A stretch of DNA of 60,629 bases. Source: Methanobacteriaceae archaeon (GTDB lineage Archaea; Methanobacteriota; Methanobacteria; Methanobacteriales; Methanobacteriaceae). The stretch spans positions 1 to 60,629 of the forward strand of contig JAUNXU010000001.1 in assembly GCA_030539615.1 (NCBI GenBank), written 5' to 3'. The notes under the pieces are model-generated. The model searched no databases, was not told where the DNA came from, and was given only the letters and a program-made list of their open reading frames with translations. Position numbers and translations under genes: made by a program. Position 1 is the stretch's first letter; the number at the start of each line of letters is the position of its first letter. This document shows positions 1 through 60,629 of this stretch, piece by piece.

Positions 1-60
1 TACGGAGAAACAAAAAACAACCAAGAAACAAGAACACAAACAACACTAACAATAACCTAA
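1..60 (+). CDS. 3' end of an adhesin-like protein (partial)
   Basis: Frame 1 reads YGETKNNQETRTQTTLTIT-stop; AC-rich, resembles Ig-like C-termini of Methanosphaera adhesins; followed by a hairpin and T-tract. Confidence 0.55.
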   Translation, partial: YGETKNNQETRTQTTLTIT

Positions 61-286
61 AAAAAAGAGAAACTTTCACTTTTTCTATTTTATTTTTTTT
101 TATAAATTCTACTGATAGAACATATTAACTAAATATAATAAGATAATTGTTATTTATCTACCTAAAAAATAGTTTTAAATTTTAATGGGTGGATATAATA
201 GTTACTTAATTGTAGTTTTTTTTTGATTGATAATAAGTATTCAGTATTTAACTATAAAAAAATAATTTTAAAAAAAAAATAATTAA

Positions 287-901
287 TTAATTTTTTGCAT
301 TTGATATTTTTATTATTGAATAAATAGGTAATAATAAATAAAGTAAAACACCCCATCCATTAAAAATATAACCTAAGATACTAGCTAAAATGGTTATTAT
401 AATCATCATACTAAGAGATCTATAAACAGCTTTCTTAGATTTTTTAATTGATTCTTCTAACATATTATTATCCCAGGCATAATGAAATATTCCTAAAAAT
501 AATAATACTGATATTAATACTGTGCCTCCAAATATTAGGTCTGCAGCAAAAAATTGACTTGATACACTAATTAAAGAAGTTGTAAATGGCATTAATACAA
601 TAAATATTAACCAAATAATATTAAACCATAAAAATAAAATATCAATATATTTTACTCTTAAATAAACATGGTGATAAATCCAAAAAGTACTTAAAATGAT
701 AAAACTTGCAGCATAAGTAATTATTTGTGGTATTAAATTAATTAAAAAATGATTTAATGCTAAATATGAAGTAAATTGGGCTGTTTCAGGAATTTCTAAA
801 TTTAATATTAATAATGTTATTGCTATAGCAAATATCCCATCGGTAAGAGCCATCAAACGATCTGGTTCTAAATCAATAATTTTAGCATAATGTTTAAACA
901 T
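287..901 (-). CDS. TMEM175 (DUF1211) family K+ channel-like protein
   Basis: RLMALTDGIFAIAITLL and FWIYHH motifs; about 6 TM segments. Confidence 0.85.
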   Translation of the reverse strand: MFKHYAKIIDLEPDRLMALTDGIFAIAITLLILNLEIPETAQFTSYLALNHFLINLIPQIITYAASFIILSTFWIYHHVYLRVKYIDILFLWFNIIWLIFIVLMPFTTSLISVSSQFFAADLIFGGTVLISVLLFLGIFHYAWDNNMLEESIKKSKKAVYRSLSMMIIITILASILGYIFNGWGVLLYLLLPIYSIIKISNAKN

Positions 902-1080
902 TCAATTTTCACCTTATTTTCATTAATTTTAGTTATTTTCTTTAATATAATATTTAAATTTTAAAATATATGAAATTAATGATTTTTTTTGGAATATGTT
1001 TAAAAAAATGGATTAAAAACTATTTTTTAATATTAATTAGATAAATTTATTTAATATTATTCTTTAATGAATATATGAAT

Positions 1081-1992
1081 TTAATATAGTTCTTCTTTTA
1101 ATATTTTATTTAATTGCTTTTTTATGTCTTCTTTTGTTTTATTTAAAATGCCATTGGTTTCTAGTTTGTATGTTGCTGTTATTGCTGCAAATAATCCACA
1201 TATGTATGGATCTTTAGTGTATTGTTTTTTATAGATGTATGCTGCCATGTATGTATCACCTAGTCCTGTTGGATTTTGTGGATTTTTTGTAGGTATTGAA
1301 GGTATGTTTATTTGTTTTGTTTTTGTATGTATTTCTGATCCTTTTTTTGCTTTTGTTATTATGATTTCTTTTAGATTATTTTTGTTTATGATTTCTTTTA
1401 TTGTGTCATGTTTTATATCAGGTATATTTAATGCTATTTTTATTTCATTTTCATCTAAAAATAGTATATCTGTATATTTTAAGTATTTTTCATAGTTTTT
1501 CCATGGTATTTTTTTTACTTGATTTTGTTTGTTTATATTTCTTATATATCCTTGTGCTCCAAGTATTGTGGTTATATCATGTTTTTTAATGTATTTTATT
1601 GTTTCTATTGGTATATCATATGGTGTTAATGGGGATAGTAATGCAGTATCATAATTTGTTAAGTTTATTTTTGTTTCTTTTATTTTTTCTACTGTTATTG
1701 GATTTTTTGTTAGGTTAGTTTTTTGTGTTCGTGTATTATTGGTGTATGTGTTTATAAATTTTAATGTTTCTGGTGTATTTATTTGTTTTATGTCTGTTGT
1801 TTTTGGAAGTTTTTCTAGTAATTTTTGATTTTTTTTATTTAGTGTTATTATTGCTGTTGTTGGTTTTTGTAATTGTGTTAGTGTTTGTGTTTGGTAGTAT
1901 ATTGCTCCTCCGATTTGTTTTTCTTTTTTATTGTTTATTATGTTAATGTCTTTTGTAATTGGTCCTATGCATAATATTTTTTTAGTTGTCAT
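1081..1992 (-). CDS. PfkB-family carbohydrate kinase
   Basis: IGPITKD N-terminus, GGAIYY, PTGLGDTY anion-hole signature. Confidence 0.85.
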   Translation of the reverse strand: MTTKKILCIGPITKDINIINNKKEKQIGGAIYYQTQTLTQLQKPTTAIITLNKKNQKLLEKLPKTTDIKQINTPETLKFINTYTNNTRTQKTNLTKNPITVEKIKETKINLTNYDTALLSPLTPYDIPIETIKYIKKHDITTILGAQGYIRNINKQNQVKKIPWKNYEKYLKYTDILFLDENEIKIALNIPDIKHDTIKEIINKNNLKEIIITKAKKGSEIHTKTKQINIPSIPTKNPQNPTGLGDTYMAAYIYKKQYTKDPYICGLFAAITATYKLETNGILNKTKEDIKKQLNKILKEELY

Positions 1993-2000
1993 GTTTAATC

Positions 2001-2678
2001 TTATTTTTTTAAGTTTCCATTATGAAGGTCTGTTCCTATTAGATAATTTTTTATATTTTTTTCTTTAAGTTGTTGTATTTGTTTATTTGTCATGCCTCCA
2101 CCTAATATATGTGTTGTGTATGGTGTTTTATCTATTATTTTTTGTGTTATTTGATCTATTTTTGATTGTTGTTGTCCTACTTGTGTTATGTTTAGTATTA
2201 TTATTTTTTCTGGTTTTATCTGGTTTATTGTATCAATTATGGTTTTAAGTGTTATATCATTATTCTTTGTTAGGACTTCATTATTTTTAATATCTATACT
2301 AATAATTAGTCTTTTTTTGTCATGATTTTTAAATATTTTTATAAAGGTATCTGTAGACTCTATTGTTTCAGTAGCTAATATAGACCATGTACAATTTTTT
2401 AGTGATTTTTTTAGATCTTCAATATTTTTTATTCCATTATCTAACATAATAGGTAATATATTATTAAGTTTTTTTATTAATTTGCTATTATCACCAATAT
2501 TTTCAATCATATCAAGATCAGCAATATAAACACATTTAAAACCATCTTTTTTAAGATTTATAACAATTTCTTCAGGCAAATTACCATAAACACTTTCTAA
2601 TTTTTTATATGTATTTCTATTTCCAGATTTTCCAGATACACATGTATTATTTTTAATATCTAAAACAGGTATTATCAT
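2001..2678 (-). CDS. HisA/HisF-related TIM-barrel protein
   Basis: MIIPVLDIK...SGxRxxY, YIADLD, LGGG; usual tail gene of this superoperon. Confidence 0.85.
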   Translation of the reverse strand: MIIPVLDIKNNTCVSGKSGNRNTYKKLESVYGNLPEEIVINLKKDGFKCVYIADLDMIENIGDNSKLIKKLNNILPIMLDNGIKNIEDLKKSLKNCTWSILATETIESTDTFIKIFKNHDKKRLIISIDIKNNEVLTKNNDITLKTIIDTINQIKPEKIIILNITQVGQQQSKIDQITQKIIDKTPYTTHILGGGMTNKQIQQLKEKNIKNYLIGTDLHNGNLKK

Positions 2679-2765
2679 AAAATAAACTCCTAATTAATTT
2701 AAAAAATTTCTAATAAAAATAAGTATAAAATAAATTTAATGCTTTTTGGAGGAGAAATAATTTAA

Positions 2766-3029
2766 TTATAATATGGATTCAATATATTTATCAACTGCAT
2801 TTAAAGTAATATCTACAGCTTTACTTGCAATTTCATCAGATACTTCTACTTCTGCATCAATATTAATATCAACATCAACATCAATACCTTCATCAACTTT
2901 ATCAATAATTAAATTAATATCTAAATCATTAATATTCTTTTTAGGTACTTTATTTAATATATAGTTTGATGCATTAGAATAAGCAATTTCTGTTAATTTA
3001 TCAATTTCTTCTGTTGTTAATTCTCTCAT
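2766..3029 (-). CDS. DUF3194-like small archaeal protein
   Basis: 87 aa acidic protein directly downstream of prefoldin beta (conserved synteny). Confidence 0.65.
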   Translation of the reverse strand: MRELTTEEIDKLTEIAYSNASNYILNKVPKKNINDLDINLIIDKVDEGIDVDVDINIDAEVEVSDEIASKAVDITLNAVDKYIESIL

Positions 3030-3100
3030 GATATTATTAATACTCCTTTAATATAAATAAAATTAGGGGAAAGAATTTCTCCCTATTTAATTTTAATTAT

Positions 3101-3448
3101 TTACTGTTGAGTACTTCTCATAGCAAATTCAATAGTACTTTGTAAATCTTTTAATTTTTTAGTAATACGTTCTTCTTGTTTACCAACAGTTTTTTGTCTA
3201 ATTTCTAATGTTTCAATAGTTTCTTTTAATTCATCATTAGCATCTTTTTTTGTAGTTTTTATAAGTAATGATCCTGCAGTTTTATATACTTCATTATCAT
3301 CAGAAGATTTTGCTAATTCTTTTAAAGCTTTTTTACTTTCATTAAGTTGTGTTTCAACAGCTTGTTTTTGCATTGCTATAGCTTGAGCTTGTTGTTGTAA
3401 CTGTTGGAATTGATTTAATTGTTCTTGTACATTTTCTGGTATATCCAT
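3101..3448 (-). CDS. pfdB: Prefoldin beta subunit
   Basis: Q-rich coiled coil, VYKTAGSLLIK. Confidence 0.95.
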   Translation of the reverse strand: MDIPENVQEQLNQFQQLQQQAQAIAMQKQAVETQLNESKKALKELAKSSDDNEVYKTAGSLLIKTTKKDANDELKETIETLEIRQKTVGKQEERITKKLKDLQSTIEFAMRSTQQ

Positions 3449-3628
3449 TATTTCACCTATATAATTTTTTTTTAATTTTTTTTTATTTCTTGAATTTTCA
3501 TCTTTTTAAATTTAGTTAATTATAATCCTAAATAATTAATCTTAAAATCAAAAAATAAAGTAATAATAAACTGATCTTATCTAAAAGATTGAAATATATT
3601 ATAATTATTTATTTATTTGAACTCACTA

Positions 3629-3889
3629 TTATATTTTTAATATCTTTTCAGATAATTTTATCCAACGAACATAAGAATTTATTGATGCACGAAAAGAAGC
3701 CATATCTTTAGAAATAATATTAATGGATAAAATATTTTTTTCTAATTTTAAAATAGTTTTTGATCTATCTTTATTAGCATAACTAATTTCTGGTTTTATA
3801 GAATTATAAATGATTTTAGCATCATTTACAGAATCAAATTTTATATTAATATTAGTTCTAATTTCATTTAGAATATTATCCTCACACAT
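3629..3889 (-). CDS. pcc1: KEOPS complex subunit Pcc1
   Basis: IIYNSIKPE...FRASINSYVRW; start moved to ATG 3889, preceded by AGGAG. Confidence 0.9.
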   Translation of the reverse strand: MCEDNILNEIRTNINIKFDSVNDAKIIYNSIKPEISYANKDRSKTILKLEKNILSINIISKDMASFRASINSYVRWIKLSEKILKI

Positions 3890-3914
3890 AAAAAAATTAT
3901 CTCCTAAAATTAAA

Positions 3915-4427
3915 TTATAATAATTGTATTGTATTAGATATATTGACTTTATATCCTGAAACATAAATTTTAAAATCCATTAAAGTACCATCTTGTTCAA
4001 TAAATGAAATAGTAATTTTATCATTTACAGAATCAATACACATACAATTAGTTAAATTTTTAGTTTCATCTTCTTTTTTAATATCAAAAATCTCAGATAA
4101 ACAATCAAGATCAGATATACTATTTTTAAAACTTAAATCATCACGTTTAATTTTAACCCTATTTTTTGTATCAGGTAAATTAACAGAAATATTTAAACTT
4201 AAAATTGGATCATTATCACTAATATCAAAAATATCAATATGACTAGGATTTCCTCGAAGTTCAGAAACAATAATAATCTTAGTTACATCCATATTTTTAG
4301 CATGAATCATTAATTTATTCATACTAGTTTTTCCACGATTAATATATTCTATATTAAATATATGACGTAATATTTGAGAAAATCTACGAGTTTTTTGAGA
4401 AGGTTTTCTAGAAGTTGTAATTAACAT
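3915..4427 (-). CDS. Brix-domain (Imp4-like) ribosome biogenesis protein
   Basis: MLITTSRKPSQKTRRF, NRGK, ExRGNP. Confidence 0.9.
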   Translation of the reverse strand: MLITTSRKPSQKTRRFSQILRHIFNIEYINRGKTSMNKLMIHAKNMDVTKIIIVSELRGNPSHIDIFDISDNDPILSLNISVNLPDTKNRVKIKRDDLSFKNSISDLDCLSEIFDIKKEDETKNLTNCMCIDSVNDKITISFIEQDGTLMDFKIYVSGYKVNISNTIQLL

Positions 4428-4593
4428 AAAATTAACACTACCTGTTATAATTAATAATATTATAATATTTATAAAAAATAATTATTATTATTAACTAATA
4501 AAATCTATAAAAAATTGAATATAAAACAAGAATTAAAATTTATTAAAAAATAGGAATTTAAGAAAAAATAGAATATAAACAGTTATAAAACTG

Positions 4594-4725
4594 TTATCTT
4601 GCTTTTACAGTTCTCTTATTAGTAGGAACTTCTTTAAACAATATTCTATATCTGCATTTAGGACATTTGGATTCTGAATATTTTTGAATATCTACTGTTT
4701 GTCCACATTTAATGCATTTGTACAT
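4594..4725 (-). CDS. rpoP: RNA polymerase subunit P (Rpo12); absent from ORF track
   Basis: Hand translation [43 protein letters not shown] (43 aa, Zn ribbon), immediately after rpl37Ae. Confidence 0.95.
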
Positions 4726-4727
4726 AC

Positions 4728-5000
4728 TTATTCTGCTCCACTCATTATACGTTTAATTGTACGTTTAGAGGTTTTACCCATTGGAGTAGCTGGAACATAT
4801 GCTCCACCTGTAAATACAACACCACATTTTCTGCATTTCCAAATACCTGCATGTGTTCTTTTAACAGCTGGTCTATCACATCTAGGACATACGTGTTTTT
4901 TACGCATATTGTCTTCTACTTCTTTCACACTTCTTTTAGCTTTTCTACCATATCGTGCTCCAAATCTTCCAGTTGATCCTACTTTACTAGTTTTTGCCAT
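4728..5000 (-). CDS. rpl37ae: Ribosomal protein eL43 (L37Ae)
   Basis: [26 protein letters not shown]; start at MAKT. Confidence 0.97.
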
Positions 5001-5395
5001 ATTTTCACCTTCCATTTATTTATTGTATAAAAAAATAAGAATTAAAATTCTATTATTATAACTAAAATTTATTATTATACTACTTTTAAGAAATAAAAAA
5101 TAAATAATCAAAAAACTATTTTTTCTATTTCAACTCATTTAAAAAAAATGATATAAAGAAGAAAACATTATTATTTTCATTCTTTTCCAAATAATAAATA
5201 AATATTATCTATGTTAAGACCTTTTATTAACTAAATTTTAAATAAAAAATGTTATTAAACATACATAATATTATAGCTTATTAATAGTTTATATTTAACT
5301 TAATATATAATATTATGCTAAAAAAATATTAATATTTATAATACTTTTTTTTAATTATAACTTATAACATATGAGTATTATTGATTTTATAAAAC

Positions 5396-6190
5396 TTATA
5401 ACTCTCTAATTATTGGAAATATTTCTTTAGATTTTTCATAAGCCATACTAATAGCCATTACTATTTCTTCAAATTTAAATGCATGATTTCCAGATTTTTG
5501 TAATGAACATAAACTTCCATCAGGACGTAAACTAACAGATAAACAAGTATCCATAATTTTTTCTTCATCACTTATAGGATCTAAAATTAATGAACCATTA
5601 ATCTTAGCAACAGTACAGGATAAACAAAGAGAATCTATTGGTAAATTAATAAGATTATCATTATCCATAATAATTTCATTATTTATAACAGTAATACTAG
5701 GCATTTTACTAGTAACTAAAGCAGTAACAGCTGCTAAACAAGCAGCATCTATTAAATTTCCATCTTGATTAAGAATATGTAAATCAATATTAATTTTCCA
5801 TACTTTTTCATTTTCAATAACACATAATTTATTTAAATCTATTAATGGTGCTTCACGAATAGTTCTATCAATAACTCTTGAAATTTCTATAGCAAATTTA
5901 TTTTGAGAACCATGTCCAAAAATATCTGTTGATGGTCTAAGCTCAGTATTTGTAATAAGAATTCCTTCATCAGGACTATTAGAAAATGGTGATGCAATTT
6001 GTAATTTAATTCCTGCAATAACTTTTGTATTTCCTATTGTTACAATTGAAGAACCATTAGTTTTTCCTAAATAATTAGTTTTAATAGTTACATCTCTAAA
6101 TTCTGTGAATTTTCTATTATCTATTCTTTTATTTTCTTTAATAATATCATAAATTTTATTTCTTGTTATTTCAGATACTACATTAACCAT
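5396..6190 (-). CDS. rrp42: Exosome component Rrp42
   Basis: RNase PH fold, RIDNR..EFR, DGNLIDA; follows rrp41. Confidence 0.92.
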   Translation of the reverse strand: MVNVVSEITRNKIYDIIKENKRIDNRKFTEFRDVTIKTNYLGKTNGSSIVTIGNTKVIAGIKLQIASPFSNSPDEGILITNTELRPSTDIFGHGSQNKFAIEISRVIDRTIREAPLIDLNKLCVIENEKVWKINIDLHILNQDGNLIDAACLAAVTALVTSKMPSITVINNEIIMDNDNLINLPIDSLCLSCTVAKINGSLILDPISDEEKIMDTCLSVSLRPDGSLCSLQKSGNHAFKFEEIVMAISMAYEKSKEIFPIIREL

Positions 6191-6903
6191 TATTCAATAC
6201 CACCATTATATTTTTTGATTAATAATTCACGTTGCATATCATTAATTATTTTACAACCTTTCATACCCAAATTCATTCCTCTGATAAATTCTTCATGAGT
6301 TAATTTACCATCCATTTGTAATAATGTTATATTTTTACTTCTTTGCATCATAGCTATTGGTAAATCTGCTTGTCCATTATTATCTTCATATTCTGATGGG
6401 TCTAAAATAATATGATCATCAATTTTTCCCACAGCACAAGCACTTATTAAATCTTTCATTGGAATTTCAGCATCAGCAAGAGCAAGACTAGCACCTACAA
6501 TTCCTAAGCAACGTGTTCCACCAGATGCTTCTAATACTTCTATAGATATATCAATTGATGATCTAGGATATTTTTCTAATAAAATACATGGTTTTAATGC
6601 TTCTGTTATTAATTTGCTTATTTCTGCAGCACGTCTATCATATCCAGATTTTTTGCGTTGTTTTACTGAAAATGGTGCCATATTATATTTACATCTTAAA
6701 ACAGCACCATAATTCTTTGAATATTTTTTTTGATGAATTTCTCGTGGTCCATATACTCCTACAATGATCTTATTACCACCACATTCAATATAAGCTGATC
6801 CATTTGCATTACTTAATACATCTATTTCCATACGTATATCTCGTAAGTCTTCAGGTGTTCGTTCATCTTCACGTATGTATTTTTCATTATTCATAATCAT
6901 CAT
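6190..6903 (-). CDS. rrp41: Exosome catalytic component Rrp41
   Basis: YGPRE, MAPFS, DRR, GGTRC, EDNNGQAD. Confidence 0.95.
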   Translation of the reverse strand: MMIMNNEKYIREDERTPEDLRDIRMEIDVLSNANGSAYIECGGNKIIVGVYGPREIHQKKYSKNYGAVLRCKYNMAPFSVKQRKKSGYDRRAAEISKLITEALKPCILLEKYPRSSIDISIEVLEASGGTRCLGIVGASLALADAEIPMKDLISACAVGKIDDHIILDPSEYEDNNGQADLPIAMMQRSKNITLLQMDGKLTHEEFIRGMNLGMKGCKIINDMQRELLIKKYNGGIE

Positions 6904-6914
6904 TTTCCGTTTTT

Positions 6915-7589
6915 TTACTCTTTTGTTAATTCTATTATTTTTTCTTGTATCTTGTTTACTCTAGATGGGGTACATGGTTTTTCATCAATAAAATTTATTA
7001 GATCTATAATAGCATTTTCTGAATCTTCAGAAGATCCATTAATCCATACAACACCATTTTTTCCTATGATTAAATCTGTATTAGAATAGTTTTGTATCAT
7101 ATTAGTTAAAGATAAATTTTCTTCAGTTAAGAAATATACTGTAGGTTGTTTAATATTTATTATATGTCCTTGATTAAATTTTCCAAGACCTTTATATTTA
7201 AGTGTTAATTTTACTCTGTTGATTTCATCTACATAATCAACACGTAATAATAAAATATCATCAACATTAATAATATTTTTTAAATTTTGTGTTTCTTTAC
7301 CAAATAATTCAGAACATGTTAAATAACCACTATATGTTGAATTAATATTAAGATACCATGATGAATAATTTATACTAGTAATTTGTCCAATAACTAAATC
7401 ACCATAATGTGGTTGATACTTATTCTTAAATGGTATGATGGTTATTTGGTTTTCATTGAAATTTGTAATTCCAACAATTTCAGAATAAATTTTATCTTCT
7501 TCAAGAAATGTTCCATCTCCACTTTTAAAATCTGAAGTACATAATAGATCCCCTGGAAGTACCATCTGTTTGTTGTTTACATACATCAT
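6915..7589 (-). CDS. rrp4: Exosome RNA-binding cap protein Rrp4
   Basis: VLPGD, GDLVIG (S1), GKNGVVWI (KH). Confidence 0.9.
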   Translation of the reverse strand: MMYVNNKQMVLPGDLLCTSDFKSGDGTFLEEDKIYSEIVGITNFNENQITIIPFKNKYQPHYGDLVIGQITSINYSSWYLNINSTYSGYLTCSELFGKETQNLKNIINVDDILLLRVDYVDEINRVKLTLKYKGLGKFNQGHIINIKQPTVYFLTEENLSLTNMIQNYSNTDLIIGKNGVVWINGSSEDSENAIIDLINFIDEKPCTPSRVNKIQEKIIELTKE

Positions 7590-7609
7590 GTTTATTCATT
7601 TTTACTCCT

Positions 7610-8305
7610 TTATTTTATTAATTTGGTTTCTACATCACCATGAGTTAATTCACTAAGTTTTGTATAGAAATTATCTTGTAATCCTCCAGGTATTTCAACA
7701 ATGCCAACCCAACTACCATCTTGTTGCCATTCTTCTTTTTCAAGTTTTCCAAATTCACTAACAGTACTATAAGCCTTTCCAGAAAATTCACCGGGAATTT
7801 TAATAGCTATTCTTACTTTTTCAATTCTAATTGGAATTTTTGTTAATATAGCTTTTACTGTTGGTTTTATTTGTTCTTCAACTGTTTTCATAGGGTCAAT
7901 ATGAACTTTTGCTTCATTCATAGCATTTTCTATTCTTTGAGGTGGGTGAGGTAATTTGGTTTGAGGATTTATTGATTCTCTAGCTATTGTTGAAATTACT
8001 AACCGAGTTTTTTCTTCTTGCATTTTTTTTCTTTGATTTGCAGTAATTTGTATTGTTCCTTTGTTAATAATTTTATCTGCAACTATTAATGGGTCGATTG
8101 TTTCAAATATTTTATTCATTAATTCTTCAGATGCTTTATCTCCTTTTTTAGAATCTTTGAATATTTCTTCAACAGCTAATACATCTTCTATATTTATATC
8201 TTCTTTTCTTTTATAATCTGCTGCAAGTTCAGGATCTACTAATATTTCAAAATGTTCTCCGTAAGTTTCTAATCTAGCAGTAACTGCATCATCAATATTA
8301 ACCAT
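7610..8305 (-). CDS. Ribosome maturation protein SBDS/Sdo1
   Basis: [31 protein letters not shown]. Confidence 0.95.
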
Positions 8306-8509
8306 ATTATATTCACCTTTTTAAATATTTTGTTTAGAATATTATTATTTTAAAATCTTTTTTTAAATATTATACATTAACTTTTATCAATATATTATTT
8401 ATATCTTTTTTAATTAATAATAATTATCTAATAGTTTTTATTTTTTATAATATTTTTCAAAAAAAGGTTAATAAATAAGGAGGTTATGTAATATTAATAA
8501 ATAAACTGT

Positions 8510-9304
8510 TTATTCTTCATCAGATTCTTTATCTGCATCTTCTTCAGATTTTTCTTCAGGTATTTCAATTTCTTCAGATTTTCTTTCAATAAGTTCTTCA
8601 ACTAATGGCTTTATTTCTTCTGAACTAAGTCTTCTGAATTTTCCTGTTTCTTTTTCTATAACTGCTATTTCAACACTTTTTTCAGTTGTTTTACCATCAG
8701 TTGCTTCATATAATCCATCTAATGCTAAATCAATTGCTTCTTTAAATGTTAATGTATCTTCATATTTTTTTTCAAAAATATCCATTGCTTTTTTTCTTCC
8801 AGATCCAATTGCAGTTGCTTTGTATTCAATTAAAGCTCCACTAGGGTCTGTTTCAAAAAGTCTACATTCATTATCAGAAATTCCACCTATGATAAGTGCT
8901 GATCCAAATGGTCTTACTCCTCCATGTTGAGTGTACATTTGTTTCATATCACATATTTTTTTAGAAAGTCCTTCTACTGATATAGGTTCATTGTATCGAA
9001 TTTTATTTACTTGTGCTTCATTTCTTGATTTATCAATTAATGATCTTGCATCAGCAACTAATCCAGAAGAAGCTGCTCCAATATGTTCATCTATTTGAAA
9101 TATTTTTTCTATTGAAGAAGGTTCAATTAATTTACTTGATACTTTTTTATCAACTACTATTATTATTCCTTCTTCAGATTTTACTCCAATTGATGTTGTT
9201 CCTCTTTTAACAGCTTCTCTTGCATATTCTATCTGAAATAATCTTCCATCTGGACTAAATACTGTAAGTGCTCTGTCGTATCCTGCGTTTGATATTGGTT
9301 GCAT
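8510..9304 (-). CDS. psmA: Proteasome alpha subunit
   Basis: GYDRALTVFSPDGRLFQIEYA signature. Confidence 0.98.
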   Translation of the reverse strand: MQPISNAGYDRALTVFSPDGRLFQIEYAREAVKRGTTSIGVKSEEGIIIVVDKKVSSKLIEPSSIEKIFQIDEHIGAASSGLVADARSLIDKSRNEAQVNKIRYNEPISVEGLSKKICDMKQMYTQHGGVRPFGSALIIGGISDNECRLFETDPSGALIEYKATAIGSGRKKAMDIFEKKYEDTLTFKEAIDLALDGLYEATDGKTTEKSVEIAVIEKETGKFRRLSSEEIKPLVEELIERKSEEIEIPEEKSEEDADKESDEE

Positions 9305-9513
9305 TGTATGTTTACCTCGTATTATTTTTTTTATTTAATTAATATGATTTGTTTTTTTATTCTTTTTATAAAAAAGGTTTATTTTTATATTTTTTTTCTT
9401 CTATTTTTTAATATAAAAAATAATCCTACTTAAATATGTATTAATAATATATTATATAATTCTATCCTTATTAATTTTTAAAAAGATAAATAATTTAATT
9501 AAAAATTAAACTA

Positions 9514-10872
9514 TTAAAAATTTTCTATTTCTTTTTTACAATTAGATATTACATTATCAATAAATTGTTGAGATGAACCTAAATAAGTATGAGGATCCAT
9601 AGTTTCCTTAATTTCATTTAAATCCATATATTTAAGAATTTCGTCTTGTTTACTAAGAATTTCTAATAATCCAGTATCTTCTTCATAAGCTTTCATAGAA
9701 CAATTTCTTACAAGAGCATAAGCACTTTGTCTACCCATACCTTTTTGAGTAAGTTTTGACATAAATCTTTCAGCCATTATAAGACCATTAGATAACATAA
9801 GATTTTTCTCAATTTGTTCTTCATGGAATTCTAATTTATTTAATAATTTAAGAGTTAAATTAAGAATATAATCAGTAAGTATGGATGATTCAGGTAATAT
9901 AATTCTTTCACAAGAAGAATTAGTTAAATCACGTTCATGCCATAATGGATTATTTTCTAATGCAGCAGAAACATATGATTTAATAACTCTAGATACACCA
10001 CATATACGTTCTCCAGTTATAGGATTTCTTTTATGAGGCATAGTGCTACTACCAACTTGTTTTTTAGCATCAAAATGTTCACCTACTTCCATAATCTCAG
10101 TACGTTGTAAATTTCTTATTTCTAATGCAATTTTTTCAAGAGTACTAGCAGTATTAGCTAAATTCATTATATATTCAGCATGATTATCTCTTTGAACTAT
10201 CTGATTTGATATACGAACAGGATTTAATCCAAGAATTTCAGAAACTTTCATATGAATAGAATATCCATCTGTTCCTAATGCAGCAGTAGTTCCAACAGCA
10301 CCAGTCATCATACCAACACAAACATGTTCTTTACATAACATTAATCTTTCATGTTGTCTTAACATTTCATCAGCATATATTGCAAATTTCATACCATATG
10401 TTGTTGGTAATGCATGTTGACCATGAGTTCTACCAATAGTAACAGTATTTTCATGTTCTTTAGCTAATTCAACTAATTTTTTCATTACTTTTATTATTTT
10501 GTCTTCTAATATATCAATAGAATCTTTTAATTGTAATGATTGAGAAGAATCAATAATATCATTACTAGTTGCACCATAATGAACATATTCACCAGCATTA
10601 TTATCACATTGTTCTTCTAATGCTTTCATAATAGCAGCTATATCATGATTAGTTTCCTGTTCAATTTGATTTACACGTTCTTGTTTAACATATTTTATAT
10701 TAGCTTTTTTACTAATTTCATTTGCAGCATCTTGAGGAATTAAACCAATTTCTGCTTCAGCAACTGCAAGAGCAGATTCAACATCTAACATTCTTTGTAA
10801 TTTGTTTTCTTGTTCCCATACGGATTTCATTTCTTTTGTACCGTATCTAAATTCTATAGGGTGTATCGCCAT
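9514..10872 (-). CDS. purB: Adenylosuccinate lyase
   Basis: GRTHGQHA, GSSTMPHKRNP, HERDLTNS. Confidence 0.97.
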   Translation of the reverse strand: MAIHPIEFRYGTKEMKSVWEQENKLQRMLDVESALAVAEAEIGLIPQDAANEISKKANIKYVKQERVNQIEQETNHDIAAIMKALEEQCDNNAGEYVHYGATSNDIIDSSQSLQLKDSIDILEDKIIKVMKKLVELAKEHENTVTIGRTHGQHALPTTYGMKFAIYADEMLRQHERLMLCKEHVCVGMMTGAVGTTAALGTDGYSIHMKVSEILGLNPVRISNQIVQRDNHAEYIMNLANTASTLEKIALEIRNLQRTEIMEVGEHFDAKKQVGSSTMPHKRNPITGERICGVSRVIKSYVSAALENNPLWHERDLTNSSCERIILPESSILTDYILNLTLKLLNKLEFHEEQIEKNLMLSNGLIMAERFMSKLTQKGMGRQSAYALVRNCSMKAYEEDTGLLEILSKQDEILKYMDLNEIKETMDPHTYLGSSQQFIDNVISNCKKEIENF

Positions 10873-11217
10873 ATTTAATCAATTCTTCCATTTTTTTTAT
10901 TTATTAATATTTATAATCATTAGTTAATCATAATTTTATAAAAAAAGTATATTCTTTTATATTAATAATATTTATATTGTTTTTTGTTTTTATAGATAAT
11001 CTATTTTATTTTTCTTTGACTATAAACAAAAATTAGAATTAAATTTTTTAATTGATAATATAATATATAATAACATTTAATATTTCAGCTTCTTTTAATG
11101 TAAATAAATTTATTCATAAAAGGTTGAATTTAAAAAATAAGATGATTAATTTTTAATAAATATTTGGGATATGAATAGTAATTTAATTAGAAATATTATT
11201 TTTTAGAGGAGAGTAAT

Positions 11218-11577
11218 TTAATAAAATTTTTTAATTGCTGCTTTTATAGTTCCAGAAGTTCCTTTTGGATGTATCACAACACGTTTATTATTATGGATTG
11301 TAACACTAGCTAATGTTAACTCCATTTCATTAACATAATTTCTATTACATTTTACAATACCTCTATAATGGTGTGTTGTTTTTGTAGATTTTACTTCATC
11401 AAATTTAATAAGCCACGGATTTATCTTAGCAGCTAATAATTCACCATGAACATACAAAGAGTTATTCCAAACTATTAAAACCATATTTTTTCTATCAATT
11501 TTATCTTGTGAATAAGCATTAAATACTATATATCGTTTCTTTTCTCTTAATGCTGGTGGTAATATTTTTAATTTCAT
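11218..11577 (-). CDS. rnp2: RNase P protein Pop5
   Basis: LPPALREKKRYI, GTSGTIK. Confidence 0.93.
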   Translation of the reverse strand: MKLKILPPALREKKRYIVFNAYSQDKIDRKNMVLIVWNNSLYVHGELLAAKINPWLIKFDEVKSTKTTHHYRGIVKCNRNYVNEMELTLASVTIHNNKRVVIHPKGTSGTIKAAIKKFY

Positions 11578-11598
11578 ATTCTCATTATTTTTTTTAAT

Positions 11599-12288
11599 TT
11601 ATTCTATTTTTCTAACACCATTTACAATAAAACTTTCTTTATTATGAATATCTACAATAACTTTAGATGGAATGTTTGATATTGATTTATTAACTTCAGA
11701 AGTAGTCATATTAAACAGATTTCCTAAAATTTTAATTGCTCGTGGAGTACGTAAATCATAGATACTTTTTGTGCCACTATTAATCATTAAATTAAAATGA
11801 TATTTTTCTTTAATAAGTACAAGTTGAATTATTTGATTTAATAATTTTGCTTTATAATATCCTTTATTTCGTAAAATATCCATATAATCAATGCTTATTG
11901 TTGTATTATTATCACAAGCTTTTCTTGCTAAAATATGATTCATACCACTATTTTGTTTGTTATTATAGGGATGTTCCAAAATTTTTACTTGTGGTGTTTC
12001 AAGAGCAATTCTATTTATTGTTGGATCACCACCATATACACTAATAACATCACTTATATTTAGATATTTTTGTGATAATTTGTGAATATGATTTGGATTT
12101 GTTGTTTTAATACGTGCCCCATGATATAACTCAAGATCACATATACTTTTAAGATCTTCTACTTTTTGTTGTTCTGATTCAAATTTGTCAGTTTCTGTAA
12201 ATATTATTCCACCAGTAAAACCTAATTGTTCTAATGTGATTAATATTTTTTCATTTGCTGGAATATTACAATCGTAAAAATTAGTCAT
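11599..12288 (-). CDS. rnp3: RNase P protein Rpp30
   Basis: VYGGD..INR.A, GMNHILA, YDLRTP. Confidence 0.9.
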   Translation of the reverse strand: MTNFYDCNIPANEKILITLEQLGFTGGIIFTETDKFESEQQKVEDLKSICDLELYHGARIKTTNPNHIHKLSQKYLNISDVISVYGGDPTINRIALETPQVKILEHPYNNKQNSGMNHILARKACDNNTTISIDYMDILRNKGYYKAKLLNQIIQLVLIKEKYHFNLMINSGTKSIYDLRTPRAIKILGNLFNMTTSEVNKSISNIPSKVIVDIHNKESFIVNGVRKIE

Positions 12289-12305
12289 TATTATTTTCTC
12301 TAAAA

Positions 12306-12725
12306 TTAATTAAAAAATTGTTCTGCAATTTTAAGTTGATTTTTTTTATTTGCAGGATAAGCTGCTATTTTTATTTTTACATGGATAGCATCACCATGTT
12401 TTACTAATTTTAAGTTTTCATTATATGATTCTTGTTTATCAAAGCGAAGAAATAAATTTCCTGTTTCATCTATTCTATTTTTAAGTTCGTTATTTATAGT
12501 TTCTTTGTCTGTCAATGTTAAATTGTTATTTAAGAATTCTATGATTTTTCTGATGTCTCGTTTTTTTTCTATTTTGTCTGATAATACAATTATTGTATTA
12601 TCTTCTTCTTCAGGTGTAGTTTCAGTAGGTAAACTATCAGGAAAGATAAAGTTTATAGAAGATTTAACCTTCTCTTTATCTTCGGTCTGATATAAGAATA
12701 CTCTGTAAGATATGTTATGAATCAT
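12306..12725 (-). CDS. DUF54/UPF0201 putative RNA-binding protein
   Basis: TEDKEKV, LFLRFDKQ, KIAAYPA. Confidence 0.85.
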   Translation of the reverse strand: MIHNISYRVFLYQTEDKEKVKSSINFIFPDSLPTETTPEEEDNTIIVLSDKIEKKRDIRKIIEFLNNNLTLTDKETINNELKNRIDETGNLFLRFDKQESYNENLKLVKHGDAIHVKIKIAAYPANKKNQLKIAEQFFN

Positions 12726-13270
12726 TATCTTACCTTTTCAGCACCTTTACCTTTATGTCTTAGTCCTCTTCCTTTTTTACCAGTACTTGTTAATCCTCTA
12801 AATACTCTTCTGGTATGTTGTTTTTCACATATCCAGTTGATTTTTGGATCATTTTTAATTGTACCGCATTGTGGATCAACTAAGATTACTTCATAATATT
12901 TAGCTTTACCATCTTCCCATACCCAGTATGAGTTAAGTACTTCCATGTTTGGATATTTTCTTGCTACACGTTCTTCAGCCATTCTTTGAATGGATTTTTT
13001 ACCTGTTATTTTATTAACACCCATTCTTTTTGGATCTCTTCCTTTTTTAAATCGTGATTTTCTTCTTGATCCTCTTCTAACTCTGATACGTGCAATTACA
13101 TATCCTTTTTTTGCTTTGTATCCTAAACGTCGAGCTCTGTCAATACGTGTTGGTTTATCTACACGTTTTATTACAGGTTCTCTTCTCCATTTAGGTAGTC
13201 TTTCTTGCATTACTGCTTTTATATAAGATTCACTTGGGTTTTTCCAAGCATCTTTCATATATTTGTACAT
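12725..13270 (-). CDS. rpl15e: Ribosomal protein eL15
   Basis: [25 protein letters not shown]. Confidence 0.98.
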
Positions 13271-13287
13271 TTAATTTTACACCTCAT

Positions 13288-13312
13288 TGTTCAGCCGTTT
13301 GGCCACATCCAA
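13288..13312 (-). promoter_or_regulatory. Candidate eL15 ribosomal-protein leader RNA
   Basis: GC-rich island UUGGAUGUGGCCAAACGGCUGAAC with a GGCC-AAAC-GGCU hairpin just 5' of the GAGGUG SD of rpl15e, in otherwise AT-rich DNA. Confidence 0.55.
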
Positions 13313-13686
13313 TTTTTTTTTAATCTAATGGTATAAGAAAGATAATAAATATAAAAGAATACAATATATTTCCTTTTATTAAATATTAAGCTATTATCTC
13401 ATTTATTACTTATTTTAATAAACTATTAATTCTTAAATTAAGAAATTATAAATTTATTTTTAATATAAATAAAAACGAGAAAAATAGTTTCTATACTATA
13501 AATTATATCTAAATAATATAATATAAACTTTGCTAATTACTACTGTCAACTTAAAGATTTTATTATGTGATTAGTTATAGTAAATATTAATATGGTAAGA
13601 AAATTTAATGATTATTATTTAATATAAATTTAATTAAAATAAGAAATAACAACTAATTCTTTTTATAATAAATGGGGTAAAGTAGT

Positions 13687-14373
13687 ATGATAACAGAAAA
13701 TTATGATCCAAAAGGTAGACTTGAAGCATTAATTGATGCAATATATGCAATAGCTATGACAATAATTATATTGGAAGTTAGTGCTCCTGTTTTAGGAACA
13801 ATACATTCTACTGGAGATTTAAATACATTTTTAATTGGAGTAATACCTGAACTTATGATGTATTGTGTAACTTTTTTACTTCTTGGTGGTTTTTGGTATA
13901 TTAATCATATTTTGTATTTAATTGAAAAAGTAGATAAAACATTAATTATCTTAAATATTTTACTTTTAATGTTTATTGGTATGGTTCCATTTTCAACTAC
14001 AATTATAATTGAATATGGAATATATCCAACAGCATCAATATTTTTTGGAATAAATATTCTTTTGATAGAACTTATTAACTTTTTAATTTATTTTTATGCA
14101 TTTAGGAATAAATTATTAGATGAAAGTATTTATGTACATATTCAGGATAATAAACCTAAAAAATTTAAAGAAAGATATGTAAATAAACCTAAAATTATTT
14201 ATTTAGCATTATTTATACCAACTTTAATGTGTATATTTATTTCAATATTTATTGATTCACGACTTGGGATTTTATTATATGTCTTTATACCATTTTCAAT
14301 ATTGATGTTGATTAATCCTTCTAATATTGAAAAACATATTAAAGAACATAGAAAAAAAAGATTTCTAAAATAA
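13687..14373 (+). CDS. TMEM175 family protein (second paralog)
   Basis: GRLEALIDAIYAIAMT, FWYINH, VPFST. Confidence 0.85.
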   Translation: MITENYDPKGRLEALIDAIYAIAMTIIILEVSAPVLGTIHSTGDLNTFLIGVIPELMMYCVTFLLLGGFWYINHILYLIEKVDKTLIILNILLLMFIGMVPFSTTIIIEYGIYPTASIFFGINILLIELINFLIYFYAFRNKLLDESIYVHIQDNKPKKFKERYVNKPKIIYLALFIPTLMCIFISIFIDSRLGILLYVFIPFSILMLINPSNIEKHIKEHRKKRFLK

Positions 14374-14470
14374 TAATTTGAAATTATCTAAAACTATTTA
14401 GATAATTTTTTTTTTTGGATTTTAATAGTAACTATTAGATTATATCTATGATTTTTTTTGATAGTAGTTT

Positions 14471-14581
14471 GAGTGTCCAACAAAAGTCATTTTTTTTTAG
14501 AAAATTTTATTGATAATTGCTAAAAATAAAGATTATTCTTAGTCTTTTTCATTTAACAATTTGGATTTTTGTCACATACTA
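14471..14581 (+). mobile_element. MITE-like dispersed repeat, copy 1
   Basis: GAGTGTCCAACAAAAGTCATTTT...AGTCTTTTTCATTTAAC...GGATTTTTGTCAC; similar to three other intergenic copies. Confidence 0.7.
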
Positions 14582-14595
14582 TAGTTTATTAATTA

Positions 14596-14919
14596 TTATT
14601 CTGATAATATAGAATATAATATGCTGGTTGCTTTTGTAAATGCTGGTTTTCCTGAAATTAATAACACAATTTTTAATACATCCATTATTTCATCACGTGT
14701 CATGTTGAATTCTTCAATTCCACTTTTTATTTGTTTTTTAATAGCTATATCATTATTTTGAGCTGATACTAGTGCTATTGCTATTAATTTTTGAGTTCTG
14801 TAATTTAAGATTTTTCCATTATACACAGTATCATTTAATGATACTATTTCTTTGTATAATTCGGGGTAATCTTTTTTAATATAATTCATTCCATTACTAT
14901 AAAATTCTTCATTTTTCAT
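14596..14919 (-). CDS. Carboxymuconolactone decarboxylase (AhpD-like) family protein
   Basis: TQKLIAIAL, TRDEIMDVL, SGKPA; no CxxC. Confidence 0.75.
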   Translation of the reverse strand: MKNEEFYSNGMNYIKKDYPELYKEIVSLNDTVYNGKILNYRTQKLIAIALVSAQNNDIAIKKQIKSGIEEFNMTRDEIMDVLKIVLLISGKPAFTKATSILYSILSE

Positions 14920-15035
14920 AGAAAATCATATCCTTGAATTTTTTTTTAATTAATATTATTAATAGTAACTATTATTTATAGTTTATTTTAAAAAAAGATA
15001 ATTATATATTAAAGGGGTTGAAGAAAATAAGATGA

Positions 15036-15503
<468 letters not shown>

Positions 15504-15532
15504 TCACACTTCTATTATCTAATATTGTGTAA

Positions 15533-16516
15533 CTATTTATTTCTTATTTCTTTAACTTCAAATGATTTTTTAAGATTTTCTAGATCTATATATCCACTAC
15601 GATAAATTTCTCCTGTGGTCAAATCATTTACAATAACTTCTGCTGGAGCAAAGATATCTGATGGTATTTTATAGAAATCATTATCTGCTTCTTTTAATAT
15701 TTCAATAAATTGTTTTCCATATCCAGTTGATGCTGATGAAGGTAATTTTGTTGCTAATTCTTCTATATTATCATTTTCATCAGAATTCAAGTAATAATAT
15801 GTTCTTCCTCCAAATATGATTGCATCATTAGTTTTACCCATTGCTTTTAAATTATCAGGGTCTACTGGTGAAATAGGAGTAATTCCTGCAGCATAACTAA
15901 TTTTTGTAACATCAAAATCTAATATTTCTTTCATTTTGTAGATTCCATTTTCAATACTTCTTCCAGATATTTGCATTGCTCCTACTAAAGATGCTGTTGG
16001 TGCTACAAGTAAAGTTAAATTTTCAGTTTTAACACTACATTTTTTAGCAATATATTCAGCTACTTCATTTGTTGGTAATTTATCTGATTCTAATGTAATT
16101 ATTGCAAGATCACTTGTTTCTTTATAACCTGTTTCTTCATATATTGGGTCTTGATTTTTTAAATGAGTTCTTCCCGGTCCTGAAGCTATTGCATAAAAGT
16201 CCCCTATTTCTATTTTCCATGAAGCTTTTTGAGCACCAAGTGTTGATAATGCAGGAAAATCTGTTTTTACTTTCACAGCAGGTATTGCTATAACATCACT
16301 TAAATCTCCTGGTATAGAAATTCCTACATCAGATATTCCTCCAAGACATACTTTAATATATAATTCTCCACCTTTTATACTACCTTTAGCATTTACTCCA
16401 CAGTCAATTACTGTTGTACCATTTTCTAATGTACTTTTTATTAAGTTATATTTGTCAGCATCAGCAATCATTTTATCAACAATTTTCTGTGCTTCTTTAT
16501 TCATACTTTCAACCAT
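15533..16516 (-). CDS. mch: Methenyl-H4MPT cyclohydrolase
   Basis: IDCGV, SGPGR, APTASLVG..QISGR, MGKTNDAI, FAPA. Confidence 0.95.
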   Translation of the reverse strand: MVESMNKEAQKIVDKMIADADKYNLIKSTLENGTTVIDCGVNAKGSIKGGELYIKVCLGGISDVGISIPGDLSDVIAIPAVKVKTDFPALSTLGAQKASWKIEIGDFYAIASGPGRTHLKNQDPIYEETGYKETSDLAIITLESDKLPTNEVAEYIAKKCSVKTENLTLLVAPTASLVGAMQISGRSIENGIYKMKEILDFDVTKISYAAGITPISPVDPDNLKAMGKTNDAIIFGGRTYYYLNSDENDNIEELATKLPSSASTGYGKQFIEILKEADNDFYKIPSDIFAPAEVIVNDLTTGEIYRSGYIDLENLKKSFEVKEIRNK

Positions 16517-16623
16517 TATATCTATTCTCCAATTTTTATTAATATAATTTTTAGAAAAATTAATATTAAACTATTAATTGTTAATTATTATGTTTTTTAT
16601 TATGTTTTATTTTTTTTGAAGTA

Positions 16624-17247
16624 TTATTTAATTTTATCTTTAGCTTCATTAAAATTAACTTCATAAATATGTGCACTTATAGAATGAATAATAATAGTGC
16701 CTACATCAACACCTACTTCTTTAGCTACAAAACTAGCAAGATGACTAAGTGCAACAGCATTAGCAAACCAAGCTCCATAAATGTCATGTGATCTCCATAA
16801 AGCACTAGTACGTAATTTACCATCTCGAATCTTAAAATCAACAAGAATCATGCAGGGAACTTCATCATTTTTTGTATCAAGAACTTGATCCCATGTGATA
16901 GAAATAGCTCGACGAGTTTCTTTACATTCTTTCATTCTATCAATAGCAACTTTTATCTGATCTACATTATTAAAATGTTTTCTAAGACGATTACCATAAG
17001 TATAAACAAAATCCATTTTGTCATCAGAAAGAAATTGTTCAGAATATTTTTCAAGTTTTTCTCCATTCCAAAAATATCCTTCTGGAGGATCACAATTTAA
17101 TGGATCTCTAATTTCAGTTACAATATCTAATATTTCACGAGTTTTAGATCCTCGTTCATCATTAACATCTTCACCTTCAATAATGATTTTTTTAACAAGT
17201 GTTTCCCATCCCTGACTTATACTATTAACTCTAACTAATTTTGCCAT
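16624..17247 (-). CDS. thyA: Archaeal thymidylate synthase
   Basis: YTYGNRL, TRRA, VPCM, RSHD, SAHIY; start taken at MAKLV. Confidence 0.9.
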   Translation of the reverse strand: MAKLVRVNSISQGWETLVKKIIIEGEDVNDERGSKTREILDIVTEIRDPLNCDPPEGYFWNGEKLEKYSEQFLSDDKMDFVYTYGNRLRKHFNNVDQIKVAIDRMKECKETRRAISITWDQVLDTKNDEVPCMILVDFKIRDGKLRTSALWRSHDIYGAWFANAVALSHLASFVAKEVGVDVGTIIIHSISAHIYEVNFNEAKDKIK

Positions 17248-17286
17248 ATTAAAAATCAACCTCTTAATTAATTATATTGTATTTTG

Positions 17287-18279
17287 TTATACTTCAAATT
17301 TTTTAGCAGTACTATTTAATAATTGTAATTTGTTATAAACAAGATTGTAATCTAATAATCTCATACCACAATCAGGATCAATAATTATATTTTTATTATT
17401 TATAATATCTGTAACTTTTTTAACAGTATTAAAAACAGTCTCTTTATTATCAATTTCTTTTAATTTAGTGTCAATACAACCAATACTAATCATACTATCA
17501 CCAATTTTGTTTTTATTCATTTGAAGAGTATCAATATTACCTGAAACACCTGCAAATTCAAAATCAAAAAAATCAAGATTAAAATCTAAAACATCACCCA
17601 TATTTTCTTTTAAATCTCCACAAATATGTATACCTATCGGAATTGTAATATCTTCAGTAATAATATCAATAGAATCTTTTGAAATAGATATGTCAGTAAC
17701 TCCAAGAGCAATAAATGGATCATCAATTTGAATCATTGAAGCTCCAAGTTCTTCTAAATAAACAACATATTCATGAATAGCAACAGCCATATCATAAATA
17801 GCATCTTCTTTAGATTCATAAAAACCATCAATAACAGAAGAGTTAATTAAAGTAGTAGGACCTGTAACTAGACCTTTAATACCTTTTGCAGTATGGTCAA
17901 ATAATTCATCTTTATCTGCATTTAATTTAAATTTATTATCAATAGATGATGCACTTTTAAAACAAGTTTTAAAATCATCAGAAATATTTTTATAATTATG
18001 AGCTGGCATTATACGACCTTTTATAAATGCATTATTGTCAATAATATCTATACCATTGATAGGTTTGCAAAAAATATCAATCATACTTCCTCTAACTTGT
18101 CCATCAGTAATTAGATCAAGATTACATGTTGTTTGACATTTAACTGCTTTTTTAATACTATATTCATAGTTCTTATAAATTCCTAAAAAATCTTTAAATT
18201 TATTAATTGTGCCTTTTGGATAAGAATCTATTACAGGAAAACTTCCAACAACACTAGTTATAACATTCATAATAATCAA
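17287..18279 (-). CDS. metE: Core (MetE C-terminal type) methionine synthase, methylcobalamin:homocysteine methyltransferase-like
   Basis: VVGSFP, TDGQ, TGPTT, HICG, DPDCGMR Zn ligands. Confidence 0.85.
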   Translation of the reverse strand: MIIMNVITSVVGSFPVIDSYPKGTINKFKDFLGIYKNYEYSIKKAVKCQTTCNLDLITDGQVRGSMIDIFCKPINGIDIIDNNAFIKGRIMPAHNYKNISDDFKTCFKSASSIDNKFKLNADKDELFDHTAKGIKGLVTGPTTLINSSVIDGFYESKEDAIYDMAVAIHEYVVYLEELGASMIQIDDPFIALGVTDISISKDSIDIITEDITIPIGIHICGDLKENMGDVLDFNLDFFDFEFAGVSGNIDTLQMNKNKIGDSMISIGCIDTKLKEIDNKETVFNTVKKVTDIINNKNIIIDPDCGMRLLDYNLVYNKLQLLNSTAKKFEV

Positions 18280-18369
18280 AACCTCAAAAATTTTAAATTT
18301 AAAATAAAATAATATTAAAACAAGAATTAAGTATTGTTTTTAAAAAAATAAAAAAATAAAAAAAGTTAT

Positions 18370-19449
18370 TTAACGTTTAGTTGATACAACATTACTCATT
18401 ATAAGAGCACTTATAATTATAAATGTTACAAGAGCCGAACCATTAATAGTTCTGTTGATAATAAAGAATCCTAATATTGTTTGGGCAATAAAACCACTTA
18501 AAGAACCAATAAGCAGTGCTTCTCGACCAATATATCGATTATCTCCTTGTTCTCTTTTTTCCCGATATTTATACAATATTTTAAGCCCTACTATAATTAC
18601 TAATAATATCCATGCTATAATGAATATAAGTGCAATGTATCCGAAATCAAATCCAAAACCATAAATTCCAGGTAAGAAATAATCAATTACATCTTTTTTA
18701 GTTACAAGAACACCATAAAACAATGGGAATGGTAAACAGAATAATGTTACAAATGTTAATGGTAATGAAATATAACCATCACTATTACCAAGACCTGCAG
18801 CACCCCAATAAGTTGAATTAGCTGTATGACCTGTTGCTGTAGCACCGTTTAGCACCATTTTAAGACTAGGTAATACATTAGTGTCCATACGTGTAATTCT
18901 TGACATTGGACTTAAAATTTCCATATTTAATACTTGGGATATAAGTTCAAATAAACCAAATAATAATAATACACCCACTACTAATAAGAGTATTGTCTTA
19001 ATATCCACGAAAGATTTTTTACGAAATGATTTACTTATTATGAAAAATCCAGAGATAAGACCAATTGCTAGCATTATGATAAAATCACGATGAACCATAC
19101 CACCAAAGATTGCAATAGCAATTATTAACAAGGCAATAAAAATCTTTAAATTAGTGATTTTAACACCTGTTTCTTTCATCATTGGCAGTATACTCCACGC
19201 CGAAATAGTGGCCACTATGGCTATTGGTCCATAGGGATGAGTAAATTCGTGATGCGATAAAAAAGGAAGCATCAAACTAATAGCATCAAAACCAAATAAT
19301 AATGTTATACCCACACCAACTACAAGACTAAGTAACAATACAATACTTAATGATAAAGGTATAAAATTTAACAATAATAAAATACCAATATGTACAAGAA
19401 TTGCAAACTCAAGTATAAGTGCTAGATGTGATTGAGCTATTAAAAACAT
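18370..19449 (-). CDS. Multi-pass membrane protein, unknown function
   Basis: 359 aa, about 10 TM segments, HHEFTHPYGP and SDGYISLP loops. Confidence 0.75.
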   Translation of the reverse strand: MFLIAQSHLALILEFAILVHIGILLLLNFIPLSLSIVLLLSLVVGVGITLLFGFDAISLMLPFLSHHEFTHPYGPIAIVATISAWSILPMMKETGVKITNLKIFIALLIIAIAIFGGMVHRDFIIMLAIGLISGFFIISKSFRKKSFVDIKTILLLVVGVLLLFGLFELISQVLNMEILSPMSRITRMDTNVLPSLKMVLNGATATGHTANSTYWGAAGLGNSDGYISLPLTFVTLFCLPFPLFYGVLVTKKDVIDYFLPGIYGFGFDFGYIALIFIIAWILLVIIVGLKILYKYREKREQGDNRYIGREALLIGSLSGFIAQTILGFFIINRTINGSALVTFIIISALIMSNVVSTKR

Positions 19450-19684
19450 TCTTTAATAGAACCCTCCTTTTATATATTATATTAAATTATACTAATGATT
19501 AAATATTTAATATTCTTTTATTAATCTTTTTTTTAAAATAGAAAATATAAAATCTGTATCATATTTAAATACTATATATCATCTATGTTAATTTTAATTT
19601 AAATAAGTATCCTAAATAACAAAGAAAAAATATAAATAATTTATATAATAAAAATATTATTATATCTTATTGAAAAATAAGTAA

Positions 19685-19758
19685 GGGCTAGTAGCTCAGC
19701 TTGGTAGAGCGTCGCCTCGGCATGGCGAAGGCCTCGGGTTCAATTCCCGACTAGTCCA
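19685..19758 (+). tRNA. tRNA-Ala(GGC)
   Basis: Cloverleaf GGGCTAG/CTAGTCC with G3:U70; anticodon arm TCGCC-TCGGCAT-GGCGA; TTCAATT T-loop. Confidence 0.95.
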
Positions 19759-19809
19759 TTAATGTCTATTTTTTTTAATTTACTATAAATAATTACTTAA
19801 AATAAATAT

Positions 19810-20832
19810 TTAACTTTTTATACTATATATTGTATCAAGTACGATTTGCTTTAAATCATCGGTTTTTATTTTATTATTATCATTAGATTTCTTTAGTAAT
19901 TTCTCAGATAATTCTATAATTTCATTAAGATTTAATGATCTATTTAATAACCCTTTTTTCTCATAATATTTATCTACTGCTAATTGTTTTCCAGGATAAC
20001 ATGAAATTACAGGAGTACCTATTAGTGCTGCTTCACGATTCATAGTACCTCCAGCACCTATTATTAAATCACATTTTTTCATAAGGCTAAATGTATCAAG
20101 AGGTGTTTTTAATAAATAAATATCTGTGTCATTTTTAAATATTTGACTTTGTTCTTTAAATCTAGGAAGTACTAATATATTAGCTTGATCTTTTAATGAT
20201 TCTATTATTGGAGTTAACACTGATTTTGTACAATCTGCATCAAGATATGAAGCAAGTGATGGTTCAGGTCTCATTAAAATAGTTTTATCTTTTTTCAAGT
20301 TCAATTCTAACTCTTCAAATATATTATCATTATAAGTTATATTATCAATATGAGTAATTTCACAAGTACCATTATATCTAATGATTTTATTAGGATCTGC
20401 TCCAGCTTTTATAACATCCCATACATTTAATATTTCAGGAATTATTAAATTATCAACTAAAGGTAATGTTAATTTATTTGCAGCTATTGCATGTTCATTA
20501 TCTAATATAAATATATTAGGTATTTTTAAACCAAACGCTACTCGAGGCATTTCTATTGAATGTTTTGCTATAGCTATATCAATATCTTGATTTATTATAA
20601 ATTCAGATAATTCATAAGCACGTTTAGTACTATTTAATAATTTTTCTTTTAATGTTACACCATGTTTTCCAATTGAAGTATAATTTAAACCTAAAATATC
20701 TAATAAATCTTGAATATCTGAAAATTTACGTGTTGTTATTATTACTTCATGTCCATCTTTTTCTAATTGTTTTATTATATTATGAAAAAAATGTACATGG
20801 GGTGTATTTACTATATCAATCCATATTTTCAT
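19810..20832 (-). CDS. DUF354 family glycosyltransferase-like protein
   Basis: MKIWIDI.N.PHVHFF, DNEHA, GAGGTMNREAA. Confidence 0.88.
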   Translation of the reverse strand: MKIWIDIVNTPHVHFFHNIIKQLEKDGHEVIITTRKFSDIQDLLDILGLNYTSIGKHGVTLKEKLLNSTKRAYELSEFIINQDIDIAIAKHSIEMPRVAFGLKIPNIFILDNEHAIAANKLTLPLVDNLIIPEILNVWDVIKAGADPNKIIRYNGTCEITHIDNITYNDNIFEELELNLKKDKTILMRPEPSLASYLDADCTKSVLTPIIESLKDQANILVLPRFKEQSQIFKNDTDIYLLKTPLDTFSLMKKCDLIIGAGGTMNREAALIGTPVISCYPGKQLAVDKYYEKKGLLNRSLNLNEIIELSEKLLKKSNDNNKIKTDDLKQIVLDTIYSIKS

Positions 20833-20893
20833 TTTATTATGCCCTTATATTTTTTTAAGAAATTAGTAAAATAAATTTAAGAATAAGAAAAAT

Positions 20894-21550
20894 TTATCCT
20901 TTAAATTTATTAATAGTTTCTATAATGGTATCAACACCTTCTCCAGTTTTTAAACTACATTTAACTACTGGAATTTTAGGATTTATTTTTTGAATATCTT
21001 CTACCATTTTATCAGCATCAGCTCCTACAGCATCTGCTAAGTCAACTTTATTTACTATTGCAAAATCAGCATCATCTCTAAATATCATAGGATGTTTTTC
21101 AGCAGTGTCATCCCCTTCTGTAACACTTATAATAACTATTCTTATATGGGATCCTAATATAAAATCTGTTGGACATATAAGATTTCCTACATTTTCAATA
21201 AATAATAATGAAATATCATTTAAATTAATATCCGGTAATGCATGTTCTACTAAATGTGCATCTAAATGACATTCTTTACCTGTATTTAATCCAACAACAG
21301 GAACATTTTTATTTTCAATTCTTTTTGCATCAAATTTACTTATTATATCTCCAGCAATAACACCTATATTTTCATCCATTTTATCAATAAGAGTTTCCAT
21401 AAGTGATGTTTTTCCTGAACCTACTGCACCTACAAGATCTATTGCATATACATTATTTTCATTGAATATTTTTTGATTTTCTTGTGCTAATTCTTTATTT
21501 GCTTTTATTATATCTTTTTCTATTTCTATACTAGCTATATTATGCATCAT
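20894..21550 (-). CDS. hypB: Hydrogenase nickel incorporation GTPase HypB
   Basis: [27 protein letters not shown]. Confidence 0.97.
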
Positions 21551-21920
21551 CTTCCCTCTCTATTTTTATTGTTTTAACATTACATTCTCTACCTTGAATA
21601 ACTTTTACATTAGTATCATTACATTTTGGACACTTTGCAGCTGCTAATAAATGATTCATTTCATCATCGGTTTTAGTTTCACCTTTATAATCACAGTTTT
21701 GACATTCAATTTTAATAGGTAACATATTAATATTCATCTTTGTATTTTCAAGTAATGTGTCTTTACTTAATACACCTATCATAAATTTTAATTGTTCTGG
21801 ATTAAGCATTGTAAGTTCTCCAATTTCAAGTGTAGCTTCTTTTATTTCTATAGCATCATTTGATTTTGCAGTATTTAATATAGCATTTACCATACTATCT
21901 GCCATTGATAATTCATGCAT
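21540..21920 (-). CDS. hypA: Hydrogenase nickel chaperone HypA
   Basis: MHELS, CxxC...CPxC. Confidence 0.97.
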
Positions 21921-22529
21921 TCTTTTTTTAACTCCAGTAAATTCTACTATTTTTTCTTATAATAATATTATCTGTTTTTTATTATTTATTCTATTTTTTA
22001 TAATAATCTTCCTACTATATTTTTAAATATTTTTTAGATTTTTAATTATATCAAAAATATTTTTCTAAAGATATAAACTTTTAAAAAGCTATGGGTACTG
22101 TTATAAATCTTAATAAATAAAGTCTTTAATTTGAAATTTAACTTTAAAAAAAGAGTATATATTTATATTCATTAGATAATTTCTTTTTAAAATTAATAAT
22201 AATAATAAATTATATTTATTTTTAAAAAATTTCAATTTAAATAATCAATTATAATTTTATTTTAAGATTATTAATACAATATTTAGTAAATTAATATTGA
22301 AATGATTAGGTTAATCTATATATTAAATCTTATTTTTGTCTAAAAATTTAATCATAGAATATTATATTAGTTTAATAACATATATAGTTTAATAAGTATA
22401 CTAAGAAATTTATCTACAAATTATGAAAATTGTAGATTTTTTTAAAAAAAAGATAAAAATATTCTTAATAGTTAAATTTATGAAAAATAACTAAAAATTA
22501 ATCAGGTATATAGGAGAGTAAAAAAGAAA

Positions 22530-23423
22530 ATGGTAGTAATTGGGGGATCAGCAAGTCAAAAATTAGCAGCTGAAATAGCAACATATTTGGATGATAAATT
22601 AGCTTTAATAGAAACAAAAAAATTTCCTGATGGTGAAAGATATATTAGAATTAATGAAAAAATTAATTCTGATGAACAAGTAATAGTAGTGCAATCTACA
22701 GGATATCCTCAAGATGAAAACATACTAGAATTATTATTTATACTTGATACATTAGAAGATATGAATATAAAAGAAATAATATTAATCTCACCATACTTAG
22801 GTTATAGTCGACAAGAACGCAGATTTAAAGATACTGAATGTATATCCGCAAAAACAATAAGTAAATTAATAGAATCAAGAAATATAAAATCATTAATAAC
22901 AGTAAACTTACATGAAGATAGTATTAGAAACTTCTATGAAAAACCCGTCTATAATTTATCAGCAATGCCTGCAATAGTAAAATATTTAAAAACACATCAA
23001 AGTAACATAATTAAAAATAAACCAGTGATACTTGCACCAGATAAAGGAGCATTAAATTTTGCAAAAGATATAGCAATAGATTTAGATACTGAATATGATT
23101 ATTTAGAAAAAGTAAGATTATCTCCAGAAAAAGTAGAAACTAAAACAAAAAATATTGATGTAACAAATAAAGATGTTATTATAATTGATGATATAATAAG
23201 TACTGGTGGAACAATTGTTAATGCAATAAAAATTCTTCATAAACAAAAAGCTAAAGATATAACAGTGATATGTGTACATCCTGTATTTGTTAATGATGCA
23301 ATTTTAAAAATATATGCTGCAGGAGCAAAAGATATCATTTCAACAAATACATTAAAAAGTGATGTTTCAAGTATAAGTTTAGCAGAATTAATTGCAGAAA
23401 AAATAAAATTAATTATAAATTAA
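22530..23423 (+). CDS. prs: Ribose-phosphate pyrophosphokinase
   Basis: KFPDGE, PYLGYSRQ, APDKGA, DDIISTGGT. Confidence 0.97.
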   Translation: MVVIGGSASQKLAAEIATYLDDKLALIETKKFPDGERYIRINEKINSDEQVIVVQSTGYPQDENILELLFILDTLEDMNIKEIILISPYLGYSRQERRFKDTECISAKTISKLIESRNIKSLITVNLHEDSIRNFYEKPVYNLSAMPAIVKYLKTHQSNIIKNKPVILAPDKGALNFAKDIAIDLDTEYDYLEKVRLSPEKVETKTKNIDVTNKDVIIIDDIISTGGTIVNAIKILHKQKAKDITVICVHPVFVNDAILKIYAAGAKDIISTNTLKSDVSSISLAELIAEKIKLIIN

Positions 23424-23449
23424 AATTTAAAAAAAAAGATAATTAAAAA

Positions 23450-25174
23450 TTATCGGTGAGGATTAAATGATTTACTTTTTCTATCATTTTTTTGTCCTCG
23501 TTTAGGTTTATAATTTTTTCTATCATTATATTTTTTATCATAACCTTTATTATTACCTTTTTTACCTTTTTTACGTGACGAATTAGATGTTTCTTCTCTT
23601 TTTTGACGAGGTCTTGCTGGTTCTACATTTACATGTTTATTATTTATACGGCCACCATTAATGAAATTATAGAAATCAGTAGAACTTTTTTCAGGAACTT
23701 CAATAAATGAAAAGTTTTCAAGAATATCGATACGGCCAATATTAGAACTGGATAATCCAGTTTTTTCTGATACTGCTCCAATAATATCTTTGGCTTTAAT
23801 TCCTTGTTTTCTTCCAACATTTATGAAAAATCTTACATATCCTTCTTTTGCACCAGTTTCTCCAAATTCTTCTCTAGCTTCTTTTCCTTCATCCATTACA
23901 TCATTTAATAAAGCTGCAGCAACATCAATTGAACCATAATCTTCTTTAACTAATTTTTCAATGATTTTTATTTCTTTAGTTAGATCTTTATTATCAACTA
24001 TTGTTTTGATTTTTTCGATATAATTTTCTTCTTTGATTTTTTTAACATCAGTTACTGATGGTATAGGCATTTGTTCAATTTTTGTTTTTGCATAACGTTG
24101 TATATCTCTTAATTGGTATATTTCTCGTCCAGCTACAAATGTATATGATTTTCCTGTTTTTCCAGCTCTTCCTGTACGTCCTATACGGTGTACATAATAT
24201 TCGTTATCATTTGGCACGTCGTAGTTGAATACTGCTTCTACTCCTCCAACATCTATTCCTCTAGCCGCTACATCAGTTGCTACTAATATATCAATATTTC
24301 CATCCCTGAATTTTTTCATTACTCGATCTCTTTGTTTTTGTGTTAGATCTCCATGTAATCCATCAGCTAAATATCCTCTTACTTGTAAGTGACTTACTAA
24401 TTTGTCTACTCTACGTTTTGTGTTACAAAATACTAATGATAAATTGAAGTGGTGAATATCAAGTAAACGAGATAATAATTCTATTTTCATTTTTTCTTTT
24501 ACTTCAAAATATTTTTGATCTATTTCAGGTGTTGTTAATTCTTGGTGGGTTACTTTAACAACTTCTGGATTGTTTTGGTATTTTTTTGTTAATTCTAATA
24601 TTTCTTTAGGTAATGTAGCACTGAATAATAAGAATTGTCTTTCTTCAGGAACATCATTAATTACATATTCAATATCTTCTCTGAATCCCATATCTAACAT
24701 TTCATCTGCTTCATCTAATACCATTATTTTTACAGTACTCATATCGAGAGTACCTCTATCAATATGGTCCATTACTCTTCCAGGTGTACCTATTATTACA
24801 TGAACTCCTTTTTTAAGTGCTTTTAATTGTCTTTCAATAGGTTGACCACCATATACTGGTAATATATTTACTTTTGGGAGATATTTTGATAATGTTTTTA
24901 ATTCTTCTGCTACTTGTATTGCTAATTCACGGGTAGGACATAGTATTAAGCTTTGTAAATTTTTATCATTTGGATCAACAGTTTCTAATATTGGTATACC
25001 AAATGCTGCAGTTTTTCCAGTTCCAGTTTGTGCTTGTCCTGTTATGTCTTTATGTTCTAATATTTTTGGAATTGCTAATGTTTGTATGGGTGTTGCTTCT
25101 TCGAATCCCATATCTTTTATTCCTCTGATCATTTCTGGTGATAAATCCATTTCTTTAAATTCGATTCTATTCAT
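23450..25174 (-). CDS. DEAD-box RNA helicase with DbpA-type C-terminal RNA-binding domain (DeaD/CshA-like)
   Basis: Q motif, AQTGTGKT, DEAD, SAT, HRIGRTGR; basic tail. Confidence 0.95.
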   Translation of the reverse strand: MNRIEFKEMDLSPEMIRGIKDMGFEEATPIQTLAIPKILEHKDITGQAQTGTGKTAAFGIPILETVDPNDKNLQSLILCPTRELAIQVAEELKTLSKYLPKVNILPVYGGQPIERQLKALKKGVHVIIGTPGRVMDHIDRGTLDMSTVKIMVLDEADEMLDMGFREDIEYVINDVPEERQFLLFSATLPKEILELTKKYQNNPEVVKVTHQELTTPEIDQKYFEVKEKMKIELLSRLLDIHHFNLSLVFCNTKRRVDKLVSHLQVRGYLADGLHGDLTQKQRDRVMKKFRDGNIDILVATDVAARGIDVGGVEAVFNYDVPNDNEYYVHRIGRTGRAGKTGKSYTFVAGREIYQLRDIQRYAKTKIEQMPIPSVTDVKKIKEENYIEKIKTIVDNKDLTKEIKIIEKLVKEDYGSIDVAAALLNDVMDEGKEAREEFGETGAKEGYVRFFINVGRKQGIKAKDIIGAVSEKTGLSSSNIGRIDILENFSFIEVPEKSSTDFYNFINGGRINNKHVNVEPARPRQKREETSNSSRKKGKKGNNKGYDKKYNDRKNYKPKRGQKNDRKSKSFNPHR

Positions 25175-25307
25175 TAATTCCTCTCCTTATTTAATTTTCT
25201 TTCTTTTTTTTTTAAAAAATGTATTGATTTTGTTTTAAGTAGTGTATTGCAATTTAATTTATATTTTATGATTATTTTTTAATCTTGAATAAATTAATTG
25301 TATCTTT

Positions 25308-25419
25308 GAGTGTCCGATAAAAGTCATTTTTTTTTTTAGAAAATTTTATTTTTCAATTGTTAACTAAAGACTTTTTTTTAGTCTTTTCATTTAACATTTT
25401 TGGATTTTGTCGCACCCTC
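25308..25419 (+). mobile_element. MITE-like dispersed repeat, copy 2 (best preserved)
   Basis: Ends GAGTGTCCGATAAAAGTC ... GGATTTTGTCGCACCCTC form an imperfect terminal inverted repeat. Confidence 0.75.
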
Positions 25420-25732
25420 ATTATTATTGAAAAAATAGTTTGAATTTTATTAATATACTTCTTTATTTTATTTTTAGAATTTTGTTAATAATAATTCTCT
25501 TTTTTATAATATAAATTGATTTATAGAAAATAGAAAATAAGTTTTATTTAGTATTTTTTATTTTTTTTGGTATTTTAATAAAATAGTTTAATAAAGATAT
25601 TTTTTTTAGTATTGTCTTTTTAATCATTTTTTATTTTTTTTTTCAATTGTTTATAATAATACTATTTTTACTCTTTCTTATCTTTTATACTTTGCGGTTT
25701 TTAAAAAATAAATAGGGGGTATAATAGAATAT

Positions 25733-27712
25733 TTATTCTATTGAATGAGTTACTGTTTTGGTGGGTATGATGTCTTTAGGATTTGGTACAACATCTCTAA
25801 TTTTTTGTATTTTATTAGATGACATTTTCTTTAATAATTCTTCTTTTTTAGGACCTGTTAATGCATGTTCTAATACTTCATTTAATGTTTTTACAGGGAT
25901 GATTTTTATTTTATCTTTATATTTTGCATCTATTAATACATCATCCATATTTGATGCTGGTATTAAAACAGTTTTCATACCTGATTCTGCAGCTGCTTCT
26001 ATTTTTCCAGTTACTCCTCCTACAGGTAATACTGTTCCACGAACACTTAATGATCCTGTTAAAGCTAATGTTTGATCTATAGGAATATTTTCAATTGCAG
26101 ATATTACTGCTGTGGCCATGGATACACTTGCACTGTCTCCTTCTACTCCATCATATGATTGTACAAATTGGATATGTATATCATAGTTAGATATATTTGT
26201 CCCTATATTCTTTTTGATAATAGCACTTACATTTTGCACAGCTTCTTTTGCAATATCACCTAATTTTCCAGCAGCTATTATTTTTCCTTCTTCTTTACTT
26301 TGTGATGGTGCAGCTTCTGCAGCTATTGGGAGGACAATTCCACTTCTATCTCCAATTATTGCTAATCCATTTACACAACCAATAACATCTCCTTGATTGC
26401 TAAATACACTGTAATCTTTTCTTTGTGTTATATATCTATCTGCTATTTGTTGTTCTAAAGTTCTTGCTTGTTTTCTAGCATTTATTACATGTTCAGCTGT
26501 AACTACAGAGTCATTTGTTTCTACTGCTAGATCTCCAGCAGCTCGTATTAATCCTCCAAGATCTCTTAATTTTAGTGTAAGTGTATCTTTTTTACCTGCT
26601 CTTCTTTGTGCTTCTTTTACTATTTCTTGTACTGCTTCATTTGTAAAATGTGGTATTCTTCCATCATTGTTTACTTCTTGTGCTACAAATTGGATGAGTT
26701 TTTCTCTGTTTTCAGGTGTATCTTTCATGGAGTCTTTCATGAATACTTCATATCCATATCCTCTGATTCTTGATCTTAATGCAATGTGCATGTCTTCTAA
26801 AACTTCTAAGTTTCCTGATGCTACTAGTACAAAATCACATGGTACTGGGTTTGTTCTAACCATTGCTCCACTACTTGTTTCACTTTGTCCGGTTATTTGG
26901 TATTCGTGTTCTTGCATTGCTGTTAATAATTCTTGTTGTGTTCTCATAGTCATAGTTCCAATTTCATCTATGTAAAGAACTCCTTTATTTGCTCTGTGAA
27001 TCATTCCACTTTCGACACGTTCATGTGCTGGTGTTCCAAGACCTCCTGATTGGTATGGGTCATGTCTAACATCACCTAATAATGCTCCTGCATGAGCTCC
27101 TGTTGCATCTACAAAAGCTGCTGTTTTTTTATTTTCATTATTTACTAATAATTTAGGCATGTTTTGTTGACCTTTTGATCTAAATTGGTATAATCCGAAG
27201 AATACTATTCCTACAGCTATTATTGCTGTTAATAATTGGTTTGTCATAAATCCTATTGCCATAATCAAAGCAATTATGGCTATCATTATTAGGTTTTTTC
27301 TTTCTTCTTGGGCTTTAGCCTTTTGTTTTGAATGGTTTAGTATTTTAATACCTTCTCCAGCAGGCATTGTTCCAATTAATGGGACATTACTATCTTCTAT
27401 ATTCTGGTATACAAGTACATCTTGTAAATCTTCTGGAGGTAATAATTCTGCCATTGCTTTAGCAAGCATTGATTTTCCTATTCCAGGTTCTCCTATTAAA
27501 AGAACATTTCTTCTTTGTTTTGCTGCTTTTTTTATTGTTTCTACTGCTTCTTCTTGACCTATTATTTGATCTATTAATAATTTGGGTATATCTACTTCAT
27601 TTGTGTTTTCATATTTATTGGTGAGGGTGGGTTTTTCTTCTTGATTTTCTGTTGTTTGGTTTTTAATGTTGTTTGAATTTTGATTTGGATCTATTTCGTC
27701 AGTGTTCATCAT
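25733..27712 (-). CDS. lonB: Membrane-anchored Lon protease LonB
   Basis: GEPGIGKS, two TM helices, YIDEI, EGDSAS catalytic Ser, VGGVTGK. Confidence 0.97.
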
Positions 27713-28027
27713 TGTTATTTTTCTCCTGTTTTTATTTTTTTAGATTATTTTTTTATAATTAGTGTTATATTCTATTTTTTATTTATTATATTTTTATTAA
27801 TATATAATATTATAGTAACCTCTAGTATTTAAAATATTATTTTCAATTTTAAATTAAATATATTTGAAATTTAGTTTTAAAAAAAGCTTAACAAAACAAA
27901 TTAATTTAAAATTCATTATAATAATATTAATTAAATAGTAAGGACATATTAAGAAATATAGATCAATTCAAGTTTAGATGAAAAAAAATTTAATAATTTT
28001 TTATTATTGAAAAAGGAAGAAAAAAAT

Positions 28028-29533
28028 ATGAAATATATAATGTTTCTAGGAACATCATCAAATGCTGGAAAAACATTAACGGTAGCAGCATTATGTAATA
28101 TACTATCTAAAAGAGGATATAGAGTAACACCATTTAAATCACAGAACATGTCATTAAATTCATATACAACAAAAAATAATGAAGAAATGTCTATAGCTCA
28201 ATTTATGCAAGCTGAAGCAGCAGGAATAGAACCAAGTTGTCATATGAATCCTATATTATTAAAACCAAAAGGTGAATTTACGTCACAAGTAATAATGCAC
28301 GGAAAACCTGCAGGTGATATGGAATTTGATGTGTATCAAGATAAATTTAGGGATACAGCTATAAAAGCAATAGATGAATCATTAGAAATACTTAAAAAAG
28401 ATTATGATATTGCAGTAATGGAAGGTGCTGGATCACCAGCAGAAATAAATATGTATGATAAAGACATAGCAAATATGTATATGGCTAGAATAACTGATGC
28501 TGATGTAATATTGGTAGCTGATATAGATCAAGGTGGTGTATTTGCATCTATTGTTGGAACATATGTATTATTACCTGAAGAAGATCAAAAAAGAATTAAA
28601 GGAATAATAATAAATAAATTTAGGGGAAATGCAGACGTACTTGAATCTGGTATAAAAAAAGTAGAAGAAATTACAAAAATACCAATAATTGGAATCATAC
28701 CATTTGATGAAAAATTAAATTTACCTGAAGAAGATTCAGCATCATTAACAGAACATCAATTTTCAAAAAATGAAAAAATAAATATAGGAACTTTACGATT
28801 ACCTAAAATTTCAAATTTTACAGATATTGATCCTTTGGATTTTGAACCAGATGTTGGAATAAAAATGATGGATATATGGGATACTTCAACAGATATTGAT
28901 GCTTTAGTAATACCTGGAACTAGAAATACAATCGAAGATTTAATTGAATTAGAAAAGATAGGTGCATTTGAATACATAAAAGAGATGTCAAAAGAAGTTC
29001 CAATAGTAGGAATATGTGGTGGATATCAAATGTTAACAAATAAACTATTTGATAAAAAACATAAAGAATCTGATAAATCAGTTACAGAAGGTATAGGATT
29101 AATTGATGCAAAAACAGAATTTGGTCTTGTTGATAAAGTAATAACACAAAGTTATGGGACAGTATGTTCAGAAAATAGTATGGGTGTTAATCAAGGTATA
29201 AAAGTCACAGGTTATGAATTACATGAAGGAATTACTGAATTAAAAACAGCAAAACCATTAATAAAAATAGCATCAGGTTATGGAAATAATCCTAATAAAG
29301 ACTATGATGGTGCAATACAAGGTAATGTGTGTGGAACATATTTTCATGGAATTTTCCATAATTTTGAATTTAGAAGAAGTTTTACGGATATGTTAAGACA
29401 AAAAAAGGGATTAGAACCATTAGGATTTGAATTTGATGGATTTGATGATAATAAACGAGTAAATTATGATCGATTAGGGCAATTATTCTCAAATAATGTG
29501 GATATGACTTTCTTTGATAATTTATTAAAATAA
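28028..29533 (+). CDS. cobQ: Cobyric acid synthase
   Basis: GTSSNAGKT, PFKSQNMS, EGAGSPAEIN, GICGGYQM, GTYFHG; ATG 28028 preferred. Confidence 0.96.
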   Translation: MKYIMFLGTSSNAGKTLTVAALCNILSKRGYRVTPFKSQNMSLNSYTTKNNEEMSIAQFMQAEAAGIEPSCHMNPILLKPKGEFTSQVIMHGKPAGDMEFDVYQDKFRDTAIKAIDESLEILKKDYDIAVMEGAGSPAEINMYDKDIANMYMARITDADVILVADIDQGGVFASIVGTYVLLPEEDQKRIKGIIINKFRGNADVLESGIKKVEEITKIPIIGIIPFDEKLNLPEEDSASLTEHQFSKNEKINIGTLRLPKISNFTDIDPLDFEPDVGIKMMDIWDTSTDIDALVIPGTRNTIEDLIELEKIGAFEYIKEMSKEVPIVGICGGYQMLTNKLFDKKHKESDKSVTEGIGLIDAKTEFGLVDKVITQSYGTVCSENSMGVNQGIKVTGYELHEGITELKTAKPLIKIASGYGNNPNKDYDGAIQGNVCGTYFHGIFHNFEFRRSFTDMLRQKKGLEPLGFEFDGFDDNKRVNYDRLGQLFSNNVDMTFFDNLLK

Positions 29534-29545
29534 TTTCTTTTTTTT

Positions 29546-30193
29546 TTATTTTCTAAATAAATTTTTAACTTTTTCCATTGCATTAGTTTTAACAAGAACT
29601 GCTATTTTACTTTTATATTTTAATATATCTTCATCATTAGGTATTTTAACAACATCTTCTGATTCATATATGGCAATAATAATATATTCAGGATCTGGAT
29701 TAAAATTTGATATTGGAATATCTATTAATTTTTTATTTGTTACTGTTAATTCAATAATTTCACCTGTTCCTTTTCCAAAATTGGCAAGAATTCCTACTTG
29801 GGGTCTTCTTATTTCACGTTCAAGAAATGCTACAGCAGTTAGTTCTGGATTAATAGTATTAATTTCTAATTTTTTAAATAATTGTTCATGTTCAGTTGTA
29901 CTTATACGGGCAACAGTTTTTTTAACTCCATGATCTTTTGCTAATATGCAACTAAATAAATTTACAGCATCATCACCACTAACAGCTATGAAAAAATCAG
30001 CTTTATCAATATTAGCTTCCTGTAATAGTTGTTCATGTGTTCCATTACCTTTTAAAATCATACAATCTAATTCTTCTCTAAGATTAATACAAGTATTTTC
30101 ATTTTTTTCAATTAGAGTAAGATCAACTTTATTATCAAGTAATGATGCTAATTTATAGCCTACTCTACCAACACCTAAAATTATACCATACAT
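29546..30193 (-). CDS. trkA: TrkA-family potassium uptake regulatory protein
   Basis: GVGRVG Rossmann motif, TrkA-N and TrkA-C domains. Confidence 0.88.
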   Translation of the reverse strand: MYGIILGVGRVGYKLASLLDNKVDLTLIEKNENTCINLREELDCMILKGNGTHEQLLQEANIDKADFFIAVSGDDAVNLFSCILAKDHGVKKTVARISTTEHEQLFKKLEINTINPELTAVAFLEREIRRPQVGILANFGKGTGEIIELTVTNKKLIDIPISNFNPDPEYIIIAIYESEDVVKIPNDEDILKYKSKIAVLVKTNAMEKVKNLFRK

Positions 30194-30456
30194 ACTTTTT
30201 TTGTTCCTTTAATTATATACTTAAGAAATTTTATATCATATTTATTTTTTAATTAATTATCTTTTAAAATTAATAAAATACACGAAGCTTTGACATAAAT
30301 AATATTTCTAATATCATATATAATATTTTTCCTATTTTTTTCAATGAAAATATTTTTTTTTTAGAATAAACTTTTAAATAAATAGTTGTAAATCAAAAAA
30401 AGAATAAATTGGAATGAAATATAACTAACAAAAATATTAGTTATATTCATTATTAT

Positions 30457-31866
30457 TTATAATCCTGTTAAAGGTTTAGCTAATGTAAGCATGACAATAA
30501 TTGTCAATATAATTCCAACTATAATAATTGGAACTCCACCTTTAAGGATTTCTTTAACTTTAACATAATTTGTACCATAAGCCATTGCAACTGTTGGGTC
30601 TGCCATAGGCATAGTAAATGATAATGAACAAGCTATAGCTATAGGAATAGCATAAGTAGCTGGTAATAAATTAGTACTTTCAGCTAAAGTAACAGATAAT
30701 GGGATTAATACTGCTGCTAATGCAATATTACTCATTAATTGTGTTAAAATAACACCTACAATCATGAATATGATCATAATAATTATTGGTGAAGTACCTG
30801 CTCCTAAAAAACTAATTAAATTATCAATTAACCATGTTGCAGCTCCACTATTTAATAATACTGAACCAAGAGATAATGCTCCTCCAAAGAAAATTATAAG
30901 TCCCCAATCAAGTTCAGATTGAACATCTTCCCACTTAATAATTCCAAATATGAAATATAAGGAAGCACCAATTAAAGCAACAGAATATGTATCAACACCA
31001 GTGTAATTAGAAGTTAACCATAAAATTATAGTAAATATTAATATTACAGCAGTAACTTTTTCAGTTTTAGTAACTTTTCCAAATGAATCTAATTTTTCTT
31101 GAAGAGTATTTTTACCTCCAACAATTCCTTCAACTTCAAATGGGAATACGATTGGTAAAAATTTCCAAATAACTAATAATAAAACAATAGCTAATGGAAA
31201 TGCAAATATCATCCAAGAAAGGAAAGATATGTTAGTATAAGCTGCAGCCATAAGGTTTGGTGCAGTCCCAATTTGGGTACCAAGACCACCAGCAAGAGAA
31301 GCAAAACAAGCTCCTAAAATCATAGTTTTAGCAAAATTACTATTACCCTCTTCTGGATTTTTAACTCCCATTAATTCAACAATTTCTTTAATAATAGGCA
31401 TTAACATTGCAAATGCAACAATGTTTTCTATCCATGCAGAAAGAAGTCCTGTTGCAAAAACAGCAGTAAATAATGATCTATTTGGTGTAATACCTATTTT
31501 GTTAAGTAAAATATATGTTAATCGTCTAGCAAGTCCACTTTTTTGTATAGCTAATGCTAATACAAATCCACCAATCATTAAAAAAATAATTGGATTTGCA
31601 AAACCTATAGCAGCATCTTCAAATGAACAAACACCTGTTAATGGTTGTAAAAACATTAATATTAATGATGTTACAGCTAATGGAACTGGTTCAAAAGCCC
31701 ACATAAATACTGCAAATACAAATAGACTTAAAGCTGCGTGACCTGCGGGATTCAAACCTTCTAATGGAATTAACATAACAATTACATAAGCAATAATACT
31801 TATTAATAAGAATTTTATTTCTCTTTTTGTTATTTCGATAATATTGACTCCTATACTTTTATTCAA
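30457..31866 (-). CDS. DASS/SLC13 family sodium-coupled anion symporter
   Basis: [19 protein letters not shown] hairpins; start codon uncertain. Confidence 0.88.
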
Positions 31867-32357
31867 TATTAAAATTAAAAAAATTTAAGTAAATTATTAA
31901 GTCTATATAAATTTATATATTTATTTACTAATTATTAATTCTTTTGAATTGATTGAATATTTATTCAAAATAGATGGTAAGCTTAAACTATGATTGGATA
32001 AAGAGTTTTGATACTAAAACTTCTAAATAATCTTTTTTTTAATCTAAAATTCTATTTAATTAATAAAAAATAATAATAAATGTATATTATCTTGAAAATA
32101 TATAAAAGATAGGATATAATTTATAATTAGAATTTTTTAGAAAATATAAAAAGTTGTCTTTTGATTCAATTATGATTAGATATTTTAGTATTTAATTTTT
32201 AATTTATTATCTTTCAAAATTTGGTATTTGTGTTATGTTAAAAAAATTTCTAAAAATTTTTTGTATATCTAAAAATAGTTACATTTAAATACTATGATCA
32301 ACAAACCTTTTGAATAGTTACTAATACTTATTTAGTATTAAAGTTTAAATTATTTGT

Positions 32358-32431
32358 GCAGCGTTAGTCCAGCCTGGCTAAGACTCTGCCCTGCCACGGC
32401 AGTGACTCGGGTTCAAATCCCGAACGTTGCA
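32358..32431 (+). tRNA. tRNA-Gly(GCC)
   Basis: GCAGCGT/ACGTTGC acceptor stem; CTGCC-CTGCCAC-GGCAG anticodon arm. Confidence 0.96.
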
Positions 32432-32451
32432 TTATTATAGTTATTTTAGAA

Positions 32452-32525
<74 letters not shown>

Positions 32526-32723
32526 TTTACCAATTTAATTAATTGTTTTTTTTACTAATTTTATTATGGATTACTTTTAGTACATTGCTTATTTTTTGAA
32601 AATAGTTTTTTTTTTAGTTTAATTTCTGTAAATAGATTATTGTTTATTATTTATTAATTGAGAATATTTCTTTAGAAAATTAATTTTTTTTAATGAATAA
32701 AAAAAATAGTTTTTAGGAGATTA

Positions 32724-33125
32724 TTATAATGGGGTTATATTTGAGATACTTATTAATCTACAAAGATCTGTTTTTGTTATTACTCCAACAGCAACATTAT
32801 TGTCATTTATAACTAATAATCCTGATATATCGGCTCTTAACATTAAGTTAGCAGCAGATTGTATATCTTCATTTTGATTAATAGTGTTTATTTCTTCAGT
32901 CATTATTTCTTTTATTGTGGTTTTATCTGTTTCTTCTTTAGATTCTAATGTTGCAAGTAGTGTCATTATATCATAGTAAGAAAGTATTCCTATTGGTTTT
33001 TCATCTTTATTGAATATGAATAGTCTACGAATTCCAAGTTCGTACATTTTTTTAAATGCTGTTGTTGGTGTTTCATCTATTTCTATTGTGTATATATTGG
33101 GATTCATTACTTCTTTGACTTTCAT
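32724..33125 (-). CDS. CBS domain pair protein
   Basis: MKVKEVM, IKEIM, VGVITKTDL. Confidence 0.9.
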   Translation of the reverse strand: MKVKEVMNPNIYTIEIDETPTTAFKKMYELGIRRLFIFNKDEKPIGILSYYDIMTLLATLESKEETDKTTIKEIMTEEINTINQNEDIQSAANLMLRADISGLLVINDNNVAVGVITKTDLCRLISISNITPL

Positions 33126-33500
33126 TTTTTATTCTCCTTTTTTTAGTTATTATTATATTTTCTTTATTTAAATATATTTTATTCTTTATTTATAAATAAA
33201 TTTTAACTTAAATAAAATAAACTTTTTTTTATATTTTCATCGGTTTTTTATAAAAAACTATAAAAGTAATACAATAATAACTATTCTTATACCACTATTA
33301 TATTTTATTATATGTTTATTGGTCTTAATTATTATTTAATATGATTTATTTTAAAAGTTTCTAATATGATTTTACATTAAATATAATATGATTAATAGTT
33401 AAATGGTATGTAGTTAGTAATTTAGTTAAATAAATTATTGTATGTTGTTTATTTGATTAAAATTATATTTATTAGTTTATTGGGAGAAAAAGGTGTTGTT

Positions 33501-33926
33501 ATGAGAATAAGTATGTCACTGCCGAATAATTTATTGGCAGAATTTGATGACGTATTAAAAGAAAGAGGTTATCAATCTAGATCAAAAGGGATTAGAGATG
33601 CACTCAAAGATTATATTCTCCGTTATCAATGGATGAATCAAATGGAAGGTGAAAGAGTAGGAGTAGTAGCCGTAATATATGATCACCATTATGCAGGAGT
33701 AATGGAAGCATTTACAGATATCCAACATGATTATAGGGATTATATTAGTGCATCTATGCATATACATATGAATGATGCATATTGTCTTGAAATAATTGTA
33801 GTTAAAGGAGATATAGTATATATACGAGAATTAACTGAAAAAATAATGAGTCTTAAAGGTGTAGAACATGTTAAATTAACAAGTGCTGGCACTAATGAAT
33901 TAGATGCAGTAAACTCGGAATTTTAA
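33501..33926 (+). CDS. nikR: Nickel-responsive regulator NikR
   Basis: MRISMSLP ribbon-helix-helix, YDHH, QH, HIHM...CLE; ATG 33501 after AGGTG. Confidence 0.95.
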   Translation: MRISMSLPNNLLAEFDDVLKERGYQSRSKGIRDALKDYILRYQWMNQMEGERVGVVAVIYDHHYAGVMEAFTDIQHDYRDYISASMHIHMNDAYCLEIIVVKGDIVYIRELTEKIMSLKGVEHVKLTSAGTNELDAVNSEF

Positions 33927-34000
33927 TTATAATCTGGAAGATTCAATAGAAGAAAATTAATATACATATAATATTCTATAATTATCTTTTTTTAGAAAAA

Positions 34001-34107
34001 AATATATGATCAAAGTCTAAAATGTCAAATGAAACGATTAGAAAAAACTTTTATTTTGCAATGAAATAATATTTTTTTTTCTAAAAAATGACTTTTGATA
34101 GACACTC
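34001..34107 (-). mobile_element. MITE-like dispersed repeat, copy 3
   Basis: ...AAATGACTTTTGATAGACACTC is the reverse complement of the copy 1/2 left end; AAATGTCAAATGAAA matches the internal block. Confidence 0.65.
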
Positions 34108-34246
34108 AAAAAAAATATATTCTAATTTTTAAATCATATTTTATAGTAAATACATTAAAATTATATAATTATTTTTTGAAATTTTATCTTAAACTTATTT
34201 TTAATATTGAAAAATTAATTAAAGAAAAATAAAAATAATAAATAAT

Positions 34247-35002
34247 ATGGCATATCATGATAATTTAATAAAAGATAAAAAAAGAGTTGAAGCATTTTAT
34301 AAAGCAATATCTGAAAAATCACATGGAATAACTTATGATTTAGGAACTGGTAGTGGAATACTTGCAAAACAAGCAATTAAAACATCAAATAAAGTATATG
34401 CTATAGAAATTAGTCCTAAAACCATTCAAAAAGCAAAGGAAACATTAAAAAATATATCAAATGTCATAATAGAAAAACAAGATGCTAAAACATATAACTT
34501 TCCTGAAGCACCAGATACTATCATTTGTGAAATGTTAGATACTGCATTAATAGATGAAGAACAAGTACCTGTAATAAATAATACTCATAAATATAAAAAA
34601 GAAACAACAATTTACATACCTGAAGAAACAATAACAATTATTCAACTAATAAAAACTAATATTGTAGATATAACTTATTTTGAAGATAATAAACCTGAAT
34701 ATATTCCATTATCTAAAGAAAAAATATTAGATGTGACAGTTTTTAAAGAACACATAAATCCAAAAATAAATAAAGTAATAAAATTAACAACAGATGAAGA
34801 TAACATTGTTAATGCAATAAAATTAACAACATACACTAAATTAACAAAAGAAATAATATTAAAACCAACACCAATGTTAAATCCACCATTATTTATACCA
34901 TTAAATAAAAAAATAAGAACAACAAAAGGAAAAGAAATATTAATAAATATATCATATTCAATGGGGGGTGGATTAAATACTATCCAAACAGACATCAAAT
35001 AA
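34247..35002 (+). CDS. Class I SAM-dependent methyltransferase (PRMT-like)
   Basis: DLGTGSG, ICEMLDTALIDEEQVP. Confidence 0.85.
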   Translation: MAYHDNLIKDKKRVEAFYKAISEKSHGITYDLGTGSGILAKQAIKTSNKVYAIEISPKTIQKAKETLKNISNVIIEKQDAKTYNFPEAPDTIICEMLDTALIDEEQVPVINNTHKYKKETTIYIPEETITIIQLIKTNIVDITYFEDNKPEYIPLSKEKILDVTVFKEHINPKINKVIKLTTDEDNIVNAIKLTTYTKLTKEIILKPTPMLNPPLFIPLNKKIRTTKGKEILINISYSMGGGLNTIQTDIK

Positions 35003-35459
35003 AATAATAAACTTTTTAGAAAATTATGAAAAATTAGTAATATTAGGAATAGGTAATCCATTAAGGGGTGATGATGGATTAGGTCCTAAAATATTAGATA
35101 AATTAAAAGATACTGATGAAAATAAAGTAGAGTTAATACATTGTGAATCAACACCTGAAAATCATACTGGTGAAATAAGAGAAACAAAACCAACACATAT
35201 ATTAATTATTGATGCAGTAGAAATTGATGAAAAACCTGGAACAATAATTAATATTAAAAAAGAAGAAATAGATTCATTTAACATATCTACTCATTCAATG
35301 CCTATTTCTTTTTTAATAACTTTTTTAGAAAAAACAATGAATACTAAAATATTAACGATAGGAATACAACCAAAACAAATGAATTTAACTAATACTATTT
35401 CACAACCTGTAACAGAAGCTATGGATGAATTAGTACTATTAATAAAAAATAATTTATAA
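34977..35459 (+). CDS. hycI: Hydrogenase maturation protease HycI; absent from ORF track, no ATG/GTG/TTG start
   Basis: Open frame ...FLENYEKLVILGIGNPLRGDDGLGP...TPEN...IIDAV...STHSMP...GIQP ending at TAA 35457-35459. Confidence 0.9.
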   Translation: MLSKQTSNKIINFLENYEKLVILGIGNPLRGDDGLGPKILDKLKDTDENKVELIHCESTPENHTGEIRETKPTHILIIDAVEIDEKPGTIINIKKEEIDSFNISTHSMPISFLITFLEKTMNTKILTIGIQPKQMNLTNTISQPVTEAMDELVLLIKNNL

Positions 35460-35470
35460 GGAGAATTTAA

Positions 35471-36613
35471 ATGAAAATATTGATAATAGGTTCACGGTTA
35501 TTAGATGATATTGCTTGGTATACTAAGGAAAATAATGTAACAACTATTCTTTCAGAATCAAATATTAAAGCTGAAAATATTGAATTAGCAGATAAACATT
35601 ATATTGTTGAAAGGGGTATGGAACAACCAAAGAATATAGCAATAAAAGAAGATGTTGATGCAGTAATACCATTAATAGGGATTGATCCTCCATTACCCAG
35701 TATAGGTCAATTAAAAGATGAATTAGAAGAAGATTATAATATACCAGTAATAGCTTCTGGATATGAAACAGCCTTATTAGCTGCAAATAAATATAATACT
35801 AAAAAATTTTTGGAAGAAAATGGTTTTAATACACCGCATTATGAAAAATTACAAAAACCATATAATATTGAAAATATTTTAACAGAATTACCTGTAGTAT
35901 TAAAATCACCAGAAGGGCAAGCTGGTCGTGGTGTTAAAATAGCTTTATCAAAAGAGGATGTAAAAGAATTTTTAGATGAAAAAAATGAAGATCTCTTTCT
36001 AGAAAATTTTGTTGATGGATTTGAATTATCAATTGAAGTGTTACGTTGGAATAATCAAACTATAGCTTTAGCACCAATTTATAAAGGTAATACAACACTT
36101 GAAGGTACACATCCTTTACAAAAAATAAAACAAGCTCCATTTGATATGGGTAAAAATAAGGAATATTATCGGAAATTAGCAACAAAAATAGCAGATATTG
36201 TTAATTCAGAGGGGACAATGGATATTGACATATTGTATGATAAACATAGTGATAAAGAATATTTAATTGAATTAAATACTAGACCTAGTGGAACACGATA
36301 TATGACTGCTGCAACAACCGGTATAAATCCTCTAACTGAATTAGTAAATATGGCTATTGGAACATTTAATACTAAATCTTTAGAAAAAAATATGAAAGAA
36401 TATTTTGCTGCTGAAATACCTATAGGCGATTTTTCAAAAGAAAAATATAATCCGGGTATAAAATATTATTTAAATCCTGATTCATATATTATTCATGGTC
36501 CAGAACATTATAATAGAATAACAATAACTGCTAAAACAAAACAATCATTAAATAAAATTGTTTCTGAAACAATACCGGAATATATTAAAGAGCATAATAT
36601 AACTACTTTATAA
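35471..36613 (+). CDS. ATP-grasp protein of the pseudomurein cluster
   Basis: PVVLK.PEGQAG.GV, ELNTRPSGT; directly upstream of mraY-like. Confidence 0.88.
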   Translation: MKILIIGSRLLDDIAWYTKENNVTTILSESNIKAENIELADKHYIVERGMEQPKNIAIKEDVDAVIPLIGIDPPLPSIGQLKDELEEDYNIPVIASGYETALLAANKYNTKKFLEENGFNTPHYEKLQKPYNIENILTELPVVLKSPEGQAGRGVKIALSKEDVKEFLDEKNEDLFLENFVDGFELSIEVLRWNNQTIALAPIYKGNTTLEGTHPLQKIKQAPFDMGKNKEYYRKLATKIADIVNSEGTMDIDILYDKHSDKEYLIELNTRPSGTRYMTAATTGINPLTELVNMAIGTFNTKSLEKNMKEYFAAEIPIGDFSKEKYNPGIKYYLNPDSYIIHGPEHYNRITITAKTKQSLNKIVSETIPEYIKEHNITTL

Positions 36614-36813
36614 TAAATCTTGTATGATTTATTATCCTTTTTTTTCTTTATTTAAATTAATAATCTAATAATATATATCTTATAAAAATTAAATATTTAT
36701 ATAATAATAAATCCTTTATTATTTAAGATAAAGTATTATAAGTTATATTTTTAAAAAAAATGATACTTTTTCCATTAAATTATAATGGCTAGTATATGAA
36801 ATATTAGGAGATA

Positions 36814-37899
36814 ATGAAATTGATTAATCAAGTAGATATATTTTTATTTATTTTAACGATAATAACAACAGCTTTGTTTACAGCTTTTGTTAGAAAAATA
36901 TTGTTACTAGCTGATATATCAGATAATCCAATAATATCAGAACATAGGTCAAAGACAGGAACTCCCACTATGGGTGGTTTTGGTATATTATTAGGTATGT
37001 TGTTATTAACATTATTAACTATTAATATGAATGCAAATAGTTACTTAATAGTAACAACATTAATGATGATTGTTGGAGGATTCTTTGGTGCATTTGATGA
37101 TCTCATAGGATTTAAAATAAAAGAATATCAAAAAGTTGTTTTGAATACAGGTACAACTAATTTACAAATAGGAAAATTAAATTTAGGTCCTGGTGAAGAA
37201 GCAAGAATAACTTCTGATAAAGCAAAAAAAGATTATAAACTATTAATTGCAGAAAATAAAATAAAATTAGTTGATGAAATACCAATAAAAAATGAAGAAT
37301 CAGAATTACAAAAGATAGGGGTACAAATTTTAGTATCAGTATTCTTATTATTAACTGGACTAGTTTCAAGTACAATTTGGGGATTTGATTTAGGATTATT
37401 TATGATACCTTTAGTAATCTTTGCAGTTGTAGGTTCAATTAATTCAGTAAATTTAATTGATGGTATGGACGGTCTTGCAGCAGGAATAATTGGTATAGCT
37501 TCATTAGCCTCTGCTTTATATGCTTCTGTAATGGTTGGTTCTGTTTCAGCATTACCATTTATAATTATGTCTGGAGCATCTTTTGGATTTTTAATATTAA
37601 ATAGTTATCCTGCAAAAATATTTATGGGTGATATTGGTTCTTTTGCTTTAGGAACAGGATATATAACTGCAGCATTAATTGGAGATACATTTATATTTTC
37701 AGTTATATTATTATCAGTACCAATAGTATCTATTCTTATAAGTTTATTACATCGAGCACATATTATAAAGTTACCAATTGAACCTTTACATCATGCATTA
37801 AATTATTATGGAATGTCTGAACAAAAAATTATAATTTTATATTGGGGCGTAACTTTAATAGTAGCAATAATTGCACTACTTATATTTGGAATAATATAA
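36814..37899 (+). CDS. MraY-like polyprenyl-phosphate transferase (pseudomurein)
   Basis: GTPTMGG, DD, NLIDGMDGL, IFMGD.GS, PLHH; about 60 aa soluble insertion. Confidence 0.92.
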   Translation: MKLINQVDIFLFILTIITTALFTAFVRKILLLADISDNPIISEHRSKTGTPTMGGFGILLGMLLLTLLTINMNANSYLIVTTLMMIVGGFFGAFDDLIGFKIKEYQKVVLNTGTTNLQIGKLNLGPGEEARITSDKAKKDYKLLIAENKIKLVDEIPIKNEESELQKIGVQILVSVFLLLTGLVSSTIWGFDLGLFMIPLVIFAVVGSINSVNLIDGMDGLAAGIIGIASLASALYASVMVGSVSALPFIIMSGASFGFLILNSYPAKIFMGDIGSFALGTGYITAALIGDTFIFSVILLSVPIVSILISLLHRAHIIKLPIEPLHHALNYYGMSEQKIIILYWGVTLIVAIIALLIFGII

Positions 37900-37932
37900 A
37901 CACTGTAAGATAATCATGGAGTAATTTAAAGA

Positions 37933-39402
37933 ATGGAAAATAATGATATTATAACAGCACAAAAATTGGCAAATAAGATTGAAGGCACATTATATGGGTC
38001 AAATAAAGAATTGACTGGTGATTGTACATTTCTTAATCAAGCAAATGAAAATGATATAGTTATAAGACATTGGATAAATGCTAAAGGAGTTGAAATAGCT
38101 CATAATAAGAAAGTATCTTGTCTTATAACACAAGATCCTCAAGATAATGCAATTCAAACTGCTGAAAAATTAGATTTGCCTTTAATTGTAACTAAAAAAA
38201 TAGAATTAGCAACAGCAGCAATGCTTAATATAGCTGTGAATAAGTATGCAAAAGATGCAAATAAAATAGCAATATCTGGAACAAATGGTAAATCAACAGT
38301 ATCTCATTTATTGTATACTATTTACAAAGATCTTAATTACAATACTTATACAAATACAGATGCTGAATCAGAAGGAAATACATTAATTGATCCGAGAGTT
38401 TCTTCAGAAATAACAAACTATTATAAAAAATATCATTATATTGATACACTTGTAATAGAAGTTTCTGAAGTTCAAGGTTGGTTTGATAGATTAATGGAAA
38501 AACATGCATATTATATGATATCTAGTTTAGAAGCAGACAGTTTAATATTAACAAATCTTGCAATGGATCATATAGGTATTGTAGAATCATTTGAACAAAT
38601 AAAAGAAGAAATAACAATAGCTATTGAATCTTTAAATCAACAAGATAAAAAAACATGTTTAGTTTTAAATAATGATGATGATTTCATAAAATCTTTAGAA
38701 AATAAAGTTAATGATAATGTAGAAATAAAATATTTTGGAAAATACAATTCTAAAGATCAATTAGATATTTATTACAAAGATGGTGAAGGAATTTTTTCTG
38801 ACAATGAATTATTAATAAAAGAAGAAGATTTACCATTTAATTTATGGCACTTTATACAAGATATAATGGCTGCATTATGTATTTGTAAATATAATCAATT
38901 ACCTTCTGAAGATGTAGTAAAATCAATAAAAAATTATACACCATTAGAAAGACGATTTAAAACATTAAAAGAAAAACCATTAATATTGGATGATTATGCA
39001 CACAACCCTTCCGGGATAATAGCAACAATAGAAAATAGTATGAAAAAAACAGAAGAACACACATATATAATTAATGCTATACGGGGATCTAGGGGAATTA
39101 TAGTAAATAAACAAAATGCAGAAGCAATAGTGGAAGTGTTATCTGATAAAAAAGATTATTCATTTATATTAACATCAAGTGTGGATGTAACTGATAGATT
39201 AAACAAAGTAGAATCTGAAGAAAAAGAAGAATTTTTAAAAGTCTTAGAAAATAATAATATAAATTATACACATATAAATAATTTAGAAAAAGCATTAGTA
39301 GATACAATAAATAAAGCTAATGTAAATGATTTAGTATTACTAATTGGGGCACAAGGAATGGATCCTGCAAGTAATATTCTTAAGAATCATAATATAATTT
39401 AA
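37933..39402 (+). CDS. Mur ligase family, pMurE-like pseudomurein peptide ligase
   Basis: SGTNGKST, EVSEVQG, DH, DDYAHNP, GAQGMD. Confidence 0.88.
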   Translation: MENNDIITAQKLANKIEGTLYGSNKELTGDCTFLNQANENDIVIRHWINAKGVEIAHNKKVSCLITQDPQDNAIQTAEKLDLPLIVTKKIELATAAMLNIAVNKYAKDANKIAISGTNGKSTVSHLLYTIYKDLNYNTYTNTDAESEGNTLIDPRVSSEITNYYKKYHYIDTLVIEVSEVQGWFDRLMEKHAYYMISSLEADSLILTNLAMDHIGIVESFEQIKEEITIAIESLNQQDKKTCLVLNNDDDFIKSLENKVNDNVEIKYFGKYNSKDQLDIYYKDGEGIFSDNELLIKEEDLPFNLWHFIQDIMAALCICKYNQLPSEDVVKSIKNYTPLERRFKTLKEKPLILDDYAHNPSGIIATIENSMKKTEEHTYIINAIRGSRGIIVNKQNAEAIVEVLSDKKDYSFILTSSVDVTDRLNKVESEEKEEFLKVLENNNINYTHINNLEKALVDTINKANVNDLVLLIGAQGMDPASNILKNHNII

Positions 39403-39445
39403 TTACAATACTCAAAATAATGAAAAAATAGTTGGAGGCTTATTT

Positions 39446-40900
39446 TTGACAAAAATGAAATGTGTAGTTATAGGGGCAGGAAATGCTGGTAGACCTGTAG
39501 CACGATTATTAAACTATATGGGTTGGGATGTAACAATAACTGATCCTAAACCAAGAGAAAAGTTTGTGGAAGAAAATAAAGTATGTTTTAAATTACTGGA
39601 AAATGAAGGAATAAAATGTGAACTTGGAATAGATGCTCCTGATTTAACAAAATTTGAACATGCATATATATCACCTGTAATACCACAAAATGCACCAATA
39701 AGAAAACAAATCAAAGAACAAGGACTAGAAATAATTACTCAAGAATATATTGGAACAAGTATAAACAATATAATCAAACCAGATATAATAGCAGTAACAG
39801 GATCTGTGGGAAAAACAAGTACAACTCATATTATTAAAACAATATTAGAAACAGCAGGATATAATATCTGGATTTGTTCATCAGTAACACAAAATTTAGT
39901 AAGTGAAGTAATAATTGATGGAATTGTAAAAGGAAGACATGAAAATATTGATCTTGCATTATTAGAAATACCTCATGGAACTGCCGGAATAATTGCAAGT
40001 CATTTAGAAATAAAACTTGGATTATTAGTAAGTATCTATGAAGAGCATCTTTCTGAATTTGGTGGATCAATGGAAAAATACATAGAACGAAAATCATTTA
40101 TAATGAATCAAAGTGAAAAATATATAACAAATATACAAACAGCAGAATATTTATCAAATAAAAGAGATGATACTGTTTATTATTGTTTAGATACACAAGA
40201 AAACACATTAGATATTGATTCAAATAAACCATATGGTCCTAAATACATAGGTCATATTTCACCTCAACATATAAGTATTAATTATCATGATGATAATAAA
40301 AGAGAAACATTAGAATCAGATTTCCATATGAGAAGTTACTATTATCAAAATGCAGTAGCAGCAGCAGCTGTATGTTTAGAATTTGGAATATCTAAAGAAA
40401 ATGTACAAAAAGGATTAGAAAAATTTAAAGGAATACAAGGTCATTTAGAATCTCTTGGAGATTATAATGGACGGCATGCATATATAGATTCAGCATACTT
40501 AGAAGAAGGAATAGAACAGACACTCCAATATTTTAAAGAAGATCTTGATGGGAAATTAGTGGTAGTACTAGATAATCTTGATACAAGTACTTCTCGAGAT
40601 AAACCTGGTGTAGGTAAACTGGTTGGAAAATATGCTGATATAATGGTAGCAACTGGATTAATTGAAGTAACTCAAATACTAAATATGGATTCTAGTATTC
40701 AATTATTATATGGTGCAAAAGAATCTAAAGCATTAAAATTAGCTGTATGTGATTTAAAAGAAGCATGTTATTTAGCAATAAAATATTCTAAACCAGGGGA
40801 TGTTATAGTGCATATAGGGGCTGCTGCAATAACTTCATATCGTGATGTAAAAGGTAAAATGATTAATGGATTAGAAGAAGGTTGTAAAAATTATGAATGA
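39446..40900 (+). CDS. Mur ligase family, pMurD-like
   Basis: GAGNAGRP Rossmann N-terminus, TGSVGKTST, EHL.EFG; TTG start after GGAGG. Confidence 0.85.
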   Translation: MTKMKCVVIGAGNAGRPVARLLNYMGWDVTITDPKPREKFVEENKVCFKLLENEGIKCELGIDAPDLTKFEHAYISPVIPQNAPIRKQIKEQGLEIITQEYIGTSINNIIKPDIIAVTGSVGKTSTTHIIKTILETAGYNIWICSSVTQNLVSEVIIDGIVKGRHENIDLALLEIPHGTAGIIASHLEIKLGLLVSIYEEHLSEFGGSMEKYIERKSFIMNQSEKYITNIQTAEYLSNKRDDTVYYCLDTQENTLDIDSNKPYGPKYIGHISPQHISINYHDDNKRETLESDFHMRSYYYQNAVAAAAVCLEFGISKENVQKGLEKFKGIQGHLESLGDYNGRHAYIDSAYLEEGIEQTLQYFKEDLDGKLVVVLDNLDTSTSRDKPGVGKLVGKYADIMVATGLIEVTQILNMDSSIQLLYGAKESKALKLAVCDLKEACYLAIKYSKPGDVIVHIGAAAITSYRDVKGKMINGLEEGCKNYE

Positions 40901-42425
40901 TTTAAAAAATGCAGTGTTTGGTGTCGTTGGAATCTGTGGAATAAATGGAAATTTAATATCTAGAGTACTTGTAGATCATGGATTTACAGTAATAGGAACT
41001 GATTTATCTTCAAAAGAAGAATGTAAATTCCAAAGTGCATTAGATTCATATGATATGAAAATATATTATGGACAACCACCAGAAGAATTTTATGAAGAAG
41101 TTGATTATATGATTCTTCCAATGGCATTATCAGAAAAATCTGAGCCTTATAAAAAAACAATTGAACACAACATTCCATTATTAACTCCTGATGATATTTT
41201 AGATAAAATAAATCCTGCAAAACAAGTAATTTGTGTTGGTGGAACAAATGGTAAAACAACAACAACAGCAATGATAAAACATATTTGTTATGAATATGGT
41301 ATAAAACCATGTGAACACAATTTAAAAAATATGCAAGGTAATATTAGATACATTCCAGGACTTCAAGCAAGATTAAATGGTGATTTAGCAATATTAGAAA
41401 CTGGAACTCAAGGAATTCCAGGAGATTTAACTAGAACTATGAAAGATTGCCAACCAAATGCAGTGGTATTAACAAATATTACTCCTGATCATTTATCTGA
41501 TGGGTCAAGTTTTTTAGATTATGCTAGAGTAAAAGGTGGACTTGTTAATGCAGTACAAAATAAACGTATAATTGTTAATGGGGATGATCCAACAGTAATG
41601 GGTTTATTAAAAGAACTTGAATATACTGGAGATTTAATGACATTTGGTCTTGAATATGAAACATTTGAAGAAGTTAAAAAAGAATGTTTTTGTGGAAAAC
41701 AGATTAAAATAAATGAAATAATTGCTGGATGTGGAACATATGAATGTGATTGTGGATTAACTTATAAAACTCCTGAATTTTTGGCAAAAAATATAACTGG
41801 AAATAATCGTAATAAATTCACATTTAATTGTCCTACAGGGGATTATGATTTTGAATTACAAGTCTCTGGATTACATAATATATATAATGCTATGGGTGCA
41901 ATAATAGCTGCTCATGAAATATTAGATATTCCATTTAGTGATATTAAACGGGCTTTATCTACTTTTACTGGTGTTAGTGGTCGTATGGAAAAAGTAGGTG
42001 TTGTCAATGGAAAAGATTTAATGATTGACTATGCTCATAATCCAGCAGGTATTTTAACAGTATTATCTGAAATTAAAAAACAATATGGGTCAGTTTGTAT
42101 TGTTATAACAACAATTTCTGAATCTGGTGAATCTGGTGATTATCAAATATTAAAAGCAGCAAGTACATTTGCAGATCATATAATACCTGCTTCACATGCT
42201 TCTCATGTTTGTGCATTAAAATTAATTGATGATCCAAAATTTAAAAATAAAATAAGATTACCTGAAGTTGAACCTGAAGAATTTAAAAAAGGTACTCTTG
42301 GAGCAACAGGAGATCAATTATTAGAAGGTGTAAAATCAGCTTTCAATACAAATGATAATATAGTTGTTTGTACGGGTGATGCATCATTTAAATATAAAGA
42401 TAAATTATATGAGTTAGTTAATTAA
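40893..42425 (+). CDS. Mur ligase family, pMurC-like with Cys4 insertion
   Basis: GICGING, GGTNGKTTT, NITPDHL, CFC...C...CDC, DYAHNP. Confidence 0.87.
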   Translation: MNDLKNAVFGVVGICGINGNLISRVLVDHGFTVIGTDLSSKEECKFQSALDSYDMKIYYGQPPEEFYEEVDYMILPMALSEKSEPYKKTIEHNIPLLTPDDILDKINPAKQVICVGGTNGKTTTTAMIKHICYEYGIKPCEHNLKNMQGNIRYIPGLQARLNGDLAILETGTQGIPGDLTRTMKDCQPNAVVLTNITPDHLSDGSSFLDYARVKGGLVNAVQNKRIIVNGDDPTVMGLLKELEYTGDLMTFGLEYETFEEVKKECFCGKQIKINEIIAGCGTYECDCGLTYKTPEFLAKNITGNNRNKFTFNCPTGDYDFELQVSGLHNIYNAMGAIIAAHEILDIPFSDIKRALSTFTGVSGRMEKVGVVNGKDLMIDYAHNPAGILTVLSEIKKQYGSVCIVITTISESGESGDYQILKAASTFADHIIPASHASHVCALKLIDDPKFKNKIRLPEVEPEEFKKGTLGATGDQLLEGVKSAFNTNDNIVVCTGDASFKYKDKLYELVN

Positions 42426-42784
42426 ACTTAATTAATGAATTTTTTTTCTTTTTTTTGAAATTATTATGATTTGATATATTACTTAAATTTATTAGGATAA
42501 TATTTAAAATTTTAAGAATAAACTTAAGCATTATGTATCCTATTTTTTAACATATAATCAGTCTAATATTTTTAAAAAATATATTTAAATTTATTTTATT
42601 TTATTATAAGATAGTTAAATAATAAGTTAGATATAATATAATAATAGAAAAATTTTAAATAATAAAAAAATATATACTAAAAAAAATTATATTTTAATAT
42701 TTCAATAAATTTTTTTGTTCATAAAAAAATTAATAATAATTTAACAGTAATAATAAATTTATTAAATTTATGGGGTGATATATA

Positions 42785-43312
42785 GTGTTTTTAAAGGTAA
42801 GAAGAGACACATTACTTATCATTATTCTAGCTTTTGTGCTTATCTTATCTGGACGAGCCATGACTTACATAGCATTTGCTTCATCAACCACTTCTGAAGA
42901 TGGAGTTCCTGTAGCAAGTGTAATGATTAAAGGAACTAATGCAGTGCCTATGTATTCAATTAGAAGTAATGTTGAAGCAGCTGGTTTTAGACAAGGTAGT
43001 TATATTAAGGGAAATACTTTAATAACTTCGCAAAGACAATTGCCTTTGTCGGATGCAATAGAAAATGCTAGAGATTTAGTTAAAAAAACAACTATTCCTG
43101 GTACAACCGTAACACCAATTGGAGCTGTAGATGTTCAAGTAGATTCTACTACAGGGGATGTTGTCGTAACTGTTGTTGAAGATTTTTCATCAGTACAAAT
43201 TAAACTTGATAACTCAAGTTATAGTAATAATAGTTCAACTCAAACAAGTGCAAGTGGCAATATTCTTGATTTGACTGATCAAAATGCAACAGTAAATAAG
43301 GAGGTGGGATAA
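42785..43312 (+). CDS. Membrane-anchored exported protein, possibly POTRA-like
   Basis: N-terminal TM helix, SVMIKGTNAVP...IR pattern, Ser/Thr tail; GTG start after GGGGTGA. Confidence 0.65.
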   Translation: MFLKVRRDTLLIIILAFVLILSGRAMTYIAFASSTTSEDGVPVASVMIKGTNAVPMYSIRSNVEAAGFRQGSYIKGNTLITSQRQLPLSDAIENARDLVKKTTIPGTTVTPIGAVDVQVDSTTGDVVVTVVEDFSSVQIKLDNSSYSNNSSTQTSASGNILDLTDQNATVNKEVG

Positions 43313-44580
43313 TGAATAAAAAACTATTGAAACAAGTAACATTGTTTTTCTTGGTTTTATTTACTATTTCAGGAGCCGCTTCTGCAACAATGAACGTTGT
43401 AGTAATAACAGATCCTACAGGACAAGATCCAAATGGAGCAGCAGCAGGAAGTCAATCTTTTGCTCAAAACATGTTTCAACCAACATTTTTGTTATGTTTA
43501 GATCGTAAAATGGCAGTACTATCTGGAGGAGAAGGTACAGCAAAACCTCGTTTAGCTGCTATTGTTTCTACTGTTTCAAAATTAGAAAATAATGCAACTC
43601 CAGCTGAAGCTGCAGCAGAAGCTTTAAAATATAATGGTATACGTATATTAGTAGCAAGTATAGATCAAGGATCTGCTGTTGCAGGAGATTTCCAAGTATA
43701 CATAGTTACAGTTGGAAATGATAGTTCTATTGATGTTAAAGGATACTCAGGAGGAGTAGCTGAGTTACCACCTGGAACAAAAGGAGCTATAATACATCTT
43801 CGTAATTCAGAAGGAAATCCTCAAGCAGGAACTGCTGACACTGTTCGATTAGAAACAGCTGTTAAAATGGGTAAAATGATACGTGACGGTTATCCAGCAA
43901 CAATTATATTAGGTGAAGCATTTAAAGAAGTAGCTATTGATTCTGGAGAAAAACATGGTGGTGGTGGAGTGAATTTAGTATCTGGAATTTCTACAGGAGA
44001 TATGTTTACACCATTAGCATTAAATCAAAATGGTTACAATATGGATGCACCTTATTCAAAACAAGGAACTAATGGATGGAGTGTAGGATATCCTGAAGCG
44101 AATAATTATCAGGCAGATCCAACAACTGGTGGTAAACTCACAGTTGTTTATGCATATGAAGCATTGACAAATACAATTACAGTTACAGATAATAATCCAT
44201 CTGTTTCAACACATGGTTCTGATCAAAAAGGATTAAGTGAAGCAACAAGTAATGTTGTAGATGCAGCTATAACAAAAAGTGGTTATGATCCTGTTGAAAT
44301 AAGTAAATATGTTAATTCAGCAATAGATAGTGGATTACTTGTTGGTGTAAATCATGTAAGTGCTTCGGATATAAATGTTAAGGAAAATATTAAATCTGTA
44401 GGAGTATATTATACGCCAACAACCGATGGTAAATCAGCTCCTTCATGGGATTTACCAATAGATAGTCAAATATTTGAATTATTAGGTAATATTCAAACGG
44501 CTATTGGTTTTATGTTAATAATGCTTGCATTATTTAGAAGTACTTTAATTAAATCATTTTTTAGAAGAAGAAAAACTTAA
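43312..44580 (+). CDS. Exported protein with signal peptide and C-terminal membrane anchor, unknown function
   Basis: Signal peptide ending ASA, C-terminal hydrophobic helix plus RRRK; start overlaps upstream stop. Confidence 0.8.
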   Translation: MNKKLLKQVTLFFLVLFTISGAASATMNVVVITDPTGQDPNGAAAGSQSFAQNMFQPTFLLCLDRKMAVLSGGEGTAKPRLAAIVSTVSKLENNATPAEAAAEALKYNGIRILVASIDQGSAVAGDFQVYIVTVGNDSSIDVKGYSGGVAELPPGTKGAIIHLRNSEGNPQAGTADTVRLETAVKMGKMIRDGYPATIILGEAFKEVAIDSGEKHGGGGVNLVSGISTGDMFTPLALNQNGYNMDAPYSKQGTNGWSVGYPEANNYQADPTTGGKLTVVYAYEALTNTITVTDNNPSVSTHGSDQKGLSEATSNVVDAAITKSGYDPVEISKYVNSAIDSGLLVGVNHVSASDINVKENIKSVGVYYTPTTDGKSAPSWDLPIDSQIFELLGNIQTAIGFMLIMLALFRSTLIKSFFRRRKT

Positions 44581-44620
44581 ACTTCTTTAACTTTTTTTTT
44601 AAAAATAAGGGGGTATTCCT

Positions 44621-44989
44621 ATGTCATTAATATTAATTAGGGCATCAAATAAGAAAAAAACTCTTAATACTTTAGCAGATTTAGAACGACATGCAAAACT
44701 TAATATAAATACAAAACCTCGAATTCTTGATTCAAAAAAAGCAGAATTAGTTGTAGAAACAATATTAAAACAAAAACCCAAATCAAGTATGGGGTTATCA
44801 ACATTAGTTAAAGTTAAAGAAAAGACGCCTTATACTATAACACAAGTAATGAGTATACATCCTCCAGCTCATGTAATTGTTATTAGTGAAGAATATGATA
44901 TTTATACAAAATTAGAATCAAAATTTAAAGATTTGGATGTATTAGGTGGTTATTATTCAAGTAAAAATAAATCTAATAAAAATACATAA
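44621..44989 (+). CDS. DUF356 family protein
   Basis: LILIRA, LADLERH, IHPPAHVIVIS. Confidence 0.8.
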   Translation: MSLILIRASNKKKTLNTLADLERHAKLNINTKPRILDSKKAELVVETILKQKPKSSMGLSTLVKVKEKTPYTITQVMSIHPPAHVIVISEEYDIYTKLESKFKDLDVLGGYYSSKNKSNKNT

Positions 44990-45040
44990 AAATCTTTAAT
45001 AAAAATAAAAAAAAGAAGAACATAACTTTATTCTTAAAAT

Positions 45041-45568
45041 TTATTTATTTTTTTTAATATGGGCAATATCACCAATTGTTACTTGTCTAAATTTATTCAC
45101 ATGTTTTTGCTCATCAATTTCAGAATTTAATTTTTCAATTATTTTAATTTTTAAAACTTTCTCAAATTTATGTGCTAATTTAATATCTGGAACCATTCTA
45201 TTATTTTCTATACGAGCAATTACTGACTCTTTTTCATATAATTTTTAAGATAATTTTTCACGTGTAATTTTTTGTTTTTCACGTGCTTGTTTAATAACAG
45301 TACCGTAATCTTCAATTATTTCATATTCTGGAACATCAGATTTTCTTTTGTAATTATTGTTGTTGTTTTGTTTAGTTTTAGAATTATTTCTAAAATTATT
45401 ATTGTTTCTTAATGGTTTTTTAGATTGTGGTTTCTTTTGAACAACACCATATTTTGAACATTCTTTACATGTTATCATAGTAGAATTTTCAATTTTAGTT
45501 TTAAATGGTTCTCCATTTATTTCAGTTCCACAAATTTCACAGTTTATAGTTTTATTATTGTCTATCAT
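45041..45568 (-). pseudogene. mbf1: Archaeal MBF1 (Zn ribbon + HTH) interrupted by an in-frame TAA
   Basis: CEICG...CKEC then ...ITREKLS*KLYEKESVIARIENNRMVPD...TIGDIAHIKKNK*; internal stop at 45245-45247. Confidence 0.85.
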
Positions 45569-46042
45569 AATTTTATCTTTTTTATCTTTTTTTTATGAAT
45601 ATTTATTTAATTTAAATATTCTTTGTTAACATAATCTATTTTTTAATTTTAAAGATATATGTTTTATAATATAATTTATTTTATCTTTTTTATTTATATT
45701 ATTGTTTTTAGATATAAATCTTGTTGATTAAAAATTTTGTTAATGATTTAAAGTGTGAATATCAAGACTTAATTATTAAGTGTTAAAAGTTACTGAAATT
45801 AAATTTTAGACTTTTGATAAACTATTTAAAACAATTATATGTAATTTAAATTTATATGGATTTAGTAAAGGTATATTATGTTAATAAGTATAAAAATAGT
45901 TTACCTAATATTATAAATACAAAGTAAGTAATAAATATAGTTTGTAGTTATTTTAAAAAAAGAAAAAATAAAAACTATAATTTAAACTTAATTCATAATT
46001 TATTTAATATAATTTAATATAATGCAAAGGAGGATTATATCA

Positions 46043-47287
46043 ATGGATGAAGGAACCTTAACAGATAATAATGAAAATCATGTAATGTTGTCTGAATTAA
46101 GAACAGAATTAGATGAAATAAAAGAAGAAAAATCTGTTTTAGAAAGAAATCTCACATGGCAAATAAGAAAACTAGAAAAAGACAGAATAATACTTGAAAA
46201 TGATAAATTAAGGTTAGATAGAGAAGTATCTTCTTTAAAAACAGAATTGGAAAGATTTAGAACACCGCCCTTAATAATAGGTACAATTTCTGAAGTATTA
46301 GATGATAACCGGTTAGTAATAAAAAGTAGTACTGGTCCAGTCTTTTTAATAAAATACTCAGATACAGTTTCACCAAATAAAATAGAAGTAGGTTCAAGAG
46401 TAGCATTAAATCAACAAACATTTAGTATAGTTGATATTTTAACTTCTGAAAAAGATCCATTAGTATCTGGAATGGAAGTAGATGAAAAACCAGATGTATG
46501 TTACAATCAAATTGGGGGTTTAGATGATCAAATTATAGAAACAATGGAAACAGTAGAATTACCACTTAAAAAACCAGAATTATTTGATCAAGTTGGAATA
46601 ACCCCTCCAAAAGGAGTTTTATTTTATGGACCTCCGGGAACTGGAAAAACACTTCTAGCAAAAGCAGTAGCACATGAAACCAATGCAACATTTATTAAAA
46701 TTGTAGCATCTGAGTTTGTTAAAAAATATATTGGGGAAGGATCTAGATTAGTAAGAGGAGTTTTTGAATTAGCAAAAGAAAAATCTCCAGCAATAATCTT
46801 TATTGATGAAATAGATGCAATAGCCGCAAAAAGATTACAAAGTTCAACAAGTGGTGATCGTGAAGTTCAAAGAACACTTATGCAACTTTTAGCAGAAATG
46901 GATGGTTTTGAAGCAAGAGGAGATATTGGAATAATAGCTGCAACTAATCGGCCAGATATTCTTGATCCAGCATTATTAAGACCTGGAAGATTTGATAGAA
47001 TAATTGAAGTTCCAACACCTAATGAAGAAGGAAGAAAAGCAATTCTTAAAATTCATACTAAACCAATGTCATTAGCAGAAGATGTTACACTTGATGATTT
47101 ATCTTCAATTACTAAGGAAGCTTCAGGAGCAGATATTAAAGCAATATGTACAGAAGCCGGAATGTTTGCAATAAGGGATGAAAAAACAGAAGTTAATATG
47201 AATAATTTCCAACAAGCAGTTGAAAAGGTAATGAAGAAAAATAAAGGTCGTGAATTACCTAAAGAAGCTGGAGTAATGTTTGGTTAA
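46043..47287 (+). CDS. pan: Proteasome-activating nucleotidase
   Basis: Coiled coil, [23 protein letters not shown]-terminal MFG; ATG 46043 after AGGAGG. Confidence 0.97.
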
Positions 47288-47328
47288 AAATTAATTCATA
47301 TCTCTTTTTTTTATTTTATTAAATTAGA

Positions 47329-47392
47329 ATTAGCCAATGATGAACCCTATGAGCACTGAACAATGATGAATGATGGGCGAGCTGAGGCTAAT
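47329..47392 (+). ncRNA. C/D box guide sRNA
   Basis: ATTAGCC/GGCTAAT terminal stem; C box ATGATGA 47337, D' CTGA 47356, C' ATGATGA 47363, D CTGA 47382; two 12-nt guides. Confidence 0.92.
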
Positions 47393-47405
47393 CTTTTTTA
47401 TAAAA

Positions 47406-48188
47406 TTATTTTATTATTTTACTATTTTTAAGATCTTCTATGGAATGTACTATTATTTTATTTTCTAATTCTTGAATATAAGGTCTTGTTACTAATATAA
47501 CTTTTTTATTAAGTGCTAATGCAGCATTAATTTTATTTTCAGCTCCGCCACTATTACCACTTTCTTTAGTAATTATTCCTATTGTATTATATTCTTCTAA
47601 AATAGCTTTATTTAGTTTTTCAGAATAAGTTCCTTGCATGGCTATAATATTTTCAGGTGGTATTTGATTTTCTAGAGTTTTTGTTATTGAAAAGTTATTT
47701 GGTAGTACTCTTACTATAATTTGTTCTGGTGGTATTTCTTTTACTATGGATGGTAAAGTCATTACTCCTGCTAAGTGCATTATTTTGTCTTCTTTTTTGG
47801 TTAATAATTTTTTTATTGTTATATTTGCTTCTTGGAAATCTTTTACTTTTATTATATTTTTATTTTTAGGTAATATAGTGTTTGGTCTTTCAAAACGGAT
47901 GTATTTTATATTTGTTTTTTCTGTTGTTTTTATAGCAGTTTGTGTTGCTATTTTTGCAAATGGGTGTGTTGCATCTATTAATAATTCTATATTTTTTTCT
48001 TCTATAAGTTTACTGAAATCTTCAATTTTCAATGCTTTAGATATAGTTTCATTTGCCCCTGCTTTTTTTGCTATATCTGCACCATAGTCTGTAATTGTTG
48101 TTGCGATAATGAAATTATTTTCATCTTCATGTAAAAACTTTATTATTCTTGTTGCATCAGATGTACCAGCCATTACTAATATTCTCAT
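47406..48188 (-). CDS. cobK: Precorrin-6A/cobalt-precorrin-6A reductase
   Basis: MAGTSDA, IDATHPFA, RFERP, RVLP, ITKESG. Confidence 0.94.
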   Translation of the reverse strand: MRILVMAGTSDATRIIKFLHEDENNFIIATTITDYGADIAKKAGANETISKALKIEDFSKLIEEKNIELLIDATHPFAKIATQTAIKTTEKTNIKYIRFERPNTILPKNKNIIKVKDFQEANITIKKLLTKKEDKIMHLAGVMTLPSIVKEIPPEQIIVRVLPNNFSITKTLENQIPPENIIAMQGTYSEKLNKAILEEYNTIGIITKESGNSGGAENKINAALALNKKVILVTRPYIQELENKIIVHSIEDLKNSKIIK

Positions 48189-48235
48189 TTTATCATTTTT
48201 CTCCTTTTTTATTAATATTTTTGAATTTATTTTTC

Positions 48236-49012
48236 TTATTTTAAAATTTTTTCTAACTTGTTATTATAAATTGAATAATCTTTATCTGTAAATACATTAA
48301 ATATAATATGTTCTATTTGATTATAATCTAAATATTCATTTATTGTTTTTATAGCAATTGTTGCTGCTTTATCATTTGGAAAATTAAATGCACCTGTTGA
48401 AATACATGGAAATGCAATAGATGACAATTTATTTTCTAACAAAGTATCTAAACATGATTTATAACAATTTACTAATTGTTCACATTGATACTTAGTTAAT
48501 TTATCAGTAATATTTGGTCCTACTGTATGAATAATATATTTACAAGGTAAATTATATCCTTTTGTAATTTTTACCAAGCCTATTTTTTCTAAATGACCCT
48601 GTTTTTCAATAATTTTATTACAATCATCTCTTAATTGTATTCCTGAAGCAGAATGAATTTCATTGTCAATACACATATGATTAGGATCCCTACAACCAAG
48701 TAACTTATTATTTGCTGCATTAACAATTGCATCAATTTTAAGTCTAGTAATATCACCTTTCCATAATGAAATTTTATTTGTTGATTTAATCTCTTTTAAA
48801 TTCACTATTTTCTTTTGGATAGTTTCATAAGTTAAAAGAGAATCTTGAACTTTAATAAGTTCTTCATTATAAGGAATTGGTGGTCTAATATTCATTAAAC
48901 CACGTAGTAATTCACGTTTTTTAGTATAATCTTTAGGAATAGTAATATCTGTTATGAATTTTTCTTCTAAAAATGCATTAATTAAAAAATCTATTTTTTC
49001 ATTGTTATTCAT
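48236..49012 (-). CDS. Macrodomain ADP-ribosylhydrolase, Zn-Macro type
   Basis: GDIT, DAIVNAAN, GCRDPNHMCID, HTVGP, FPCISTGAF. Confidence 0.92.
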   Translation of the reverse strand: MNNNEKIDFLINAFLEEKFITDITIPKDYTKKRELLRGLMNIRPPIPYNEELIKVQDSLLTYETIQKKIVNLKEIKSTNKISLWKGDITRLKIDAIVNAANNKLLGCRDPNHMCIDNEIHSASGIQLRDDCNKIIEKQGHLEKIGLVKITKGYNLPCKYIIHTVGPNITDKLTKYQCEQLVNCYKSCLDTLLENKLSSIAFPCISTGAFNFPNDKAATIAIKTINEYLDYNQIEHIIFNVFTDKDYSIYNNKLEKILK

Positions 49013-49089
49013 TAATTAAACCTTCATTAAGCTTCTATTTAAAAAAATAATTTATAATGGGTGGTGAAGATAAAAGAATATAAACTGAT

Positions 49090-51630
49090 TTAATCTATAA
49101 TTCTTTTCTCAATAACTTTTATAATTTCTTCGGCTATGATTATTGTAGCTGCAATACAAATCATTATCACCCAATAATTTAAAGGTATACTAACAGTACC
49201 AAATATTGTTTGTAAAACAGGAATATATATAGCACAAAGTTGTAATATAAATGAAGCTATTACTGATATTATCAATGTTTTATTTTCAAAACCATGTGTA
49301 GCTTTACAATTAAACACATTAAATAACTGAAACATAATAAATAAAGTAAATGCAATAGTAGATGCTAATTTAATTGGTGTTCCTACAGATAATTCATATA
49401 AATATAATCCTAAAGTTCCAACTGCCATTACAAGACTTATTAATACAATATGTATAATTGTAGGTTTAGATAATATATCTTCTTTTTGAGGAGATTTTTT
49501 CATTATATTTTGAGGAGATGGTTCTACTCCTAATGATTGAGCTGGAGGACCATCCATAATTATATTTATCCATAACAATTGCACGGGATTAAATGGTATT
49601 GGAGCACTTATAATAGTTGTTGTTAATATTGTTAATATAGCAGCTATGTTGGTTGATAATTGAAATCTAATAAATCTTTTAATATTTTCAAATATTGTTC
49701 TTCCTTCTTTTACAGCAGTTACTATTGTTGCAAAATTATCATCTTGTAATATCATATCACTTGATTGTTTTGCTACATCAGTACCAGATCCCATAGCAAC
49801 TCCAATATTTGCATTTTTTAATGCAGGAGCATCATTTACTCCATCACCAGTCATAGACACAATTTCATCATTTTCTTTTAAAGCATTTACTATACGAACT
49901 TTTTGTTCTGGAAACACTCTTGCATATACATTTACTTCTTTAATCTTTTCTGATAATTCTTCATCACTTAATTGATCTATTTCATAACCTGTTAATGTTA
50001 ATTCAGAATTTTTTATATTGACTTTTTTAGCTATTGCTGAAGCAGTTTCTGGATGATCTCCTGTAATCATTTTAACATTGATTTTTGCATCACTACATGT
50101 TTTTATTGCTTTTTTAGCTGCATCTCTTGGTGGATCCATCATTCCAACTAATCCTACAAAGATTAGATTGTCTTCAATTTCTTCATCACTTAATTTAGTA
50201 TAATCAGATGTTGTTTTATATGCTAATAAGAGTACTCGTAATGCATTATTAGTAAACTGATTTAGTTTATCTTTAATTTGATTTTTTTCAATATTATTGA
50301 GTTGTGTTATTTTTCCATCTTTATTTATTTGTGTACATTTATCAATTAATATTTCCGGTGCTCCTTTTACTAGAACATACTCTTGGTTATCAATTGATGT
50401 TATAGTTGTCATTCGTTTTCTTGAACTATCTAATGGGATTTCATATAATCGTTCATATTTAACTTTTTGATTTTCTTTCAGGTCATACTTATTTTTTTTA
50501 GCATATTTTAATAATGATATATCTGTAGGATCACCTATTTCTTTATCATTATCTATTTTTCCATTATTACAAAATCCCGCTACTTTATATGATAACTCTT
50601 CATTTGTTAAATAAGAATCTGTTACTGTTAATTGATTTAAAGTTAATGTTCCAGTTTTATCAGTACAGATTACTGTACAAGATCCAAGAGTTTCAACAGC
50701 TAATAATTTTCTAACTATAGCATTACTTTTTGCCATTCTTTGCATACCGAATGCTAATGTTAATGTTAATATTGTTGGTAATCCTTCAGGTATGGCTGCA
50801 ACAGCTAATGATACAGCTGTCATAAATGTTTCAACTAATGGAATCCCATTTAAAAATTGAATAACAAATATTACAGCACAAATTAATATTCCAAGTAATC
50901 CTAATGTTTGACCTAATTTACTAATTTTTATTTGAAGTGGAGTTTCTGATTCTTTATTTTGAATCATTTCAGCAATTTTACCTATTTTAGTATTCATTCC
51001 AGTAGCAATAACAACTCCTTTTCCTCGTCCCATTGTTATTTCTGTATTCATGTATCCTAGGTTATCATAAGTTGTATTAGTTTCATCTTCATTATTTATA
51101 ATTGTATCTGTTTTACTTACAGGTAACGATTCTCCAGTTAAAGATGATTCATTAACTTTAAGATTTAAATTTTCTATTATTCGAATATCGGCTGATATTT
51201 GATCTCCTTCTTCTAATATTAAAATATCACCTACAACTAAATTTTCAGCATTAATTTCTTGTTTTTTATTATCTCTAAGAACAATAGCTTTCTTTGTAGT
51301 CATAGATTTTAATTGTTCCATTGCATTTTCAGCTTTATTTTCTTGATTATAACCTATTATTGCATTTAATAATACAACAAATAAGATGACACTTCCATCA
51401 ATAATATCATTTATGATAATTGCTATTACACCAGCAATTATTAATAATATCATTAAGGGTTCAGTAAATTGAGTAAGAAATTTTTTAATATTACTCTCTT
51501 TTTTTTCTTCTTTTAAAACATTTTGACCATATTTTTCAATTCTTTTGGTTGCTTCTTTAGTTGAAATTCCTTTTTCATTAGAATCTAATTTTTTTAGAAT
51601 ATTTTTTGTAGATTCATTGTAATAATCCAT
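49090..51630 (-). CDS. P-type (P2A, Ca2+-like) cation-transporting ATPase
   Basis: TGES, PEGL, DKTGT, KGAPE, TGDGVNDAP. Confidence 0.95.
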   Translation of the reverse strand: MDYYNESTKNILKKLDSNEKGISTKEATKRIEKYGQNVLKEEKKESNIKKFLTQFTEPLMILLIIAGVIAIIINDIIDGSVILFVVLLNAIIGYNQENKAENAMEQLKSMTTKKAIVLRDNKKQEINAENLVVGDILILEEGDQISADIRIIENLNLKVNESSLTGESLPVSKTDTIINNEDETNTTYDNLGYMNTEITMGRGKGVVIATGMNTKIGKIAEMIQNKESETPLQIKISKLGQTLGLLGILICAVIFVIQFLNGIPLVETFMTAVSLAVAAIPEGLPTILTLTLAFGMQRMAKSNAIVRKLLAVETLGSCTVICTDKTGTLTLNQLTVTDSYLTNEELSYKVAGFCNNGKIDNDKEIGDPTDISLLKYAKKNKYDLKENQKVKYERLYEIPLDSSRKRMTTITSIDNQEYVLVKGAPEILIDKCTQINKDGKITQLNNIEKNQIKDKLNQFTNNALRVLLLAYKTTSDYTKLSDEEIEDNLIFVGLVGMMDPPRDAAKKAIKTCSDAKINVKMITGDHPETASAIAKKVNIKNSELTLTGYEIDQLSDEELSEKIKEVNVYARVFPEQKVRIVNALKENDEIVSMTGDGVNDAPALKNANIGVAMGSGTDVAKQSSDMILQDDNFATIVTAVKEGRTIFENIKRFIRFQLSTNIAAILTILTTTIISAPIPFNPVQLLWINIIMDGPPAQSLGVEPSPQNIMKKSPQKEDILSKPTIIHIVLISLVMAVGTLGLYLYELSVGTPIKLASTIAFTLFIMFQLFNVFNCKATHGFENKTLIISVIASFILQLCAIYIPVLQTIFGTVSIPLNYWVIMICIAATIIIAEEIIKVIEKRIID

Positions 51631-52035
51631 TTATTTACCTCCTTTTTTTAAATAAAATGAAGTTTTTTTATAATTTATTAATTTAAATTTATTTCTTATT
51701 GTTATATTTAGAAATTCTGAAGAATAAGGTTTTATTATAAGGTCAGTATCTATCTTATCAGATAATTTAACCATATATGGTTGTAATTCTTCAGGTGGTC
51801 TTATTGAATATAACAAATCAGCATTTTCATATAATTCTATTTTGGGATTTGTTATATCATCTATTATATTATTATTTGTAAATTTAATATCTGTTAGTAA
51901 TATATTTCCTTTTATTTTTTTTTCAATATCTTCAGCTGTCTTTGTATAATTTCCAACAGCTATTTCAATAATTTTATTTGCATCTTTATAATTTTTTATT
52001 ATGTATTCTGAAAAACTATTCCATGAATTAACCAT
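51631..52035 (-). CDS. UPF0146 family protein
   Basis: IEIAVG, DDI..P, YSIRPPEEL. Confidence 0.88.
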   Translation of the reverse strand: MVNSWNSFSEYIIKNYKDANKIIEIAVGNYTKTAEDIEKKIKGNILLTDIKFTNNNIIDDITNPKIELYENADLLYSIRPPEELQPYMVKLSDKIDTDLIIKPYSSEFLNITIRNKFKLINYKKTSFYLKKGGK

Positions 52036-52216
52036 ATTATCATTTATTTATATTTCATTACATTTCTTTTTTATTAGTTATTATAATATATTATTTGTAT
52101 ATGATTAATTTTTATAAAAATAGTATATAATCATATTAATTATCTTAAATAATAAAACATATAAAAATCATATAATAATTAATAAAAATATTAAATAAAT
52201 GTTTTGGATTTTTTTT

Positions 52217-52669
52217 ATGTTTATTAGAAAATTTAATTTATCAGATTTAGAACGTGTTATTGCAATAGAAAAAGAAGTATTTACAGATCCATATCCTTCA
52301 GGAATCTTAGAAGAATTATATAATTTTGGTGCAGGTTTTTTAGTTGTTGAAAAAAAAGAACTTGTTGTAGGATTTATTGTATTTTGGATTAAAAATGATT
52401 GTGAAGGTCATATTATATCTTTAGCTGTAGATTCTAAATATCAACATGAAGGTGTTGGTTCATTACTTGTTACAACATCTTTAAATGTTTTAAAGTCATT
52501 AAATTTAAAAAGTATTCAATTAGAAGTTCGTAAATCAAATATAATTGCACGTCAATTTTATAAAAAACATGATTTTGTAGAAGATGAATATTTAATAAAT
52601 TATTATGATGATGGGGAAGTTGGAATATTAATGAAATATAATAAACTTAATCATTATAAATGTTATTAA
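52217..52669 (+). CDS. rimI: RimI/Ard1-like N-acetyltransferase
   Basis: GHIISLAV, GVGSLL, LEVRKSN, NYYDDGE. Confidence 0.88.
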   Translation: MFIRKFNLSDLERVIAIEKEVFTDPYPSGILEELYNFGAGFLVVEKKELVVGFIVFWIKNDCEGHIISLAVDSKYQHEGVGSLLVTTSLNVLKSLNLKSIQLEVRKSNIIARQFYKKHDFVEDEYLINYYDDGEVGILMKYNKLNHYKCY

Positions 52670-52838
52670 ATTAAATAGTAACTTTTTTTTAATAGTATAA
52701 TTAAATATATTATATAGTTCTAAGTAATGATAAAAAATAAAAGGATAAGTTGAATATTTTTTTATTTTTACTTAATTTAAAAGATGAAAAATATTGCCTT
52801 AGAAAGAATATAAAAATAATAAGGGGTTTTAGAAAATA

Positions 52839-53915
52839 ATGAGTATTGCAAAATTAGCATTAGAAGATGGGACAATATTAATTGGTGAGGGTTTCGGAGC
52901 AAAAACAACACATTCTGGAGAAATTGTATTTTCAACATCAATGACTGGATATGTTGAAGCATTAACAGATCCATCATATAAAGGACAAATATTAATGGCT
53001 ACTTATCCATTACAAGGAAATTATGGAGTATCTCATGATTGGTTTCAATCAGAAGATGTTAAAGTAGAGGCATTTGTAACAAGACAAATATGTTATAATC
53101 CAACACATCACAAATCTGAAATATCATTACCAGATTTTCTTAAAGAAGAAGGAATACCTGGAATTAGTGGAATAGATACTAGAAAATTAACTTTAAAAAT
53201 TAGAGAACATGGATCTATGAAAGCAGCAGTATCAACAGAAGATATTAGTGATGAAAAACTATTAAAAATTGTAAATGATCAAGAAAATCTTCAAGATATG
53301 CAATTAGTAAAAGATTTAACAGTAAAAGAACCAAAGATTTTTAATGAAAATGGGAAATATACCATTGCTTTAATTGATTGTGGTGTAAAATATAATATGA
53401 TAAATGAACTTGTAAAACGAGACTGTAAAGTAATACAAGTACCTTCATCAATAACATCTGAGGAATTATTATCTTATGGGATAGATGGTGTAATGTTATC
53501 TAGTGGTCCTGGAAATCCTGAAAATGTTGACAATGTTCAAGAAACAATAAAATCCATATCTGACAAAGTACCAATATATGGTATTTGTCTTGGAATGCAA
53601 ATAATTGCATTAGCTCATGGAGCAACAACATATAAAATGAAATTTGGACATAGAGGATCAAATCAACCTGTTAAGAATGTAACTACTGGTAAAGTTAGTA
53701 TAACTTCTCAAAATCATAGTTTTGCAATTGATAAAGATTCTTTAGAAGGTACTGGTTTTGAAATAACTCATGTTAATTTAAATGATGGAACTCCTGAAGG
53801 ATTAAAACATGAAACATTACCAATAGCATGCATGCAATACCATCCTGAAGCAGGACCTGGACCTCATGATACTAAAATATTCTTTGATGATTTTTTAAGT
53901 AATATGGATAAGTAA
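52839..53915 (+). CDS. carA: Carbamoyl-phosphate synthase small subunit
   Basis: LTDPSY.GQ, SGPG.P, GICLG, QYHPEA.PGP. Confidence 0.97.
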   Translation: MSIAKLALEDGTILIGEGFGAKTTHSGEIVFSTSMTGYVEALTDPSYKGQILMATYPLQGNYGVSHDWFQSEDVKVEAFVTRQICYNPTHHKSEISLPDFLKEEGIPGISGIDTRKLTLKIREHGSMKAAVSTEDISDEKLLKIVNDQENLQDMQLVKDLTVKEPKIFNENGKYTIALIDCGVKYNMINELVKRDCKVIQVPSSITSEELLSYGIDGVMLSSGPGNPENVDNVQETIKSISDKVPIYGICLGMQIIALAHGATTYKMKFGHRGSNQPVKNVTTGKVSITSQNHSFAIDKDSLEGTGFEITHVNLNDGTPEGLKHETLPIACMQYHPEAGPGPHDTKIFFDDFLSNMDK

Positions 53916-53950
53916 TAATACATTATTCATTATTTTTTATTTTATTTTAT

Positions 53951-54062
53951 TGGAATGTGGCAAAAGTTCAATTTGTTAAATAAAAAGATTAAGAAACATC
54001 TTTATTTATCAAATTTAAAAAGAAAATTTTTTTTTTTAAAAATGACTTTTGATAGAACATTC
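53951..54062 (-). mobile_element. MITE-like dispersed repeat, copy 4 (degenerate)
   Basis: GTGGCAAAAGTTCAATTTGTTAAATAAAAAGA...AAATGACTTTTGATAG matches the reverse complement of copies 1 and 2. Confidence 0.6.
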
Positions 54063-54334
54063 TTATTTTTTTTTAGGTTATGACTTTTTTTGAGTTAATA
54101 TTTTATGGTAAATATTATAATTGACTTTATTTAGTTAATTTCAAGGCTTGTTCAAAAAATTATAATAATCAATTTAAATAGATTAAATAACATAATTAAG
54201 TATACGAAAGATAATAGATTATAATATATGAATAGTATTATTAATAGAAAAAAATTTACAAGAGACATGGAAAAAAACAATATAACTAAAACAGATAGTA
54301 TTTTTTTTATTAATATATGGGGAGTGAAATTGTA

Positions 54335-57300
54335 ATGGTTTTTAATAATGAGGGTGCATATGTGGAATTTTTAACAGGGCGTAAAAACAGTGATAATAAA
54401 AATAATAATTATATAAAATTTAATATAGATAAAGATTTAAAATCTACAATAAATTCTTTAAAAACTACTGAAAAGATTAATCAAAATATCATATACCTTA
54501 GTACTTTTTTATTAATGATTCATAGATATACTCGAACTGAAGACCTTGTTATTGGTATTGATGATAATAAAATTTCAAGCACTATTGAAGTAGTACTTGA
54601 TAATAATAAAACATTTGCTGAGTTATTACAAGAAGTTAATACTATTTATAAGACTATTACTGAAGATTCAAATAATAATACATCTCAAAATATTAATGTA
54701 CTTTTTGTTAATGATAAAAACTATTTAGATAATCCTAATATTGATCTTGTATTAAATGTTGGTATAGCTGATGATTTAACTTTAGTATATTCTGAAGGTC
54801 TTTTTGAATGGAATACTATGAAATACATGGTTGAACATTATAAAACTTTATTAAAAAATTGTGTTTCAAATCCAGATACTATATTAACTGATTGTAGTAT
54901 GTTGTCTGATGAAGAATTAGATTTAATACTTAATAAATTCAATGATTATACTGCAGATATTCCTGAGGGAACTACTGTTATTAGTTTATTTGAGCAAATG
55001 GTCAAAGAAAATCCTGATAGTATAGCAGTACTATTTGAAGATGATAAATTAACATATGAAGAATTTAATAAAAAAGTTAATAGTTTTGCACATAAACTTC
55101 GTGATTTAGGAGTTAAACCTGATGATCGTGTGTGTATATTTGTTAAACGTAGTATTGAAATGATTATTGGAATGTTTGCAATACTTAAAGCTGGTGGAGG
55201 TTATGTTCCTTTAGATCCAACATATCCAAAGACTCGTATTGAATATATATTAAATGATTCAGAATCAAAAGTAATTTTAAGTCATAGTGAAGTGGATATG
55301 GATTTAACTCCATGGGATATTCCTGTATTAAATTTATTTGATGAATCAAATTTTAATGGAAATACAGAAAATCTTCCTAAAGTAAATAAACCTACAGATT
55401 TATGTTATATTATATATACATCAGGTACTACAGGTAATCCTAAAGGAGTAATGTTAGAACATAGAAATATTGTTAATTATGCTTATGCTAATGATGGAGT
55501 TTATGGATTAGTAAAAGGTGATCGTGTATTACAATTTGCAAATGTTGTATTTGATGTTTCTGTTTCAGAAACTCTTAATCCATTAATGCTTGGTGCTACA
55601 ATAGTATTAGTTTCACAAGATAAAATATTAGAACCCCGCAAATTAGCAAAATATTGTGCTGATAAAAAAGTAACCGTAGCTCAATTTACACCACAATATT
55701 TCAATAATATTAATGTAAAAATACCAAAAATAATGACTTCAGGTGATGCTGCTTCAAAGAAAACTCTTAATCAAGTACCAGCAGATAGTACTTATATAAA
55801 TTCCTATGGTCCTACAGAAACAACAATTATTTCTACTTACTGGAAATATGATAAAGACAAAAGAGTACCTGAAAATATTCCTGTAGGAAAACCAATAGTT
55901 AATGTTCAATTTTATATATTAAATGAAGGTAAATTATGTGGTATTGGAGTTCCAGGTGAAATATGTACTGCTGGTGAATGTGTAGCTAGAGGATATAGGA
56001 ATATGCCTGAATTAACAGAGAAATCATTTGTTGATAATCCTTATGGTGAAGGTAAATTATATCATACAGGAGATTTAGGTGAATGGAGATCTGATGGTAA
56101 TCTTTTATGCTTTGGACGTATAGATGATCAAGTTAAAATTAGAGGTTTCAGAATAGAATTGGGTGAAGTTGAAAGTAGGTTAGTTGAAATACCTGAAATT
56201 GGTAAAGCTGCAGTAACAACTATTAAAGGAACAACAGATGAACTTGCAATTTGTGCATATTATACATCTAAAACAGGTAAATTAGATACTAATAATATTG
56301 AAAAACAACTATTAAAAACATTACCTGAATATATGATTCCATCATATTATATGCAATTAGATGAAATGCCATTAAATCATAATGGTAAAATTAGTAAGAA
56401 AGATCTTCCAAAAATGGAAGTTACAAGTTCACAAGATTATGAACCACCTTCTAAAAAATCAGAAAAATTATTAGTAAATGCTTTTGAAAATATTTTAGGA
56501 GTTAAAAAAGTAGGTTTAAATGATAGTTTCTTCCAATTAGGTGGGGATTCTATTAAAGCTATTAGAATTACTTCTTATATTCAACAAAAAGGGCATAGTT
56601 TAACTGTTAATGATATAATGAAAGGCAAAATAGTTAAAGATATTGCAAAAAAAATTGTTAAAGAAAAATTAGAATTTGAAGAACAGGAAAAAATTACAGG
56701 AGAAGTATTATTAACTCCTATAGAATATCATTTCTTTAATCAAAAACTAGAGAATCCTAATTATTATAATCAATCACAATTACTAAGTTCAGATGATAAA
56801 TTGTCATATGAAACTATTGAAAAAATATTTGATAATCTAGTTTTACATCATGACATGTTAAGAGCATATTATCCTGAAAATAAACAAATAATTAGATCAA
56901 ATACAGATAATATTTATAAATTAACTGAATATGATATTGAAAATACTGATGAAATTGATAGTTTAGCAGAAAAACTACAAGAAAGTTTAAATATTAATGA
57001 AGGTTCATTAATAAAAGTAGGATTATTCCATACAAGTTCAAAAGATTATCTTTTTATTGTAATGCACCATTTAATAATTGATGGTATATCTTGGAGAATA
57101 TTAAAAGAAGATATAGAAACAATATATTCTCAAATAAAAAATAATAAAAAGATTAAATTACCATATAAATCTAATTCATTTAAAAAATGGGCTAATATTG
57201 TTGATAAATATAGTACTAGTTATCAATTAAAAAAGCAAATACCATATTGGCAAACAGTAATAAGTAAAATATCTGATGGAAATTTACCTAAAAAAGATGT

Positions 57301-59314
57301 TAATACAGTTACCTGGAATAAAGAATCAATATTATTAGATGAAACATATACTAAATTATTGTTAAATGATATTTCAAAAGCATATAATACTGAAATAAAT
57401 GATATATTATTTAGTGCATTTATATTAGCAGTATATAATGTTACCAAACAAAATAAACTATCTGTAGTATTAGAAGGACATGGTAGGGAACAAATAGTTC
57501 CTAATATGAATATTAATCGTACTGTAGGTTGGTTTACAAGTCTTTATCCAGTAATATTTGAAAACATTGATGATTCAATAAAAAATACAATTATAAATAT
57601 TAAAGAAACATTAAAACAAATTCCTCAAAAAGGTATAAGTTATGGAATGCTTCAACAAAAAGGTTTCATAGAAGAACAAATTCCTGATTTAGCATTTAAT
57701 TATCTAGGAGAATTTGGAGAAGAAGATTCAATATCTAATTATCAAATATCAAATATACCTCATGGAAATAAAATTAATTCATATAATAAAATATTTACAG
57801 CTATGGCATTAAGTTCATATACTATGAATAAAAAATTCAAAGCTAGTTTAAAATATAATCAAGATAAATACGATCCACAACTTATAAAAGAGATTATAAA
57901 TCAATTTAAACAGGAATTAATGAATATAATTGATCATTGTAAAAATATTGAAACACCAATAAAAACAGTATCAGATTATAGTGATACCACAGTATTAACA
58001 CAAGAAGAATTTAATACAATAGAAAAAAGAATAGTTGATCAAGGGCATGAAATAGAACGAATTTATTCATTAACACCAACACAAGAAGAAATGTTAAGAT
58101 TCACTTTAAATCATCCTGAAAGCTTTCCATTTACTGTTCAGAAATATTATGAAATACAATCAGATATTAACATAGATATATTTAAAGAATCATTAAAACT
58201 TTTAACTAAAGAACATGATATTTTAAGAACAGATATAGTATATAAAGATTTAAATGTACCAGTGCAAATAGTATTAAAAGAAAAAGAGATTCCATTTGAA
58301 TTTATAGATTTAACAAATAAGGTTAATGTTGAAGAAGAACTTCTTAAAATAAAGCGTGCAGAGTTTTATAAAGGATTTGATATAGAATATGAACCATTAA
58401 TTAGAATGACACTTGTAAAAATCGGTGAAAACTGTTATCAAATAATAGGTACAATGTATCATATCATAATGGATGGTTGGACAATATCAATATTATTCAA
58501 TGATATAGCAAAATATTATGAAGCACTTATAAAAAATAAAGAAATAAAAATTGAAACCGATAAATATGAAGAATATGTTCAATATTTAGATGAACAAGAT
58601 AAACAAGAAAATTTAGATTATTGGAAAAATTTATTAAAAGGATATCATCACAAAATTGAAATACCAACAACAGGTGTAAAAGATAAACCAGAAGAACCAA
58701 TAGATAATATAAAATATAATGTATCAGAATACACATTTAAAAAACTTAAAGAGCTAGCAAAAAACAATGATGTAACAATAAATACAGTATTTGAAGCAAT
58801 ATGGAGTATATTATTGCAAAAATATAATAATACAAATGATGTAGTATTTGGAAAATTAGTATCTGGAAGAAATATACCATTAGAACATATTGGTGAAAAA
58901 ATAGGAACATTTATAAATACAGTACCTGTAAGGGGAAAAACAAAACCTGGAGAAACATTTATAGACTTAATAAATAATATACAAAATCAAGCAATTGAAT
59001 CAAATAATCATGATACAGTTTCACTATTGGATTTAGAAGATAGTATTGGTATGGATGATAATTTAATTACAACATTATTTGTATTTGAAAATTATTATAG
59101 GCATAAAACTGGAAATGATACTATTGAATTATTACCAAGAGGAACTTTAGAAGAACGTAAATATGATATAAGTTTTAATATAAGACAAAAAGATACATTA
59201 GAATTAATGATATTATATAAAACAAGTAAATATACTAGAAAAGATATTGAAAATATTATTGAAAATTTAAAAGATATAATAGAAAATATACTAACAAGAG
59301 TATATTTAACATAA
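54335..59314 (+). CDS. Monomodular non-ribosomal peptide synthetase: partial C - A - T - E - C
   Basis: A domain: YTSGTTGNPKG, YGPTE, YHTGD, QVKIRGFRIELGE, NGK; T: LGGDSI; E: HHLIIDGISW, EGHGRE, RTVGWFT, FNYLGEF; C: YHIIMDGWT, IGTFINTVP; ATG 54335 after GGGGAGTGA (ORF track starts at 54317). Confidence 0.95.
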   Translation: MVFNNEGAYVEFLTGRKNSDNKNNNYIKFNIDKDLKSTINSLKTTEKINQNIIYLSTFLLMIHRYTRTEDLVIGIDDNKISSTIEVVLDNNKTFAELLQEVNTIYKTITEDSNNNTSQNINVLFVNDKNYLDNPNIDLVLNVGIADDLTLVYSEGLFEWNTMKYMVEHYKTLLKNCVSNPDTILTDCSMLSDEELDLILNKFNDYTADIPEGTTVISLFEQMVKENPDSIAVLFEDDKLTYEEFNKKVNSFAHKLRDLGVKPDDRVCIFVKRSIEMIIGMFAILKAGGGYVPLDPTYPKTRIEYILNDSESKVILSHSEVDMDLTPWDIPVLNLFDESNFNGNTENLPKVNKPTDLCYIIYTSGTTGNPKGVMLEHRNIVNYAYANDGVYGLVKGDRVLQFANVVFDVSVSETLNPLMLGATIVLVSQDKILEPRKLAKYCADKKVTVAQFTPQYFNNINVKIPKIMTSGDAASKKTLNQVPADSTYINSYGPTETTIISTYWKYDKDKRVPENIPVGKPIVNVQFYILNEGKLCGIGVPGEICTAGECVARGYRNMPELTEKSFVDNPYGEGKLYHTGDLGEWRSDGNLLCFGRIDDQVKIRGFRIELGEVESRLVEIPEIGKAAVTTIKGTTDELAICAYYTSKTGKLDTNNIEKQLLKTLPEYMIPSYYMQLDEMPLNHNGKISKKDLPKMEVTSSQDYEPPSKKSEKLLVNAFENILGVKKVGLNDSFFQLGGDSIKAIRITSYIQQKGHSLTVNDIMKGKIVKDIAKKIVKEKLEFEEQEKITGEVLLTPIEYHFFNQKLENPNYYNQSQLLSSDDKLSYETIEKIFDNLVLHHDMLRAYYPENKQIIRSNTDNIYKLTEYDIENTDEIDSLAEKLQESLNINEGSLIKVGLFHTSSKDYLFIVMHHLIIDGISWRILKEDIETIYSQIKNNKKIKLPYKSNSFKKWANIVDKYSTSYQLKKQIPYWQTVISKISDGNLPKKDVNTVTWNKESILLDETYTKLLLNDISKAYNTEINDILFSAFILAVYNVTKQNKLSVVLEGHGREQIVPNMNINRTVGWFTSLYPVIFENIDDSIKNTIINIKETLKQIPQKGISYGMLQQKGFIEEQIPDLAFNYLGEFGEEDSISNYQISNIPHGNKINSYNKIFTAMALSSYTMNKKFKASLKYNQDKYDPQLIKEIINQFKQELMNIIDHCKNIETPIKTVSDYSDTTVLTQEEFNTIEKRIVDQGHEIERIYSLTPTQEEMLRFTLNHPESFPFTVQKYYEIQSDINIDIFKESLKLLTKEHDILRTDIVYKDLNVPVQIVLKEKEIPFEFIDLTNKVNVEEELLKIKRAEFYKGFDIEYEPLIRMTLVKIGENCYQIIGTMYHIIMDGWTISILFNDIAKYYEALIKNKEIKIETDKYEEYVQYLDEQDKQENLDYWKNLLKGYHHKIEIPTTGVKDKPEEPIDNIKYNVSEYTFKKLKELAKNNDVTINTVFEAIWSILLQKYNNTNDVVFGKLVSGRNIPLEHIGEKIGTFINTVPVRGKTKPGETFIDLINNIQNQAIESNNHDTVSLLDLEDSIGMDDNLITTLFVFENYYRHKTGNDTIELLPRGTLEERKYDISFNIRQKDTLELMILYKTSKYTRKDIENIIENLKDIIENILTRVYLT

Positions 59315-59376
59315 TTCTTTTTTTCATCATCACTTCCTATAAAATTAATACTCTATTTTTTTTAATTTTTTTAATA

Positions 59377-59880
59377 GCTTTGTAAAAATACTACAATTTT
59401 ATTACAAAATATAAATATACAACACCCTAATTAATAACACACTACTTCTTAAAATATTATCTTAAAAAAAATATACAGAAATTTACAATAATTCCAAAGA
59501 TTATAACATGATTCATAATATACAATATCAACATTACAAAAAAAAATAAAAAATTACAGTATCCAATACATATGTATAAACGAGATATACAACTTTAGAA
59601 AAAAAGATGCCTGATAGAAACAATAAATGCACTATCACAAATATCACTTAAAACAAGAACAAAAAAAAGAAAAATATAAATTATCATTACTATTATCAAT
59701 TACATATGATCCATAAAGAAATAATAAAATGTGTAAATAGTCTTTATCAAAAGAAAATTTAGAAAAATATTAGCTAGTTTCAATCAAAATACAATAAATA
59801 AAGAATTTAAGTTTACAGCAATGTGTTACAATCCATATATTTTTATATAATTAATGAAAAAATGAGACATTCTACAAAGC
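59377..59880 (+). mobile_element. Decayed IS5-like insertion sequence remnant
   Basis: Inverted ends GCTTTGTAAAAAT / ATTCTACAAAGC; residual frame KEFKFTAMCYNPYIFI* resembles a transposase C-terminus. Confidence 0.5.
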
Positions 59881-60394
59881 CCATATTTAAATACTTTTTT
59901 TTTAAAAAATAAGATTTTTAAGTTAATAATTTGGATTATATGGTGGCACATTATTTAAATAATAAAACAATAAAAATAAAATATAGAGGAAAAAAAGGGA
60001 TTAATAAAAATAATAAAATACACCATATATGTGTTTATTATTTTTTTAGAAGGATCTTTTTTATGACCTCTACTTAAATAGATCTATTTAGGAATTATCA
60101 ATTATTCAGTAAAATATACATGCCTTATTAACAAAGATCTAAAAAAAAGATACAATAAAAAAAAATAATATAAGTGATCACAAAAAAAGATATCCTTTTA
60201 TACAAAAAAACACAACAAAAAAAGAGAGAATAAAAAAAAATATTTATAAAAATAATAAACACTTATATTAAACTCAGGAATAATTTCTAAAATATAAAAC
60301 AAAACACGAAACAAACTATACAAAAAATATGAGAAAAATTATATATAAAAAAAATTCTCAAAAAAAAAGAATATAATAAAATGGAGGAAAAAGT

Positions 60395-60629
60395 ATGAAT
60401 AGTAAAAAAATACTATTAATCGCAAGTACACTGTTTGTCTTAGTAAGTTTAACAGCAATATCAGCTACAACAACCGACAACACTGACAACACAACAACCG
60501 ATACACCAACAACTACAACAACAAACACACCAACAACTACAACAACAAACAATAAAAAATTAGCAAGCGTAGAAACTGGTGGTGGAAAAACAGCACAAAC
60601 AACAACTGCACAAGTATCAAACAAAGCAA
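60395..60629 (+). CDS. Adhesin-like surface protein, 5' part (partial)
   Basis: GGAGG SD; MNSKKILLIASTLFVLVSLTAISA signal peptide then Thr-rich linker; frame open to window end. Confidence 0.85.
   Translation, partial: MNSKKILLIASTLFVLVSLTAISATTTDNTDNTTTDTPTTTTTNTPTTTTTNNKKLASVETGGGKTAQTTTAQVSNKA
60503..60550 (+). repeat. 2 x 24-bp perfect tandem repeat in adhesin linker
   Basis: ACACCAACAACTACAACAACAAAC twice (TPTTTTTN). Confidence 0.9.

What the first reader, a model, noticed from the sequence alone, without database searches (positions are those of the whole stretch)
54335..59314. Stand-alone archaeal NRPS with an epimerase and a terminal condensation domain (A-T-E-C, no TE)
Seen: complete A-domain core motifs, a GGDSI carrier site, a full set of E-domain motifs and a final C domain whose catalytic His is retained (YHIIMDG). 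There is no thioesterase, reductase or second module, and no PPTase, exporter or tailoring gene in the window. Established: NRPSs are rare in archaea and reported mainly from gut Methanobacteriales; GGDSI is typical of carriers upstream of E domains; pseudomurein peptides use L-amino acids. Inference: the enzyme activates one L-amino acid, converts it to D and condenses it onto an external acceptor such as an amine, a carrier protein in trans or a surface glycan/lipid. That would be an undescribed D-aminoacyl transfer system in a methanogen, loosely like Dlt-type surface modification.
Basis: partly seen in the sequence, partly recalled or inferred. Interest (0 to 1): 0.9.

Follow-up and report, generated by a model that had tools for sequence, protein, structure and literature searches.

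The report
Lone D-amino-acid-making synthetase in methanogen
A methane-producing archaeon (Methanosphaera) carries one intact, bacterially derived, single-module peptide-synthetase gene with no partner in its assembled genome; it likely flips one L-amino acid to the D-form and releases it, as a known fungal enzyme of the same layout does, which would be unexpected in a cell whose wall uses only L-amino acids.

Summary
The gene is real and intact (54335-59314). Its layout is a truncated C-lobe, then A-T-E and a terminal DCL-type C domain. All catalytic motifs are present. It holds the only carrier, E and C domains in this 94%-complete Methanosphaera assembly. An intact Sfp-type PPTase lies on another contig. 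No thioesterase, MBOAT or free carrier was found. Codon use is native, and the gene sits where congeners have carB. No orthologue was found; the best relatives are Firmicutes NRPS modules at 35-43%. The E domain keeps 60 of 61 conserved columns. The C domain keeps 40 of 46, and its changes cluster at the predicted acceptor-carrier face; it also lacks the tail of split assembly-line subunits. The layout is not undescribed: fungal IvoA (A-T-E-C) inverts L-Trp and releases D-Trp by hydrolysis. Best reading: an independently derived IvoA-like L-to-D stereoinvertase (0.33). Close rival: a D-aminoacyl-amide synthetase with a free amine acceptor (0.27). A Dlt-like surface system is unlikely (0.05). 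NRPSs are common in this family (82 of 251 genomes), and E domains occur in 10 of 329 Methanobacteria genomes. The substrate is unknown, there is one assembly only, and there are no expression data.

The parts
54335..59314 (+). Single-module NRPS gene, C*-A-T-E-C, 1659 aa (in-frame upstream ATG at 54317 gives 1665 aa)
54320..54327 (+). Shine-Dalgarno-like GGGAGTGA 7 nt before ATG 54335
   Evidence: sequence
54380..54925 (+). Truncated C-terminal lobe of a condensation domain (C*), with two internal deletions like those in N-terminal stubs of Firmicutes and other methanogen NRPS subunits; no active site
   Evidence: PF00668 profile 217-276 and 404-454; TIGR03443 N-terminus E 2e-8; alignment
54959..56431 (+). 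Adenylation domain; pocket code DVSQMSSIIK, substrate not predictable
56468..56650 (+). Thiolation (carrier) domain, GGDSI at 56540-56554; only carrier found in the assembly
56684..57991 (+). Epimerization domain; keeps 60 of 61 highly conserved columns
58055..59296 (+). Terminal DCL-type condensation domain, complete fold, catalytic H1382/D1386/R1518 kept, no C-terminal tail
58088..58099 (+). Remodelled helix-1 acceptor face: Gly to Glu1258 at the inferred tunnel gate, Phe/Tyr to Arg1261 at the inferred carrier-docking patch
   Evidence: positional mapping to PMC8097023 by motif register
58457..58480 (+). Active-site motif YHIIMDGW (first His replaced by Tyr)
52839..53915 (+). carA (context only): followed directly by carB in 22 of 23 congeners, by the NRPS here

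Best explanation
The gene encodes an intact, partnerless single-module NRPS that likely works as an ATP-driven, one-way L-to-D amino-acid converter, in the manner of fungal IvoA but built independently from a Firmicutes module. Shown: domain order, intact motifs, sole carrier/E/C domains in the assembly, an intact Sfp-type PPTase elsewhere, native codon use. Inferred steps: (1) the PPTase on contig C75 primes the T domain; (2) A activates an unknown L-amino acid and loads T; (3) E equilibrates L and D; (4) the terminal DCL-derived C domain, whose acceptor-carrier face appears remodelled, selects the D-thioester and releases it to a small free nucleophile, most likely water, giving the free D-amino acid. 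Substrate and biological use are unknown.
For: Same single-module A-T-E-C layout as IvoA, whose E inverts and whose terminal C hydrolyses the D-aminoacyl thioester (passages of PMC10720950 and PMC11546977; primary paper not seen). It needs no partner, acceptor supply or tailoring gene, and none was found. E keeps 60 of 61 columns that are at least 90% conserved (median of 91 homologues 98%), T 10 of 10, A 87 of 94. About 6% of single changes would give a stop, so ~1% neutral divergence would break the frame with 95% chance; the gene is ~60% diverged from all relatives yet open. C keeps 40 of 46, the lowest against 98 homologues, with localised change: z -5.7 at 1260-1279 and -4.6 at 1600-1619, most other windows near 0. 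Among 283 internal DCL-like domains, position 1258 is Gly in 265 and Glu in at most 1, position 1261 is never Arg, and the first His is never Tyr. PMC8097023 places these two helix-1 positions at the acceptor-tunnel gate and the carrier-docking patch (mapped by motif register). Release-type terminal C domains also vary at the first His: fungal CT has Ser, AneB has Gln. The C fold is predicted intact (pLDDT 90.6, TM 0.88 to TycB C). No Asp/Glu or Ala racemase was found in the assembly.
Against: No D-aminoacyl-tRNA deacylase was found in this assembly. DTD1 is in 14 of 23 congeners but not here, and DTD2 is in 0 of 24. Free D-Tyr/D-Trp/D-Asp would be expected to be toxic without one (recalled), although the assembly is 94% complete. 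Hydrolytic release by C domains is described as rarer than cyclisation. No dedicated exporter lies beside the gene. Several C changes fit AT-biased drift (GAA, TAT, AGT codons). The E-versus-C contrast is modest and post hoc (Fisher p 0.04; A versus C p 0.35). Four congeners (70-95% complete) keep a PPTase with no NRPS hit, so the PPTase does not prove use. There is one assembly, no orthologue and no dN/dS.
Confidence: 0.33

Rival explanations
1. Stand-alone D-aminoacyl-amide synthetase: steps 1-3 as above, but the terminal C condenses the D-aminoacyl thioester with a free small amine (for example tyramine, agmatine, GABA or a gut amine), giving a small signalling or antagonistic amide.
For: Bacterial terminal or free C domains take free amines: RXP Cterm (phenylethylamine, tryptamine, tyramine, agmatine), GdnB C13 with putrescine, where acidic pocket residues were implicated, and VibH. 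Fungal A-T-C single modules take free acceptors. The C domain has four new Glu at conserved columns (1258, 1299, 1574, 1613). The genome encodes MfnA, glutamate decarboxylase (2 of 24 genus genomes) and pyruvoyl arginine decarboxylase. A capped carboxyl would avoid tRNA mischarging, fitting the missing DTD.
Against: The C domain also has four new basic residues, so the net change is not acidic. No amine-supplying gene or exporter is linked. The only characterised single-module A-T-E-C found in my searches hydrolyses. The mapping of GdnB pocket residues onto this protein was not done.
Confidence: 0.27
2. Relic: a remnant of a larger Firmicutes-type assembly line whose C domain, or whole gene, has recently come under relaxed selection.
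For: Found in no other genome or protein collection searched. The C domain has the lowest conservation against 98 homologues. Longest terminal branch in the A tree (1.43 against a median of 0.74). Orphan PPTases occur in congeners.
Against: 5-kb open frame in a 25%-GC genome. All catalytic residues kept. Ends exactly after the last C-domain helix, with no downstream remnant. GC3 and codon adaptation are native (27th and 75th percentile of 979 ORFs). The N-terminal stub is a natural feature of NRPS subunits. Change in C is local, not uniform.
Confidence: 0.15
3. One subunit of a C|A-split assembly line (polymyxin/pelgipeptin type) whose partner gene is missing from the assembly.
For: C*-A...C is the form of such subunits (P0030, P0097, P0161, P0162; PlpD/E/F layout in PMC3479019). 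The assembly is 94% complete in 139 contigs.
Against: No other T, C, E, TE or NRPS-type A fragment in six-frame searches. Flanks are carA and an adhesin-like gene start. Split subunits that end in DCL keep the gate Gly and carry a tail of about 25-35 residues, often acidic; this protein has neither.
Confidence: 0.1
4. Head-to-tail self-pairing: the C of one copy condenses its D-aminoacyl donor with the L-aminoacyl carrier of a second copy, giving a D-L dipeptide that leaves as a diketopiperazine.
For: The protein carries both ends of a C|A split (C* stub and terminal C). A Glu at the gate could attract an aminoacyl ammonium, and Arg1261 could bind the pantetheine phosphate, as nearby Arg residues do in solved complexes.
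Against: Hydrophobic docking residue lost (0 of 283 internal DCLs have Arg there); no tail; no precedent found in my searches.
Confidence: 0.08
5. Dlt-like envelope modification: the D-aminoacyl group is transferred to a lipid, glycan or pseudomurein precursor.
For: C domains can acylate non-peptide acceptors. The cell has a glycan-peptide wall.
Against: No MBOAT and no free carrier. DltA models score 269 against 560 and 283 against 476. Pseudomurein peptide stems use only L-amino acids (PMC10117817). No envelope genes adjacent. Not found in 23 congeners that share the wall type.
Confidence: 0.05

Closest known systems
IvoA of Aspergillus nidulans (Hai, Jenner, Tang 2019; seen only through passages of PMC10720950 and PMC11546977)
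   Same: Single-module A-T-E-C NRPS with no thioesterase; E inverts, terminal C releases the D-product.
   Different: Here the terminal C is a Firmicutes DCL-type domain in an archaeon, with an N-terminal C-lobe stub. Substrate and release chemistry are untested. No sequence comparison with IvoA could be made, and no fungal A-T-E-C protein was among the top listed hits.
Terminal or free C domains that take free amines: RXP Cterm (PMC9872161), glidonin C13 (PMC10587159), VibH
   Same: Chain release by a C domain without a downstream carrier.
   Different: Those act after multi-module or multi-subunit lines and without an E in a lone module; acceptor use is not shown here.
C|A-split Bacillota NRPS subunits (pelgipeptin PlpD/E/F, PMC3479019; homologues P0030, P0097, P0161, P0162)
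   Same: Subunits that begin at A and end in C; the homologues show the same N-terminal C-lobe stub; likely evolutionary source (35-43% identity to Firmicutes NRPSs).
   Different: They work in clusters with partners, keep the acceptor-gate Gly and have C-terminal tails; this gene is alone, with a changed acceptor face and no tail.
Methanobrevibacter ruminantium NRPSs mru0068 and mru0351 with PPTase mru0514 (PMC2812497, PMC8024701)
   Same: NRPS plus unlinked Sfp-type PPTase in a Methanobacteriaceae genome; the PPTase here is 45-52% identical to those of related methanogens.
   Different: Those are multimodular, reductase-ended and MATE-linked. Their A domains form a separate clade (about 33-38% identity), so this gene is likely an independent acquisition.
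Dlt system (DltA-DltC-DltB/D)
   Same: A-domain activation and a phosphopantetheinyl carrier.
   Different: Dlt activates D-Ala directly, uses a free carrier and an MBOAT, and has no E or C domain (recalled); none of those parts was found here.

Membership tests
NRPS (type I module) | A domain with core motifs fused to a carrier with the Ser motif | tested here: met
NRPS (type I module) | Sfp-type PPTase available in the genome | tested here: met
   G000:C75:2026-2682, PF01648 + PF22624, conserved motifs
Epimerization domain | HHxxxD and EGHGRE motifs, TIGR01720 over cut-off, GGDSI carrier upstream | tested here: met
DCL condensation domain | Follows E; closest to DCL-type structures; catalytic His/Asp/Arg | tested here: met
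   (subtype labels of PDB entries recalled)
DCL condensation domain | Canonical acceptor face (gate Gly, hydrophobic helix-1 patch) and a downstream carrier | tested here: not met
   Glu1258, Arg1261, no second carrier
IvoA-type stereoinvertase | Single-module A-T-E-C, no thioesterase | tested here: met
IvoA-type stereoinvertase | Terminal C hydrolyses the D-aminoacyl thioester selectively | not testable with these tools
   needs an enzyme assay
IvoA-type stereoinvertase | Orthology to fungal IvoA | not tested
Amine-accepting terminal C (RXP/GdnB/VibH type) | Condenses a free amine | not testable with these tools
   charge changes in C are mixed, 4 acidic and 4 basic
C|A-split NRPS subunit | Partner subunits in the cluster or genome | tested here: not met
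   none in a 94%-complete assembly
C|A-split NRPS subunit | C-terminal tail after the C domain | tested here: not met
mru0068/mru0351-type methanogen NRPS | Several modules, terminal reductase, adjacent MATE | tested here: not met
Dlt system | DltA over cut-off, free carrier, MBOAT | tested here: not met

The most novel reading that the evidence does not exclude
A Methanosphaera lineage took a D-residue module from a Firmicutes antibiotic assembly line and re-tooled its C domain into a release enzyme that joins the D-amino acid to a biogenic amine such as tyramine, agmatine or GABA. That would be an archaeal one-gene route to D-amino-acid amides, made by a cell whose L-only wall would be indifferent to them, and possibly aimed at bacterial neighbours or the host.
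Probability: 0.25. Interest if true: 0.75.

Novelty: new variant of a known kind. Interest (0 to 1): 0.5.

Why it matters
The papers read state that the products of the known methanogen NRPSs are unidentified (PMC8024701, 2021). This enzyme has one module and needs no partner, so it could be assayed whole in vitro and would give a direct test of what an archaeal NRPS makes. If it inverts and releases an amino acid, it would be a prokaryotic, convergent counterpart of fungal IvoA and a source of D-amino acid in an organism with an L-only wall and no Asp/Glu or Ala racemase found. It would also be a natural case of a DCL domain turning from chain extension to release, which bears on NRPS engineering. 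Interest is held back because it is a single gene in one assembly, the layout has a precedent, and NRPSs are common in this family.

Tried and rejected
Orthologue searches, all without a close relative: whole protein, E-end/C region, shorter proteins, metagenome contigs (37 pattern hits, 0 confirmed), genome contigs (31 hits, 1 confirmed at 35% over A-T only), 1.8 billion representatives with the N-terminal 238 aa (only long multimodular NRPSs), ESM Atlas (generic NRPS clusters). dN/dS could therefore not be computed. Sequencing runs: none was listed; this says nothing on expression. A staphylopine-like link to the nicotianamine-synthase gene beside the PPTase was rejected: it is convergent, present in 15 of 23 congeners, and none of those 15 loci (1.5 kb flanks) showed a PPTase start beside it. 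Truncation at the 5' end was rejected because the C-lobe stub matches natural N-terminal stubs. A decayed downstream module was rejected because no remnant was found (best 25 bits). Contamination or a chimeric join is unlikely: native GC3 and codons, archaeal-type genes on both sides, no mobile-element repeats seen. PF07993 gave 8 matches in 295-363-aa frames, too short for NRPS modules; they were not examined further. The bacterial sigma-70 promoter scan was uninformative (4 found, 5.9 expected). The tree lacked the archaeal rows by my error and was an unfinished quick tree; it is used only for branch length, and one search replaces it. Substrate prediction failed: the code matches the Dab code of PMC3479019 at 5 of 10 positions (both side-chain acids lost) and its Phe code at 3 of 10, while the nearest A domains by identity carry Phe-like codes. 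Literature searches for TycB1 R62 and for code strings gave nothing usable. No complex prediction was run.

Full report
Observation. The window is contig C17 of a 1.80-Mb, 94%-complete, 25%-GC assembly. Proteins of three same-genus genomes are labelled Methanosphaera. The ORF 54317..59314 is open for 1665 codons. Numbering below counts from 54317. Pfam and NCBIfam give A, T, E and C in that order, with the A and E models over cut-off, and all named motifs were located. E matches solved E domains at 250-265 bits. The last domain matches TycB, BacC and SrfA-C C domains at 206-240 bits and the TycC didomain at 93 bits, so it is DCL-type (subtype labels recalled). Its model is a complete C fold (pLDDT 90.6; TM 0.88 to TycB C). 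It aligns with the N-terminal stubs of ten bacterial and three methanogen NRPS proteins, so it is likely a natural module start, not fresh damage.

Is it alone? In the assembly the only carrier, C and E matches are in this gene, also with my own HMMs on a six-frame translation. No thioesterase, MBOAT or MbtH protein was found. The three other AMP-binding proteins are 490-560-aa proteins of acyl-CoA-ligase size (one was scanned). One Sfp-type PPTase lies at C75:2026-2682 after MarR and MATE genes, with intact motifs and 45-52% identity to methanogen PPTases. In the genus, all 7 of 23 congeners with a strong NRPS A hit have a PPTase, and 4 more have a PPTase without one, so the PPTase is consistent with use but does not prove it. 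carA is followed by carB in 22 of 23 congeners (the other locus ends at a contig end). Here the NRPS follows carA and carB starts contig C107. The 1.1 kb downstream holds no module remnant, and an adhesin-like gene starts at about 60393 (by eye).

Origin and selection. No orthologue was found. Best identities are 41% for the whole protein, 39% for the C region and 43% for fragments, mostly Bacillota NRPSs. The protein's cluster has one member on one contig. Contig scans gave no close relative. An E-domain query hit 0 of 23 congeners and 36 of 313 family genomes, with strong hits at 35% or less. In FastTree trees the A domain (61 rows) and E domain (42 rows) fall with bacterial sequences (support 0.955 and 0.967), apart from the archaeal clades. 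Bacterial rows were chosen for similarity to the query, one contig of G222 also falls among them, and no root or clade test was run, so the direction of transfer is inferred. GC, GC3 and codon adaptation are at the 22nd, 27th and 75th percentile of 979 ORFs. About 6% of single changes would create a stop, so roughly 1% neutral divergence would break the frame with 95% chance. The gene was therefore under selection until at least very recently.

The terminal C domain. Of columns at least 90% conserved in homologues, E keeps 60 of 61, T 10 of 10, A 87 of 94 and C 40 of 46, the lowest against 98 homologues. The E-versus-C contrast is modest and post hoc (p 0.04; A versus C p 0.35). The change is local: windows 1260-1279 (z -5.7) and 1600-1619 (z -4.6, partly a gappy stretch) stand out, four others reach about -2.5, and the rest are within 2 SD; the worst A and E windows are -3.3 and -2.4. 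H1382, D1386 and R1518 are kept. Among 283 internal DCL-like domains, position 1258 is Gly in 265 and Glu in at most one, 1261 is Phe/Tyr/Leu/Ala in all 283 (Arg here), and the first His is never Tyr. By motif register, 1258 matches the acceptor-tunnel gate (R2577 in FscG, Gly in 80% of DCL domains) and 1261 the hydrophobic carrier-docking residue L2580 (PMC8097023; passages and part 1 of section 6). Bacterial split subunits that end in DCL keep the Gly (10 of 12 terminal domains, some of them cut records) and have tails of about 25-35 residues, while this protein stops after its last helix. This fits a domain that no longer takes a carrier-bound acceptor. It does not identify the nucleophile: four new acidic and four new basic residues appear, and some changes also fit AT-biased drift.

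Substrate. The pocket code is DVSQMSSIIK. The nearest A domains (46-52%) have codes such as DASTIAAVSK and DAWTIAAVCK, the latter near the Phe code in PMC3479019. The query shares only 3 of 10 positions with that Phe code and 5 of 10 with the Dab code, whose two acids it lacks. The substrate cannot be called.

Mechanism. The only characterised single-module A-T-E-C found in ten literature searches is fungal IvoA. Two papers (passages) describe it as inverting an L-aromatic amino acid and releasing the D-form by C-domain hydrolysis. One review text says tyrosine, but the cited title says tryptophan; I did not see the primary paper. That logic needs no partner, fits the near-perfect E domain and the altered acceptor face, and no Asp/Glu or Ala racemase was found in the assembly. 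I put it at 0.33. Against it, no D-aminoacyl-tRNA deacylase was found here, although 14 of 23 congeners have DTD1. A free-amine amide synthetase is nearly as likely (0.27). Precedents are RXP Cterm, glidonin C13 and VibH (passages), and the genome has tyrosine, glutamate and arginine decarboxylases, none linked to the gene. A recent relic (0.15), a missing partner (0.10), self-pairing to a diketopiperazine (0.08) and Dlt-like envelope acylation (0.05) follow.

Comparison and novelty. Methanogen NRPSs were reported in 2010 (PMC2812497, passages), and their products were still unknown in 2021 (PMC8024701, passages). They are common in this family: 82 of 251 genomes have an A domain over cut-off. 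E domains are not unique either: 10 of 329 Methanobacteria genomes match TIGR01720. Six of these have E before a thioesterase-like end (Pfam-confirmed for G163), five beside recognised ATP-grasp-like genes. G025 has a 5'-cut protein ending A-T-E-C whose last C is only 24% identical over 195 aa. My searches found no report of an archaeal E-containing or C-terminated NRPS, but the library lacks most subscription papers and no supplements were read. Pseudomurein stems use only L-amino acids (PMC10117817, passages). Other papers seen as passages: PMC10510592, PMC11546977, PMC8857579, PMC8949500, PMC13532921 and PMC7530659; the last three added nothing.

Verdict. This is a new variant of a known kind: an intact, partnerless, Firmicutes-derived A-T-E-C module in one Methanosphaera lineage, likely making a D-amino acid or its amide. 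Interest 0.5: easy to test and biochemically curious, but a singleton with a fungal precedent.

Noticed in passing
G163:C1:1575000-1590000 (L114); G152:C336 (L118); G294:C82 (L115); G281:C23 (L116); G243:C74 (L117); G267:C69 (L121, L122): A separate methanogen NRPS family ending A-T-E plus a thioesterase-like domain, with intact E motifs, one to several modules, beside ATP-grasp-like genes (three in tandem in G163); predicted to make D-residue peptides. Not seen in the papers read.
   Followed up: partly
G025:C96:3-4322 (L024); G025:C159 (L108); G108:C4:3411-6386 (L106): Genomes of another genus of the family (one protein labelled Ca. Methanovirga) carry NRPSs that end in a divergent C domain, including a 991-aa A-T-C protein next to an MFS transporter and a 5'-cut A-T-E-C protein.
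   Followed up: partly
window 52839-53915 and G000:C107:309-3503: The carA-carB pair, adjacent in 22 of 23 congeners, is split in this genome.
   Followed up: yes
G000:C57:18076-19353 (L174, L195): Glutamate decarboxylase (TIGR01788 over cut-off), found in only 2 of 24 Methanosphaera genomes.
   Followed up: partly
L188-L193 (G018, G010, G016, G006, G004, G019): Bacterial-type D-aminoacyl-tRNA deacylase DTD1 is in 14 of 24 Methanosphaera genomes, while the archaeal DTD2 was found in none.
   Followed up: no
G000:C75:2683-3495 (L025): Nicotianamine-synthase-family gene convergent with the PPTase; present in 16 of 24 genus genomes in varied neighbourhoods.
   Followed up: partly
L039, L040, L034, L036 (G008, G010, G011, G014): Sfp-type PPTases in congeners with no NRPS A-domain hit (70-95% complete assemblies); orphan enzymes or missing contigs.
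   Followed up: no
P0096 (protein cluster): A 2480-aa Firmicutes-type C-A-T-C-A-T protein labelled Methanosphaera sp. by its source; 46% to this A domain; may be misbinned or a second transfer.
   Followed up: no
G222:C45 (L113): NRPS contig in a 64%-complete family member that groups with Firmicutes sequences; possible contamination.
   Followed up: no
window 48236-49012 -: Macro-domain (ADP-ribose-binding) protein between cbiJ and a P-type ATPase.
   Followed up: no
window 60393-60629 +: Start of a secreted adhesin-like protein with Thr-rich repeats, cut by the contig end.
   Followed up: no
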